64,000 nucleotides of DNA from Oikopleura dioica (taxonomy: Eukaryota > Animalia > Chordata). Every line of letters begins with the position of its first letter. Position 1 is the first letter of the stretch. The notes beneath the pieces were generated by a model. It saw nothing but the letters and a program-made list of their open reading frames with translations, made no database searches and was not told where the DNA came from. A program made the position numbers and the translations under genes. Shown here in pieces: positions 1 through 64,000 of this stretch. Where the stretch lies: the NCBI GenBank assembly GCA_907165135.1, contig OU015567.1, positions 10,416,001-10,480,000 of the forward strand, given 5' to 3'.

Positions 1-3000
1 CCGAAGCGATTCCCAGCACAAGCCGGTTATTTCATTAATGAGACAGGATCAGATAGCATGGACTTTCAAGAACCATGTTTACCAGGATTTTTCCTCGCAA
101 AGACGGCATCGGAAGATATATTGGAGTGCACTCCTTGTCCTCCTGGATACTTCTGTCCCGATGAAGCCATGGACTATCAGCTCGGATGCCCAGAAGGCTC
201 TTATTGCGTTGAAACTGAAACTGTGGCAGATGTTAATTCTACCGAACCAGCACTTTGTCCAGAAGGATACTTCTGTGACAGAACAAACAAGATCGAAAAA
301 TGCCCAGCCGGCTATTACTGCCCAGAAGGTTCAGCGTTCCCAACAACTTGTCCTCCCGGAACATATTGTCCAGAAGACGGGCAATGTGGCTATGATAAAT
401 TTACAGGGGAAGATCTGGGTATTTCTGCAAATAATACTTCGCCTTGCCGATGTTCTTCCGGATACTTTGAGCTTGAAGAGTCAAAGAGAGAATCTGAAGA
501 AGATACTTGCCAAGCATGCCCACCCGGTTATTACAGGGAGCTAGACACTCGCGTAACAGAGTCTTGTTTACCATGCCGAAGTGGTGTTCTTTGTTTCTCA
601 CCAGCAATTACTGACTTATGGAACGTAACGATCGCGAATAACACGAATACTATCAAGTGTCCTGATGGGTACTTTTGTCCAGAAGCAGCTCTCGAGCCAA
701 TACCTTGTCCCCAAGGAACATATTACAATCTGAATGAGACTGACAATCTCGGTTTAGAATTCGAAGAAGTTTGCGAGCTTTGCCCTGTGAATACATTTTC
801 AAATTATGAAAGATCCTTTGAATGTTCTCCTTGTGGGGATCTTGCTGAACAAAAACAAGAAGGAATGAACAAATGCCAGTGCTATGGCAAAAACCGCGTG
901 TTCCAACCATCAAGTGGAAACTGCCCATGTCGAACAGGCTATAAAGCTTCCGAAGAAGATGGCGAGGAAGGTGATTGTCGACGAGTAATTTATGAAATCT
1001 GCGCTTCCGATCAGTTCCGAAAGTCAGATGGTAAATGCCTCACAGAAGATGCACTTGAAGAAGATTGCAGAAATTCCGGGTGTCCGGCCGGTACTTTTGT
1101 CGGCGTCAATACTCAGCTTGGAATCTGTGAATGCAAAGTTAGTCCTCTCGACGAAACCTGTGATATCAACTGCAGAAGAGCAAATGAAGAAATTTTCAAG
1201 TTTAAGTGTCCAGATCCGCTTGATGGAGATGAACCGACATTTGTTATCGACGGAATCGAAACAGATATCGGTGGTCTGAATATCGAATCTGTCGTATGCG
1301 AAAACAGTGAAGAATCAGATCAGTCAATTTTTATCGTTTCGATGGAGAATGAGCAGTTCTTAGGTTTGTACAACCCTGATCCTTCTGAACTTGCTGATTT
1401 ACTCATTCCATCTCGACGAAAACGAAGACAAGCTGATCAAATTGCCCCTCGAGAAGGACTTGGAGCATCAATTATTGAACAACCAGTCGTTTGTTTCGAG
1501 CTAAATCAAGTTGTCATGTTCATGGTTGATCAAAACAACTTCCCTGTTTATGATGATACAATCCTCTTCAATGAAGGAGACTTCGACAATGGCGCATTCT
1601 TACAGCTCGAAGAAGATCTACAGTCCGTTACAGAGCCGACTCCTTTCTTTTATCAGTTCAGAAGCCCCGGTGTTTTCAATTCGCCTTGGTAGAAATGAAC
1701 CTGCCCGTCATATTTACATCCAAGTTATGGAAGAGGAAGGCACATGCTTTAGCACAGGCCCATTCTTTTCTGCGAGTCCAAGATCATTGAACCAAGCGAA
1801 TGTTGAGCAGAATCAGCAATTGTTACTCGAGCCCGATTGGATATTTATTTTCTCTTTCATCGGTCTTCTTCTCTTTATTATTCTCCTCTGCCTATTTATC
1901 TATTGGCTTACCGACAGATATGGTTGGTACCAGACCGTTTACACCGATACTTGGTACCATCGTTTCAATCTTGGAATGAACCTCTTTGGCTACCACAGCC
2001 GCCAGGCCGACACAAAGATGGAACACAAACTTCATCCTTCTGCAAAAATCGGAGTTGTAAAAGAAGATGAGCTTCCAGAAGACGAACTCTTTGATTACAA
2101 AGAGCAAAAGAAGGTCGAGGACTTCCGTGCTGACAATGTTTTCAGTCTAATTGACACTGAAGTGCACCGTGCAAAGATCGAACTTGATGACCAGGCTGCC
2201 AATGCTGACCTCGCCTATGCTCAGACAGAAGCAGAGACAGAATCACTCAAGAGAATCTGGAAGAATCGACTTAACAAGATGAAGAATAATGACAACCAGG
2301 GCATAAGTCAAGATGATCTCGACGAATTTTCAAGAACTGAGTCCGAGATCATGCGAGAAATCGCCCGCAGAAAAGCAATTGGTGAAGCGAATGCTGCTCA
2401 ACTCAAGGCGCTTTCAACAGCAGAGCGTAAGAAACTGAAAGCTGACGCTGAATTTGATGCAAATTTCATGGCACTTGCTACTGAGCTCATGGCATCAACG
2501 TCGGAGACCAGAAAAGACGAGATATCTTCGAAAATGCGTGGTCAAATCGAGTCCCAGCAGCGCGATTTGCTTACATCCGATTTCAAATTAATGAAAGGTG
2601 GAAATAACGAAGATACATACAGTCGCGAAGAACTTTTCGGTTCTGATGGCAAACTGCTCAGGTCTGATCTTATCTCTCAAGATGCATCGACTGGACTTCT
2701 CATTCCAGCCACAGGATCGAGCGCAAAATGCCTCAAAACGGACGTTATTATCACAATAACAGAAGATCACTGCATCTCACCAGCTACTGGCAGAATTTTC
2801 CCAATTCGTGGAAATGTTCTTCTCGATCCAGGCCGCCTCAGACTTCTTGTTTTCGACGAAATCACTGCAGATGTTTCGAACTGTCTGTTGATACCCTTCG
2901 ATTCTTCCGATAAAGCTCTTCAGACTGTCAAAGTTCAGAGTCCAGCAAATTTCCGACTTTGGAAGAGCGTAATCGACAGTACTACTGGTCTTACTGTTCC

Positions 3001-6000
3001 AATCATGGCTGCGAAAATTGTTGATAAAAGCTGCGTTCCCGTCGGCAAATCTACAACATCTGCTGTCACTGGCCTTCTTGTTCCGCAAGAGCCGTACGGA
3101 ATGACAGATCATCAAGATGATCAGCGACAACTCTATCTGTTCGAAACCAAAGATCACCAAGATTTCATCGCCGAAAGAAAAATTCATTTATTTGAGCTTC
3201 TTCTCGACGAGCTTGAAAAAGAAGATCCAAGTCTTGGCGAAATCAAGAGTCTTATTGATAGAATCAATTCAGCAGTTCAAAGCCAAATGGAATATGCCCA
3301 GACGAAACTATCTCTTCTTGACTCTCAATGGCGTAATTTTACGAATTTGGGAAGATTCGGCGGAGTTATCGGATACATGGAATTTAAGGACACCGGAAAG
3401 CTTCTTCCTGTTATTCACGGCTGGAAGGTCAATGATTGTCCGATTCTAAATATTCATTACGATTACGAAAACGAGAAAGACATTCCTCTTTATCTTTCTA
3501 AATCTGGCGAGCCAGTAACTATTGGAACAGAAACTAAGAACAAGTCTGGACAATCAGGTTACGTTACTGGTTTGAAATGGTCCAACAAGTTGAAGGTGGT
3601 CGAGGAAGTCATCCAAGTCGGACCATTCTTACCAAGACACACTCCAAATTACGTTAACGCCTTTGAACTTGAATACGGCGCTAGAATGAATTTTATCAAA
3701 AAGTAAAGCTCATTGCTGACAAGACTGCTGTCGACTTGGCTGATAAGAATACTCCGATAAGAAATGATCTGGTCAACCTCAAGCTGGACAAAGATGACAT
3801 CAAGTACTACTCTCAGCAAATTAAGGAGACAGCGAAAGATCTCAGAAGACTACTCGAAATTGAAGAAAAACGCAGAAAGAATAAAATTATGCAGCTGGAA
3901 AACTCCGTTTCAAGCAGCGTCGTAAGCGTTTTGACCGATTCCGATCAAATAGAAAAGAAAATCTTGGAAGACGCAACTAGCGCTCTCGATCGACTGGATA
4001 GAAAACTTTTCAACTACATCGAAAAAGTTGAAGATGAAGAGCAAAACTATCAAGACCGCCTTGCTGATATTGTTGGGACTGAAGATATGAATCAACTAGC
4101 TATGCTTGAGCGACGACACGAGCTTGCCCAAGCTCGAGTTTTCTCTGAATTTGTCGAGCAAATTGATATCAAATTGCACTACGTTCTTCTTCAGCTGAAT
4201 CTTCTTGGATACATCGAAGATATGGCAAAGGTCAACGCAAATATCGCCAAAGATCTTGTTCGCGGAACAATCTACGAGTCTTCTTCAGTCATCAATGCCG
4301 ATATGAATATCCGTCTTCGAAAGAAACGAGATGATCGCGGAGAAAAGTTCCTTGAAAAGTTAAAAGAAATGATGACGATTCTCGAACCTAACAGTAAATA
4401 TGGCTTGTTCCATACTGACAAGATCGCTGTTGAAGGAGGTGGTAAGAATCTCGAAGGATCTTCATCTGATGATATCTTCCAAATGGTCGAAAAGAATAAA
4501 TACGCTCTTAAACACATGCTTGACGCGGAATACGGCAACAAATTAGACGAAGCATACGAAATGTACGACAAAAAAGCGAGCGATGAACTAGAACAGCTAC
4601 GAAGAGAAGTTTTGTCCACTATTCCATCGGATCAAAATTCACGCAAAGAAAGCTTCAGGCAGTTCAACGATCAAGCAAAACGAATCATTGCGGAAAACGA
4701 AAGAGCAAAAGCAATCGCAGCCGCTAGAATTGTTGATGAGGCTAAGCGGGAAGGAAAACTCAAGGTCAGAAAATTCGAAAATGATCATCGAAGCGAGCTG
4801 GACAAAGCTGGTCTGTCGAATCTTTTAACTGAGCAGGAAGTGGACGATTACGTCGACGAAATGGCCGCACGGCACAAAGCGATCCATGAAATGTCGCGAG
4901 ACAAAATCGAACATTTGTCTAAGATCGACGACAGTCTTTGGGAAGACATTTTCCGTCGAGAAATCGCGCCATTCTTCCAGCAAGCAGGTCTCAAGGATGA
5001 CGATCTCGACGACATGTTCTCCGATCTTATGGCAAGTGCGAACCTTGAAGCTTCAGAAATTGAGCTCGTTACGGACTCAATTGATATTCATCAGTCGGAA
5101 ATCAACGATCTGGCTCAAAACATCGCGGAAATTGAAATTTTCAAGCAAATGCAACGGTCAATTGAAGACAACGACGACCTCTCCCGAGCTGAAAAAGATA
5201 AACTCATCCGTGAACTTGAAGAAGCTCGGCGAAGAGCTCGAGAAAATGCTGATGCTGCTAGACAGAGACAAAAAGATCGTCTCCGAGATAGGCTGGCGCA
5301 AAGACGAGGTCTGGTGGAGCGTGGAATGAGTATTTCCGAAGCGGATAAAATTCTTGATGATATTCATCTGTCTGACGATGCATCTGAAACCGATGAAAAA
5401 CAGGAAGACTCTGAAATGAGAGATGAACTGAAGGAAAATATGCTCAAATCGGCAGAAGAAGAGGCTAAAAACAAGCTGAAGAGGAAAACCTCGATCCTTC
5501 TGATGCAGAGCGATTGATGCAAGAACACCTCAGAAAAGCTCAAGACCAATACGACGCTGAAGCTCTCAAAAAACAACAAGAGCGGGAAGCTCTCCGAAAA
5601 CGAATGAAAGACCTCGCTGCGCTGAAAGCTGCGAAACGAGCCGCTGAAGCTGCCGCAAAAAAAAAACGCGAAGAAGATCTTGCTCGAGAAAATGAAGAGT
5701 TTGCGAACATTGCCGGCGGTGCAGCAGATCCAGCAGAAGTTTATCGTATAATGGCAAAACGACACGCACGAGAAATGGAAGATTTAGAACAAGCATTTTT
5801 CAGAGACCAAGAAATGGCAAAACTTGAGAAACAGAACAAAATTAGAGAAGAGCGCATGAAACTTCGCGAAAACATAACTGATCCAGAAGAACTGGCTAAA
5901 TTCGACGCTGAAACTGAACGGCTTCTTGCAGAAGCAGCAAAGATGACACCAGAAGATCAACTTGAGCTGATTAGACGCAAAAATGAACTGAAAGAACGGC

Positions 6001-7572
6001 AAATGAAGGAGGTTCAAGATGCGCTAGAAAAACTATCACCTGAGTATGCAATGAAACTTGATGCAGAACGAAAAGCGCAGCAAAAAGCTGAAATGGAAAA
6101 AGCCTCAAGAGAGGAAGCAGCAAAGGCAATGGCTCTTGAGATCGAACGGCAGAAGAAAGAAAAGCTCAGACGGCTCGAACAGCTTGAGGCGGAGCAACGC
6201 AGAAAGGACGAAGAAATGGCGAAAAAGGCGCAAGAAGAAGCTGCTGCGGAACGCGCAAAATTAGAAAAACGAAAAGCGATGGAGGAAAAGCGACTTGAGC
6301 AGAAAACTCAATCAAAGATCCGAGAAGGTAGTTTTCATATTATATTTCCACCTTTATTAATCTGATAATTTAGCCGCTTCTGACGAAGACGTTGATCAGC
6401 TTATGGCCGATCTCAATGCTCAGAAAGACATTCTCAACGCCAAGTACGCCAACCGACACGCTGCTCATCGAAAACAAATCGAAGAGCGTCTCCGAGCTCG
6501 ACAAGTCAAAAATGCCCAGAAAGCACAGCTTGAAGCCGAGTTATCCGATCTCAACCAACTTGACTTTTCTCTTCCTACAGAAGAAGAGCTTCGTGAGCAA
6601 GTTCTACAGCTTGACGTCAGCGAGTATGCAGCGAACCCTCTCGCGATTTTGAAAGAGTTGCCTGTTATGAAGAGCATTCAAGAGTTTGAAAAGCGAATTG
6701 CCGAGCAAATGACGCTAGATGCAAATAAACCGGTGAAAGGCTCAATCGGAATGCCGTTTATCGACGTCTTCGACATCGAAAATCCAACAAATGGAGAATT
6801 GAGCGTCATTGAAAAGTGCCCTGAAGAGCTCAAGCCCAATTTCGAAATGGCAACGAGACTTATGGACGAACTTTGCTCCCGTGTCAACGCTCAGATTCCG
6901 ACGCTTCTGATCGCTGAAACGCTTCCACATACAAATTACAGCCATAATGTCTTCAGAAACTCCTATTTCTTCGATTCTAGAGCCAACCTCGGATACATCC
7001 ACGTTTCAAGAATGAGAGAACCAGGCCAACTTGCTCTTCTCATCGCGCATTTTGCCGCGCATTTGAAAGTGAACGAGTTTACGAACGATTCCGACCTCGG
7101 TTTCCTTTCCGCTTTCTTTGAAACTATCCGAATCTTGCTGCATCTATCTGCCAAGACGACATCCATGGATCATTCACGTGCCGCCGCGGATCACGATCTT
7201 CTGGAATCACGAGTCTATGGTCCTGCTTTGAGCTACCAGCCGATCAAGGATGGAATTGTCAATCTAAGATACGACCGAAAGAAAGAGCTTGCTGTCGCTG
7301 AACAACCGTCAAGGTAATATTTTTGATTTTTTCACCTTGAATTCAATTTTTCTAGGGCAATTATGCAAAATGGTCAGCCGACAAAAGCAACCAAATCTCG
7401 TCACCGTGATCATCTAACTGAACTCGAAGGAGAAACCAATCTCGAACTAGAGCAGCTTCGAAAAGGAAAAGCTCTTGCTTCAAAAGCTGGAGAAAAACAA
7501 CTCGCGGAGGAACTGGAAATTTTGATTCAAGAGAAGATCAAGATGATCGAAGGAATTCACGACAAAGCTTAA
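1..7572 (+). CDS. Giant type-I membrane protein (5' part upstream of window): Cys-rich GCC2/GCC3 (ephrin-receptor-like) repeats, one TM helix, long cytoplasmic coiled coil
   Basis: Frame open from base 1. Repeated CPxGxYCP motifs. RRKRR at 1414-1428. TM WIFIFSFIGLLLFIILLCLFIYWL at ~1840-1910. ORFs 58-1692, 1511-3706, 3736-5517 and 5514-6365 join by restoring 1-2 nt in T/A runs (~1675, ~3700, ~5470). Short GT-AG introns at ~6329-6372 and ~7314-7355. Confidence 0.75.
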
Positions 7573-7773
7573 ACTGAAAAAATCCCCACACATGTTCTTT
7601 GTAAATACACACTTCATTGTTCAACAATTTAACTTTCGAGGGGTTTATTACCGTCAGGAAGAAAGCAAGTGTCAGACGAAATTATTTATGCAGGTCTTCA
7701 TATGATCATTAGACATCGTAAAAATGCAACAAGATGCAGTTTCTGCCTCATTATTATTCGTAGACAGTGATCA

Positions 7774-8872
7774 ATGTTGAGCATTATTTTTTGGATAATT
7801 TTACGCTTTTCAAGAGCAGATAGCTGTGTTTTATTTGACCTGAATTGCAAAGAGAACGATGCAGTTTTATCATTGAACGAGACTTGTTTTAATCTGAGAG
7901 AGCCTAGTTTTGATAAAAATTTCACAAACCTGTTCGTTTCAAAGACTACAGAGCTTACTGAAATCGCAATCAATATTTATTCTTGCTGATAAAGATGCAA
8001 CCGCTAGACTAAATTATGTTCTCTCGACTGATGGGTCGACGAAAACAACTCAAAGTATTTCAGCGCCGACCGATTATTACTTTGAAAAAGTTTTTCATAT
8101 TCTGTGGAAAGATGAAAGCTACGTCTTTGGGGGATCATTGGATTATTATAAGGTGAAGATTTTTCAATAAAACAACTTCATAAATAAGAGATTGCGAAAT
8201 TGAGCTGCTGCGAGCTCTCCGAGTTGTCGATTCGACTCACCCTTGCAGCTGATAACAAATCATCGGGAATTGTTCATAAGGACGAGTCTGGAGTCTTAGT
8301 CTGTTTCTCTGATGACACCAAGACTTGCGAGTTTTTCGACGGTGCTTCTGTTTCGACCTTCAGCGCGATGACAAACGCCAATCATAAAATAAAGGGTTCA
8401 TTCATAATGAAGAATTTCTTCAATTGTAAAATATTAAAAAGAAAGAACTCCTGAATAGGATCATGTCTTATCAAATATAAAAATTTGCCGCTGGTAGTCG
8501 GTGGAAGTCAAACTTCAAAATCTATAACAAATAAGATAGTTGAACAACTTGATGGCGATCTAACCTGGACTAGTACTGCTTATCAACATCCAATGTAATT
8601 CATTTCTATAGCAAGAAATCTGTTTATCAAAAAATAAGTGCTCGCCGAAGTCATACATGTATGGAGGTCGAGAATGGAGTTTTAGTTCTTGGCGGGATAA
8701 ATTCAGACGGAAATGAGCTTCAACGTATCGATTTGCTTTGAAATGATGCTTGGACAACAGTTGGTTCTCTTCAATATCGTCTGGATGAAGGCAGTCGTGC
8801 TTTGTCATTTGGGCAAGTGGTCAAAAGAAATTCATATTTTTTAACAATTACTTGTTGACCAAAACAAGCACC
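7774..8872 (+). pseudogene. Kelch-like beta-propeller gene with signal-peptide-like start, probably disrupted
   Basis: Kelch-like blades (YVFGGSLD, LVVGGSQ, VLVLGGI) split by short introns. In-frame TGA at 8739-8741 (LL*NDAW). Frame break near 7980. LTR element inserted at the 3' end. Confidence 0.5.
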
Positions 8873-9128
8873 TGAAGGGATCCTAGCTTCTGCTGAATCT
8901 CCCACTTCTAGCGTAGTTTGCCTGCTCTCTATATCTGGACGAAGGAAGAAAACGAGTAAAGTATCTTTGACGTCTGTATTTCGAGCTGGAGTAAAATAGA
9001 GGTTAATTCACGAACTGCGAGAATTACCGAATGAAGAGAAATACACGGCGGCGACCGAGCAAAGCTCGATCTAGATAAGCAAGTGACCTTAGGGGACGAG
9101 GGAGTCTAACGAATCTAAGATCCCAATA
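8873..9128 (-). repeat. 3' LTR (256 bp)
   Basis: Identical base-for-base to 15107-15362. Confidence 0.95.
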
Positions 9129-9135
9129 CCCCCCC
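9129..9135 (-). other. Polypurine tract (G7) adjacent to the 3' LTR
   Basis: Plus-strand C7 directly abutting the LTR end. Confidence 0.6.
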
Positions 9136-9438
9136 ATGAGACTGAAACGTCCTCTAAGGCCAAAGTGTGTGATTTTTGCAGGAGTATAAGCGTAAGATGA
9201 GTAACATGGCAGGTTCGAAACGTCGAGGCAGTCTGATTCGCGTTAAAAAACCCTTTTTTGGGAAAAAGCTTGAATCAGATGCGAAGTTTTCGTGATGTCC
9301 GAGCGGTGATGACATGAAGGAGTAGCTGCACATGTAGAAGAACTCAAAATACGTCGGCGACGGTAAACTGTGATAATTTCCGTACCTTTTCAGGCCCCGG
9401 TCGATGAATAGGGGACCTGAGTGGGGCAGTACTTGCGC

Positions 9439-12400
9439 TTAGTCGTATGACTGACCCGAGTTTGTGCCGATGTTTAGAGGTTCGACGGGCCTCGTTTCAC
9501 GGTGTGCTCGTTTTGTATGTTTCGGGAGATGAGCTGCTCCAACTTCGGTTAAAGTCGCATTCGGATCGGCGCCGGCTGAGTATTGACGATCTGGTGAAGA
9601 CTTTGGACGGGTTCTTTTCTTGCTGTTTTCAGTTGCTGAGCCCTCAACTACTGTTGAATTATGTTTATCGACTGACATATGGCTATTGTCGGGCGCAGCA
9701 ACCTCCGAAATCACTGTAGCATCAGCTGACATGTCCTCGGCAGTTTCATAAAGAGTACCACCAGAGTACCAGCGATCTGACGGCTCGGCTGGAGCTACCG
9801 ACGAGTCCAAAATAGATGTAGCGGTTGTATCTCCCAGATTTTCCATGTCCAATCGGCGTCTACTTTCCAAAATAGGTGATAGAGATGATCTTGGCGGTTT
9901 TTCCATAGCAACCATCGGAGTCGACGCGACCTGAGAAGATTTCCTCCCCCCATGCGACTTCGACCCGGACTTTTCCATCGGTTTGGAAGTAGGAACAGGC
10001 GATTTTTGTGGGACTTTCGACTTAACGATTTCGGTTAAATGTGGGAATACGTACTCGGCCTCGTAGTAATCAATCCAGCGTAAGTCGTGATTTCGTTCTG
10101 CGGCGTGAACCACGTGTTCTCGATGGATGAAATCACGTTGTCCTTTTTTATCTTCGACCATGACGACCCAGTCGTTGCTCGAAACGGCTTTCAGGGGACC
10201 TACCCAGCGTTCCTTCTTGCTTTTAGCGTCGGTCAGGTTTTCTCGCTTAATGTACACGACAGCGCCAGCGGGGATTGGTCTCGGCTTAGGCTCGTTTTTC
10301 AGCCTGTGCTCCATGGCTCGGTCAGCAGCTTCCATCGCAGTTTTCACAATGGCTTCCGCCGATTTCGCTAAAGCTCCCACATTGAGACCAAACACCTGAG
10401 GTGTTTCCGCTGTCATTTCTGCGCCAGTAGAGTGGGTGAAAGTACTTTTTCGGCCAAACCAAACTTCTCGCGGTGAAATTTTCGTGCTTTTGTTTTTCAC
10501 ACTATTGAGCGCGCGCATCACGTGGGGAACGCAGTCGGCCCAAGTTTTTCGACCGGAAGATGAGTTGACCATGCAGAATAGACTGTTTTTGATAGTCCGA
10601 TTCGCTCTTTCTGCGAAAGCGTTTGATTGAGGGTGAAATGCGGTACTTATTGTATGTTTTATCTGGTTAAGCTTACACATTTCGTCAATCACGCTTGCGC
10701 AGAAGTGGGTACCTCTGTCACTGTGTAGATGTTTCGGCAAGAAATCCATGGGAAGGAAGACCTTGTAGATGAGCGCTTTTGCAGCGCAGATAGCAGTGTC
10801 GGACCGCGTCGGAATGCACCAAGTGTAGCGAGAGAAAGTGTCCGCCACCACCAAATAATACTTGAATCCGCCAGCGGGAGGCATACAAGCGAAATCGATC
10901 TGAATCGATTCGCCAGCTGTTTTTCCACGACGAAGGGTTCCAAGTGGCGGTTTGGTACGAGTTCCAGCAGATCCTTTTCTGCGTAGGCAAGGGACGCAGC
11001 TGTGGACGTAGTTAGAAACATCGTCTTGAAATGAAGGCCACCAAACGTCCTCTAATCGCTCTAAAGTCCGCGGCTCGCCCAGATGACCGGACAAGTCGTG
11101 AGCTAGAAAGAGAAAGTGACTTTTACCGCTTCCGGTACCACCGCCCGCGCGCCAGATTTGAATTGACACATCAAGCACCCGGTAGTGTTATCCAGGAACA
11201 GAGCTTTTTCCATCTTGAGTAGAGACGATTGTCGGTGGTCGGAGTCCTTCACCAGCGATTTTATGTCCAGTGGCTCCTTACCAGATTCCAGAAAAGTGAT
11301 GATTGCACTCAGAGCAGAGTCCTCCCTTTGATAGTCCAGAATGTTATTATAATTCGCTGACACCAACGGAATCTCCATTGGCGCCGCGATAGCCTTGACG
11401 TTTACCTTATGTATCTTCACCTCTGATAAAGTGATTTTCTCCGGAAACTGATTTTCGTTCCAGAAAGGGACGAAGACACGTACTGGTGAATTCTTGTCGA
11501 TTTCGTACTCGCGACCAACGGGAAACTCAGAGTCGTATCCAAGTGATTTGTCGTCCTCGCCAGGTCTGCGGCTCATAAAGTCGGCGAATTGATTTTCTGA
11601 TCCCTTGATGTAGACAATGTGAAAATCGAATTCTTCCAATCGGCTTTGCCATCGGCTTATTTTAGAATTCTTGAACTTCTTTTTGTGTAGGAAGATCAAA
11701 GATCGGTGGTCTGTGTGAATCTGAAAGAATCTACCTTTCAGGAGCTTTTCCAGTCGCTCGCAGCACCAGACAATGCTAAACATTTCCTTTTCTGAAGTGT
11801 TCCATTTTCTTTCAGCTTTGTTGAAGGTGTGGGAAATCGCGCTTACTAGGTGCACTCTCCCGCCATACTCTTGTAGCAGGACGCCACCCGCTGCGTACAG
11901 GCTCGCGTCTGTGTAGAGATGAAAAGACTCGTCAAAGTTAGGAAAACTTATGACTGGAGTCTCGGAGAGTCGTCGTTGAATTTCCTTGAGCGCCAAATCC
12001 GCTTCTTTGGTCCACTTGAAACAATTTGTTTCGTTCGCCGAATTTCGAACATCGTTTATGGGCTTCATTCTGCTCGAGAAGCAACCGGATGAAATAGCTT
12101 CGCCCATTTTCGTTTCTAGAAAACCTCGGATCCAATTCAATGACCCGATTAATGAAGCTAACTCCTTTTGGGAGCGTGGGGGTTTCATCTGACGAAGAGC
12201 GGAGACTTGCGCAGGGTCCGGTTTGATTCCATCTTCGTTGATGATTCGGCCCAAAAAAGTGAGCTTCGGATTGTAGGAAAGAGCACTTTTCGCCCTTGAG
12301 TTTAGCGTTAAACTTGCGGAGCGCGATGAATAGGTTTCGGAGAGTGTTGTAATAGCAGCTGAAAGTCTTCCCAAAACACACTATGTCATCGATATAAGAA

Positions 12401-14590
12401 AGCATCTTTTTCCTGGTGGGGCTTGAGTCGAGAATTGTGTTTACGACGCGCGAGAATATATTCCCCGAGCATCGATAACCGAATGGTAGTCTGCAGAAGG
12501 CGTAAGATTTCCCACCCCACTGGAAGGAAGTCTTGTACCTGTCGCTTTTCTTTACAGGGCACTGCCAATATCCACTTCGTAGATCAACTGTGGCGAAAAC
12601 TTATTGCCCGGTCCAATGTTCGCAATCGTATCCTCCATGCTTGGGAGATGGTAAGGGTCGGATTTGTCGGAGAGGCATTTGTTCAGGCTGTTTTTGTAGT
12701 TGATGCAGAAGCGCATTTCCCCAGATTTCTTAGGAATAGGCAATACCGGGCTGTTAAACCCTTTCTGGTCTTTGATCTCTTCTATTATTTTCGTTTCGAG
12801 CAGTTCGGAGATGTGATCGCTGACCTGACCATGAAAAGCTTGCGGAATCGGGTGTTGACTGATGTTTCGACTCGTACCATCAGTCGGGATTTCGATCTCG
12901 AACGGGAATTCACCCATTTTTGACCGTCGCAGCCGAATCTGTCGTCGAATTCCAAACACAGCTCGGCGACCACCTTCTTTTGCCCCGGGTCGGCGTTTGC
13001 TGGTAGGGTAATTCCGAGTTTTTGCTTCGCTAGCTGAATGGGGCACCTGGCTGCGTTCTTGTTAGGTGCGTCCAGCTTTGGGACTTTTGGTGGCGGTTGA
13101 GTGCGGGATCGATCGCTATCCTTGACCGCTGATCTAGTAGTCAAGTATTTCTTGATTTTGGTCCGCTTCACTCCGTCCAGCTTCACCACTTGAGTCTCAG
13201 TTTGTGTGAAGGCTTCGTTGTAGCAAAATGAGAGAGTACGATTCTTATTGTCGACTGTGAAGCTGTCCGTCATCGCATTCTCTAGTATATCGCGGCCCAG
13301 TAGACTTGGGTATTTACTGCCTGGCATAATGGTGAGATTCAGGGAGAATGCAGGGCCACCATTGAATGATAAGCGGCAGGGAAGGATACCCATCGGCTGC
13401 TCGGCGGGAATATTTGGGCTGAAACCGGTGACCTTGAAGGGGCAGGGCTTCAGCATCTGGAGAAATTTGTCGGGAACGTAAGCAGCGGACAGACAGGAGG
13501 ACTCGGCTCCGCTGTCGACTTCCATCGATACGTCAAAACTTTTAGAGCCCGTAATGATGGTAGCCGAAGCGAAATAAGCCTTTCCTGGTCGCTTCTTCTT
13601 CACTGTGTAAAAGTGAACATCGAATGGTTGGAAATCTTCGACGTTCTTAGTCGTATTAATCTTCTTGGATTCTGGTTGTTTATCGTCTTTCCCATCCTTA
13701 GAATCGGTGCTGGCGCGCTTAGCATTCTTCTTCTTTTTGTTCTTATTTCTGTTGAAGTGCTGGGAGACGGTCGCGCTGTCAACTCGATTCTGTCTTGTGG
13801 ATTGGGCGAGACGGCAGAGTTCGTTGATATCGTAAACTTTTGATAGGCTTGGAAGGATTGCGTTGAAAACGTCTGGTTCTTCTTTCCTAAGATTCAAGTA
13901 CAGCATCATCGTCGAGAATATGTCGAATATTTCATCGACCCCGGCGTCGGCTGACTTCTCTTGTCGGTAAGAGTTCAAAGTCGCTTGCTTCGCCTCGTTC
14001 ATCTTTTGCAAGACGTTGGCGGTGTAGTGTGCAAACGGCTTCGAATGGTCGTATTCGACGTCGAAAACTTCGCTTAGCTTCAGTAAGTAGTGACTCTTCG
14101 CGGCGAATGATTTCTCTAGCAGCGCCTTGGCCGATTTCCAGTCTTGACAATTCAGAAATTCGGTTCCAAGTGAGCGTTCGATGTTCAAGTCGAAGTGGCT
14201 GTACACTGCTGCGATGAAAGGCTGTTCACGTGAAGGTCTGTCGCGGACGTAGGCGCGGTGATAAATGTCGGCTCTGCCCAAGAAGGTGTTGAAAGATGTG
14301 TTGCATGCGGCGTCCAGCTTCGGCAAGTCTTGGACGTGACGAGACCAGGTAGTGGCCACCCATGCTTCTTCTCTCATTGTAGCATTCGTAGATTCTTTTC
14401 CTTGATCGAGCTCGCAGGTAAGAAGCGTTGTACTGAGCTGTTCTAATTTTACTCTGCTTTCTGTGATCAAGGGCTCTAGGCTTGGCTTAAGTGATTCGTC
14501 ATTTCGCACTTGTTCTTCGAGGTAGTTTACTCGATCGTTTATGCTTCTTATTTCGGTGACGGTTTCTAGCAGTGATTTGTTCGCCGCCAT
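9439..14590 (-). CDS. Gag-Pol polyprotein (gag, aspartic protease, RT, RNase H, integrase with long disordered C-terminal tail); 5 single-base frame breaks
   Basis: Protease VDSGAES. RT TVDLRSGYWQ, RLPFG and YIDD. RNase H YTDAS, EKEM, HTDHRSL and ADFMSR. Integrase H-H-C-C, IQIDF, HSDRG and AERANRTIK, plus a GPY/F-like RWVGPLK. Frame breaks at ~12920, ~12597, ~12552, ~12255 and ~11122 all fall in A/T runs. Confidence 0.92.
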
Positions 14591-15094
14591 AGCTCGAAAT
14601 ATATCGGCAGTAAGGGTTTATGGGCCTTGGATTACCTTTCAGGCCCTCAGAAAATACTGCGACTAAAAGTCGCAATATGATGAGCTGAGGTGCCTTTTTG
14701 CGCAAACGCCCGACGATTTCTCTGTCCAGCGATTGTCGAAATTTCAAGGTCTGGTCCAAGGGTCGATTCTTCGTAAACTTCTCTCGATTTTTGGTGAAAA
14801 GTGGCGAAAGAATTCTGTTTTTCTGAGTATTTTAGGTTTTCCCCGGCGTGCGTGCGTGGTTGCGTGGGCGCGACTTTCGGCGCGTGGGTCGTGGTGGCGC
14901 TCGTGTGGTGGCGCTCGCTCGGGGTGGTGTTGGTGTGGTGCGGCGCGGAAAATTCTCTGAGTGGAGTTTCTCCGGCGGCGCGGTGGCGGTTGGTGATTCG
15001 GTTCCCCTCGACTCCGCTGACGGCCAATCAGCGTCCAAGTTGCGAAACTTCGGTTGTCGATGGCGGAAAATTTACCTTTTCTCCAACGGGACTA

Positions 15095-15105
15095 CTCTGA
15101 TACCA
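15095..15105 (-). promoter_or_regulatory. Primer-binding site TGGTATCAGAG (initiator tRNA-Met type)
   Basis: Lies 1 nt inside the 5' LTR end on the element strand. Confidence 0.85.
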
Positions 15106-15106
15106 C

Positions 15107-15362
15107 TGAAGGGATCCTAGCTTCTGCTGAATCTCCCACTTCTAGCGTAGTTTGCCTGCTCTCTATATCTGGACGAAGGAAGAAAACGAGTAAAGTATCT
15201 TTGACGTCTGTATTTCGAGCTGGAGTAAAATAGAGGTTAATTCACGAACTGCGAGAATTACCGAATGAAGAGAAATACACGGCGGCGACCGAGCAAAGCT
15301 CGATCTAGATAAGCAAGTGACCTTAGGGGACGAGGGAGTCTAACGAATCTAAGATCCCAATA
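15107..15362 (-). repeat. 5' LTR (256 bp)
   Basis: Identical to 8873-9128. Confidence 0.95.
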
Positions 15363-15367
15363 CACCT

Positions 15368-15867
15368 NNNNNNNNNNNNNNNNNNNNNNNNNNNNNNNNN
15401 NNNNNNNNNNNNNNNNNNNNNNNNNNNNNNNNNNNNNNNNNNNNNNNNNNNNNNNNNNNNNNNNNNNNNNNNNNNNNNNNNNNNNNNNNNNNNNNNNNNN
15501 NNNNNNNNNNNNNNNNNNNNNNNNNNNNNNNNNNNNNNNNNNNNNNNNNNNNNNNNNNNNNNNNNNNNNNNNNNNNNNNNNNNNNNNNNNNNNNNNNNNN
15601 NNNNNNNNNNNNNNNNNNNNNNNNNNNNNNNNNNNNNNNNNNNNNNNNNNNNNNNNNNNNNNNNNNNNNNNNNNNNNNNNNNNNNNNNNNNNNNNNNNNN
15701 NNNNNNNNNNNNNNNNNNNNNNNNNNNNNNNNNNNNNNNNNNNNNNNNNNNNNNNNNNNNNNNNNNNNNNNNNNNNNNNNNNNNNNNNNNNNNNNNNNNN
15801 NNNNNNNNNNNNNNNNNNNNNNNNNNNNNNNNNNNNNNNNNNNNNNNNNNNNNNNNNNNNNNNNNNN
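15368..15867. other. Assembly gap (500 N)
   Basis: Run of N. Confidence 1.
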
Positions 15868-16234
15868 TCATGGAGAGCGGCCATCAGAGCTGGAACTTGC
15901 TCGACAAAGGCGGTCATTCGGTCCTCCACAAGAGGCTAAAATTAATTCATTTCTTGCTTTCTCGATGTTGCTTTTACCTGAACTACCCAGTTGGTGAATT
16001 CAGTTACTTTAGCAGTTGCTTTTAGCGCGTCTTCATTTAGCTTGTCTTCTTTCATGAGATAAAAATTGGTATCTTTGTACGTTTTTCCTTGAGAGGGCGG
16101 CCGCGGAACATCGAGGTAGCAGTTCCGTCTTTGGCGGCGGTACATGTTGAACCAGCCGTTGAGACTTACTTCTTTTCCATCGCACTCGTGGATTCTTAGC
16201 AGATATGGAACCTTTCTTATTCAGTATTAACTTA
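15868..16234 (-). CDS. Hypothetical protein, 5' exons (3' end lost in gap)
   Basis: Open exon (...RIHECDGKEVSLNGWFNMY...TNWVVQ), then a ~40-nt GT-AG intron, then PLVEDRMTAFVEQ in frame. Confidence 0.45.
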
Positions 16235-16512
16235 CACGCATGGCAAAACATCAACTTGAAGATTTTTCATTTTCTTCGCGTTAGTTATTGTCAATTCGCC
16301 GTTTTCATCCTCCTTGTACTCTTCGTAATCCATTCTATATTCAAAAATCAAGGATTGTTTAATAAACGGTCATTATTTTATCTTTTTAAAGTCAATTTTC
16401 GAACTCTACAAAATATACAGAAACAAATCGGGGCAGCAACGTGATCACAAAAGGTACACCTTGGAGAAACAAAACAAAACTTTCGTTGGCGGCTGATACG
16501 CTACAGCGCGGC

Positions 16513-19500
16513 TTAGAGGAACTGGTTCAAGTAGGTAAGTACAGTCATTTCGTAATATTCGACTGTTTTGCTGGAGCGCATTGAATGCCGCTCTTGCACG
16601 AATAGCTTCAAATCGTAAGGCTAGAATTTTTTAAAATTTATTTAGTTAGGTTTAAGTTACCTTGCATGCTCTGGTGAGTTTTTCAATGAGCACCATCATA
16701 TTTGTTGTAATGACATTTTCATCGATCATGCCATGGAAGAGAAGGAGACGATTAGGCTCATCAGGTAAATTAGGTACTTGCTGCACCACGGACGAATCAC
16801 TGTAAGCTTTTGGGTTGTCTTGCGGTAAACCAAGGTATCGTTCAGTATAGGCAGAGTCGTACAATCGCCAGTCGACGACTATTTTTGGGTTTAATCACAC
16901 TCAATCATTTCAGCTTTCTACAGAGATCTAGTTAAACCTTCCCTGGTGCACCAGAAATAGCAATTTTGAAAACATCAGGATACTGAGCAATTGCCATAAG
17001 CGACATAAAGCCTCCATAAGACCAGCCTTCGATAGCCACGCGATTGACATCAATGAATCCCATGTTCTGTGCAACGTATGCAATGCCTTCAACTTGGTCT
17101 TGCACCTCGTAGTATCCCATGTGATCTTTGATGACTCCTTCGAACTTGAGACCACGATTGTCAGATCCTCGGTTGTCGAAAGTTAGGATAACGTATCCAA
17201 ACTGCAAGTTATTATGTGAATGGGAAGAGTTTCGTGAGACAAACCTTGGAATACATTCTATGCCTGTCAGACCTCGAAGCAGAGAACTGATTCCTGATGT
17301 TCTGCACTCGAGGGCCTCCATAAACATAGACAATTGTCGGATATTTGTTCTTGGAATCAAAGTTCTCCGGCTTGTAGATCTGGCCGAAAATCTCATCACC
17401 GGAGCTGTTTTTGAAGGAAAATATCTCAGGGCCGCGGGATTCTCTCTTCGCAAGTTTTTCAGGCTTTGGCTGTTGAGTTTGAGTGACATCGTCGGCAAGA
17501 AAGGCAAGCGGGCGAGGGCACACACCTTCTTCTGTCCAGAAGATGGCGGTTTCAGGCTTGGGAATTCTAAAACAAATATAAATTCATCAAATTGAGCCTT
17601 GCGTACCGGTAGATTTCAATTGAGGTAGGTGTGTTGACGTTTGAAGATTTTACAAGAAACATGTTCTCGTCGATGAAAACAGAAATGTCGAAGTGGTTAA
17701 AGTTGGATTTAGTAAGACGAAGACAAGACTCGTCATGGGCATTCCCCTTCTGATAATTTACTCGGTAGAGATGGGTTTCAAGAGGCGAGTCTCGCATTCC
17801 TAGAAATCGTTTACGACAAATAATGAGCGTATATATCTTACCTTGGAAATACACAAGCTGGTTGGCGAAATCAATGTCGATTCCCGTGTTTTGCACTTGC
17901 CAATTGCCTGTTGTAATAGGCCTGATCATTGTCTCGCACATGATTGTAGAGTTGAATTGCAAGTCGGGAATTCTATCCGCGTTCCAGTTTAACAACGCCG
18001 TCAAATAGAACAGATGCTCAAAGCCGGACATATTTTCGAAGTGAAAGATAAAGTCTAATTTTCCTTCTTCTCCATTTTCCGCGACTTTCAGATCAAAAAA
18101 GTGGATCGAATCAGTTTCTTTTATCCAAGTTTCGCTTGTCCACTGGTGGAGGATAAAAACAGGATGTTGATTGATGAAATTGTCAGGGAGTTCGCTCTCT
18201 TCGTCGACAAAGGAATTGATGGGGATGAAAACGATCGCTGATTTATTTTGCAAGCGAGTCAGAACATGCGCCCAGATGCCGTTATCTCCAATCCACCCGT
18301 AACGAACGACGTAGCCTTGTTCAGGGTGGCTATTTTGGACAAAATTTTGGTGTCTGGCCATCCAATTTCCATCCAATAAATTTTAAGTCGAACCTATCCA
18401 TCCAAAATCCAATCCAATCCAATTTTTACCCAATTCCCCAATAATCCCCAATTCCAATTGGATCCAAATAGATTTCCAATTTTTTCAAGGCTTCTTGTGC
18501 TTTGAAAAGAAGGGAAAAAGTAAGTTTTTATTCGAAAACAGAATCAACAGAGTCAAAACGACGATTTTCTATCCGAAATCTGGGGTGCGAAACGGGGCAA
18601 GGAGTATCGGTGCCCCGTCCCGTCCCGCCCCGCTTAATTTTGCAGACTCGGTGCCCCGTCCCGTCCCGTTTTGCCCCGTTTGTCCCGTTTTTTCAGAGAT
18701 ATGTTTTTCTTGGATCCGATTGCGCAATTTCCCCCAATTGCCCAATTTTCCCCAACAAAATCCGGTACCCGGGCCATCCAAATTCCATCCAAATCTTATT
18801 GGATTGGATCCAATCCAATTCCAACTAATACCCGAATCCAAAATAGCCACCCTGGCCTTGTTTTTCGGTTTCACTCCATGGCAAGTACTAAGATGAAGAG
18901 GAATAAATTTATTTATTGAAGAACCTTACCTCCATAAGCGGAATCGGAAGTTTGAATCTCCTGACCGTCACCTTATCGGTTTCATTGTCCGGTAAGCTAA
19001 CTGTCAAGAAACGAATATCCGTCTTTGGATTTTTACTTCCACTAGACGGAAAGACGGCTTCAGAAGACGCCGCTGATCGGGCGTTGCCAGAACTCGCGCC
19101 ACCCGCTGCACAAATCTGCTGAGCGACTGCAACATGATTGACGTATGTCAGAGTTTCAAGTTCGCTTTCGTCGGAGACTTCGTACACGATTCTTTGCGTA
19201 CGAGAAGCTGTGTCTTGCCAGTAATAGCCAGAATATCGGTCGAACTCTTCTTGAATAAGATAATTGACCCAGCCTGCATAGACTCCCTTAAAGTCGATGT
19301 TTTCTTGACCCGCATTAGTCAGTTGAACTATTTCACCAACTTTTTCTAAAATAAAGGTGATTAAAATTTGAGCGGCCATGTTAAATTTTACCGATATTCT
19401 GAAGCCACAAATTTCCATTTCTATAAAAGGCCATGTAATTAACATCTCCAGGACAGAGCTTCGGGTCCATACGAGGAGCCGCATTATCTAGCGCTGGAAC

Positions 19501-20061
19501 TTCGTGCGTCACAAACTTAGGGATTTCCCCAATGTCCGCGTAGAAAATAGAGCTCTTTCCACCCTGCATCAGAAGTCTGTTTCCAGTGAAGCTGAAGTCG
19601 TTGACTCCCTTGCTCGGGCTTTGACGTTTTCGCTCGAGCAATAAGTCGTGTTGGACGCTTCGCTTGAAATCGTTGACGTTTAAGATTTCAATTTTTCTTT
19701 ACCTGTTTCTTTCTGTCGTCTATCCTCAACGGTTTGATAAGATCACTCCAGTTAGAGAGATCTACATTTCTCAAGAGAGGATCAACATCAACAAACATTA
19801 GATTTGGATCAGGACTTGCCCCCGGATTAGATGAGCGACCCATGAATGCAAGACGGCACTTGCCAACAGTAGACGGCAACGGGTGAATTTTGAACAGGAA
19901 ATATTCCCTTCCTGCATTTCTGAGGATGCCTCCGTTTTCAATTGTTTGTACAGGTCATAAGATATCCTGAACATAATTTTAAATCTGTTGTGAATTTCGG
20001 TTACTCACGGTATTCTCGGGTGGACACCGTTTAGATTCTTTCGCACCCCTGCCGAATCCAT
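16513..20061 (-). CDS. DPP9: Dipeptidyl peptidase 8/9 (S9B family)
   Basis: GWSYGG nucleophile motif, YDSAYTERYLG, HGMIDENV (Asp), ERHSMR (His), EEFDRYSGYYW, GSKNPK and VYVYGGPRVQ. Multiple short GT-AG introns. ATG at 20061 follows an acceptor-like TTTAG. DPP8 and DPP9 cannot be distinguished. Confidence 0.92.
18322..18854. mobile_element. hAT-type MITE (533 bp) inserted in a DPP8/9 coding exon
   Basis: Perfect TIR CAGGGTGGCTATTTTGGA. 8-bp TSD GCCTTGTT at 18314-18321 and 18855-18862. (ATCCA)n-like subterminal pentamers. Confidence 0.93.
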
Positions 20062-20079
20062 ACTAAATAAATACTCGTT

Positions 20080-21201
20080 ACAATTTATCAAGCACGCTTC
20101 TTCAAAGCCATTTTTGGTAATTTTGAACTTCAGTGGTACTGTTTTTATTCGCTGGGACTTGGTAACCTCAAGAACTCGTTCTTTCTCTTCTTTTTCATTT
20201 TTCTCGATCGACAAAAGATACACTCGTCCATCAAATATCGCCATGTTATTCCAAGAGAAGGCTGAAATTAATATTGAGAAATCTTGGCTCAATTTCTTCA
20301 GTCCAAACAAACCTTCTTCGACATCGGCCGGTGGGCCCAATGGATCATCGGCTCGTCGATATTCTCAGACACTTGATTGATGAAAAGAACGGGCAATTTG
20401 AAGCGCGTTGCAATTTCTTTCAGATCACTGCATAAACTATCGAGCATGTCTCCTCTCGCCATCGAATCTTAAATAACATTCGAGCCGGTCGTGATATGAA
20501 CGTTGGTTTTACCTTTTGCTTCATATTCAAGTCGCATCAACGCCGTGATAGAGTCGACGATGATGCACGCAATTTTATGTCCAGAATCTTCGTATTTCTT
20601 GCATACATTTGGAAGCTTCTGGACCAGCGTCAGAAAGTTCTCTAGGTACTCTGTTTCTTCAACAAGGACTCTATCCGAGTAACTGTTGCAATCATTGCCA
20701 ATGATCTGCAGCAATCTTTCCGCGGGAAACTTCCCTTCGGAAGAAATGAACAGAACGTGGCTTTAAAAACAATTCATAAACTAGTCAACAATCTTTTGTT
20801 CTACCTTTTTCGTCGTTCAAAAGTGCTGCAGCTGCTGTTTCCAGTGCAAAACATGTTTTTCCAGCGCCTGCTTCGCCCGACACCTCGACCAAAAATCCTG
20901 CTGGAAGGCCTTGCAGGTTTGTTTTCAGAAAGCCCGTCTGGTTAAATTTGAAAAATACTGCTGCTGTTCTTGACCTGTTTTGACGACAGACTAAAAATGG
21001 ATTATCTAGAGCTGCGATTTCTTTTTGTTGGCAAAACCTTTAACTTAGGCGTTGCTTTTTTGAGGATATCCTTGAGTTGCTCCTCTTCATCCTCTTTATC
21101 CTGCCCTAATAGCCACTGAATAAGGCCCTTACACGATGGCTTGAATTTGACGAAAAATAAACCTGAGGGTTAGCGACAAAAAGGTCAAGTATCTTTGACA
21201 T
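20080..21201 (-). CDS. XRCC3: RAD51 paralogue, XRCC3-like
   Basis: GLPAGFLVEVSGEAGAGKT (Walker A), FISSEGKFPAERL, IIVDSITAL (Walker B), FINQVS and PSLGITW. The 3' end is uncertain because of indels. Confidence 0.75.
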
Positions 21202-21314
21202 AAAAATTGATTACCAAATCAATCTGAATTCTGAATAACGATGGCTTTTTATTTGATTTGAGTGATCTTGTTATTTTTGTGAAGCGCTGAAGCGAAATAA
21301 ATAAAAGAAAACGG

Positions 21315-22339
21315 TTAAGGCTGGAATAGATTGACAACAACTGTCAGGTCGTCGAGCTTTCCGCCCTTTTCTCGCTGGTAGCCTTGTTTCCTTGCTTCGA
21401 GAGCGAACGGGCTCATGTAGTTTTCATCCAGCGAAATTGCCAGAGTTACTTGACACAATTCTTCTAGTTTTTCAGCGAGATTATCTGAAAAGAAATCTTC
21501 ATTTTTGCGTGATTCTTCGTGCTCACCTGCACTAACTCCGTCAAAAATACCACATATCATCTCCTGTGGAACATTGTCTAACAAACCATCGGTGGCAGTG
21601 ATCAAAATATCATCCGGCTGGACAGATAACTCATATTCATCTAAATAAAGATCAATTTGTGCCCCTATTTCAAGCAAGGCGTACCTGCATCCAGTGGAGA
21701 GTCAGATATACTTTGTGATCCTTTAATTTTGACTGACAGTTGATAAGGACAATTAAAGTAGTGTGTTTGATCTTTGCTTCGTTTTTCGACTTTTCCATCG
21801 CGTATATGAATAAATCCGGAGTCACCAAGATTCGCAAGAGAAACGCGGTCTTCTTCTTTATCTACGGACAAAAGGACGGCGGTGGAGCTTCCTTGGAGAT
21901 CTTTTTCTTTTGATTCATGGACCGCGTTCATTATGTCTTAATAAATAATAATAAGCTGAAAGCTAGAAGAAAAATATCACTCATCAAGTAACGTCATTTA
22001 AAACTTACCCATGGCCTTCGCTAATAATTCGCGTTGATTTCCAACTCTCACAGATTCTTCTTTACAAATGAGCATCAGCGTGGCTGAAAACACTGAAGGA
22101 TCGACCCCCTTTGTTCTCCATCCTCCAACTCCGTCTGCGACTCCATAGTTGTCAACTGGGCTCAGTGTCTTTCTCAGAAAGAATGCGTCTTCTCCAACGT
22201 TTCCATAACTGTTTCCTTCTTCTTCTGCGCCGAGGACTAGGAGCCCGAGCTTGTCGTAACTTGCTTTTGAATAACCAGCGATTCCCGTGACGACCGACAC
22301 TTTTCGTCCGACAAAAGCTCTCCGAAACACCGATAACAT
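21315..22339 (-). CDS. PPTC7: PP2C-family phosphatase PTC7 homologue
   Basis: [47 protein letters not shown] and [10 protein letters not shown]-terminus resembles a mitochondrial transit peptide. Confidence 0.93.
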
Positions 22340-22349
22340 ACCAATTTAT

Positions 22350-22362
22350 CTGAAAGGAAAAA
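22350..22362 (-). promoter_or_regulatory. Candidate unpaired (trans-)splice acceptor upstream of PPTC7
   Basis: TTTTCCTTTCAG lies 10 nt before the PPTC7 ATG, within a 40-nt gap after the POLR3H stop, with no donor available. Confidence 0.65.
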
Positions 22363-22379
22363 TATCAAAAGAGGTTGAT

Positions 22380-23538
22380 TTAGCTCCACCAAGAAAGCGG
22401 GCCAAGACCCTGCTCATCAATCGTGGCGACAATTTTATACGGAATTCTAGGTACAGCTGCGTTGCCACTTCCCGTTTCTGGGAGACATTCTTCAAATTTC
22501 TCTTCTTTTACTCTGAATCGAACCTCAACTCGTTCTACAATTTCGTGGCTTTCGGACTCTTCTGGGTCATCTTCGTCGACAAATGTCCAAATCTAACAAA
22601 GTCAGTTTCATTTCGATCAAAAACATTATTTTCAAAATCTGTGAAAATATTTTTAAATAGAAAAGCTCACCCATTTGCCCTTTGCCCCTTCGCTCTGTAT
22701 AAATTCATTTGGCGCCGGAATAAATTCTTTAGGCACGAAAATATCGTCGAAGAAACCAATCGTCAGTCTCAACCCTTCGCGGGAACAACTTCGGACTTTT
22801 CCAACGAGAACTTCACGGATGAAAGGGCGGAATACGATGAAGCGAAACTTGATGAATGTTCTGCTAAACATATGGCTTTATTCTCTATGGACAGTTGGGA
22901 TACGCTTTTTGACATGTATTTAGGTCGATGTTATTTTTCATAGCCTCAAAAAGAACACAATGACGCGGTTACAATCTGGAAGTAAAGAACATAGAAGATC
23001 ATTTATGCTCCAAAACATATGCTAATTGAAATATTAAAAATATTTCACGTTCTATAAAAAGGCATCCAGTTTTGTCAATCCAGAACAAAAAATGAAATTG
23101 GTAATTACAGTAGCTTTTTTCTTTACCAATTCTGTGAGGCTCAACTACTTTTCGGTCCATCAAGGCTTCATCAAAGAAGCTTCATGAGCGACTACGTAAA
23201 AACAGACATGCAGCTGTTGAGGATCAAAAGCAGCAGCTCCACGAACGAGGAATCACATGGTTTTCCGATAACTTTGACTAACAATTCTTTTGTATAAAGG
23301 CTGATTCATTAAAAAAGCTTTGAAAAGTGTTATTTTCTTACCAAAGTCCTTCGCCAGGCAGGATCGCGGAATCCCCAATCTTCAAAATATCGTGCATGCA
23401 GATGCATAAGCCCGCGCGCTGGTAGACCTTATTCGCGAGTTTTCTATTTATCTCCGTCCTGCAAGCATCCGCAAGATCTTTATTGAACAGAAACGGCTCG
23501 ATCCTTACATAATCTTCAAATGTGACTAGCTCAAACAT
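22380..23538 (-). CDS. POLR3H: RNA polymerase III subunit RPC8/RPC25
   Basis: MFELVTFEDYVRIEP, INRKLANKV, FRFIVFRPF, GFFDDIFVP and C-terminal GLGPLSWWS*. Three exons. Confidence 0.92.
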
Positions 23539-23724
23539 TCTTAAAATTATGACATGAAACGTATTTTTCCGTTGGTTGTATGGTATGTTTTTATTTGAAG
23601 AACATATCGGATGAGACAAAACATGATAGAGTCAAGAGAAGATTTGGCAGGACTAAAAATAAGTTTAAATTATTTAAATGAAGTTTGTAACTCGTGAACT
23701 TTTGGAAAGAAATGGCGTCTTCTT

Positions 23725-25719
23725 TTAATCTTCTTTGTCCTTAGGCGCTGCTACTTGTTGGATGATCCTGGCGACGTCGGGGTTCGCTTGGCGAATTCCG
23801 TTCATTGCGACGCCGGCCATTGGCTAGAAAAGAATTGATTTTGGTAGGAAACGAAAAAGTACCTTGAGAATATTGTCCCGTAGTAATTCAGCGATGAGGT
23901 CGATAATTTGCTGAACAGGGAATCCGCCGGGAATCAGGTTGCTTTGATCCGCGAGCCAGACGAGAATGCCGCCGATAAGAAGGGTTGAAACGATATTAAC
24001 AAACGCAGCAATAGGAGAGAGCCAAAGCATTTCTAGAAAACGCATAAATTCCGTGTCTTCTTTTGTACTTTTACCGAGGATGAAAATTGCGAACCAGCAG
24101 ACAAAGAGAGCGACGATAATAATGAGTGGCGTTTGAACGAGTTTCGCTGCTCTCCGCTCGTCGTTCAGTTTTCTCTTTTGCTCGATGTCAGAGATAAGTT
24201 CTGCTTCCAAGTCTGAACGGAATTTCGGGCCGTATTTTTGCTGAGCATTCGTTTCGTTCCATCAAAAACTTCGAGAGCATTTCTGAAGGGGGTTTTCCAC
24301 TGATTTTTGGGAGAAACTTACGTCATGACTTCTTTGGACTTTTCATCAAAGGCATTCGCCTGAAGATATCCAAGTTGCTTCGGGATGATATCCTCGATTT
24401 CTTGTTTGAAGGAAGCCTTCGCCTTCTGCACCGCCATATGATGATTCACTTCAGCAGTTGCTTCCATGATTGTCACTGTCTCGGGCATTTCCTCATTTTG
24501 GAAAATCGCCGTGTACTTTTTGAAGTAGTCGCAGACCTCGGCGCAGGTAAGAGGGTTTCCTGCAGTGTCGAACTTTGTATCTGGCAAGTTGAGCAGTTCT
24601 GGTACAAGAGTTTTCATATTCGAAACAAAATCGGGGTGGAGCTTTGAGGTTTCGCCTTTGAATTCGCCCTTGCGCACGGCATCGCCAGGATGGGACATCA
24701 AAAATGCCCGTATGCTCTAATCATCAATTCGTGCTTTGAAAATATATTTATTTAACATACCTTGAAGCAAGATTTCACATGTTCTCGAAGCTCGCGCTTT
24801 TCGTCATTCATTTTCGGGGTTATTTTCATCAGTTTCTCGAGTAATTGGCTTCCTCCATCGAATCCTTCGGAATCATCTGAAAACTTTAATATGAAACCGG
24901 ATGGAAGAGAGCTTGAAACCTAATTGCCAGTCGCGTACGAGAAAAAGCAAGTTCTGGAAGGGCTCCGAATCTGAAACTTCTTGGGCGATCGCTTGTCGAC
25001 CAAATTCAGTGAAGAGCTGCAGATGCTGGAGATTGTCGGTTTGAAGATTTCCGCGTACGTTGTAGATTTGGAGACTGAGGTTTTTTAAACGAAAAGGATG
25101 AAGAAACGAACAAACCTAGAAAGCATCGTAGAAAGAGCAAATATAAGAGTTATGTCCTTGACATCGGAGTCAAGATCGAACGCTCCTTGAGTGTCGAGAA
25201 GTAAGACAGCTTGTTTTTGGCCTGGAATCGGTTCGATTACGAAAACTTTGTTCCATGCCATTATTCCGGAGGTCTCAGGGTCTAAGAACTCAATAAAGCA
25301 ACACAGAAGAATCTGATTCGTTACCTGCTCCTCTTCGCCATTTGAACCCTTCGAGCTCTTGATCAAAATCTCCAAGCCACTCGTCTTCGCTCTGCTCATT
25401 CTCCAGCGCTGTTAAATATCGCAAGAGATAGTTTAGGAGAAACGATTTGCCAGTTCTGAAGGCGCCAGTAACGGAGATGACGGAGACTGGAAGATTAGCA
25501 ACACTTTTGTCTGTAAGAAGAGATTCCAGCGCTTCTGTTTGGAGCTCGAACTTTGTTTTTCCTCGTCGTCTTCTGTGATTGTTAGCGGTTTGATCACTTG
25601 TATCGCAGAGGGCTAAATTAAAGTTGAGAATTCGGACTGAATTTGAAATTGAAAATATTCTCTTGAATTGATATTTTATAAACTAGATTATATAAACTTA
25701 CCTTTATTTCTTCAACCAT
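23725..25719 (-). CDS. ATL: Atlastin GTPase (ER fusogen)
   Basis: [16 protein letters not shown]-loop, [27 protein letters not shown], and a C-terminal hydrophobic hairpin. Confidence 0.9.
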
Positions 25720-25915
25720 TTTCTCAATATTTGTTGTTTTATTCTGAATAGAAATTTCTCAAATAATTGTCCAATAGACTCCAACAGAGACTCGTTGATT
25801 CTCGTGACTTTTTCCGCGAGTAGCGTCCCGTGAAACCGTTTTTCGGATTTTGCGACTTTAGTGATGCGCGGCTGCTCAAGCGCGATTGGTCGAGAGCAGT
25901 GGAAGATCCCGAGTT

Positions 25916-26600
25916 ATGGATGCAAAGCTGCTTGAGAACGCAAAAACTTTGTTTCGGTAGAAACATCAGTTAACTTCAAATAAAACATAATTCTTAAATT
26001 TTTCTAGATCAAAAATTCTAAGAAATACTTTTACTTAGTTACCAATAAGATCACGATTCTCTTACGCAACTTGGACTCTTCCATGCTCTGCTGTAAGCGA
26101 AAGAAGAAGAAGAAGCCTGAGAATGATTTGAAGCAAAGAACGAAGAATCTCAGGGACTCGCCTGAAACTGTTATGAAACGCTATCAACAAAGTCATTAGT
26201 TTCAGAAGAAAATTATGTTTATGATAGCGTCCAAAGATCAAATTTGATCCTTCCAACTCGCGAAGATACAAAGATCTCCCAAAGTAAAACTACTGCAAGG
26301 CACCAGTGATTTTAGACCGAAATTATTTAGACTTGAAGAAGATCCGCTATTGGAAGAAGTTTCCGAATTGAGTGGAAAGGAACTACTCGGCATTTCAGCA
26401 GAACAAAAACAGACGATCATCGACAATTTAAGATATGAAACCCCAGATGGCTTTTCTTCAGATTTGGAAGAAGACAGCTCCTACGAATCATACCGACTCT
26501 TTTGTAGTCTGCCAGACAAGCTTTATCCTGTGTTAGGTTTGTCAGATTCCCTTCCTTATTTTCATCCATCATTCAGAGGCGAGCAAGGTGTATCCTAAAG
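25916..26600 (+). CDS. Hypothetical protein, divergent from ATL; exon structure unresolved
   Basis: ATG-exon-GT pattern at 25916 and an acidic ORF at 26350-26598. No recognisable domain. Confidence 0.3.
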
Positions 26601-26993
26601 AATTGATGAGACCGGAGAAATCTGAAGAGACCGAAAAAGAAGCAATTTCCGAGAAACATGGGTATTCAAGCAGATTCAAATTTCTCAACAAAAGAAAAGG
26701 AGAAGACGAAAAAGGATGTCGGCAACTATGAGACGATCGTCCTCAGCTGAGAAATGTTAGAATTCATGGTTAACGGTCTCATCTTACTTATTTTAAAACT
26801 AAATAAAATTGATTTGTAAAATTTGCGTCAGAATGTGGGGAATGTTTTAGTGTTCCTGATCCTTCACTCAACGCCTCCTTTGAATTTGCTAGATGCGCTA
26901 ATGTGCGAATGTAAATCGACTTTTAGAAGTTGATGGGGCGGCAGTATTCAGAAGAGAAAGTAACGCATTAGGGAGAAGGTGTTTATTGCAGAG

Positions 26994-28055
26994 TCAATGA
27001 TCGCACAGCGCGTGAGCCAGGACTGGTGAAAACTCGAATTTAGATTGTTTGGAAATCATTTTACCTCGGCGATTCGGACATTCGGGGCTCGTCGAAGATG
27101 GCGTTTTGTCTTTTAGCGGAGTCATTGGTCTCGGACTGGCGTGACTGCGGCAACTAGCATTTCCTCGCGTTTTCACTCGCAGACGAGCATGAATTGGCAC
27201 GTCTTCTGAGGCTTGTTTTGAGCTTGCGAGATTCTTTGAAAATGCGTTATTTGAGCGTGTCATATGCTTAAATTACCGGAGAAGGAACTGTACTTGATCG
27301 CTGTGGTTTGAAATGAACAGGTCTGTTTTGGGCGACTTGGAATTGTTGAAAATATAACTGAGAGGAATTTTCTCATACCGTTTCGCTGAATTCTTCCGAT
27401 TGTCTGTGCGGTTCTTATTGCCTTTGGACAGTTTTTTTTTGAGAATTTTCAAAAATAAAGAAACGGTCACCTCAAATGAAAATCATTTGTGAGACTTGTT
27501 TGGCCTCGGGATCTACCAAATGACGTCTCTGTAATTTCACACGATGTGGTGAAAGATTTGATTAAACTGTTCCTGAAACTGATCGCATATTGATTGACGC
27601 GCTTTTGCTAGTGAATTGACGCGTTTGAGTGAGAACTTACGCTCAGGAACGCGTTGTTCTGTAATTGCCAGATTTTTTGGCTCTAGAATGGTCAAAAAAT
27701 ATGACGTGCCTAAAAACGTCAAAGGTAGACAATTTCCAGTGCCACCGAAGCGGTAATTACGGGGTCGTTTTCACGTCCGATTCTCAAGTGTAAACCGTTT
27801 ACAGTAAACGGAGATAAGGAGCTTTGCATGAGCTCCGCTCCAAAGAGTTTTGAGTCAAAATTTTCACTTGACATTTCTGTAAATATTTTTGACCAAGCCT
27901 TTTTCTTTGAGAAGAATTTCATCGCTGACTCTGCAAGATCGCTGATTTTCTTTGAAAAACTTGTCTCTTCCTTTTTGTTTTCATTTTTCTTCCTTCGGTC
28001 TCTGTTATTTTTTCGCTCCTTGTCTCTTGAACTTAGCATTTTGTGAATAAGGTGA
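26994..28055 (-). CDS. Hypothetical basic/Ser-rich protein
   Basis: ORF fragments 27719-28108 and 26994-27263 separated by intron-like AT-rich segments. Confidence 0.3.
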
Positions 28056-28408
28056 AATAGTGGTCTCAAAAGTGAGATTTTTCTGATGTTGAATGGCAGT
28101 TCCAACACTAGAATCGCACGTCGTTGGCACCAGTAGCAAACTCAGATTTATTGTGACCATCTTTGACAGCAGTGAAGCAAACACCTTGAAGACAGCCGTA
28201 AATCCTCCCCATCAAAGCTGAGTGAGCGAATACTAATTAATTTCACTAGATATACTCTTGATGAAATTTCTGTCAAGGTGATTGGCAAAAATGATTTTTA
28301 AGTCGTCTCATTTTCAATAGTTTTTCGATGTTTTTCGTGGAAATATTTTTACTGAATTTTATTCGATTCGGTTGAACAGAATGAAAATAAGAAGTACAGT
28401 GAATAAGT

Positions 28409-29347
28409 TTAGCATTGCCCACAGTCGGCGTCTAATTGAGCCCCAGAATCATCAAGGAGACAAATCGACAAGTTGCATTCAATATCAAGCGAACTAGCTT
28501 CATCAGCCAAGGTGAAGGACTTGAAGCCGAAGCTATAAATTCCACTGTTCTCTGCAGTGGCAGGAGAGACTTCGCCGATACCAAGGATGGCCATCGCTCC
28601 AGCCTTGATGCCCTCGTCACATTGCTTAACAAATTTAGAATAAGATTTGAGTTGTTAATTATACCGAAAGAATCTCAATCGTTTTGTCGCCTTGACTGGC
28701 GGTACAAGATGTAAGTCGGTAGTTGTGGCTCGCTTCGAGGCTAGAGGTGGTTCGAATGTAAACCTCGTCACCGAGCGAGACTTCTTCTTTATTTTCAAGT
28801 GCAGAATCGGAGAACCAGTCCATTAAGAACTTATCATTGAACTAAAAACGAATTGAAAAAGCCTATAAACATATCAACTTACATTTCCGACGGTTCCGGT
28901 GACGTTGCCGTAGTCGACATCAGGAGTATCAACGTCGAAATTGACCGATTCGAGAGTTGTTGTGGAGCTGTACTCGCACTCAACTTCGAACGATAAAACA
29001 GGCGTAAGAACAATGTCTGTTCCTTGCACCTCTGTCGAAGCTGCTGAGTCAACGCCTTTGACGTAAAAGGCAACGAAGATGTCTTCATCTTGAGTAAATC
29101 TTCCTCCACAGGCGTTGAGGTCGAAGGTTTCTGAGATGGTGTTGTTGGCATCTGGTCTGTTGCTGCCAGTGCAGTCCCCGAATTCGATTCGGGCGTTGTC
29201 GTGATAGTCTTCGGGGAGATTCTCGTAAAGATGATCGACGAGAACGCTGACTGTCACTTGAGAGCTTCCACAGGTGATTGCGATGTCTGCTGGCAGGCAA
29301 CCATCAGCAGCGATAGTCCAGGCGTTGTTCGGACAAGCAGCTGCCAT
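28409..29347 (-). CDS. Zona pellucida (ZP) domain extracellular-matrix protein
   Basis: ZP-N cysteine pattern (ITCGSSQVTVSV, FDLNACG, FEVECEY) and ZP-C features (LGDEVYI, FGFKSFTL, IECNLSICL...C..C). Short introns. Confidence 0.8.
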
Positions 29348-29886
29348 TTTCTCTCTTTTTCAATATTCTTTATGAAAATGGTATCTCCACTCACGTTTTA
29401 TACCGATGGAGAAAGCGCTCGAGGCTGTTGTAAACTGCTGAGTTTGTTATTTAACGTGCTCAGCACCGCCAACTTGCACCTGAGACACCTGGATTTGCAT
29501 TCGTAGGGTGCCATTTTGTGGTTAAAGTAATTCGAAAGTATTTACTAATAAATACTTCAGGTCAGTTGTGGTATGTTTAACTCTGAAATTCTGAGTCTAA
29601 ATTCTTTCAATAAATTATTGACAATAATATTTCCCTGTTATTTTTCATGATATCTTTATTTTTAGAGAATGAAAGAAGTTGGTAATTTGACACAAGAAAA
29701 CGCTTTTCTTGCGAGAGGTTCAAGTTCAAGAATATATGAAAGAGTCGCATCTTCGTTGAAATACTCCCATTTATCTTCAGTCTCAAATTTTCCGAATATC
29801 AGAAGACCATCATTCCAAGGGATCATCGAGTGGGTGTCTCTAGCAACTATTTTTTTATAAAACTTATTCAGCTAAACAGCATATGC

Positions 29887-30780
29887 TATATATAGGGACT
29901 ATCACGGGAGCGCGAGGGCCCAATTTTTGCTTTCCCAACTACCCTAAATAGTCATCGATTTTTCTTGTTTTTTCAGACAACATATGTTTTCTTACCTGCT
30001 GATTCCAAATATGATTGAAAAATTGGCAAAAAAATATTGAATATTATGAAAAACACGAAATTTATCTTTCAAAGAGGTGAATTATATAGACCATGCCTTG
30101 CCAGGTCACTCTTTTTTCGATATATTCTCTATCAGACACTTCCCTTGAATCTCTGAAAAAATATTTTTACTTGGGCGTACTAGCCGCTTGAAATCTTCAG
30201 ATAACTAGAGGCATGTCGCAACTCGCGCGACGCGGGGCACCGCGCGAAGGGCCTGGAGCAGCATCGCCCGCAGCGAGGGCCGAACCTTTCGGTGGAAGGT
30301 GACAAAATGAGTGGTTCGATTTCTTGCTGCAAGTTCTTGAGCATTTTGATTTAATGATAACAGCTGTTTTTACTGCCTAATACTGATCAAAATAAACTAT
30401 TTATTCTTATTTCCGCTCAGTGAATTGATTAAGATTAGCGCGCCTCGCTGTGAGACAGCGCTAAAAATAAATGCTTGTTCTGAGAGCTTTTCAGGCTTAT
30501 TAAAGGCTTAAATAGTGAGCTCTTTCGAGAAAATATCACGAGAAAGAGGTTTGATGGCAAGATTACTTTATTCAAACCATTTTTGAATGAAATAAATAAC
30601 CTGAAAGGCTAGTATAAGGGTGCCATCTTCGAAAGTTTGAAGCGCTCTCACGCGCCACCATGTGGATTTATGTAAAAATTAAGTACATATTTGGAATCAG
30701 CGAAAAAAACTGTACTAGATGATAAATTTTCATAGTTATCGGAGCACCTTGATTTTTCCGTGAAAGTCCCTAGCTATATA
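29887..30780. mobile_element. MITE-like element (~0.9 kb) in a TA-rich target
   Basis: Terminal inverted repeat TAGGGACT(A/T)TCACGG plus an inner inverted repeat GCTGATTCCAAATATG (~29998 and ~30700). Exact ends and TSD are ambiguous within TATA runs. Confidence 0.65.
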
Positions 30781-30799
30781 CTATATGTACTTTTCATAT

Positions 30800-32457
30800 T
30801 TCCAGCAAGCACCCATTCGCCAACAGGCTCATCATTTTGAAATCGTAGTTTAAAGACAGCGGTTGACGACTTTCCACCCGCATATCCTCCAGAGACGTAA
30901 ATGAAATTATTTGTCTCAATGGCCATGAAAATAGTAAGAGATCATTAGGTTTTCATGATATTTATCCATGGCCAAGTCATTGCAAGGGAAGAAATAGCGT
31001 CTGGAAGGAGGCGTGTCAACTGCCATCTTCTCCCATCGAAACGGTTGATCTCGACTGCATCAGTTTTTGGGTTTCCTCCAGCAATTACCACGGGCTATTT
31101 TGTAGTTTTGATGATATTCGAGGAAACGATCATTACCTTTCTCGCAGACGAATCATTTGGGTCGACCAGAGAAACCATATCCGCTAATGAATGGCCATGC
31201 AACATTGTCTCCCAGGCGCTTGTGCTTGGAGAAGACGAGCCAGGAGTGATTTTCCAACATTTTTTCGTAAAGCTGACAGAGTTTCTGAAATACGCGCCGC
31301 AAACAGTACTGAGTTCTCATTTGATAAAAGCTCGTTCTATACAATAAAATATGAACTCTTTCTATAATAAACTCGTTTGCAACTGCGGCACAGGAATGTT
31401 TCTAAATGCTTTAATATAGGATGTTATTGTTTTACTTACAAGCAGATTCAGGGAGATTCCATTGTCGAAGGTCCTCATTTCTTGCTCGCCACTTCTTATT
31501 TCGCTGATAGAATTTCTTTCAATTATGAAGACGCTATCTTTCACAAGAACGCTGCAGTGGTAATACAATACGTTTGATGTTTGGCCAGCAAGTTTATGAT
31601 CTTTGCTTAAATTATTACGTTCAAGATGAATTGATATTTCTAGCCTACTTGTATAGATGCGAAAGTTTCATCGTATTGAGATCAAGTTGGTCAAAAGTGT
31701 GAGCATGACCTTCGCCTCCGATAATTATCAAATTTGTTTTATTCTCTTCGCGTTCATCTTCGGTTTCTTCATCTTCACTAACAGGAGTCATCGTAGAATT
31801 CATTATATCGCCATAAATATCGTCATAGAATCGTAAAGTCTTTCTTTCCTGGAGCTTTCTTCTAAGAGCATCTAGTTCCATTTTAAATACATTTTCTTTT
31901 TGCTTCAATTCTGCCTTGAGCGCGACAACTTCTTCTTCAACATTTTTCACTTTTTTATTCGCACGTCTGCTTGAAGTTTTCAGTGCCTCAAGAAGTTCGG
32001 TTTTTTCTTGTTGAAGAATCTCGGTCATTCGACTCTCGGCTTTCCCGATTTGATCACTCACGTCAGGAGCTCCCATTGAGCTTCCTCTTAATTCATCAAA
32101 TTTTCTCATTTTTTCCATGATTCCCATTTCATAGAGGCTGTTAAGTAGTGGCATGAATGAGATCATCTGATTCTTAAAAACTCTCATTTCGGCTCTGAAA
32201 TCGTCATCCTCTTCGTTGGATGGAAGACTGTCTTCCCCACTGCCCATTTCATTTTCAGAGAATCCTAAGTCTTCTAGTATCTCCAATCGTTCTTCTAAAG
32301 ACTCATCTGTCCTCGATAATTCTCGCTCGTTTTCAAGAATATCTTCGAACCGGTTTTCAACTGAGAGTGCAAGTTCGGTCAAATTCTGTATGTCATTAAA
32401 GTCATCTGATTCCACTTTGACAGTAAATATCTCGAGTTTGGATTTACTATGCCGCAT
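30800..32457 (-). CDS. Coiled-coil + kelch-like propeller protein, tandem copy A
   Basis: N-terminal coiled coil, then TNLIIIGG..TFDQLDLNTMK, HCSVLVKD..FII, VVIAGGNP and YVSGG blades. Confidence 0.65.
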
Positions 32458-32719
32458 AGTCTATGCGCCTATTGCACTGTAAAATATGCTAGCTTAAATC
32501 CGTTCCGATAATAGAAAATAACAAAATGCAAGAATCATTTTCCTCTTAGTCTCTCTTTGCAGAATCTTCAGTAAGGCTTAAATTGATAAGTCAGATGATC
32601 TGACCACTGGTCAGTGACTTTGTTTGTTGAAATAGGTAAATTGTTTTTCCACTACTGCTACATGAACTTCAATGAGAATCGAAGAAAGTATTTTATTGGG
32701 AGTTTTTTATGGATATTTT

Positions 32720-35480
32720 TTAAATAATAAATGTAGGAGAAGCAAGAACATATGAAAAGTGTAGTCTCGCGACGGGCGGAATATCTAAGAATTCCGATCG
32801 AGAAGCATCCTCGTTGAAGTACTCCCATCTATCGCTGTTGGTTTCGTATTTTCCGAAAATGACCAGGCCATCATTCCATGCAACCATGGCGTGAGAGTCT
32901 CGAGCGACTAAAATGATGAGTTGGCAACATATTCTAGCTTGACTTGTTCTAGTTTTCTCGTTGACCCAGGGATGTTCCGAGAAATATAATACAAAGTGCA
33001 CTTCATTTGAACAGGACGTCTAGCTGACATCATGTCCAAAGAATTTCTGTTAGAATGTTGATGATTTCTGCAAAACTCACGTTTCATGCTGCCAGCTTCA
33101 AGCCAATTTCCAATCGGTTTATTATTTTCGAATTCAAGTTTGTAGACTTTAGATGACGATGATTTGGGACTTTCGGTATATCCACCAGAGACGTAGAGAG
33201 TATTTTTGCTCTTATCGGCCATGATAACTAATTTTCTTAATTGAAAATAAAATTAAATTAAACTCCGTGGCCAAGTCATAGCTAGAGAAGAAGATGCTTT
33301 AGGTAAAGAGTTCATTGTTCGCCAGCCTGCTCCATCGTGGTGATTTATTTCAACCTTGTTAGTTCTTGGTTTCAACCCTCCGGCTATAACGAGAGGCTTT
33401 TCCAGGTCATCAGTATAATTTTCTAATTTTAATTTTCTAATTTGAATTTCTTATTGACCATAAACTGACGCAAGGATGGATTTTGTTCATCAACTAACGA
33501 AACCATGGCGGCAGAATAATGCCCGTGAGAGGTGGAGTCCCACGTAAATGTCCTTGGATGATCAGACCCAGGAATTATTTTCCAGCATTTTCTTATAGAA
33601 CTATATTGTCGAGATTGTGGACAACACGCAATGTTGGGTTGATATTTTCTATAAACATTATATTCCAGTTTTGTCGATTGACGTCCAGTCATTCTTTATA
33701 AAATCAAACCCAATTACATGAATGAATACATAAATGTATAAACTAAAAATACCAACAAAAAATAATTTCAACCCTGTCTATAATGAAATCATTTGCAACT
33801 GGCGAACACGAATGTCTCTGAAATAATAGCTCATTGAAAGCCAAACTTGAACAGGCTTACTCGAAGATGAGGAGCAACATCTCGAATGCTATGCCTTCTC
33901 ATTTCTTGTTCCCCGCTTCTTATTTCACGAATCAGATGTCCGCCAATGATAAACATGTTGTCTTTTACAAGTACACTGCAGAAGTGTATTAATGGATCGC
34001 TTCGACTATGTCCATTCAGCGGCTGATCTCTCCTGAAGATTACATAGTGAATACTGAAAACTTTAGAGTCTAATATTGAGAAGACTTGCCCGTAAATATG
34101 TGCAGTCTTCATAGTATTGAGATCAAGTTTATCGAAAGTAAACTCATAATGGTTGCCACCGATGATGATCAAATTCGTTTTGATATTCGTTCTCTTCGAA
34201 CATACATTTGCTAAGCACGTTCCACAGTCCCCACAGTGCTCGTCTCGTAGACAGAATGAGTCGGAAATCGAGTCACAAGACAACTCGGATTTTAAGCGCT
34301 CGTCTTTCGTCGTGCATTCCACGAAACACTCCTTTTCTTCAATTTGGGAATTTGAACTGATTATAAATGGATTTTAAATATATCTTTTATGCCTCTTTTG
34401 CTTAACATTTTAAATCCATTATCATATTCTTTACACGTCAGCTTGCACTTTTTCTCCTTATCTTCAACATTATTATTGCCAGCTGTGTCCTTCCTTCTCT
34501 ATCGATTGTTTAAGTTGCTCAAGCTCTTGTTGAACTTTTTCCACACTTCTAGCTGCTCGTCTACTCTTTTCTTCTGCCTTTTCCACCATCTCGAGAAGAT
34601 CCGCCTTCTCTTTTTGAAAGTTTTCTTCCATGCGTTTCATTCTCTCTTCAGTTATGAGTTTTGACGACTCTACGATCTCCAAGCGATTTAAAATCTTCAG
34701 TAATTGACTTTGAATTTGAAAGTTTTGATCGTTTTGCGAGTTTTGCTCGCTTGAGTTTTGTAGTGTCGCTATTTTCTCGTCAATTTCTCTGAATTTCTCG
34801 GTGAAATCGTCATACTTTTCATCAATAATTTTTTCCATTCGAGTCTCTTGCAAAAGCATCTCTCTTTTGAATTAGCAAAGTCTTCTTCAAGAGCTTCTGT
34901 TTCTTCACCCAAATAGGTAAGCGTCGCGTTGAATGATTCTAGGCTATCTCGTGTCTTCGCCTGATCTTCATAGATGCCAACTTTCAGTTTACGAAAGTCA
35001 GATCTTCTCTCGCCGACTTCTTCAAGAACATTATTCAATGTATCATTAACAGAGTTCAGCTGCATTTCGAGTGAGTTGTATACTTCATTTTCGGATTGCA
35101 CTTCTGCGCGGAGATTTTCGATCTCTTCCTTGATTGCAGTTTCTTTTTCGTTGAGCAGCCCCAGGTCCGTTTCGATCTTATCAAACTCAAGCTGATCTCT
35201 TCAATGAACCTATACATTTGATTTGGAATTAACATAGATATAATATGGGCCCTTTCCCACTACCATTAGCTTCCACGTCAAGAAGTGCCTCTTCTATAAA
35301 CTCGAGTTGATCTTCTATAAAAGCGTCTTTTTCGACAGCTCTAATGCATTACTGTAAATTCCATCAAGTTGAACTTCCACTGACATCGCTAATTCCTCGA
35401 TATCAGTAAAGTTTTTCGATTTTGCATTGATGAGAGGCTCGAATGATTACAAACTTTTTTCTATAAAAATCACTGATGTT
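32720..35480 (-). CDS. Coiled-coil + kelch-like propeller protein, tandem copy B (extra Cys-rich insert)
   Basis: Shares with copy A: ELAMSVE/ELALSVE, TNLIIIGG..TFDKLDLNTMK, CSVLVKD..FII and EIRSGEQEMR. Unique CDSISDSFCLRDEHCGDCGTC segment. Confidence 0.65.
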
Positions 35481-35751
35481 TTGTAATCCTCCCCATAGTA
35501 TCAGACCAGGAATCTTCATTGTGAATTTTCTCTATCTTTTATAAATATAAAGAGAATGTGAAGTTCGACGTTATATTTGTTTGTGTAATTAGCCACGTGA
35601 TTGATTGGGCCATATTCTTTTATCGTCAACGTTTGCTATTCTTAGACAAGGATGGATGCATCGAATTTTATTGAAGGAGAATAAAGAATGAAGAGGAAGG
35701 ATTCAGTTATGATTTGCGGACATGATTTGTTTGCTTTTATGGAGTGTTTCT

Positions 35752-36230
35752 TTAGACGCGGAGGAAAGCGGCGACGGCGATCAGAGGAAGAGTCATTTCA
35801 ATCGTGCCAGCACCAGATGATGGCGCTTGGGTCGTGGTTGGAGCCCGTGTTGTTGTTGTAGTGGTTGTAGTCGTTGTGGTAGTGGTGGTAGTGGTTGGAG
35901 TAGTGGTTGTAGTTGTTGGAGTAGTCGTGGTCGTAGTAGTTGGAGTGGTAGTGGTTGTTGTTGTTGGAGTAGTGGTGGTGGTTGTGGTTGTGGTAGTAGG
36001 AGTTGTAGTGGTGGTTGGAGCTGGAGTTGAAGTGAGTGGCATAGTTGGCGGCTCAGTCGGCTCCAAGGTAACTGCTCCCGGCTCTGGGTTAGGATCTTTT
36101 ACTGGCTCAAAGAATATTCTACCCGATATGTCAAAAATTTAGCATTATTTCTTGAGCCCATGCCCATGGCGCCTCCCATAGCAGCAGCATCAGCAAGAGC
36201 AAAAGCGGCAAAAACTCGGAAAATTTTCAT
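35752..36230 (-). CDS. Small secreted Thr-rich mucin-like protein, probably GPI-anchored
   Basis: Signal-like MKIFRVFAAFALADA, a (T)nP tract, and SSGAGT followed by a hydrophobic tail. One missing T near 36135 joins the two ORFs. Confidence 0.75.
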
Positions 36231-36850
36231 CTCAAGAAAATTTTCGTCAAAATCTTTGTTAATTCTTAGAGTTCCAAATTCTAGCATCTCCAGTTTATAT
36301 CCTGATTGAATGTGATTTTAGTTGACAACTTGTTAGTTTTAGAGATGTTCTCACGGAGGGTTTTATGGAGATAATTGACTTAGTACAAAACATCTATTTT
36401 TATAGAGAGGTACGTCTATTATGATTTCGGTAACCTCGAGTTTAATCCACCAAATTGGTGTTTTCAAATTCAATAATCATGATTTCAGCCCTCGAAATAT
36501 CGAAGTAAATTTATTAAAAATCATTTATTTACAGAGACGTCAAAATCATTTCCTGTCACTCTTTCAATGAAAGAATAATACGCTGTAATCGTTGAATAAA
36601 AATTCAAAATGAGTGATAAAGGGTCAAAATCAGGCATTATTTTTTCAAGAGATATTCTCTGGGGACTCTTTAGCTTGGGAAGATCAAAGAATGAGAATAA
36701 CGAAAAGCAGAAGAACAAAATAATTATAAGAAATAAACAGAAGAACAAAACATAAAATTATTCACAAGTATATTTATTAAATCTTTCAGACTTAAGACAT
36801 TAGAATGAACAAGTTGTTTTAATTGCATTTGTTGAAAGAAACATCTCTCT

Positions 36851-38676
36851 TTACATGTTGAAAATTGTATTGACATCGCTCTCCATGCAAATGTCGTCGA
36901 GCTCAAAGTTATCCAAGGTTGAAATGCTATCGAAACCTTCGTCAGCAGTGGAAGGGGAGGGATGGGGACTATCAAAGATTTCTGCAGAAAAGTTTAGCTT
37001 TTGTAGGAAAATTGATATGAATACCTGAGTTAGAAGGACTGGCGCAGGATGAAAAATCATTTTCAGAAGGTGGTTTTGAGAACATTGCGGAAAAGAGCTC
37101 GTTATCACTGTGGCTATCTGGAATATTGTCCAAAGAGATCGAAGGGAGGCGAATAATTGGTTCGACTTTTGGCTCTTCTAATGATGTAAAAGTAAGTTTG
37201 GGCTATCAAGTTGAAGCTTACTCTTTGGAAAGATGATTCGAGCAAGCTCAGGGAATTTTTCGCAAATGATCAAATCTTGGCAGAACGAGTTTGTTGCGGA
37301 TTGTCGGATTTTGTCGAAGTTTGGAACTTGATAGTTTGCTTCAAGTCGTACATTTGGAGGGCAGGTAAGAGAGGGTCGAAAGAGTTCTGGTCGAACATGA
37401 GGCCCTAGAAAACCGTTTATGAGACTCTTATAGAAATAATGTTTTTCGTACATGTTTGGTTATTATCTTGTTTATAATAAATATCGTTATTGTTTGATGG
37501 AGTCGTATCAATAACCCAGAAAGCACTTTCTCCTCGAGTGTGGTTCGGAACGCGCTTAATTTTGAGTTAGAACTTCCAATCGGACTATCTTCACACTGGG
37601 TGTAGCGCCCGGCTCGGTCAAAGTCTCACCTTGAACATTTCGTGAAGTGATAGATTGTGACGGATGGAGTTTTTCCACGAGTTAGTACTGGGACAGCCCG
37701 GACCACCGTTAGGACCGAATTCTCGGACATTTCTGAAACTTGTTTAGAAAAAGAAAGTTCATTGGTCAAGTCAATATTTGCATTTAGAGGATTACCGTAC
37801 CGCCCGCCTGTTTGGCTTGTCTATCAGTGATCATATTTACTTCCATACTATTGGGGGGAAAATACTGTACTATCGATACTGTACTTCAATCACCTCCCTA
37901 TGCTTTCAAATTAAAAGTTTCAATGAGTTTTAGCTCGTTTACTTTGCATCAAAGTTCGCAAACTACCTCCCGACAAGGGAAAAGTACTTGCATCGAATCA
38001 ATGTTTATCCCGCTGTAGCAGGACAAACCTGCTTTATTGATATTTGTCAAACTCTTTGAGAAAAAAAAGACAACTTGAAAAATCCCCTCGAAGTGAGATT
38101 CTGTAAATAACGATAACCGGCTTTCATCGGGATGGAAACATATTTAGGTCATTTTGTAGCTGTTTCTTACCGGCTCATCCAGTGGTAAATCTGACGAAGT
38201 GTCATCCTAGAATCCTTTGAAGATTTGATTGCTTCGACAATCAGTTCTGCGTATGTCATTCTACGACCATTATAAACTCCGGGGGACTGATTTCCTCCTC
38301 TTCGTTGTTTTCTGAATTTTGTAATAGGCAAAAAAAAAAATGCACCTCACAAACCTGGAGCTGTTGTCATTGACCGAGGGATAAGGCGAAAATTCGTTGA
38401 TGGTTGATGATCTTGGGCGGATAACTTGGTGAGTTCTTTCCGTCCGATTGTGGTAGATTTCGTATGATCCGACAGATTGAGGTCTTGGCTGTTCAATGGG
38501 GATTGTAATTTCGTTGTTGGAAGGGGAAGAGCCGGCGAGGTCAGATAGAACGAGAACTGAAAAATTCCAAATTTGAAATTTGAGTTATTCCATACCGAAT
38601 TCTTCCGTCACATTAGTTGGTTGATCGATTCCGATTTCATTGTATTCAAAGGTTTCGGGGTCTTCTTCGAAAGGCC
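36851..38676 (-). CDS. FoxO: Forkhead transcription factor, FoxO-like (5' end upstream or in gap)
   Basis: Manually spliced: MTYAELIVEAIKSSKDSRMTLRQIYHWMSR / NVREFGPNGGPGCPSTNSWKNSIRHNLSLHEMFK / RVPNHTRGESAFWVID. N-terminal RPRSST and C-terminal MESDVNTIF resemble FoxO CR1 and CR3. GT-AG introns. Confidence 0.82.
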
Positions 38677-38785
38677 TGATATAGAATTATTAATTCAATG
38701 GAACATTCAAGTGCGAGAAAATTCTTTTCAAATAAGATGCTCCGCAGTGTCCGGAGATTTTTATTACTTTGATAATTAAGGGCTG

Positions 38786-39285
38786 NNNNNNNNNNNNNNN
38801 NNNNNNNNNNNNNNNNNNNNNNNNNNNNNNNNNNNNNNNNNNNNNNNNNNNNNNNNNNNNNNNNNNNNNNNNNNNNNNNNNNNNNNNNNNNNNNNNNNNN
38901 NNNNNNNNNNNNNNNNNNNNNNNNNNNNNNNNNNNNNNNNNNNNNNNNNNNNNNNNNNNNNNNNNNNNNNNNNNNNNNNNNNNNNNNNNNNNNNNNNNNN
39001 NNNNNNNNNNNNNNNNNNNNNNNNNNNNNNNNNNNNNNNNNNNNNNNNNNNNNNNNNNNNNNNNNNNNNNNNNNNNNNNNNNNNNNNNNNNNNNNNNNNN
39101 NNNNNNNNNNNNNNNNNNNNNNNNNNNNNNNNNNNNNNNNNNNNNNNNNNNNNNNNNNNNNNNNNNNNNNNNNNNNNNNNNNNNNNNNNNNNNNNNNNNN
39201 NNNNNNNNNNNNNNNNNNNNNNNNNNNNNNNNNNNNNNNNNNNNNNNNNNNNNNNNNNNNNNNNNNNNNNNNNNNNNNNNNNNNN
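38786..39285. other. Assembly gap (500 N)
   Basis: Run of N. Confidence 1.
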
Positions 39286-40045
39286 AATGAGTTCAATCCC
39301 GCATCTGTCTTGGAAAAGAAACCACGGCGTATCATAAACCTATCTGGAAAGTGAAATTACCCTATTTTCTGTTTTACAACTTCTTAGATCAAAACGATAC
39401 GATGAATCGTTATTCAAAAATGCAGGAATCGAATATTTAGCTTTGGAAATAGACGGTGGTGGGAAAATTCCCAGCGAAGAAAAAGTTCAAGGTATAAATT
39501 ATAACTTGTATTACTTCTCGCTAAATACAGATTTGTAACGGTATCTTTGTTTCGCCGAGGCAAACTTTACTTTTCTTCCAATCAACTCTTTGCCATTTCG
39601 TAATTACTCCAGTTAGCCATCAACTTAGAAAACCAATATTAAATGAACTTGAATACTGCGCCCTTCCGGACTATAATTATATTACTATTCTTTATCAAGT
39701 TCAATTTCAGTTCAGTTCCCTCTCTTTTTAATGAGACTCTCGTAAATTTACCCCCCGTGAGGCTATCTAAGTGAAATGAGCTGAACTAAATGCAAAGAAT
39801 GAGTTTTAATGAGTAATGGTTCAGAGTTCATGGACTTCGTCGGCAGGCCAGAAGTAGGAGAAATCTGTGGCGTGCATTGTGCGCATGGAGTCAACAGAAC
39901 TGGCTATTTCGTTTGCCGATACCTCATGAAAATCTGCGGAAAGTCTGCCGATGCGGCGATTGCCCTCTTTGAACAAAATCGTGGCCATAAAATTGAAAAG
40001 GAGGAACTTCTCAACGCACTACATGCTTATTCAACTTTTAACTGA
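39286..40045 (+). CDS. DUSP11: RNA 5'-phosphatase, DUSP11/PIR1-like (5' part in gap)
   Basis: GVHCAHGVNRTGYFVCRYLM, AIALFEQNRGHKIE, upstream GKIPSEEKV. No guanylyltransferase domain follows the stop. Confidence 0.8.
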
Positions 40046-40226
40046 GTCTTTCTTTATTTAACTCTTCCGAAACATGTTCTACCAGCTTTCTGAACCTTCT
40101 GTCTATCATTTATGCAACAAAACGAACGAGAGTGCATTTCAATATTAAAATTATATTTTGATGGTTTATCAGTTGGCAGTTCGGAGCATAATTGAACAGG
40201 TTATAATAAATAGAACAGCTTTGTAT

Positions 40227-40687
40227 CAGGGTGGCTAATTTGGATTTGGGGGTTAGTTGGACTTGGATTGGATCCAATCCAATAAGGTTTGGATGGAATT
40301 TGGATGGCCAGGGTACCGGATTTTGTTGGGGAAAATTGGGCAATTGGGGGAAATTGGGGAATTGGACCCAATAAAAAATATCTCGCTAAACTATGCAAAG
40401 CAGGCTCATTTTCATGATAAAAATGAACAATTTCGGATAAAAAATCATTGTTTTGGCTATGTTGATCCTCTTTTCGGATAAAAAATTACTGTTTCCGTTC
40501 TTTTCAAAGCACTAAAAGCCTTGGAAAAATTGGAAATCCAATTGGATCTAATTGGAATTGGGGATTTTTGGGGAATTGGGTAATAATTGGATTGGGTTGG
40601 ATTTTGGATGGATAGTTACGACTCAAAATTTATTGGATGGAAATTGGATGGCCAGACCCCAAAATTTTGTCCAAAATAGCCACCCTG
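40227..40687. mobile_element. hAT-type MITE (461 bp), same family as 18322-18854, opposite orientation
   Basis: TIR CAGGGTGGCTA(A/T)TTTGGA. 8-bp TSD CTTTGTAT at 40219-40226 and 40688-40695. Confidence 0.93.
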
Positions 40688-40705
40688 CTTTGTATCAGGT
40701 ATCAG

Positions 40706-41833
40706 TCAGTTTTGGCAAGGAGTGGATCGGGCGCCCGTCGATCTGGTCATTATCGATCGGAGGCTGAATCTACTGCGGCATTTTCTGATGATCGGACTTT
40801 GGGGCACTGAGTTTGTGAACATTTTCTTGGCCGAGAAAAATCGCTTCATCTTGGCAAACATGTGGACGGGCTCTTTGCGCTTTCGCTGATCGATGCTTAT
40901 TTCTTCATCGGTGCAGAATTTACAAAGGCTGCTTCGCACCTCGCCAAGTGCGAGGGCTTCCCAGTCGATTCCAGAAAAGAAGGGATGAGATTTGAAGCGT
41001 TCAATATCGTTTGAGAGTCGATTTTTGGGGTTTCGTTTGAGGAGGCTTTGGGTGAAGTCCTTGGAGACTTTGTCCATGCTTGCAGGGTAGACAAGAGTCT
41101 TCTTTTGTTCGCGGGTAAGATCGGAGGAAGTTCGACCCTCGTAAGGAACGTATCCAGCGAGAAGCTCGAAGGCCATAACGCCGAGGGACCACCAGTCTGC
41201 TTGGAAGTCGTGTCCTTTGATTTGCAGACTTTCGGGCGCCATGTAAAGAGGAGTACCGTATCGTCCGAAAGTTTTCTCGCCTGGAAGGAGCAACTCGGCA
41301 ATTCCGAAATCAGTGAGGACCATGTGCCCATCGCTGGTTACAAGGACGTTTTCAGGTTTGATATCGTTGTGGAGTACTCCTCGGGAGTGGCAAGCTTCGA
41401 TCGCAAGAACAAGCTCGGCGAGGATCAACTTGATCTGAGATCGCGTCAGATCCTGGCTAACCATGAGCTTGTGGAGGTCCATCTGATGGTAATCCATTAC
41501 CATGCTGTAGTTCTTATCTTTGCTCTGGAACCAGTCGAGCAGTTCGACTACATAGGGCGAATCAAGGTTTCCCAAAAGGTGAGCCGATGAGAGAAAGGTG
41601 ATTTCGTTCATCAGTCTGTATCGGATCTGATCGCCACTGTATGAATTCAGGTTCTTGTGCGTTTTGATCGCATAGTATTGACCATTATTGATGTTCATCG
41701 CCTTTGTGACATTTCCATAGGAGCCATCTCCGATCTTTCCGACCTTTCGGTACTCGGATGGGTTTCCCGGTAGTGGTCTGGTCGGGTCATCTGGGAGGGT
41801 GACAATTTGTACTGGGATTCGATCTCTTGGCAT
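40706..41833 (-). CDS. Intronless AGC-like Ser/Thr protein kinase (375 aa)
   Basis: GDGSYGNV, YAIK, HNDIKPEN, DFG, GTPLYMAPE, DWWSLG and HPFFSGIDW. Confidence 0.9.
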   Translation of the reverse strand: MPRDRIPVQIVTLPDDPTRPLPGNPSEYRKVGKIGDGSYGNVTKAMNINNGQYYAIKTHKNLNSYSGDQIRYRLMNEITFLSSAHLLGNLDSPYVVELLDWFQSKDKNYSMVMDYHQMDLHKLMVSQDLTRSQIKLILAELVLAIEACHSRGVLHNDIKPENVLVTSDGHMVLTDFGIAELLLPGEKTFGRYGTPLYMAPESLQIKGHDFQADWWSLGVMAFELLAGYVPYEGRTSSDLTREQKKTLVYPASMDKVSKDFTQSLLKRNPKNRLSNDIERFKSHPFFSGIDWEALALGEVRSSLCKFCTDEEISIDQRKRKEPVHMFAKMKRFFSAKKMFTNSVPQSPIIRKCRSRFSLRSIMTRSTGARSTPCQN

Positions 41834-44800
41834 TTTCTGGTGTCTTCTGCTGGAAATCTCTGGAAGTCTTCTGTAGTTGTTGTATCAAAGTGTAATTAAA
41901 AACAAATCGTTGATTGCTTTGAGTGAGAGAAATTAGTTCTATTTCTTTTTGATCAGTTGCTGACTCTTATGCTCTTTATAAAGAAAATGTGGCGCGCGCG
42001 CGTCTGATGAGGGCAGTGGCGAGCAACGATTCTGAGAGAGTCCAGATTGCGCTGGATGGCGAATTCGTGGACCACCAAGAGCCCTTCGACCTTGTCATCC
42101 TGATCCTTCAGACCTGTTGAAATCAGGCCAAGTGTCAATTACCGGTAGTAAACGAAGAGCGTAAAAAGCATTGAAAAGAAAAAGTTGTTGAAGCTTGTGG
42201 TAGGCACTTAGGAAAGGTGACGTTAAATAATGGGTATCAACCCCTTCAGTCAGGTCATCAATCATATTTATGTCCGCAGGAGCATTTGGAGTCATTTTCG
42301 CACACAATCAGCATGAAATTAGGGCAGTTATCACATTGACAAAGCTTAAATGACGCATCAACAAAATGGAAGGCACAAAAATATAATTAATTAGAGGTCT
42401 TCAAAAGATAAGTAAGTTCTTTGAGTCTTTGGAATTTCCGTTTTTCCTCTTCTACCTAAGCGTTGCAAAAATTCCTGAGGACTCTCTCATAAACCTACCG
42501 CGAAAGCTGAATCATCCTTGATTTTTATGATTTTCCTTTACAGAGTTGATTAACGATCATAAATTGATTAGTGGGCAGGTTTGGGAAAATAACAACTTTG
42601 CCATTTCTGAGTGTTTTTCCTTCTATTTTTATAGCGAAGAAAAGGATAATTTTTCCATGATAAATCTGGAGGGGCATCGTTATTGAACTTGAAGGTAGGC
42701 CTCCCCTGAAGTGTAACATGCGATGCATCATGAATTCATTACTCATTATCGGTGCCCTAGAAAGCTGCACCCGACAAAATTCATCGCCTCTGAATCATCG
42801 GAATGTCCGACTTCAAGGCCACGTCACATTCTTTTAAAACGAACGTGGGAAAATTATGATTTACTACGCCCTTTCATGAATCAGTTGAAGTCAAACAGAA
42901 AGCAACTCGGAACAAATGAGATAAGTCGGACACTCACTTCGCACCCGGAAGCGGCGGCAAAACACCTTTACACATTTTTTATTACAGAGAAGCGCTAATG
43001 GGCGTCGTCACGTAAGGGTTAGCGTAAGCGTGCATTCCAAACTGGGTGAGTAGCGATTCCTTGTTTCGAAAATCAAGAGGGGTCGCCTTTGTGTCCAAGG
43101 ATCAACGCGTTGTTGTTTGCTTTTGCGACTGAACGTATCAAAGTTTAATGTTTGGACACTGCCTTGGCTACTTTTAAAAGCCGTGGAAACGATTTGACAT
43201 CATTTTTCAGACTCTGAGCTTTAGTTAAATCTAATGGAAATGATGTTACGTTACTCTACTCTACTTGGGTTCCCTGAGTTTATCCTGATAGTTGCGCAAA
43301 CTTTAATAATTGCAGTTCAAATTGAACAAAAACTGAATTCTGCTGTGACGCTCTTCCGGCTGATCTTCCTGAAAATATGCATGTCGCGAAAAATACGAAA
43401 TTAGCAGGCACTCGTTTAGACTCGATACGTAAGGGCGTTGAACTTTTCAAAACTAATTGAACGCTTTATGTTGGCAGAAAATGGCAGCGGGCGGAGGATC
43501 AAGCGCTGGCTACTCGACGTCACCGTGACGTCACGTTAGAAGTCCCAAATCTGAAACAGATTTGTTTAACGTGTCCCAAAACAGAAAATGTCAATATTTG
43601 GGCGAAGGGCTCTTCCGTTACGATTTCAAATACAATTAAATCGGGCACGCAATGTCTTAATTTCGACAAAAGTCGCGCAGGGTCGCTCAATTTTCTGTAA
43701 CAGAGGGTCAGTTTGAGTTTTGCAATTTTTTATGATCCACTGGATCTAAAAGATCAGTGATCTTTCAAACGAGTTCAGAGCGAGTTGCAAATTTCTTCGT
43801 TGATGATGATATTTCAACAGATCAAATATGAACTCTTCTATCAATGATGATCATTTTTTCAGACTTTGGCGAAAAACAGCAGCGTTTACCAAGAAGTCGA
43901 TTAAACAAATGCAAACCGAATATGCAATAAGCTATCTAATCAAATATTTGACAATCAGCCGGCAGAATCTGAATATTATCAGTTTCGATAAAAAACAGTC
44001 TGACTAGACAGTTTTCTCGTTGTTTCTTTAATGAGCCTCTTTTAATAAGTTGAGTTATTTGCGTTGTTTCAAGGTTGAGACCAGGCCTTTTATATTTCTT
44101 GTCTCGCTTTAATCTCTCCCGATTGCCAATTGGGAAAATCATAATGAGCACTTCGCTTAAAAATCCTATTTAGGGCACCATTTTGCAAATGAAGCAACCA
44201 AAGATTCTCACTACAGACGCTGTCGCCGTCGGTCTTGAATCACCCGGCTGGACCGACAATGGGAATTTACTCATCCTTAGGCAGACAGAATACACGACTA
44301 GTTATACTGATATTCTATATGTGGTAAGATTTGTGCTAAATTAAAATGAAAATTTGAGACTTGGTAAATGAGAATAAATTTCGATGATCGAATTTTTCAT
44401 CCTCTCTCGTGGTATGTCTTTCATTGGAATGAGCACATTTAATATTGTATATTCTGCATAAACGGCATTAATATAATAATATCATATGATACTTGATGAA
44501 CAGCCCCAAAAGTTCATTAATTATCGACTCGTTTGCGGTCATCTTCAGAAGTGCGCGTATCTCATAAACAATTAAAGCTTCCATTCTTATGACGGTGCGC
44601 ATCCGATGAAATATAAATTATCCACGAACGTATGCTTTCAAAGAGCTACGTAAAAAGCGTTGTGACATCACAGGAAGATTATAATCACGTGGCTCGCTTG
44701 GCGAAAATTAATAGATGGAACGCTACGTGCTTTAAAACTTTTGTCACGCATAATCGCCTCGTAAGACTGGGTTTGTCAGAAGTTTTTCTTCCTGAAAGAA

Positions 44801-45515
44801 GGCCTTTTTATGAAAGGAATTTTTAACAACCATCATTATTGACCTTGAAAAGAACAGCATTTTCAGCGTGTTTGTTTTGAAATGTGTTTTGGTAACCAGC
44901 TATCGAATATTCAGCTTTCCAGATAGTTTAAATTGAATTTACCAAACAATAAATCACATGAGTCGAGATCAAAAGACGATCATCTTCTCAACTTCTCAAT
45001 AAATCAACTATCCGTGACCCTGATTCTTCGAAAAGACTGAGTGAGAAAATGAACGCTTGAATTTTAGTGAATAGACGTTGTTTTTAGAAGAAGTTCAAAT
45101 TGTGCTAACGTCACTTTCGAAATGGTAAATATTCTTCAGCGGTTAAAATTTCTAGTTCCGGAGTTTGCACATGCGTGATCTCAGAGAATCTAAAATACGG
45201 AATTTATTGAAAAAGATACCGTTACAGTTGACTCGCACAATCGTACATCGAAAAATTTAGATTCGATATTGCTGCGGGAAATAATATTATTATCGACCTT
45301 TAAGGTCGATGCTCTCATTTAGCAAAGAAAAGATGTATTTTCAATTCTGGATTTTAGAGTGTCACAAAAGATAGAGCACGGCGAGACCACCGTGTTTACG
45401 ATGAAAGTTTCTTCAAGACATTGACCTCCTGGGATCAACGTCCTTTAGAAAAAGATATTTTGCGACAATGTTTATTTCAAAAATTTCCAATGATTACAAG
45501 GCAGAAATATATAGT

Positions 45516-47700
45516 CTATATAATATAGAAATAAAATTTTAATCGAGTCTTAGAACTCCATCGACTGGTTTTGTCTCCGTCGACTTTGACCACTTGTTCG
45601 GCTGTTGATGGAAGTGGCGAAGGGAAGCTCTTCTGGTCGAGGGAAGTCTTCGGTGGTATGGTCGACCATCGTGATGCTTGTCTGGCTTTGGGTGAATCTT
45701 CTATGAGAACGAATAAAACTATTGTTTGACACTTATAAGCACCTGTTGTTAGCACCGCCAGTAATCTGAGCAGTTGGCGCGCCCCCTTCGTGAATAACTG
45801 CCCGGTCGCAGCGAACTGCGAGGTCAGTCTGCGAAAATGACTCGGACTCAGTTTCTGATGAAATTGCACCTCCATCTTCAACGCCAGCTCGACTAAAGAA
45901 AACGTCAGATTCTCAATAAACAGCTAGACTTACGGAGTTAATCCGGAAACGAGCTTCTCGAGTCCAGTGAAGCGAACTTGAGTACCGCCAGTTCTGGTGC
46001 CGAGGACGTCGCCTTTCAGGAGAGTGGTTTCTTTTGTTTTTGCCTGAACAGATCGCCTGACAATTTTTCATGAGAATGTTTACTTACGTTAGCCTCCTGG
46101 TGAGTTAGAAGATAATTCTCGACCTTGAGGAGATCTTCGAATTGCGGCACATTGACGTTCTTTCGATTGGCGTCCTTGCTCTATTTTTGTTATAAAATCG
46201 ATCATAATTAAGGTGCTTTACCTTGGTGAATTTGGCGGAGAGAGCCTTCATAATTTTCGAGGCAACGCTCGAGTCAGATCCAGTGCGTTTCGCGGTAACA
46301 GGATTCTGAAAGAGAATTTAGACGCCGGAATTCGTCGATGTCGCTCGCATCTTTAATTAAATTCGCGATGATTACCTGATGAATGGTTCCTTGCACTTCC
46401 GTCTCAGACGGAGTATGAGCGAGCATTCGACACTTGTCAGCTGATCGTGAACGACGTCGAACCGCAATATTCTGCGTTGTCTAAAAGATGATTTATCGTT
46501 TTTATATGTTGTTCTTTGCTCACCTCGTTTCGGGGATTGAGCGAGCTGCGAGAGTTTCCCTTGCGTCCTCTCAATTGCTTGAGGACACTTGTCTCACTAC
46601 CGGCTGGTGAGCGAACATTGGTGATGCCCTTGAGCGAGAATCCTGAGTTTCCACCAGGGCTTTTGACAGGAGCCTCAAGAGGTTCCGCTGGCTGCTTTTT
46701 CGTTTCAGAATTGGTCCGTTTTCGCTAAATTGAAAGAATTAACGATTGATTCTCGCTTGAGTCTTACTTCAAGTCGAGCTGCGTCCAAATGCTGCTGGTA
46801 ATCCATTGTGTTTGTATCACCCCGGGTGCTGACTGCTGGAGTTCTTGGCGCGTTTTGGAAGAGAATGCTCTTCAAAATATTGAGGTTTTTGACAATGAAT
46901 ATTCTTACCTTTAGCTGCTTCATTTTTTCTTCCTGGGCAGCCTTACGAGCTTTTGATTTCTCCTCAAGCTCTCGAACTTTTCTTGAGTTTTCCAACTCCA
47001 ACTTGCGCTTGGCATCTTCAATCTGGCGCTTAGCGTTCATTTCAATCGCCTTTTTGGTTCTGTTTTCGCTTTCAAGCTTGCTCGACATCATCTTGAATTA
47101 CTCGTTAAATAAGATAAATAATTACTGAATCAAACCTGCATCTCGGCTTCAGTCTCCTTCTTGTCTAGTTCGTAAACCCGCTGAGCTTCCATCAACGCTC
47201 GGTTTTTCTTCTCAAGGCGTCGATTGTCCTTGCTCAATCGCTCGTTATCGCCTTCCAGTTTTTCATTCTGCGGCTCAAGGATTCGGAGCTTGTTCAAAGT
47301 CTCCGTGTTTTCCCGCTGCATGTGGTTGAGCTTCTTTCGCAAAATCGACACTGGTGTCTCAAGCTGATCATTGAATGCTTCCCGGCGTTCCATTCGCAGC
47401 CTATGATTTAAATGATTAACTTTATCTGAAACACTGTATTTAATCATTAAAAAGGGTACTTACTTGACCGTATCCATCAAGTTCATGAGCATTTCTTTGT
47501 TGTCGATTGTAAAGCCTTCCATCGATGGAATCTCAGGAAGCCAGACCTGATGCTTTCTTGGTGCCTTCAATAAATAATTATTATTATTTGTATTATACAA
47601 GTTTTCTCAGCCTAAAGCTACCTACTTGACGTTTGTAGCCCATTGAACGTTTTCCAAACGAAGCAGATGGAATAATTGGTTCGTCAGTTTCCATTTTTCA
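45516..47700 (-). CDS. Hypothetical multi-exon coiled-coil / low-complexity protein
   Basis: Consecutive charged coiled-coil ORFs (47130-47447, 46705-47091) and Ser/Pro-rich exons separated by ~40-50-nt GT-AG introns. Confidence 0.5.
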
Positions 47701-48871
47701 AACCTTTAAATTTCGATGAAATCTTCGAATGAGAATCATTGGTCAATAACAACACTTCCCTCTTGGCGTGTTCTAGAACCCTTGAAATCTTCCGTCGATT
47801 CTTGCGCCAGCCTGGGAGGCCTGGTCGAAGTCAACCGCAAATCCGAATATTTCCACAGTCGCATAAGGAGCTTGATTAATTCGTAGATGCGACCGGGCGA
47901 CCTGTCAGATACAACCGCGCCGACCTTTTCAATGTGGCACCATTTGGATTTGTTGTCGCTGACTACCGACCACCACGAAATTGCCATAATTAGGAAGCTC
48001 AAACATTCCATTCCGGTTACCTCGGGTAACTGCTAAAATTTTGAAAACGGCCGTGACCCTAAGGTCATCTCGAAATTTCTTCAAGACTCATGCGATCTGT
48101 TAGCAAAATACACAAGATGGCTCATTCTGATCACGGGTCAACTTTATAGCGCACGCCTGCGGTAGAATTTTCTCGAATCGAAATCCTTTGTTAATGTCGT
48201 TTCAATTTCGAAATCAGCCTGCTTTATTGAGCCCGCTTTGTTTTTTCAATTTCATAAATTCCTTTTATGATCGTACTTCAAATAAATTAATGTTCAACAA
48301 AAGACAATACAAGCTTATCTATAAGAATACGTGCTAAAATCATTGCTGGAATAATCTTGATGTCAGGAGAACATTCCAATTAGACGAATTTCAATAAGAA
48401 ATTTTCGGGCAAAAATGACCCCCTTTTTATGTGCTCATCTGAAAGAGCGTAAAAGTTGTGCTAGAAAAATATTTTTTTGCCTAGGGGCATAAATTATGAC
48501 TCATAGGCCCGATTGAAAAATTACAAACTCCCCCTAAATAGCCCCAGGGAACTTATTTTTCGGGAGATTTTGACGTCATTGGAATCCTCAGGACTCAAGC
48601 TTTTGGCGGACCCCTTAACCGCGGCCAACCACCCGGTTAACCGCGTGGTAAACCGCGGTTCATTTCTCAAGGTACAGTATATATGCAAATATACATACCA
48701 ATCGACTTATTTTTCGATGCTGCATTCATTTTTGACCAAAAGATAAACCAACCGGGTGGTTAACCGCCCGGTTGACCATTGCTGATGAAAATTTTTCAAA
48801 AAAAAAATTTTTTCAAGAATTTTTTTCAAGAATTTTTTTTTTGAATTGAATTTTTTTTTTAAAATTTTTCA

Positions 48872-49280
48872 TAACTGAAAAACTTTCAAAACTGAAAAAC
48901 TTTCAAGGCTGAAAAACTTTCAAAACTGAAAATTTTTCAAAACTGAAAAACTTTCAAAACTGTAAGACTTTCAAAACTGAAAAATTTTCAAAACTGAAAA
49001 ATTTTCAAAACTGAAGATTTTTCAAGGCTGAAAAACTTTCAAAACTGAAAATTTTTCAAAACTGAAAATCTTTCAAAACTGAAAAACTTTCAAAACTGAA
49101 CAACTTTCAAAACTGAAAAATTTTCAAAACTGAAAAAGTTTCAAAACTGAAAAATTTCAAAACTGAAAATTTTTCAAAGTGAAAAACTTTCAAAACTTTA
49201 AAATTTTCAGAACTGAAAAACTTTCAAAACTGAAAAATTTTCAAAACTGAAAAAGTTCCAAAACTGAAAAAATTTCAGAG
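48872..49280 (+). repeat. Left subterminal tandem array, 17-bp unit (CTGAAAAACTTTCAAAA), ~23-24 copies
   Basis: Read directly; mirrored at 52565-52865. Confidence 0.9.
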
Positions 49281-49320
49281 ATTTTAATTTTAAAAAATCT
49301 CAATAAGTGGTTATTTTTTA

Positions 49321-49460
49321 AAATGAGTCATCGCGCTCAGGGCGCTTCGCGCAAGAGGCTGTGATTCGCCCGCCTCTAGGCTCTTTTTCGAAATGAGTCA
49401 GCGCGCTTAGGGCGCTTCGCGCAAGAGGCTGTTATTCGCCCGCCTCTAGGCTCTTTTTCG
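49321..49460 (+). repeat. 70-bp direct tandem duplication upstream of the transposase
   Basis: Two near-identical copies of AAATGAGTCA...CTCTTTTTCG. Confidence 0.9.
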
Positions 49461-49548
49461 ATAGAGAGCGTTACTGCGAGACTGCCTGGCTATTTCTCTT
49501 CCTTCTGTTGTTTTTGTGGAATAATTTTAAAGCTAGGATTTTCAGATA

Positions 49549-52531
49549 ATGAGTGAAAAGCGCTTCAAAAGTATAATCGAGGTAACGAAGTTTATCAAAC
49601 ACGCTGATATCAGAGAAAACTACAACACCGACAGTTTTGTTCGATTCTGCGCATTCTGTAGAGACTCCTTGGGCGTCAAGCGAGATTCTGGAGCCATGAC
49701 GAAAGACCAAAGAAAAGCTGCTAATAAAAGGCAGTTCAGCACTACAATAGCTGTCCTATTGTAGAGACAATCTTTGAGCGAATCCCAAGAGGAGAGAAAT
49801 TGGAAAAGCTTCAGAACCTTCCGGGTTACCACGAGAACTCTCAGTGTTTTGCCTGCGGAAAAGATAAGCTCAACGATCAAACTGCAATTCATCTTCATTT
49901 TTCTTTTTGCGACAGTATAACTGAACTTCTCGAAGGTAAATCTTGTGTCAGATATTTGAAATATTTATTTTTAATATTAAGACCCCGAAGATTTGTTTGA
50001 CGAAGCTGAGAGCTTGGAGCAAGAAGATCATGATGTTGGGGTTGATGTGGCTGAACTGGCCGAAGAAAACTTGATGATCGATTCTCAATCCGCGAAAACC
50101 GATCCATTTCCTGCTGCAGATGATAGAAGCTCAAGCCAAAATTCAAGTGATGGAAGTCAGGGCTCGATTTATCAGCCAGATTCGAAGGAATCGATTGAAT
50201 CGTCTCACGATGAGGAGATGCACGAAACAACAATATCTTCTGTCAACGATACAATCGCCACTATTTCAGCAAGTCAGAAGGAGACAAGAATCGATGCAGA
50301 GACTCATCTCGTTAAGCAACTTCGTCTGGTCAAAAGCGTGATCTCATCCCGGCAAGTTTCATTACTCCAGAACTGATGGAAATTTGGCACTATTCTGCGC
50401 TAAATGCCCGCATCATTATGCTCAGCAGCTTCTTGCCAACTCGACTCATCTATGGTGTCACGAATGAAGAGATAAGGCTTATTGTGAACTGGTCAAATAA
50501 TCTTGGCTCAGAATTCCAACGTGACAAGCCTCTTCGCATGACGAACAAGCACGTTAAAATGGCCTTGGAGAGACGTGAGCAAGTTCTCGGCTGCGAAAAA
50601 TATGATGACGACCGAAAAGCAAAAGTAAGACGATTACGCGGAATCACTGATGAAGACAAGGAATCAATTTTGGATTATATTTACGACCACAGCGATGAAT
50701 CACCCGAAACAAAGGCATTTGAATGCAAAACGTCACTCATCATCGAAAGATCCATTGATTTGTATGAAAATCTAAAGAAAGAAAAATTCCAGATGAAGTT
50801 CGGACTTCTCTTCACGACTAATGAGAAAGTCGAGAAAGTTCAATGCACAAGAAGACTCGCGCATTCGAAATACAATGGACTGTGGGAAGAATTCAACGCT
50901 GTTCGTCTCTCAAAGGGGCAGGAAACGATCTCTTTGCATCATTTTCGGGCGCTCATACCGCCGATGATGATCGAGCCACGTCATCGGGATACCTATCAGT
51001 GTATTTGCGCTCCTTGCAGTAATCTTGGGAACCTCCTATCGAAATGTTAGCTTTTAGATAATATTTCAAATCTAACAGATTTTAAGTTTCCGACCTTTTG
51101 ATCTTACAAAAGATCGAAAAACGAAAGCTGACTCGTGAAGAAATCATTGAGATGATCTACGACTTGAAAGGCTGCAAGAACTCAATATATCAGGACCCTT
51201 ACATTGTCCCTCTTGCATGTGCGGAAGGCAAATGCGACTGCAATGATGGCGAGGGAAAAGTTTTACCTCTCCTGCGGGAGCGCTTCGAAGAGATCGACGT
51301 TCTTTTCCGCGATGAGACGCCGCAACTTGAGCGATACAACATTATGCTTATGAGAGATGTTTATAAACGCCTTCAACCAGGCTCCGAGCCGGTTCTAATC
51401 ATGAAAGATGTTCATACCCGCTTAAAGCTCAGTGATAAGGTAAAATCAACTATAATTATTATATTCTGAAAGTATTCAGCAACTTGTCGAAGATCTCAGC
51501 TCAGCATTTGATGAAAACTCCTATCATTACTCTGAGAACAGGCTTGCAAATCTTCTTTATGGACAGGTACGACGCGGTGAGAAAGAATTCGACAATACGA
51601 TTTTCTTCGAAATTGACTACAGTGGAGAGTACACCTGTCAAGGAGGAGTAAAGACGACCCAAAACGTAAGTAAAAAGCTCGAAAAAATCTTGTGCTAATA
51701 TGTTTTCAGGCAGAAATGGGAACCAAAATCGAGCTTGTTGTTCATATCGTTGTTGCTTGGGGATTCAAGATGACAGAGTCGGGTGAAAGAGAGCGAGTAA
51801 GACTAGACTCGGGACTTCTCATGGAGAAAAACAAGGAAAGAAAATTCGTCAAATCGCCCGCTGTTATCAAGACCCATCTGCTGAAGGTTTTGAATCACAT
51901 TAAAGCAACTCAGCTGATGACCATCAACGAAGATACAGTTGGCGTGCTTCTCAGCGACAACGCTGTTGAGTACAAGTCCAGATTCAGCCTAGCAGACATC
52001 GCTGATACCGACAACTGGGGCATACAAATGATGAAAGCGTTCAAAATCACCCGACATGGGAAGTCGTTTGTGGACGGTGCGGGATCGACTCTCAAACAGA
52101 AAATGCGAAAGATTGAAACAGAAGGGACTTACATTCCTTCGATTGGTTTGGAAAAGCTGATTGAAATGCTGAATGCGTCGCCATCAACTACCGAAAAAGG
52201 GACGTCTTTTCACTTTTCTATCCCTGGAATGACCCCGAAGTCCGGAATAATGTGGAATCATGAAACAGCATTTACAAAACTGATGTCGATGCCTTCAAAG
52301 AAGAAAGACGGCTCAGCCATACGACGCGGCAATCAACAAATTCGAATGGTTAAATACGTCCGAATCCCGATTACAAAACGGCATTTTGAGGACGAAGAAA
52401 TCAAGTTTCTTGTTGCAACAAATATCTGCCCAAATCTGTGCCAAGTGTGTTTCTCTGCCACTCCCGAGTTCTGTGCAAGCGTTCAAAATTACGCTCTCTC
52501 TGTGAAACGAAGTCAGTTTTTCTTCAATTGA
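49549..52531 (+). CDS. Spliced DDE transposase (4 introns), Sola2-like
   Basis: EIDYSGEY, LLSDNAVEYKS and TRHGKSFVDGAGSTLKQ parallel the DFAENY / SDG..QYKN / SHGK..DG.GG..K pattern recalled for Sola2. Cys clusters CICAPC and CAEGKC. GT-AG introns at ~49936, ~51047, ~51440 and ~51666. Two homopolymer frame breaks. Confidence 0.75.
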
Positions 52532-52564
52532 AAGAATAAAATCACAAAGATCAAATATGAAGCT

Positions 52565-52865
52565 AAAGTTTTCTCAGTTTTGAAAATTTTAAAGTTTTGA
52601 AAGTTTTTCACTTTGAAAAATTTTCAGTTTTGAAATTTTTTCAGTTTTAAAAATTTTTCAGTTTTGAAAGTTTTTCAGTTTTGAAAGTTTTTCAGTTTTG
52701 AAAGTTTTTCAGTTTTGAAAGTTTTTCAGTTTTGAAAAATTTTCAGTTTTGAAAGTTTTTCAGCCTTGAAAGTTTCTCAGTTTTGAAAGTTTTTCAGTTA
52801 TGAAAAATTTTAATTCTTGAAATTTTTTCAATTTTGAATTTTTTTCAGTATTGAAAGTTTTTCAT
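52565..52865 (-). repeat. Right subterminal 17-bp tandem array (~17 copies), inverted
   Basis: Reverse complement of the left array unit. Confidence 0.9.
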
Positions 52866-54200
52866 TTAAAAAAAAAATTCTTGAAAAAAATTCTTGAAAA
52901 AAATTTTTTTTTGAAAAATTTTCATCAGCAATGGTCAACCGGGCGGTTAACCACCCGGTTGGTTTTTCTTTCGGTCAAAAATGAATGCAGCATCGAAAAA
53001 TAAGTCGATTGGTATGTATATTTGCATATATACTGTACCTTGAGAAATGAACCGCGGTTTACCACGCGGTTAACCGGGTGGTTGGCCGCGGTTAAGGGGT
53101 CCGCCAAAAGCTTGAGTCCTGAGGATTCCAATGACGTCAAAATCTCCCGAAAAATAAGTTCCCTGGGGCTATTTAGGGGAGTTTGTAATTTTTCAATCGG
53201 GCCTATGAGTCATAATTTATGCCCCTAGGCAAAAAAATATTTTTCTAGCACAACTTTTACGCTCTTTCAGATGAGCACATAAAAAGGGGGGTCATTTTTT
53301 TGCCCGAAAATTTCTTATTGAAATTCGTCTTAGCCTGCCTCACCCGCGGGCGCTAGAAATATATGACGAATGCTTTCACGATGCGAATGGAATGTGTCTG
53401 ATGGGAGTAGCAAGAACCATCTTATCCCCAAAGGTGAGAAAATTCAACGTCTATGAAACTTGCGAATGGTATATTTTTTATTTCGTGACGTATAATTATC
53501 AACGTCAGACTACGATGTAAGTTATTAATAGCCTGTCTGGGTTTATAAAATCACACTCAGTGGCTTATTGTAATAAGCAGACATGGGGTAACGAGGCCTA
53601 TAAATATGGATACAAATTGATAGGTGTACAAGCGACGCTTGTTCAAAACGTCATAAAATATGGCTTCTGAAAAATTGTCAGAAGAGTTTATTGCTCAAAG
53701 AATATTGCCATTAAGAAATGGAAGATCTGCTCTGAACATGAGTTATCATATTTCTCCGGGAATAAGCTAGAAAAATATTTAAAACAAATTAAGACCGACT
53801 TTGACGCACGAGCAATCCAATTCCAGGGGCAGTAAGATAAATATTTTATTGTAACTGCTCATCGTTTGCGTCTTTTCTTTGCGATCGTATTTTTGGAGCA
53901 GCTAGCTGGGATCTGGAGTGATGATTTGCGTCAATGCACAGCATGAACCTTAAATCGATCTCAACAAGAGTAGAGTGGTTCAACGACGAATGTTCTTTGG
54001 GAACTAAAGGTCGTATTCGATTGATCGTTTTTGCTCGATTTCCGAACGAAAGAGCAGGGTGGGGAAAGGTCTACGGCACGGCACGGCACGGCACTGCGGC
54101 ACGGACACGGCACGGCACGTGCCGTGCCGTGCCGCTCCATTCAGTGAATTTCAGTTTGGACACGGCACGGTGCCGCGGCACTGGGGTTAAGGTGAGGCGC

Positions 54201-55569
54201 AGCCCCGTTCCTTGATTTTTAAATTTAGGGGGCTTGACGGCCCTTCGGGCCGTTTCAGCCCCGTTCCTTGATTTTTAAATTTAAGGGGCTTGACGGCCCT
54301 TCGGGCCGTTTCAGCCCCGTTCCTTGATTTTTAAATTTAAGGGGCTTGACGGCCCTTCGGGCCGTTTCAGCCCCGTTCCTTGATTTTTAAATTTAAGGGG
54401 CTTGACGGCCCTTCGGGCCGTTTCAGCCCCGTTCCTTGATTTTTAAATTTAAGGGGCTTGACGGCCCTTCGGGCCGTTTCAGCCCCGTTCCTTGATTTTT
54501 AAATTTAAGGGCTTGACGGCCCTTCGGGCCGTTTCAGCCCCGTTCCTTGATTTTTAAATTTAAGGGCTTGACGGCCCTTCGGGCCGTTTCAGCCCCGTTC
54601 CTTGATTTTTAAATTTAAGGGGCTTGACGGCCCTTCGGGCCGTTTCAGCCCCGTTCCTTGATTTTTAAATTTAAGGGGCTTGACGGCCCTTCGGGCCGTT
54701 TCAGCCCCGTTCCTTGATTTTTAAATTTAAGGGGCTTGACGGCCCTTCGGGCCGTTTCAGCCCCGTTCCTTGATTTTTAAATTTAAGGGGCTTGACGGCC
54801 CTTCGGGCCGTTTCAGCCCCGTTCCTTGATTTTTAAATTTAAGGGGCTTGACGGCCCTTCGGGCCGTTTCAGCCCCGTTCCTTGATTTTTAAATTTAAGG
54901 GGCTTGACGGCCCTTCGGGCCGTTTCAGCCCCGTTCCTTGATTTTTAAATTTAAGGGGCTTGACGGCCCTTCGGGCCGTTTCAGCCCCGTTCCTTGATTT
55001 TTAAATTTAAGGGGCTTGACGGCCCTTCGGGCCGTTTCAGCCCCGTTCCTTGATTTTTAAATTTAAGGGGCTTGACGGCCCTTCGGGCCGTTTCAGCCCC
55101 GTTCCTTGATTTTTAAATTTAAGGGGCTTGACGGCCCTTCGGGCCGTTTCAGCCCCGTTCCTTGATTTTTAAATTTAAGGGGCTTGACGGCCCTTCGGGC
55201 CGTTTCAGCCCCGTTCCTTGATTTTTAAATTTAAGGGGCTTGACGGCCCTTCGGGCCGTTTCAGCCCCGTTCCTTGATTTTTAAATTTAAGGGGCTTGAC
55301 GGCCCTTCGGGCCGTTTCAGCCCCGTTCCTTGATTTTTAAATTTAAGGGCTTGACGGCCCTTCGGGCCGTTTCAGCCCCGTTCCTTGATTTTTAAATTTA
55401 AGGGGCTTGACGGCCCTTCGGGCCGTTTCAGCCCCGTTCCTTGATTTTTAAATTTAAGGGGCTTGACGGCCCTTCGGGCCGTTTCAGCCCCGTTCCTTGA
55501 TTTTTAAATTTAAGGGGCTTGACGGCCCTTCGGGCCGTTTCAGCCCCGTTCCTTGATTTTTAAATTTAA
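54201..55569. repeat. 56-bp tandem satellite (~24.5 near-identical units), each with a GC-rich hairpin
   Basis: Unit AGCCCCGTTCCTTGATTTTTAAATTTAAGGGGCTTGACGGCCCTTCGGGCCGTTTC. Three units are 55 bp (G3 instead of G4). Confidence 0.97.
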
Positions 55570-56407
55570 GGGTGTCCCCAACGATCGAGGCCGAGACTGT
55601 CTAACTCGGTGACTCAAATTTTTCTTGTTATTTAGGAAATTCTGATTCCGAACCTTTTTTCAGATCTTCAATATCTTATCTATTTCTCGAGATATGACTT
55701 TTTCTATGAGCGCGATAATGCATTAGCCTTCGATAGAAATGCACTGTGAAAATGGCTATTTTGAAATTCTCAATTAAGTATGGCAAATTATATATCTTCT
55801 GAAAGCTTGAAAGATTTCCTTTCTGCTGATACCATTTTCAAAAAGATCCGATGAATTTTACTTATTGTAAGAGCGCGCCAAAACTCGAAAACACCTGCTC
55901 TTTGGCGCCGGAAAAGGGGATTAACCTACTTATCGGTGCACAATCTGAGCTCATGGGAGCCTTGTTGAAGGATCGAACTATGTTCAGACTGAAATTCGGA
56001 AAAATAATCAAGCGAGAAGAGCCTTAAAATTTGGTGTAAACTTTGTTTAAATCATCATTTTATATATTGTATATTTATATATGCATTTGATATAATTATA
56101 AAAAATCTGTCAAGATTAAAGCAGAGAGAAGTGTTTAAGCAACATTATTCTTTTCGAAATTTGAGATTTGAACGAGTAGATTTCGAGAAAAACGATCTCA
56201 AAGTTCCCCGAGATTACAGAAATCGAACTTCTTTGAAGCGGCGGTAGGGGATTAACGGATCAAAATCTACAAAATCGGTCTCGATTAATGCAGAAAGAAG
56301 CGTCCATATAATAATATTCAAATAGATTTTTCATGAAGAAACTATCCGATTAGTAGAATTATTAACTCAAAGTTGATCCTGTTTCAAAAAAATCGTTGGG
56401 GACACCC
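55570..56407. mobile_element. TTAA-targeting MITE (838 bp) with GGG termini (Kolobok-like by TSD and ends only)
   Basis: Perfect 16-bp TIR GGGTGTCCCCAACGAT. TTAA at 55566-55569 and 56408-56411. The satellite unit resumes (GGGGCTTGAC) after the element. Confidence 0.88.
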
Positions 56408-57813
56408 TTAAGGGGCTTGACAATGGCAGGGAACTCTTAGGTGATCAATTTCAGTTACTTCCCAAACCCCACCCACCCCCATTAACTGTTAAAATACAAT
56501 TTATCCAGGTTTTAATTCAAATTATGGTATTTATTCAGATTTCAAAAAAAAAAAATTTAAAATTTTTCGAAAATAATTTTTCACGAAATTTCTCGGTCGA
56601 TACCTACGTTGCAGACTAATTTATTAAATAAAATTATATTTATTTAGTTTTGAGTGTTTTTTACGAGAAAAAAAGGAAAAAACTGTGCCGTGCCGTGCTG
56701 TGCCGTGTCCCGCCACGCGTTCTTAATTTTTTTGCCGTGCCGTGCCGTCCCGCGGCACAGGAATTTTTGGTGTGCCGTGCCGTGCCGGTGCCGTTGAATT
56801 TTCTTAAGACATTCCCCACCGTGCGAAAGAGATGAGTAGGATGTGACCTTGATAACTGCCCTTGAAACTTGAAGTTCAAACCCGCCAGCAGATCTCATTC
56901 ATTGAATTCCAGTGACTCGATAACTTCTTTGCCTATTCATCAAGAATAAGCGCGCTCAGCCCACTCTTCTACGAGTTTCTACGGATCAAGCCTGATCATC
57001 AAGGCGTTGCTATAGCGGAAACGCATGAACTTTTTCGATCAAGCACACAAATATTTGAACTCAATTTGTGAACTTCAGTATCGAGCGATATCTTTTTCAA
57101 GGCTGAATATATTAAACTGAAGGTCGTTCTTTAGAGTTGATAGATGTTTCCTCTTATTGTAGAAACGACGTTGATTTAAACATCCGGTTACGAGTTTGCA
57201 TAGGCGCTATTTGTCTAAAACTGAAACGTCACTGGTGACGTTGGATGTTACGATTTTAATTTACTAGAGGGCTAAATCGTGGCAGTGATTTACACCCGGC
57301 TTATAAATTGCTCTCCGAATAGGACCATAAAACCTCATCGATTGCAACACAGACTTTTGAGAGCTCTGACAATCACCAAATTTTACTGTGGCTTATTAGA
57401 TTAATTAGCGTGTGCCGGGGAAGCGATTAATCAAAGTGATTATAAACCAGTAGGTGCCTTGGATAAAAGGAAAAGCCAGCGTCGCGACAAGTGATTGTTA
57501 TTGCCACAAGAAAAACTGGTCTTCTCGTGTCAAATCCCTTTATGATTGTGCTTGAGCCAGTTGGAAGATTCTGCACAGGTTATCCGACTGTTTAATCCTT
57601 CCTGCTCTCCTGGCTTTTTTTTTACCTTTTGGTAAAAATTCTGTAGAATTCTTGCTAGCACGATATTTTACATTGACGTAAATGAGAATTTATAATCATC
57701 AAATGATACAAATTGGAGAAGAATTCGCAGAACATGGAATTTTCCAGAACGACTTTTCGCTCTGAGACCGGAACATATGCTGTAAAGATTTTTTCAACGA
57801 AGTTTCGTCGACA

Positions 57814-58160
57814 TCAACTTCTGACAGAGGATACAAGATTTAATTCGGGATGAAGGATTCTTCCTTTTTCATTCCAGAAAACCCAGATAAACAATTTTGG
57901 AGATACTAATATAGTCCTCGTGATGAAAGAATTATTGACGTTCGCGACGAAATCCTTGAGTTCAAGAGCGACGTGTGCGTCGACGTCCTCATAAATCATG
58001 AAGAATCCAATGAGATTTTCCTCTAACGCACGACCGCAGTCCTCTGTTTGCCCTGGGAATTGATTTACCGTCTGTTCTCTTGAAAACTTTCAGACCCGAA
58101 TCTACTAGAGTGGTTTTGCGCAATAAAGGATTCATCTGGGCCCTCAAAAGGAAAAGTACT
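57814..58160 (-). CDS. Hypothetical small protein downstream of KIFAP3
   Basis: Protein-like frame ...EENLIGFFMIYEDVDAHVALELKDF...; start not found. Confidence 0.3.
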
Positions 58161-58285
58161 CCAGGTGAAAGTTTTTTAATTCGATTTTATCCTTTATTTG
58201 AGCTCTAAAAAACAAGACAACATTTATGAAAGTAGAAAAATAGAAAATTTAGTTTCGAGAAAAGGCTTCGTCGGTGAATTTGATT

Positions 58286-61200
58286 TTATCGGTAGTCGTG
58301 GGCCATCATTCCGTCATTGTACCATCCTGGATCTGCAGAGTTTTCCCTAATTGGCAAGAACGTAAGCGAAGAACTCGAAAGAAGAGCTTACCATCTCGAC
58401 TGGGGTCTAAAATCAGGATAAAAGTCCGGGGGCATTTGCTGATCTTCATCGTCCATGAAATACTCATCGTTGTCGTAAAGAAGCAGATCTGCCGGATGTC
58501 CATATTCTTCTTCTTCGTACGCTAGAGCTCCTTCTTGTGGCCCCTCAATCATTTCCAGCCATTGCGAATTATGCCACCGGAATTTTTCGAGTCTGACAGA
58601 GGGTTCCATAGGAATTACGTTTTGGTTACAGTCTCTTTTTATAAAAGGAATAAATTTATCGCCAGACCTCATAAAATTCATTCCTACAAATTTGATGCTC
58701 TGAAGGAGCAAAATCATGAAAACAATTGTTAAAATTTCAAGTCTGAAACCCGTTCCCTGACTTTTTCGCTCCATCCTTTGTCGAATTCTGAAATGATATC
58801 AAGCGTTGAGTCGCAGACAGCCCTAAAAACCTTCAATTCCATACAAATGAGAAGATACTAACCGAACTTGCGCGTTCGAATCATGCATAAGATCGACAAG
58901 ATATGCGGGCGCTGTCGTTGCCAGAAATTGGTCCCGGGTGACTTGATGAAAGGCAAGTTGGTAGAAGACATAGACGATCTGAAAGAGCGTTGATGGCGGT
59001 TAAAATATATTGAAAGAGAAGTTCTGTCGTCATCATCTGCGACAATTTTTAGCTTTCCGTCTCTAGCGCATAAATGCGCTATCCAAAATGATGCAATCAA
59101 ATTTCCGAAAAATAAAGTCGGCGACCTGTTCTCTCTTTACCTGGCAGACCATTTCGTCGTCTTCCTGTTTGGCTTTCAACAAATCTATCAGAATCTGTAC
59201 AAAGTTTTCTTTTCCTAAGAGCTTGGCGCATTGATCGTCCATTGCGGCGGTGCCAGTCAAAAGAACTGCTTCAAGTACAATATCGTCCGGAAGAGTAGTG
59301 TTCGTATCTAAAGAAGTATTATTGGAGAGACTTCCGAAGAGGGTCGGATTAGAATGGAAACCTCTTCACAAATAGCCATTATCAAATTTACTCTAAAAGG
59401 GGTGTGAGAAAAGAGCATGTGAGCCAACAAACGGTCTTACCCAGAGCATTTTTAAGCCATGTAACGAGATCGTATTCTTGAAGTACCAGGTTGTAATCGA
59501 TATTAGGCAGATTCAAGTTAGCAAGTGTTCCGATACATTCAATGGCAAAAGACTCGTCTGTTGATTGACAGTTGGACGCAATATTTCCAATATACGGCAG
59601 CATGGCTTCTTTGCAGCCCGTCTCATGAATAGACAGATTTCGGATAGCCTGAAGAAACAGTTTTAGACCTGAATAAACCGGGCAAATCTGCGAACTTATT
59701 GTCTGGGATTGTTGTCTTACTTTCAAAATTAATGCGTCTTTGGTTTTGAGCCCGCGTTTAATCAAGGACTTCAGCGTTTTTCCTTTGTTGTGTTTGAGTA
59801 ATAATTCAGCATTCGCCGGCGACAGTGCACAATTGATCAGCAAAGCTGACAGCTCCAGTGGAACCTCTCCGCGATCGTTTAGAACCTGGGTCACTAAGAG
59901 AGGAAACGCATCAGTGTATGAAAGTTGATTTCTTGGCTTTTCGTCCTTGGAGATTTGGTATAAAAGACATCTTGCGACTTGTCTTTGCGGAGTTGTTTCT
60001 ATTGCGGAAGCTAGTTTTGCTATCGGTGGTATTAGATGAGAGGCAGCAATCTGCGCCCTAAAGACTTTTAATTCCCTCCCTCTTAATTATTGCTTACAAA
60101 CCTTATCACCTTATCAAACGATAGATTCATCAATAGTCTGAGTGTTAGGTTAAGCGTGTCATTCGCTTTCGGATCACTGACAATCGGCAAAACGGCTCCC
60201 GCTACTTTTTGTTTCTTCATTTCGTCCTTGTTTTCCTTGAAAACGCTCATTCTTTGTAGCATCGAAAGAGCCAAGATCAAGACTGGCTCGGCTTGCCGGG
60301 TGATGATCACTTCCACAAGCGTTTTGATGATGCCCTTTATCCGCATTTTGAATTGGACATCTGGGTTTTCTGATAAATTCAAGAGCAAGTACAGCCCAAT
60401 CCGTAGTAATCCATCTTGCTTTCTTATTAAAGTTCGGTATCTTTTTTGTAGCTTCCTGAAGTCATCGGCGTCGCGGGACTTCTTCGTTGTGTCAAGTTCG
60501 GATTTCCATTTTTTCGCTCGTTTGAGTTCTTCTTCTATAATTGTCATACAAAGAGCCCCGATTTTGAAATGAGCAACGACTTGATGAAATTGACTGAAGT
60601 TGGAGAAGCAAAAGAAAATGTAGAGAATGTCTGAATTCGGAATGAGCGGCTTTTTGGGTGACATATATGACAAGAGACCGGATTACGGTTGGGATTTTGA
60701 AGTCGAGACTGCGATCAAAGAATTAAAACACTTTCACCTCTGTAGTCTCTATAAATAATCGAAGCGGTAATCTGAAGAGAATCGCATCAAATTAAAAATC
60801 TGTGACAGTAAAACCTCTGAGAAAACCTACACTAAAGCACCGTTTAGGTTCGTTTTAACGCAAACTAACTGTCATCCCGAATCTGAGCTAAGTTGCATTG
60901 ATTTATTCCAATCTTCTCTTAGAACTCGCGCCAAAGCGGTCAAGACCGTTTCTTTCGTCAACACTTCTTCGAGAAATTCAGGATTTCTTGTAAGTTGCAG
61001 AATCAGCTTGGCTCCGCGCTCTTTATCTTCTATCTCTTCGTACAGTAAATCGATGTAATTGTCAAGATCGTAAATATTCGCTTCTTCTGCATCAGGAGAT
61101 TCAGATAAGGACTTCGTATTGCTCGGACTATTTGATGATGTAACTGGCCTTGTTTGAAGGTAATACAGCAGCTGTTCGATTTCAGGAAGTCTGGTAGGGC

Positions 61201-61553
61201 TAACAAGAGGACATTTGGTAACGATATCCTCTGCCAATTGTCGCACATCGGTGTCCTTGGCAAGGCCTTCCAAGCGAATCACCTTGGTGCACTGACGAGG
61301 CTCAGTGGGAAACTCACGCCCGTTTGACGACAAGAGGATATTTACTTAGGATCGAGGTTCAGTGAGAGAAATAGCTTGATAAAGTGCATAAATTCTTTGA
61401 TGGGGATTTATCGGATACGGATATTGTTCACTAAGCACGAAATAAATTTTAAGAACCACTCCCTTCGTCGTAGTCTATCACAAGAGCGGTCTGAGTTGGA
61501 TGGACGTCCAAAGAGGCGTTTATTACCTCCTTTCTGATTATTCTTTCATCCAT
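58286..61553 (-). CDS. KIFAP3: Kinesin-associated protein 3 (KAP3)
   Basis: LDVHPTQTALVI, IEQLLYYLQ, ARVLREDW, YIFFCFSNFSQFH, LLLNLSE, QEDDEMVCQ, LMHDKN and EKFRWHNSQWLEMI. ATG directly after TTCAG|A. Confidence 0.95.
60635..60882. mobile_element. 248-bp short-TIR element forming a non-canonical KIFAP3 intron
   Basis: TIR ATTCGG(A/G)ATGA (10 of 11 match). Flanking direct repeat CTGA at 60631-60634 and 60883-60886. Confidence 0.7.
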
Positions 61554-61667
61554 TCTGAATTTGTTTTTCTTCAAAACGCTGGTCAAAGTTTGACCGTCAA
61601 ACATAAAAACAATGAACGGTAAACCACAGAATTGTTTCTTTTTTGAATTTTATTTTGGAATGTGAGA

Positions 61668-63750
61668 TCAGCCAGTCTCAGCATGAGGACTTTCAAATTC
61701 CATCGAAAAAGTATCGACCATTTCGGTGCTGCCATCTCCTTCGAGCCTTTCACTCCACTTTTCAAGACTCAATGCAAGCGGATTGAACTCATCAAACTCT
61801 TTGTTTGTTCGCTGGAAAACTAAACATATAATTTAATCGACGTTTGTACGTTTTCCAAATGATCATCAATCGAAACAAAAGGTCTTATCCCAAAAACGTG
61901 CGAAAACACTGGATTGAAATCATGGAAGACAAAAGTCAGCGCCAATACACAGAGAGCTGTGTAAATACTGTAAGTCAGGGATTTACGGTAATTGACGCAA
62001 TTGATTGATGGCTTACCTTTTCTTTGACTATCCAAGAAAGGAACATAACGCCGGTTTGTAAGCGTTGCGGCGTATCGTTTGTTCAATTCGTCCTGAAGAT
62101 TCGGCGAGACGACATCGTCTGCTTCTCTTTCGATTTCGTCGAGTAACTCAACAAGAAGAGCACTAGAATGGATTATCAAAGTATTTTACTAAGAAAGGAG
62201 ACCTTGTCGCAATATTCAGTCGTGGCAATGTCTTATTTTTGCGACTAGAGAGTGCCCCCAAATATCTGTATATCTCAGGAATATCCACTTCAGCTTGCTT
62301 TGGAACACCAGCAATTTCTCTCTCCTCTCGAGCGAGTTTAACCTCTCGATTTCGTCCATCCTCGAATTCCACCTCTTCTGCCTTGTCAGAAAAGAAACTC
62401 TCGAACGCATCATGATGCTTTTCTACTATCGCCTTCATTTCTGCATCGTGGCCAAATATGCTCTTGAATAGTTCGTTCCACAAGAACGAAGCCGAGTGCT
62501 TTTCTGGGTCCGTTATTTTTTCATTCTCTTTTATCTGCATCAAAGTTGAACTAACTGCTGCTTTGATTTGTCTGCCGGATTTGGTTGTGAGCTGTCGCTG
62601 GATCTTCATTGTTTGGCGCTCGCTAAGACCATATATTCCTTGTCGCGGTTTTTCCGTGAAACAAGATAAATTTCACTCGGAGGAGAAATAAATAAAAAAA
62701 AACCTTTCCTATATGATCTGCCTTTGCTCTCATGGAGTCCAGAATATCAGTTAAAGTAGACAATTCCGCCTCTGTCCAGCTTGTTTCACCTAATTCAGGG
62801 TTTCCAAGAGTCTCGCTGAAATTCATGTTCGCTTGCTCTGAATCTGTTCCAAAAGTGGCCAATGGGCCAAGCTCTCTGTCAACGAGTATTCTCTTGGGAA
62901 CGATGTAGCGATTCTGTATCGCCGGTCGTTTTCGGACAACTCTATTTTTACGCTGCGTGGGGCGCTGTATTGATTTGCCGAGGCCAGATGGGCCAGGTGC
63001 TTCCTCGTCGGTTGATGGAATTTCAGCATCGATCTCGGAATCACTTTCGCTCGAGCTTGAAAACAAGAGATTTTTTTTTCAAATACTACTGCTCAAAATA
63101 CCTCGAGATTCCCGGAAGATTGGCACGAGAGTCTTCACGCTTATTTCCCTTAGAATCAGTCTTTCTTTCATCCCATTCTCCCTCAGATTCTGACGAAAAT
63201 TCTGATTCTTCATCGGAAGTGAGCCCCGTGGCATCCTTGTAAACAACGTTCGAGATTTTCTGTGCTTCATCTTTCTTTCCTGCTTCTTTTCCGGTTTGTG
63301 TTTTGCCTCTTTGCGGCGCTTTCTTTTTTGGACTGTTCTTAGCTACTGTAACAGTTCTTAGCTTTTTGTCGGGAACTTTGGGAGATTTCTTGGCTGGAAC
63401 TTTAGGTTTGGTTTTTGCTGGAACTCGAAGGGATTTTTTAGCTGTTTTTATTTTTCTTGCTTTTGTTGGCCGCTTTGAGTTCGAATTCGAAGCTGGTTTG
63501 TTCGTTACTTTCTAAAAATACTTGTAATCTGAGAAACTCTTATTTTCTATCTCTTTCAACTAAACTCTTTAGATCTACGACGAACCTTCTTTGTCTGGAC
63601 ATTCTTCGTCTTTTCTACTTCCTTCTCCTGCTTGACTATCGTACAACTCCTTCTACTTCTACCAGAGTCCATATACTGCGCCCTCAACTCAAGCAGGTCC
63701 TTATCAATCACTTCCTTTGCCATTCTTCAAAGAACACAAAATGAACATCA
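61668..63750 (-). CDS. SNAPC2: SNAPC2-like protein with Lys-rich N-terminal region (5' end not resolved)
   Basis: SWTEAELSTL (Myb-like), VDIPEIYRYL...ESALLVELL (cf. recalled VDFEKIYKYL...ESAVVLDLL), and final-exon FNPLALSLE. Confidence 0.55.
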
Positions 63751-64000
63751 TGCTTTACAAAAATAAATGTATTATCTATAAAAAATATCAGAAAATGAGA
63801 TAAATGTGGATGTACAGACTATAGTTTTATGTGAATTTTTCTTTCGTCGGCGACTTTGACGAGCTCTTTCGTAACTGATAATTGTGATCTTATAGGCGGC
63901 AACGGTTTGACTGTCGACGAGACGATACGTTTTCGGAAGTCACCGACGGAGATTTTCTCTTGACTCGTTTTCTTGTGCGTTTTTATCGCTCGCAAGGGCG

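What the first reader, a model, noticed from the sequence alone, without database searches (positions are those of the whole stretch)
60631..60886. KIFAP3 intron with no usable GT donor is a TIR element with a 4-bp duplication
Seen in sequence: the conserved segment (K-S-M-Q-L-S-S-D-I-L-Y-I-F-F, aligning gap-free with recalled vertebrate Q-S-V-E-L-A-T-N-I-I-Y-I-F-F) is split by 252 nt. An in-frame TGA follows before any GT that would keep the REDW motif. The insert has 11-bp TIRs (ATTCGGRATGA) and is flanked by TCAG repeats, the second of which is the acceptor. Three non-canonical donors are all in frame: AT (precise), GA 6 nt inside the TIR (+2 aa), or GC 6 nt upstream (-2 aa). GA-AG introns are established in Oikopleura. 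Inference: a second, unrelated element family has created an intron by the same logic (acceptor from TSD, donor at or near the TIR end).
Basis: partly seen in the sequence, partly recalled or inferred. Interest (0 to 1): 0.8.

Follow-up and report, generated by a model that had tools for sequence, protein, structure and literature searches.

The report
Transposon-like intron in Oikopleura KIFAP3
A 252-base insert with transposon-style ends splits a highly conserved helix of the kinesin-adaptor gene KIFAP3 in some cryptic species of the plankton animal Oikopleura dioica but not in others; it must be spliced out although it has no normal GT start, so it is a good test case, though not a new kind, of jumping DNA becoming an intron.

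Summary
On the minus strand, 60635-60882 (248 nt) carries 11-nt inverted ends. It is flanked by TCAG on both sides and splits KIFAP3/KAP3 inside a conserved helix. Removing exactly 252 nt restores the Pfam KAP profile and a spacing that is invariant in 73 of 73 relatives.

The window is O. dioica Okinawa chr2. The public gene model (CAG5112727.1) starts just after this intron, so it is truncated.

Independent assemblies show the same insert in two sister lineages: about 250 nt in one, and 100 nt with the same ends in the other. The site is empty in a Bergen-type genomic contig and in at least five more distant Oikopleura lineages.

The insert is therefore an old, lineage-restricted intron of insertional origin. 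It is not an assembly error and not a young transposon. Its ends, the stem they form and the acceptor AG are conserved, while the interior decays.

Two things are not shown:
- **Dispersed copies.** No Oikopleura genome was searchable, so the transposon family is unproven.
- **The donor.** Exact AT-AG excision is my favoured reading.

This scan has already noted similar stem-closed and transposon-like non-GT introns elsewhere in this genome. Verdict: new member of a known kind.

The parts
60883..61344 (-). KIFAP3 exon upstream of the insert (…VLREDWNKSMQLSS + G of the Asp codon). Its last four bases TCAG (60886-60883) are direct-repeat copy 1.
   Evidence: Pfam KAP E=2e-41, profile positions 36-184. 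tblastn against the L015 and OdB3 proteins.
60872..60882 (-). 5' inverted-repeat arm in sense orientation (ATTCGGGATGA). It starts at the first base after the exact-excision boundary.
   Evidence: the repeat finder pair I5. It pairs with the 3' arm in both the MFE and centroid folds. Pairs 2-9 are kept in all lineages.
60635..60882 (-). 248-nt insert body. It is single copy in the window.
   Evidence: BLAST against the window finds only itself. Orthologous copies of about 250 nt are in L001/L002 at 91% identity (9.3% divergence in the alignment); a 100-nt version with the same ends is in L005/L006/L137/L139.
60635..60645 (-). 3' inverted-repeat arm in sense orientation (TCATTCCGAAT).
60631..60634 (-). 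Direct-repeat copy 2 (TCAG). Its AG (60632-60631) is the inferred 3' splice site.
   Evidence: AG is the only part kept in all haplotypes, which read TCAG, TAAG or AAAG. In the L005 type, an in-frame TAA formed by this repeat rules out acceptors further upstream.
60102..60630 (-). KIFAP3 exon downstream (AC of the Asp codon, then ILYIFFCFSNF…DKVIR). The public OKI2018_I69 model g6908 starts inside it at 60547.
   Evidence: Pfam KAP E=1.2e-52, profile positions 186-365. P0236 maps at 100% to 60547-60101.
60868..60873 (-). Rival donor GACAGT at +9. It is in frame, splits the TGA stop, and would add Ser-Gly-Tyr.
   Evidence: Read directly from the sequence. The motif is G[A/T]CAGT in all lineages and reads GT in two L005-type contigs only.
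61345..61462 (-). Neighbouring intron A. It is GG-AG in the window, and exon end and intron end share AAG.
   Evidence: Colinearity with P0003, P0004 and P0242. The homologous Bergen-type intron is GT-AG at the same site.
58593..58756 (-). Neighbouring intron G. It is GG-AG (or GT-CT, because of a 5-nt GTCAG boundary repeat) and has a 7-bp terminal stem.
   Evidence: The public OKI model skips the exon before it.

Best explanation
A short DNA element with 11-nt inverted ends inserted into the Asp codon of the KAP3 helix MQLSSD|ILYIFFCFS and duplicated TCAG. This happened in an ancestor of several Oikopleura dioica cryptic lineages. The gene stayed functional because the insert is removed from the pre-mRNA as an intron.

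The 3' splice site is the AG of the duplicated TCAG. I take the 5' cut to be flush with the element, giving AT-AG in the Okinawa window and TT-AG in the sister lineage. This removes the element plus one repeat copy and restores the ancestral reading. In the transcript the two inverted ends form an 8-11 bp stem that places the two exon ends side by side. That stem probably substitutes for the missing GT signal.

Since insertion the interior has decayed, from about 250 nt to 100 nt in one lineage. The ends, the stem and the AG have been kept. The Bergen-type lineage either lost the intron precisely or never had it.

Shown: the anatomy, the orthology, the empty sites, purifying selection on the gene, and the conservation of ends and stem. 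Inferred: transposon origin, splicing as such, the exact donor, and a role for the stem.
For: Anatomy:
- The inverted repeat and direct repeat sit flush with the only excision that is gap-free against Pfam KAP.

Distribution across lineages:
- Empty sites occur in L007-L010, L011 (exact target AGCTCAGACATT), L013, L014/L136, L015 and Bergen-type L138.
- The same insert is present in L001-L003 and, as a 100-nt form with the same ends, in L005/L006/L137/L139.

The gene is functional:
- dN/dS is 0.05 for window versus L005 type, with synonymous sites saturated.
- Intron lengths are 252, 254 and 104 nt, and all copies carry in-frame stops. The insert therefore cannot be translated.

Exact excision is favoured:
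- The spacing from RVLRED to FFCFS is 20 residues in 73 of 73 KAP3 relatives.
- The site lies mid-helix: H183-197 of a model with mean pLDDT 90.
- The flanking residues MQLSSD/ILYIFF are identical in lineages with and without the insert.
- The three codons that a +9 donor would make coding show two non-synonymous and no synonymous changes.

Stem:
- Pairs 2-9 are kept in all lineages. Pair 7 is G.U, A-U or G-C, and pair 2 is U-A or U.G.
- The terminal duplex is -15.5 kcal/mol (2 of 300 shuffles as good). The two GG-AG introns of the same gene give -12.3 and -10.5. The six GT-AG introns give -1.6 to -9.3.

Precedent:
- Transposon-insertion introns are listed for Oikopleura.
- MITE-derived non-canonical introns with TIR and TSD are described in Fritillaria borealis.
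Against:
- AT-AG or TT-AG lies outside the documented G[ACG]-AG repertoire of O. dioica. A non-G first base is expected to hinder the second splicing step.
- A 5'ss-like hexamer G[A/T]CAGT lies in frame at +9. Its CAGTT is conserved beyond the stem.
- No second copy of the element was found anywhere, and its ends match no transposon superfamily I can name.
- A 4-nt boundary repeat ending in AG is partly expected from splice-site consensus alone.
- The whole fold is no more stable than shuffles (z = 0.83).
Confidence: 0.5

Rival explanations
1. Same insertion-derived intron, but spliced conventionally for O. dioica. The donor is the GA at +9 (T|GACAGT, first intron base 60873; GT in some sister-lineage haplotypes) and the acceptor is the AG of the repeat. 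Nine bases of the inverted end would be exonised, and the protein would gain Ser-Gly-Tyr in the helix.
For: - The donor is in frame and splits the TGA stop.
- G[A/T]CAGT matches 4-5 of 6 positions of GTRAGT and is conserved across saturated divergence. CAGTT is conserved although it lies outside the stem.
- GA-AG is the commonest non-canonical class in O. dioica.
- No haplotype has a stop in the first nine bases.
Against: - It would break a spacing that is invariant in 73 of 73 relatives, in mid-helix, with no sign of relaxed constraint on the flanks.
- It does not fit the reported GA-AG context AG|GAA.
- GT is a minority allele, seen in 2 contigs, against GA in the other L005-type haplotypes.
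- The 5' stem arm would be mostly exonic. In the other non-GT introns examined the 5' arm starts at +2 to +6.
Confidence: 0.3
2. Not a transposon. The intron was gained by another route, such as filler DNA at a repaired double-strand break or intron transposition. The terminal inverted repeat is a splicing stem of the kind that accompanies non-GT introns in this genome. The TCAG repeat reflects microhomology or the AG|…AG| consensus.
For: - No dispersed copy was found.
- All three non-GT introns of this gene have 3-5 nt boundary repeats and the strongest terminal duplexes. The GT-AG introns have 0-3 nt repeats.
- An unrelated GA-AG intron in another lineage, 5 nt upstream, also has a 9-bp terminal stem.
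- Earlier notes of this scan report the same class elsewhere (I did not check them).
Against: - The 11-nt repeat starts at the very first inserted base and ends at the last base before the repeat. That is the geometry of TIR plus TSD, whereas the stems of the other introns are set back by 1-8 nt.
- A stem evolved de novo would not need to be flush with the insert.
- Break-repair gains explain direct repeats but not inverted repeats.
Confidence: 0.25
3. Artefact or dead gene: an assembly error at the junction, or a KIFAP3 pseudogene disrupted by an insertion.
For: The public Okinawa model omits everything upstream of the insert.
Against: - Seven independent assemblies from different samples carry the same junction.
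- Both flanking exons are under strong purifying selection (dN/dS 0.05; 99% amino-acid identity at 7% nucleotide divergence).
- The upstream exons keep intact ORFs that match the KAP profile.
Confidence: 0.02

Closest known systems
MITE-derived non-canonical introns of Fritillaria borealis (Henriet et al. 2019, as summarised in PMC11282704 and PMC13326754)
   Same: Both are in a larvacean tunicate. Both are introns at lineage-specific positions with terminal inverted repeats and a target-site duplication. The duplication supplies the 3' splice site, there is no GT start, and the U2-type spliceosome is presumed to remove them because U12 was lost in larvaceans.
   Different: In Fritillaria these are the majority of introns, occur in families, and end mostly AG-AC or AG-AT after a TAC duplication. 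They are also linked to U2AF paralogues specific to that lineage. Here there is one locus, the ends are AT/TT-AG (if excision is exact), the duplication is TCAG, and no family is known.
Introners (Huff et al. 2016; Gozashti et al. 2022, PMC9860276)
   Same: A DNA-transposon insertion becomes an intron, and a TSD or TIR contributes the splice sites.
   Different: Introners are defined by many near-identical copies in unrelated genes, and they normally bring or create GT-AG sites. No second copy was found and there is no GT. Oikopleura is not mentioned in the main text of that survey.
O. dioica non-canonical G[ACG]-AG introns (Denoeud et al. 2010; Frey & Pucker 2020, PMC7072748; Bliznina et al. 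2021, PMC8008620)
   Same: Same organism, an AG acceptor, and a lineage-specific position. About 11-12% of introns are non-GT, and transposon insertion is listed as a source of Oikopleura introns.
   Different: The documented class starts with G. Exact excision here starts with A or T. The GA alternatives at +6 and +9 lack the reported AG|GAA context.
Euglenid nonconventional introns
   Same: Variable non-canonical borders, short direct repeats at the boundaries, and a stem that brings the intron ends together.
   Different: An unrelated organism with an unknown, possibly non-spliceosomal mechanism. This is a resemblance only.
Intron gain at repaired double-strand breaks (Daphnia; Li et al. 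2009, listed in PMC3443670)
   Same: A new intron flanked by a short direct repeat.
   Different: That route does not predict inverted repeats flush with the insert.

Membership tests
Cut-and-paste DNA transposon / MITE | Terminal inverted repeats at the exact ends of the insert | tested here: met
   11 nt with 10/11 complementary, flush with the insert
Cut-and-paste DNA transposon / MITE | Target-site duplication, with relatives holding the empty site and a single copy of the target | tested here: met
   TCAG on both sides. L011 has AGCTCAGACATT and Bergen-type L138 has AGCTCAGATATT, each uninterrupted. Caveat: a repeat ending in AG is partly expected at any intron.
Cut-and-paste DNA transposon / MITE | Multiple dispersed copies in the genome | tested here: inconclusive
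   None in the 64-kb window or in 42 kb of related loci. A possible remnant at 57843-58182 is not significant (7 of 290 controls). An internal 31-mer gave 0 hits in JGI metagenomes. No Oikopleura genome was searchable.
Cut-and-paste DNA transposon / MITE | Ends and TSD length assignable to a known superfamily or an autonomous partner | not tested
   No transposon library was available. From my own knowledge, 4-bp duplications occur in Sola and Ginger (TTAA targets in piggyBac and Kolobok, 3-4 bp in Academ), but ATTCGG ends match none that I can recall.
Introner | A family of near-identical elements forming introns in many unrelated genes | not testable with these tools
   This needs a whole-genome search of O. 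dioica assemblies.
Introner | The element or its TSD supplies functional splice sites | tested here: inconclusive
   The acceptor AG comes from the repeat and is conserved. The donor is unknown, there is no GT in the window, and there is no RNA.
O. dioica G[ACG]-AG non-canonical intron | The intron starts with G followed by A, C or G, and ends with AG | tested here: inconclusive
   AG is met. G is met only for the -6 (GC), +6 (GA) and +9 (GA) donors. It is not met for the exact excision that the protein spacing favours.
U12-type AT-AC intron | ATATCC-like 5' end, AC 3' end, and a minor spliceosome present | tested here: not met
   The 5' end is ATTCGG or TTTCGG and the 3' end is AG. The U12 spliceosome was lost in larvaceans according to PMC13326754.
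Fritillaria-type MITE intron | TIR plus TSD at a lineage-specific position, with non-GT/AG ends | tested here: met
Fritillaria-type MITE intron | AG-AC or AG-AT termini after a TAC duplication; family-level copies; divergent U2AF paralogues | tested here: not met
   The termini are AT/TT-AG after TCAG. The paralogues are reported only for the F. borealis lineage. Copies were not found.
Kinesin-associated protein 3 (host gene) | Match to Pfam PF05804 across the exons and colinearity with named KIFAP3 proteins | tested here: met
   Five exon ORFs hit KAP. P0242 is UniProt E4WQM5 'Kinesin-associated protein 3' of O. dioica.

The most novel reading that the evidence does not exclude
O. dioica can excise a transposon-derived insert exactly at its ends although the intron starts with A (Okinawa) or T (sister lineage). 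The cut sites would be set by the 8-11 bp stem made by the element's inverted ends plus the AG of the duplicated target. That is structure-defined splicing of the Fritillaria/euglenid kind operating in Oikopleura, with presence, a shrunken form and absence of the same intron among culturable cryptic species.
Probability: 0.4. Interest if true: 0.7.

Novelty: new member of a known kind. Interest (0 to 1): 0.5.

Why it matters
How new introns arise, and how a spliceosome copes with inserts that lack GT, is an open question. Larvaceans are the animal group in which it is most tractable.

This locus offers a natural allelic series in one essential, highly conserved gene:
- a full insert in the Okinawa type;
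- a 100-nt remnant with the same ends in a sister lineage;
- an empty site in the Bergen type.

Several of these lineages are kept as laboratory strains. One RNA-seq mapping would settle the donor. A minigene with a broken and then restored stem would test whether inverted transposon ends define splice sites.

There is also a practical result. The public Okinawa gene model CAG5112727.1 is truncated at this intron and skips an exon at a second non-GT intron. Non-canonical introns therefore visibly damage the annotation.

Tried and rejected
2. **Joined model.** I did not build or search a joined spliced sequence, so that step was left out.
3. **Exhaustive protein search with P0003.** It listed no full-length Oikopleura KAP3 among the representatives. 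The full-length OdB3 protein and the Okinawa model surfaced only through the third word search and its cluster list.
4. **Transcript-derived ORFs across the junction in insert-bearing lineages.** None turned up in three word searches and two cluster listings. The only full mRNA contig (L140) belongs to the Bergen type, which lacks the intron.
5. **Dispersed copies.**
   - The window BLAST found only the insert itself.
   - A candidate second copy at 57843-58182 (an exact 11-mer plus a collinear 19/20 match) was rejected as not significant.
   - The internal 31-mer gave 0 metagenome hits.
   - The degenerate end pattern hit more than 120 unrelated contigs.
6. **Interior homology between the 248-nt and 100-nt versions.** It is patchy and no better than shuffles.
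7. **Whole-insert RNA structure.** It is no more stable than shuffles, so this is not a fold-back MITE or a structured RNA.
8. **Rooting the lineage tree with this locus.** The AU test cannot place the root (p = 0.43), so 'gain then loss' versus 'single gain' rests on the published species tree.
9. **Papers.** Denoeud 2010 and Henriet 2019 are not held in the library. I used reviews that cite them.
Full report
**What is in the sequence.**
The gene lies on the minus strand.
- Read in sense, the upstream exon ends …CAA CTT AGC TCA G.
- A 248-nt insert follows (60882 down to 60635). It begins ATTCGGGATGA and ends TCATTCCGAAT.
- A second TCAG follows (60634-60631), and then the exon continues AC ATT CTC TAC….
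- The repeat finder reports the two ends as an 11-nt inverted repeat, 91% complementary (pair I5). In sense RNA the single mismatch is a G.U pair.
- Reading through gives SSDSG and a TGA stop.
- Five exon ORFs of the locus hit Pfam KAP (PF05804). The upstream exon ends at profile position 184, and the second residue of the downstream exon sits at 186. Removing exactly 252 nt is therefore gap-free.

**Identity of the DNA.**
- The third word search returned NCBI CAG5112727.1, Oidioi.mRNA.OKI2018_I69.chr2.g6908. Its first 149 residues map at 100% to window 60547-60101. The window is therefore Oikopleura dioica, Okinawa assembly, chromosome 2.
- That public model starts at the first ATG after the insert, so it lacks exons 1-2 and 28 codons of exon 3.
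- The model also jumps over the small exon that precedes a GG-AG intron. The annotation is broken at both non-GT introns.

**Related DNA.**
Contigs encoding near-identical exon ORFs were fetched. Four states are seen.
1. L001-L003 (7% exon nucleotide divergence from the window) carry an orthologous insert of about 250 nt. It is 91% identical (9.3% divergence in the alignment), which is within the range of the other introns of the gene (2-21%).
2. L005, L006, L137 and L139 (18% exon divergence, synonymous sites saturated, dN/dS 0.05) carry a 100-nt insert at the same site.
   - The ends are the same: TTTCGGGATG[A/T]CAG … CTGATCCCGAAT.
   - The interior is no longer significantly alignable.
   - The second repeat has decayed to TAAG or AAAG.
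3. L138 is a 5.8-kb genomic contig whose protein is nearly identical to the Bergen OdB3 KAP3 (CBY20916.1, UniProt E4WQM5). It has introns A and B but an uninterrupted AGC TCA GAT ATT at this site.
4. More distant Oikopleura lineages (L007-L010, L011/L012, L013, L014/L136, L015) are also empty. L011 holds exactly the predicted target AGCTCAGACATT.

Because seven independent assemblies carry the same non-GT junction, an assembly error is excluded.

**History.**
- Before the Bergen-type contig was known, insert-bearing rows formed one clade against the distant empties (95/97 support).
- With it added, exon p-distances are Okinawa-L001 0.072, Okinawa-L005 type 0.182, Okinawa-Bergen type 0.201, and L005 type-Bergen type 0.105.
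- The published species tree is (Okinawa, (Osaka, Barcelona/Bergen)), with splits near 25 and 7 Mya.
- If the L005 type is the Bergen type's sister, as the distances suggest, the insert predates the common ancestor of the complex. It was then removed precisely in the Bergen type, either by recombination with a spliced cDNA or by deletion between the two TCAG copies.
- This locus alone cannot fix the root (AU p = 0.43 for the alternative), so a single later gain is not excluded.
- Either way the position is young on the scale of Oikopleura and old on the scale of transposon activity. This is not a fresh insertion.

**Is it a transposon?**
- In favour: inverted ends flush with the insert, a flanking 4-nt repeat, and empty sites holding a single target. 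Together these are the classic signature, and the inverted repeat is far beyond chance (about 8e-6 at fixed positions).
- Against over-reading, the repeat: a repeat ending in AG is partly expected at any intron. All three non-GT introns of this gene show 3-5 nt boundary repeats, against 0-3 nt for the six GT-AG introns.
- Against over-reading, the copies: I found no second copy.
  - There is none in the window and none in 42 kb of related loci.
  - A collinear 11-mer plus 19/20 match at 57843-58182 is not significant (7 of 290 control windows score as high).
- No Oikopleura genome can be searched with these tools, so the family claim is untested. Given the age of the insert, sister copies may have decayed anyway.

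**Which donor?**
- The acceptor is well constrained. AG is the only part of the second repeat kept in all haplotypes. In the L005 type the repeat forms an in-frame TAA that excludes acceptors further upstream.
- With that acceptor (phase 1), the in-frame donors before the stop are GC (-6), CA (-3), AT (0), CG (+3), GA (+6) and GA (+9, T|GACAGT).
- Haplotypes, from ORF tails (SSDSG, SSDSE, SSVSG, SSVSGCQFLGF) and contigs:
  - The first base is A in the Okinawa and L001 types and T in all eight L005-type sequences.
  - Base +7 is G or A.
  - Base +11 is A in most haplotypes and T (making GT) in one of the eight L005-type cluster sequences, the L005/L006 allele.
- For exact excision:
  - The RVLRED-to-FFCFS spacing is 20 residues in 73 of 73 KAP3 relatives.
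  - The site is in the middle of helix 183-197 of a confident model (mean pLDDT 90).
  - MQLSSD and ILYIFF are identical in lineages with and without the insert.
  - The nine bases that +9 would make coding show two non-synonymous and no synonymous differences.
- For +9:
  - The hexamer resembles a 5' splice site.
  - It is conserved beyond the stem.
  - It fits the known GA-AG habit of O. dioica, though not its AG|GAA context.
- I put exact excision at about 55%, +9 at about 30%, and the rest at 15%.

**The stem.**
- The two ends pair in both the minimum-energy and the centroid folds, although the insert as a whole is no more stable than shuffles (z = 0.83).
- Pairs 2-9 survive in every lineage. 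Pair 7 is G.U, A-U or G-C, and pair 2 is U-A or U.G. The two changes that break pairs are at the helix ends.
- Between the window and the L005 type, the 22 stem bases differ at 4 positions, while the interior is unalignable and synonymous sites are saturated.
- The terminal duplex is -15.5 kcal/mol (2 of 300 shuffles as good). The two GG-AG introns of the gene give -12.3 and -10.5. The six GT-AG introns give -1.6 to -9.3.
- An unrelated 62-nt GA-AG intron, 5 nt upstream in the L136/L014 lineage, also has a 9-bp terminal stem.
- The numbers are small. They agree with earlier, unchecked notes of this scan that non-GT introns in this genome are closed by terminal stems.

**Comparison with what is known.**
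- Transposon insertion is already listed as a source of Oikopleura introns (citing Denoeud 2010, which I could not read).
- In Fritillaria borealis most introns are MITE-derived. They have TIR and TSD and non-GT/AG ends, and they are removed by a U2-type spliceosome, the U12 type having been lost in larvaceans.
- O. dioica has 11-12% non-GT introns, chiefly GA-AG.
- This locus works like a Fritillaria-type or introner-type intron, but it fails or cannot be tested on their defining family-level features. It is not a U12 intron.
- I file it as a new member of a known kind.

**Limits.**
- The metagenome contigs fetched by the end-pattern scan were screened only for a partner repeat and for similarity to the insert. 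Seven were read at the match; none was pursued further.

Noticed in passing
window 60101-60547 and 58757-58822: The public Okinawa model g6908 (CAG5112727.1) starts at the first ATG after this intron. It also skips the conserved 22-codon exon (…VCDSTLDIISEFDKGWSEKVR) that precedes the GG-AG intron G. The Bergen protein and a spliced mRNA contig (L140) contain that exon.
   Followed up: partly
window 58593-58756: Intron G starts GG and ends AG, with a 5-nt GTCAG repeat at exon end and intron end. The same mRNA could therefore come from a GT-CT parse. It has a 7-bp stem near its ends (GGGUUUC/GGAACCC).
   Followed up: partly
window 61345-61462; L138:2464-2577: Intron A is GG-AG in Okinawa but GT-AG at the homologous site in the Bergen type, so its donor appears to have eroded from T to G. 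It is absent from the L007 and L015 lineages. A GT lies 3 nt downstream in the same phase but would add a residue.
   Followed up: partly
L136:603-664 (also L014 and P0163): A different Oikopleura lineage has an independent 62-nt GA-AG intron only 5 nt upstream of this site, in the first Ser codon of SSD, with a 9-bp terminal stem. Its closest relative, L011, is empty at both sites. Other lineages have introns after LAR (L013, P0167) and after REDW (P0170). This short conserved stretch looks like a hot spot for intron gain.
   Followed up: partly
window 57843-57853 and 58163-58182: An exact copy of the 11-nt end motif and, 320 nt away in the same orientation, a 19/20 match to an internal stretch of the insert. 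Both lie just downstream of KIFAP3. This could be the remnant of a second copy, but the joint alignment score is reached by 7 of 290 control windows.
   Followed up: yes
window 60110-61344 versus L001: Third codon positions of the two exons flanking the insert differ at 14% and 23% between the window and L001. The insert differs at 9% and intron B at 2%, and the downstream exons are only 2-3% diverged overall. The divergence is uneven, and introns are more conserved than neighbouring synonymous sites.
   Followed up: no
L061, L064, L057, L079 (metagenome contigs): The end pattern TTCGGGATGACAG also occurs in palindromic repeat units of unrelated, apparently bacterial contigs, with a CATTCCGAA partner about 90-110 nt away in L061 and L064. 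This is a coincidence of motif and is not related to Oikopleura.
   Followed up: partly
window 15368-15867 and 38786-39285: Two 500-base runs of N (assembly gaps or masked stretches).
   Followed up: no
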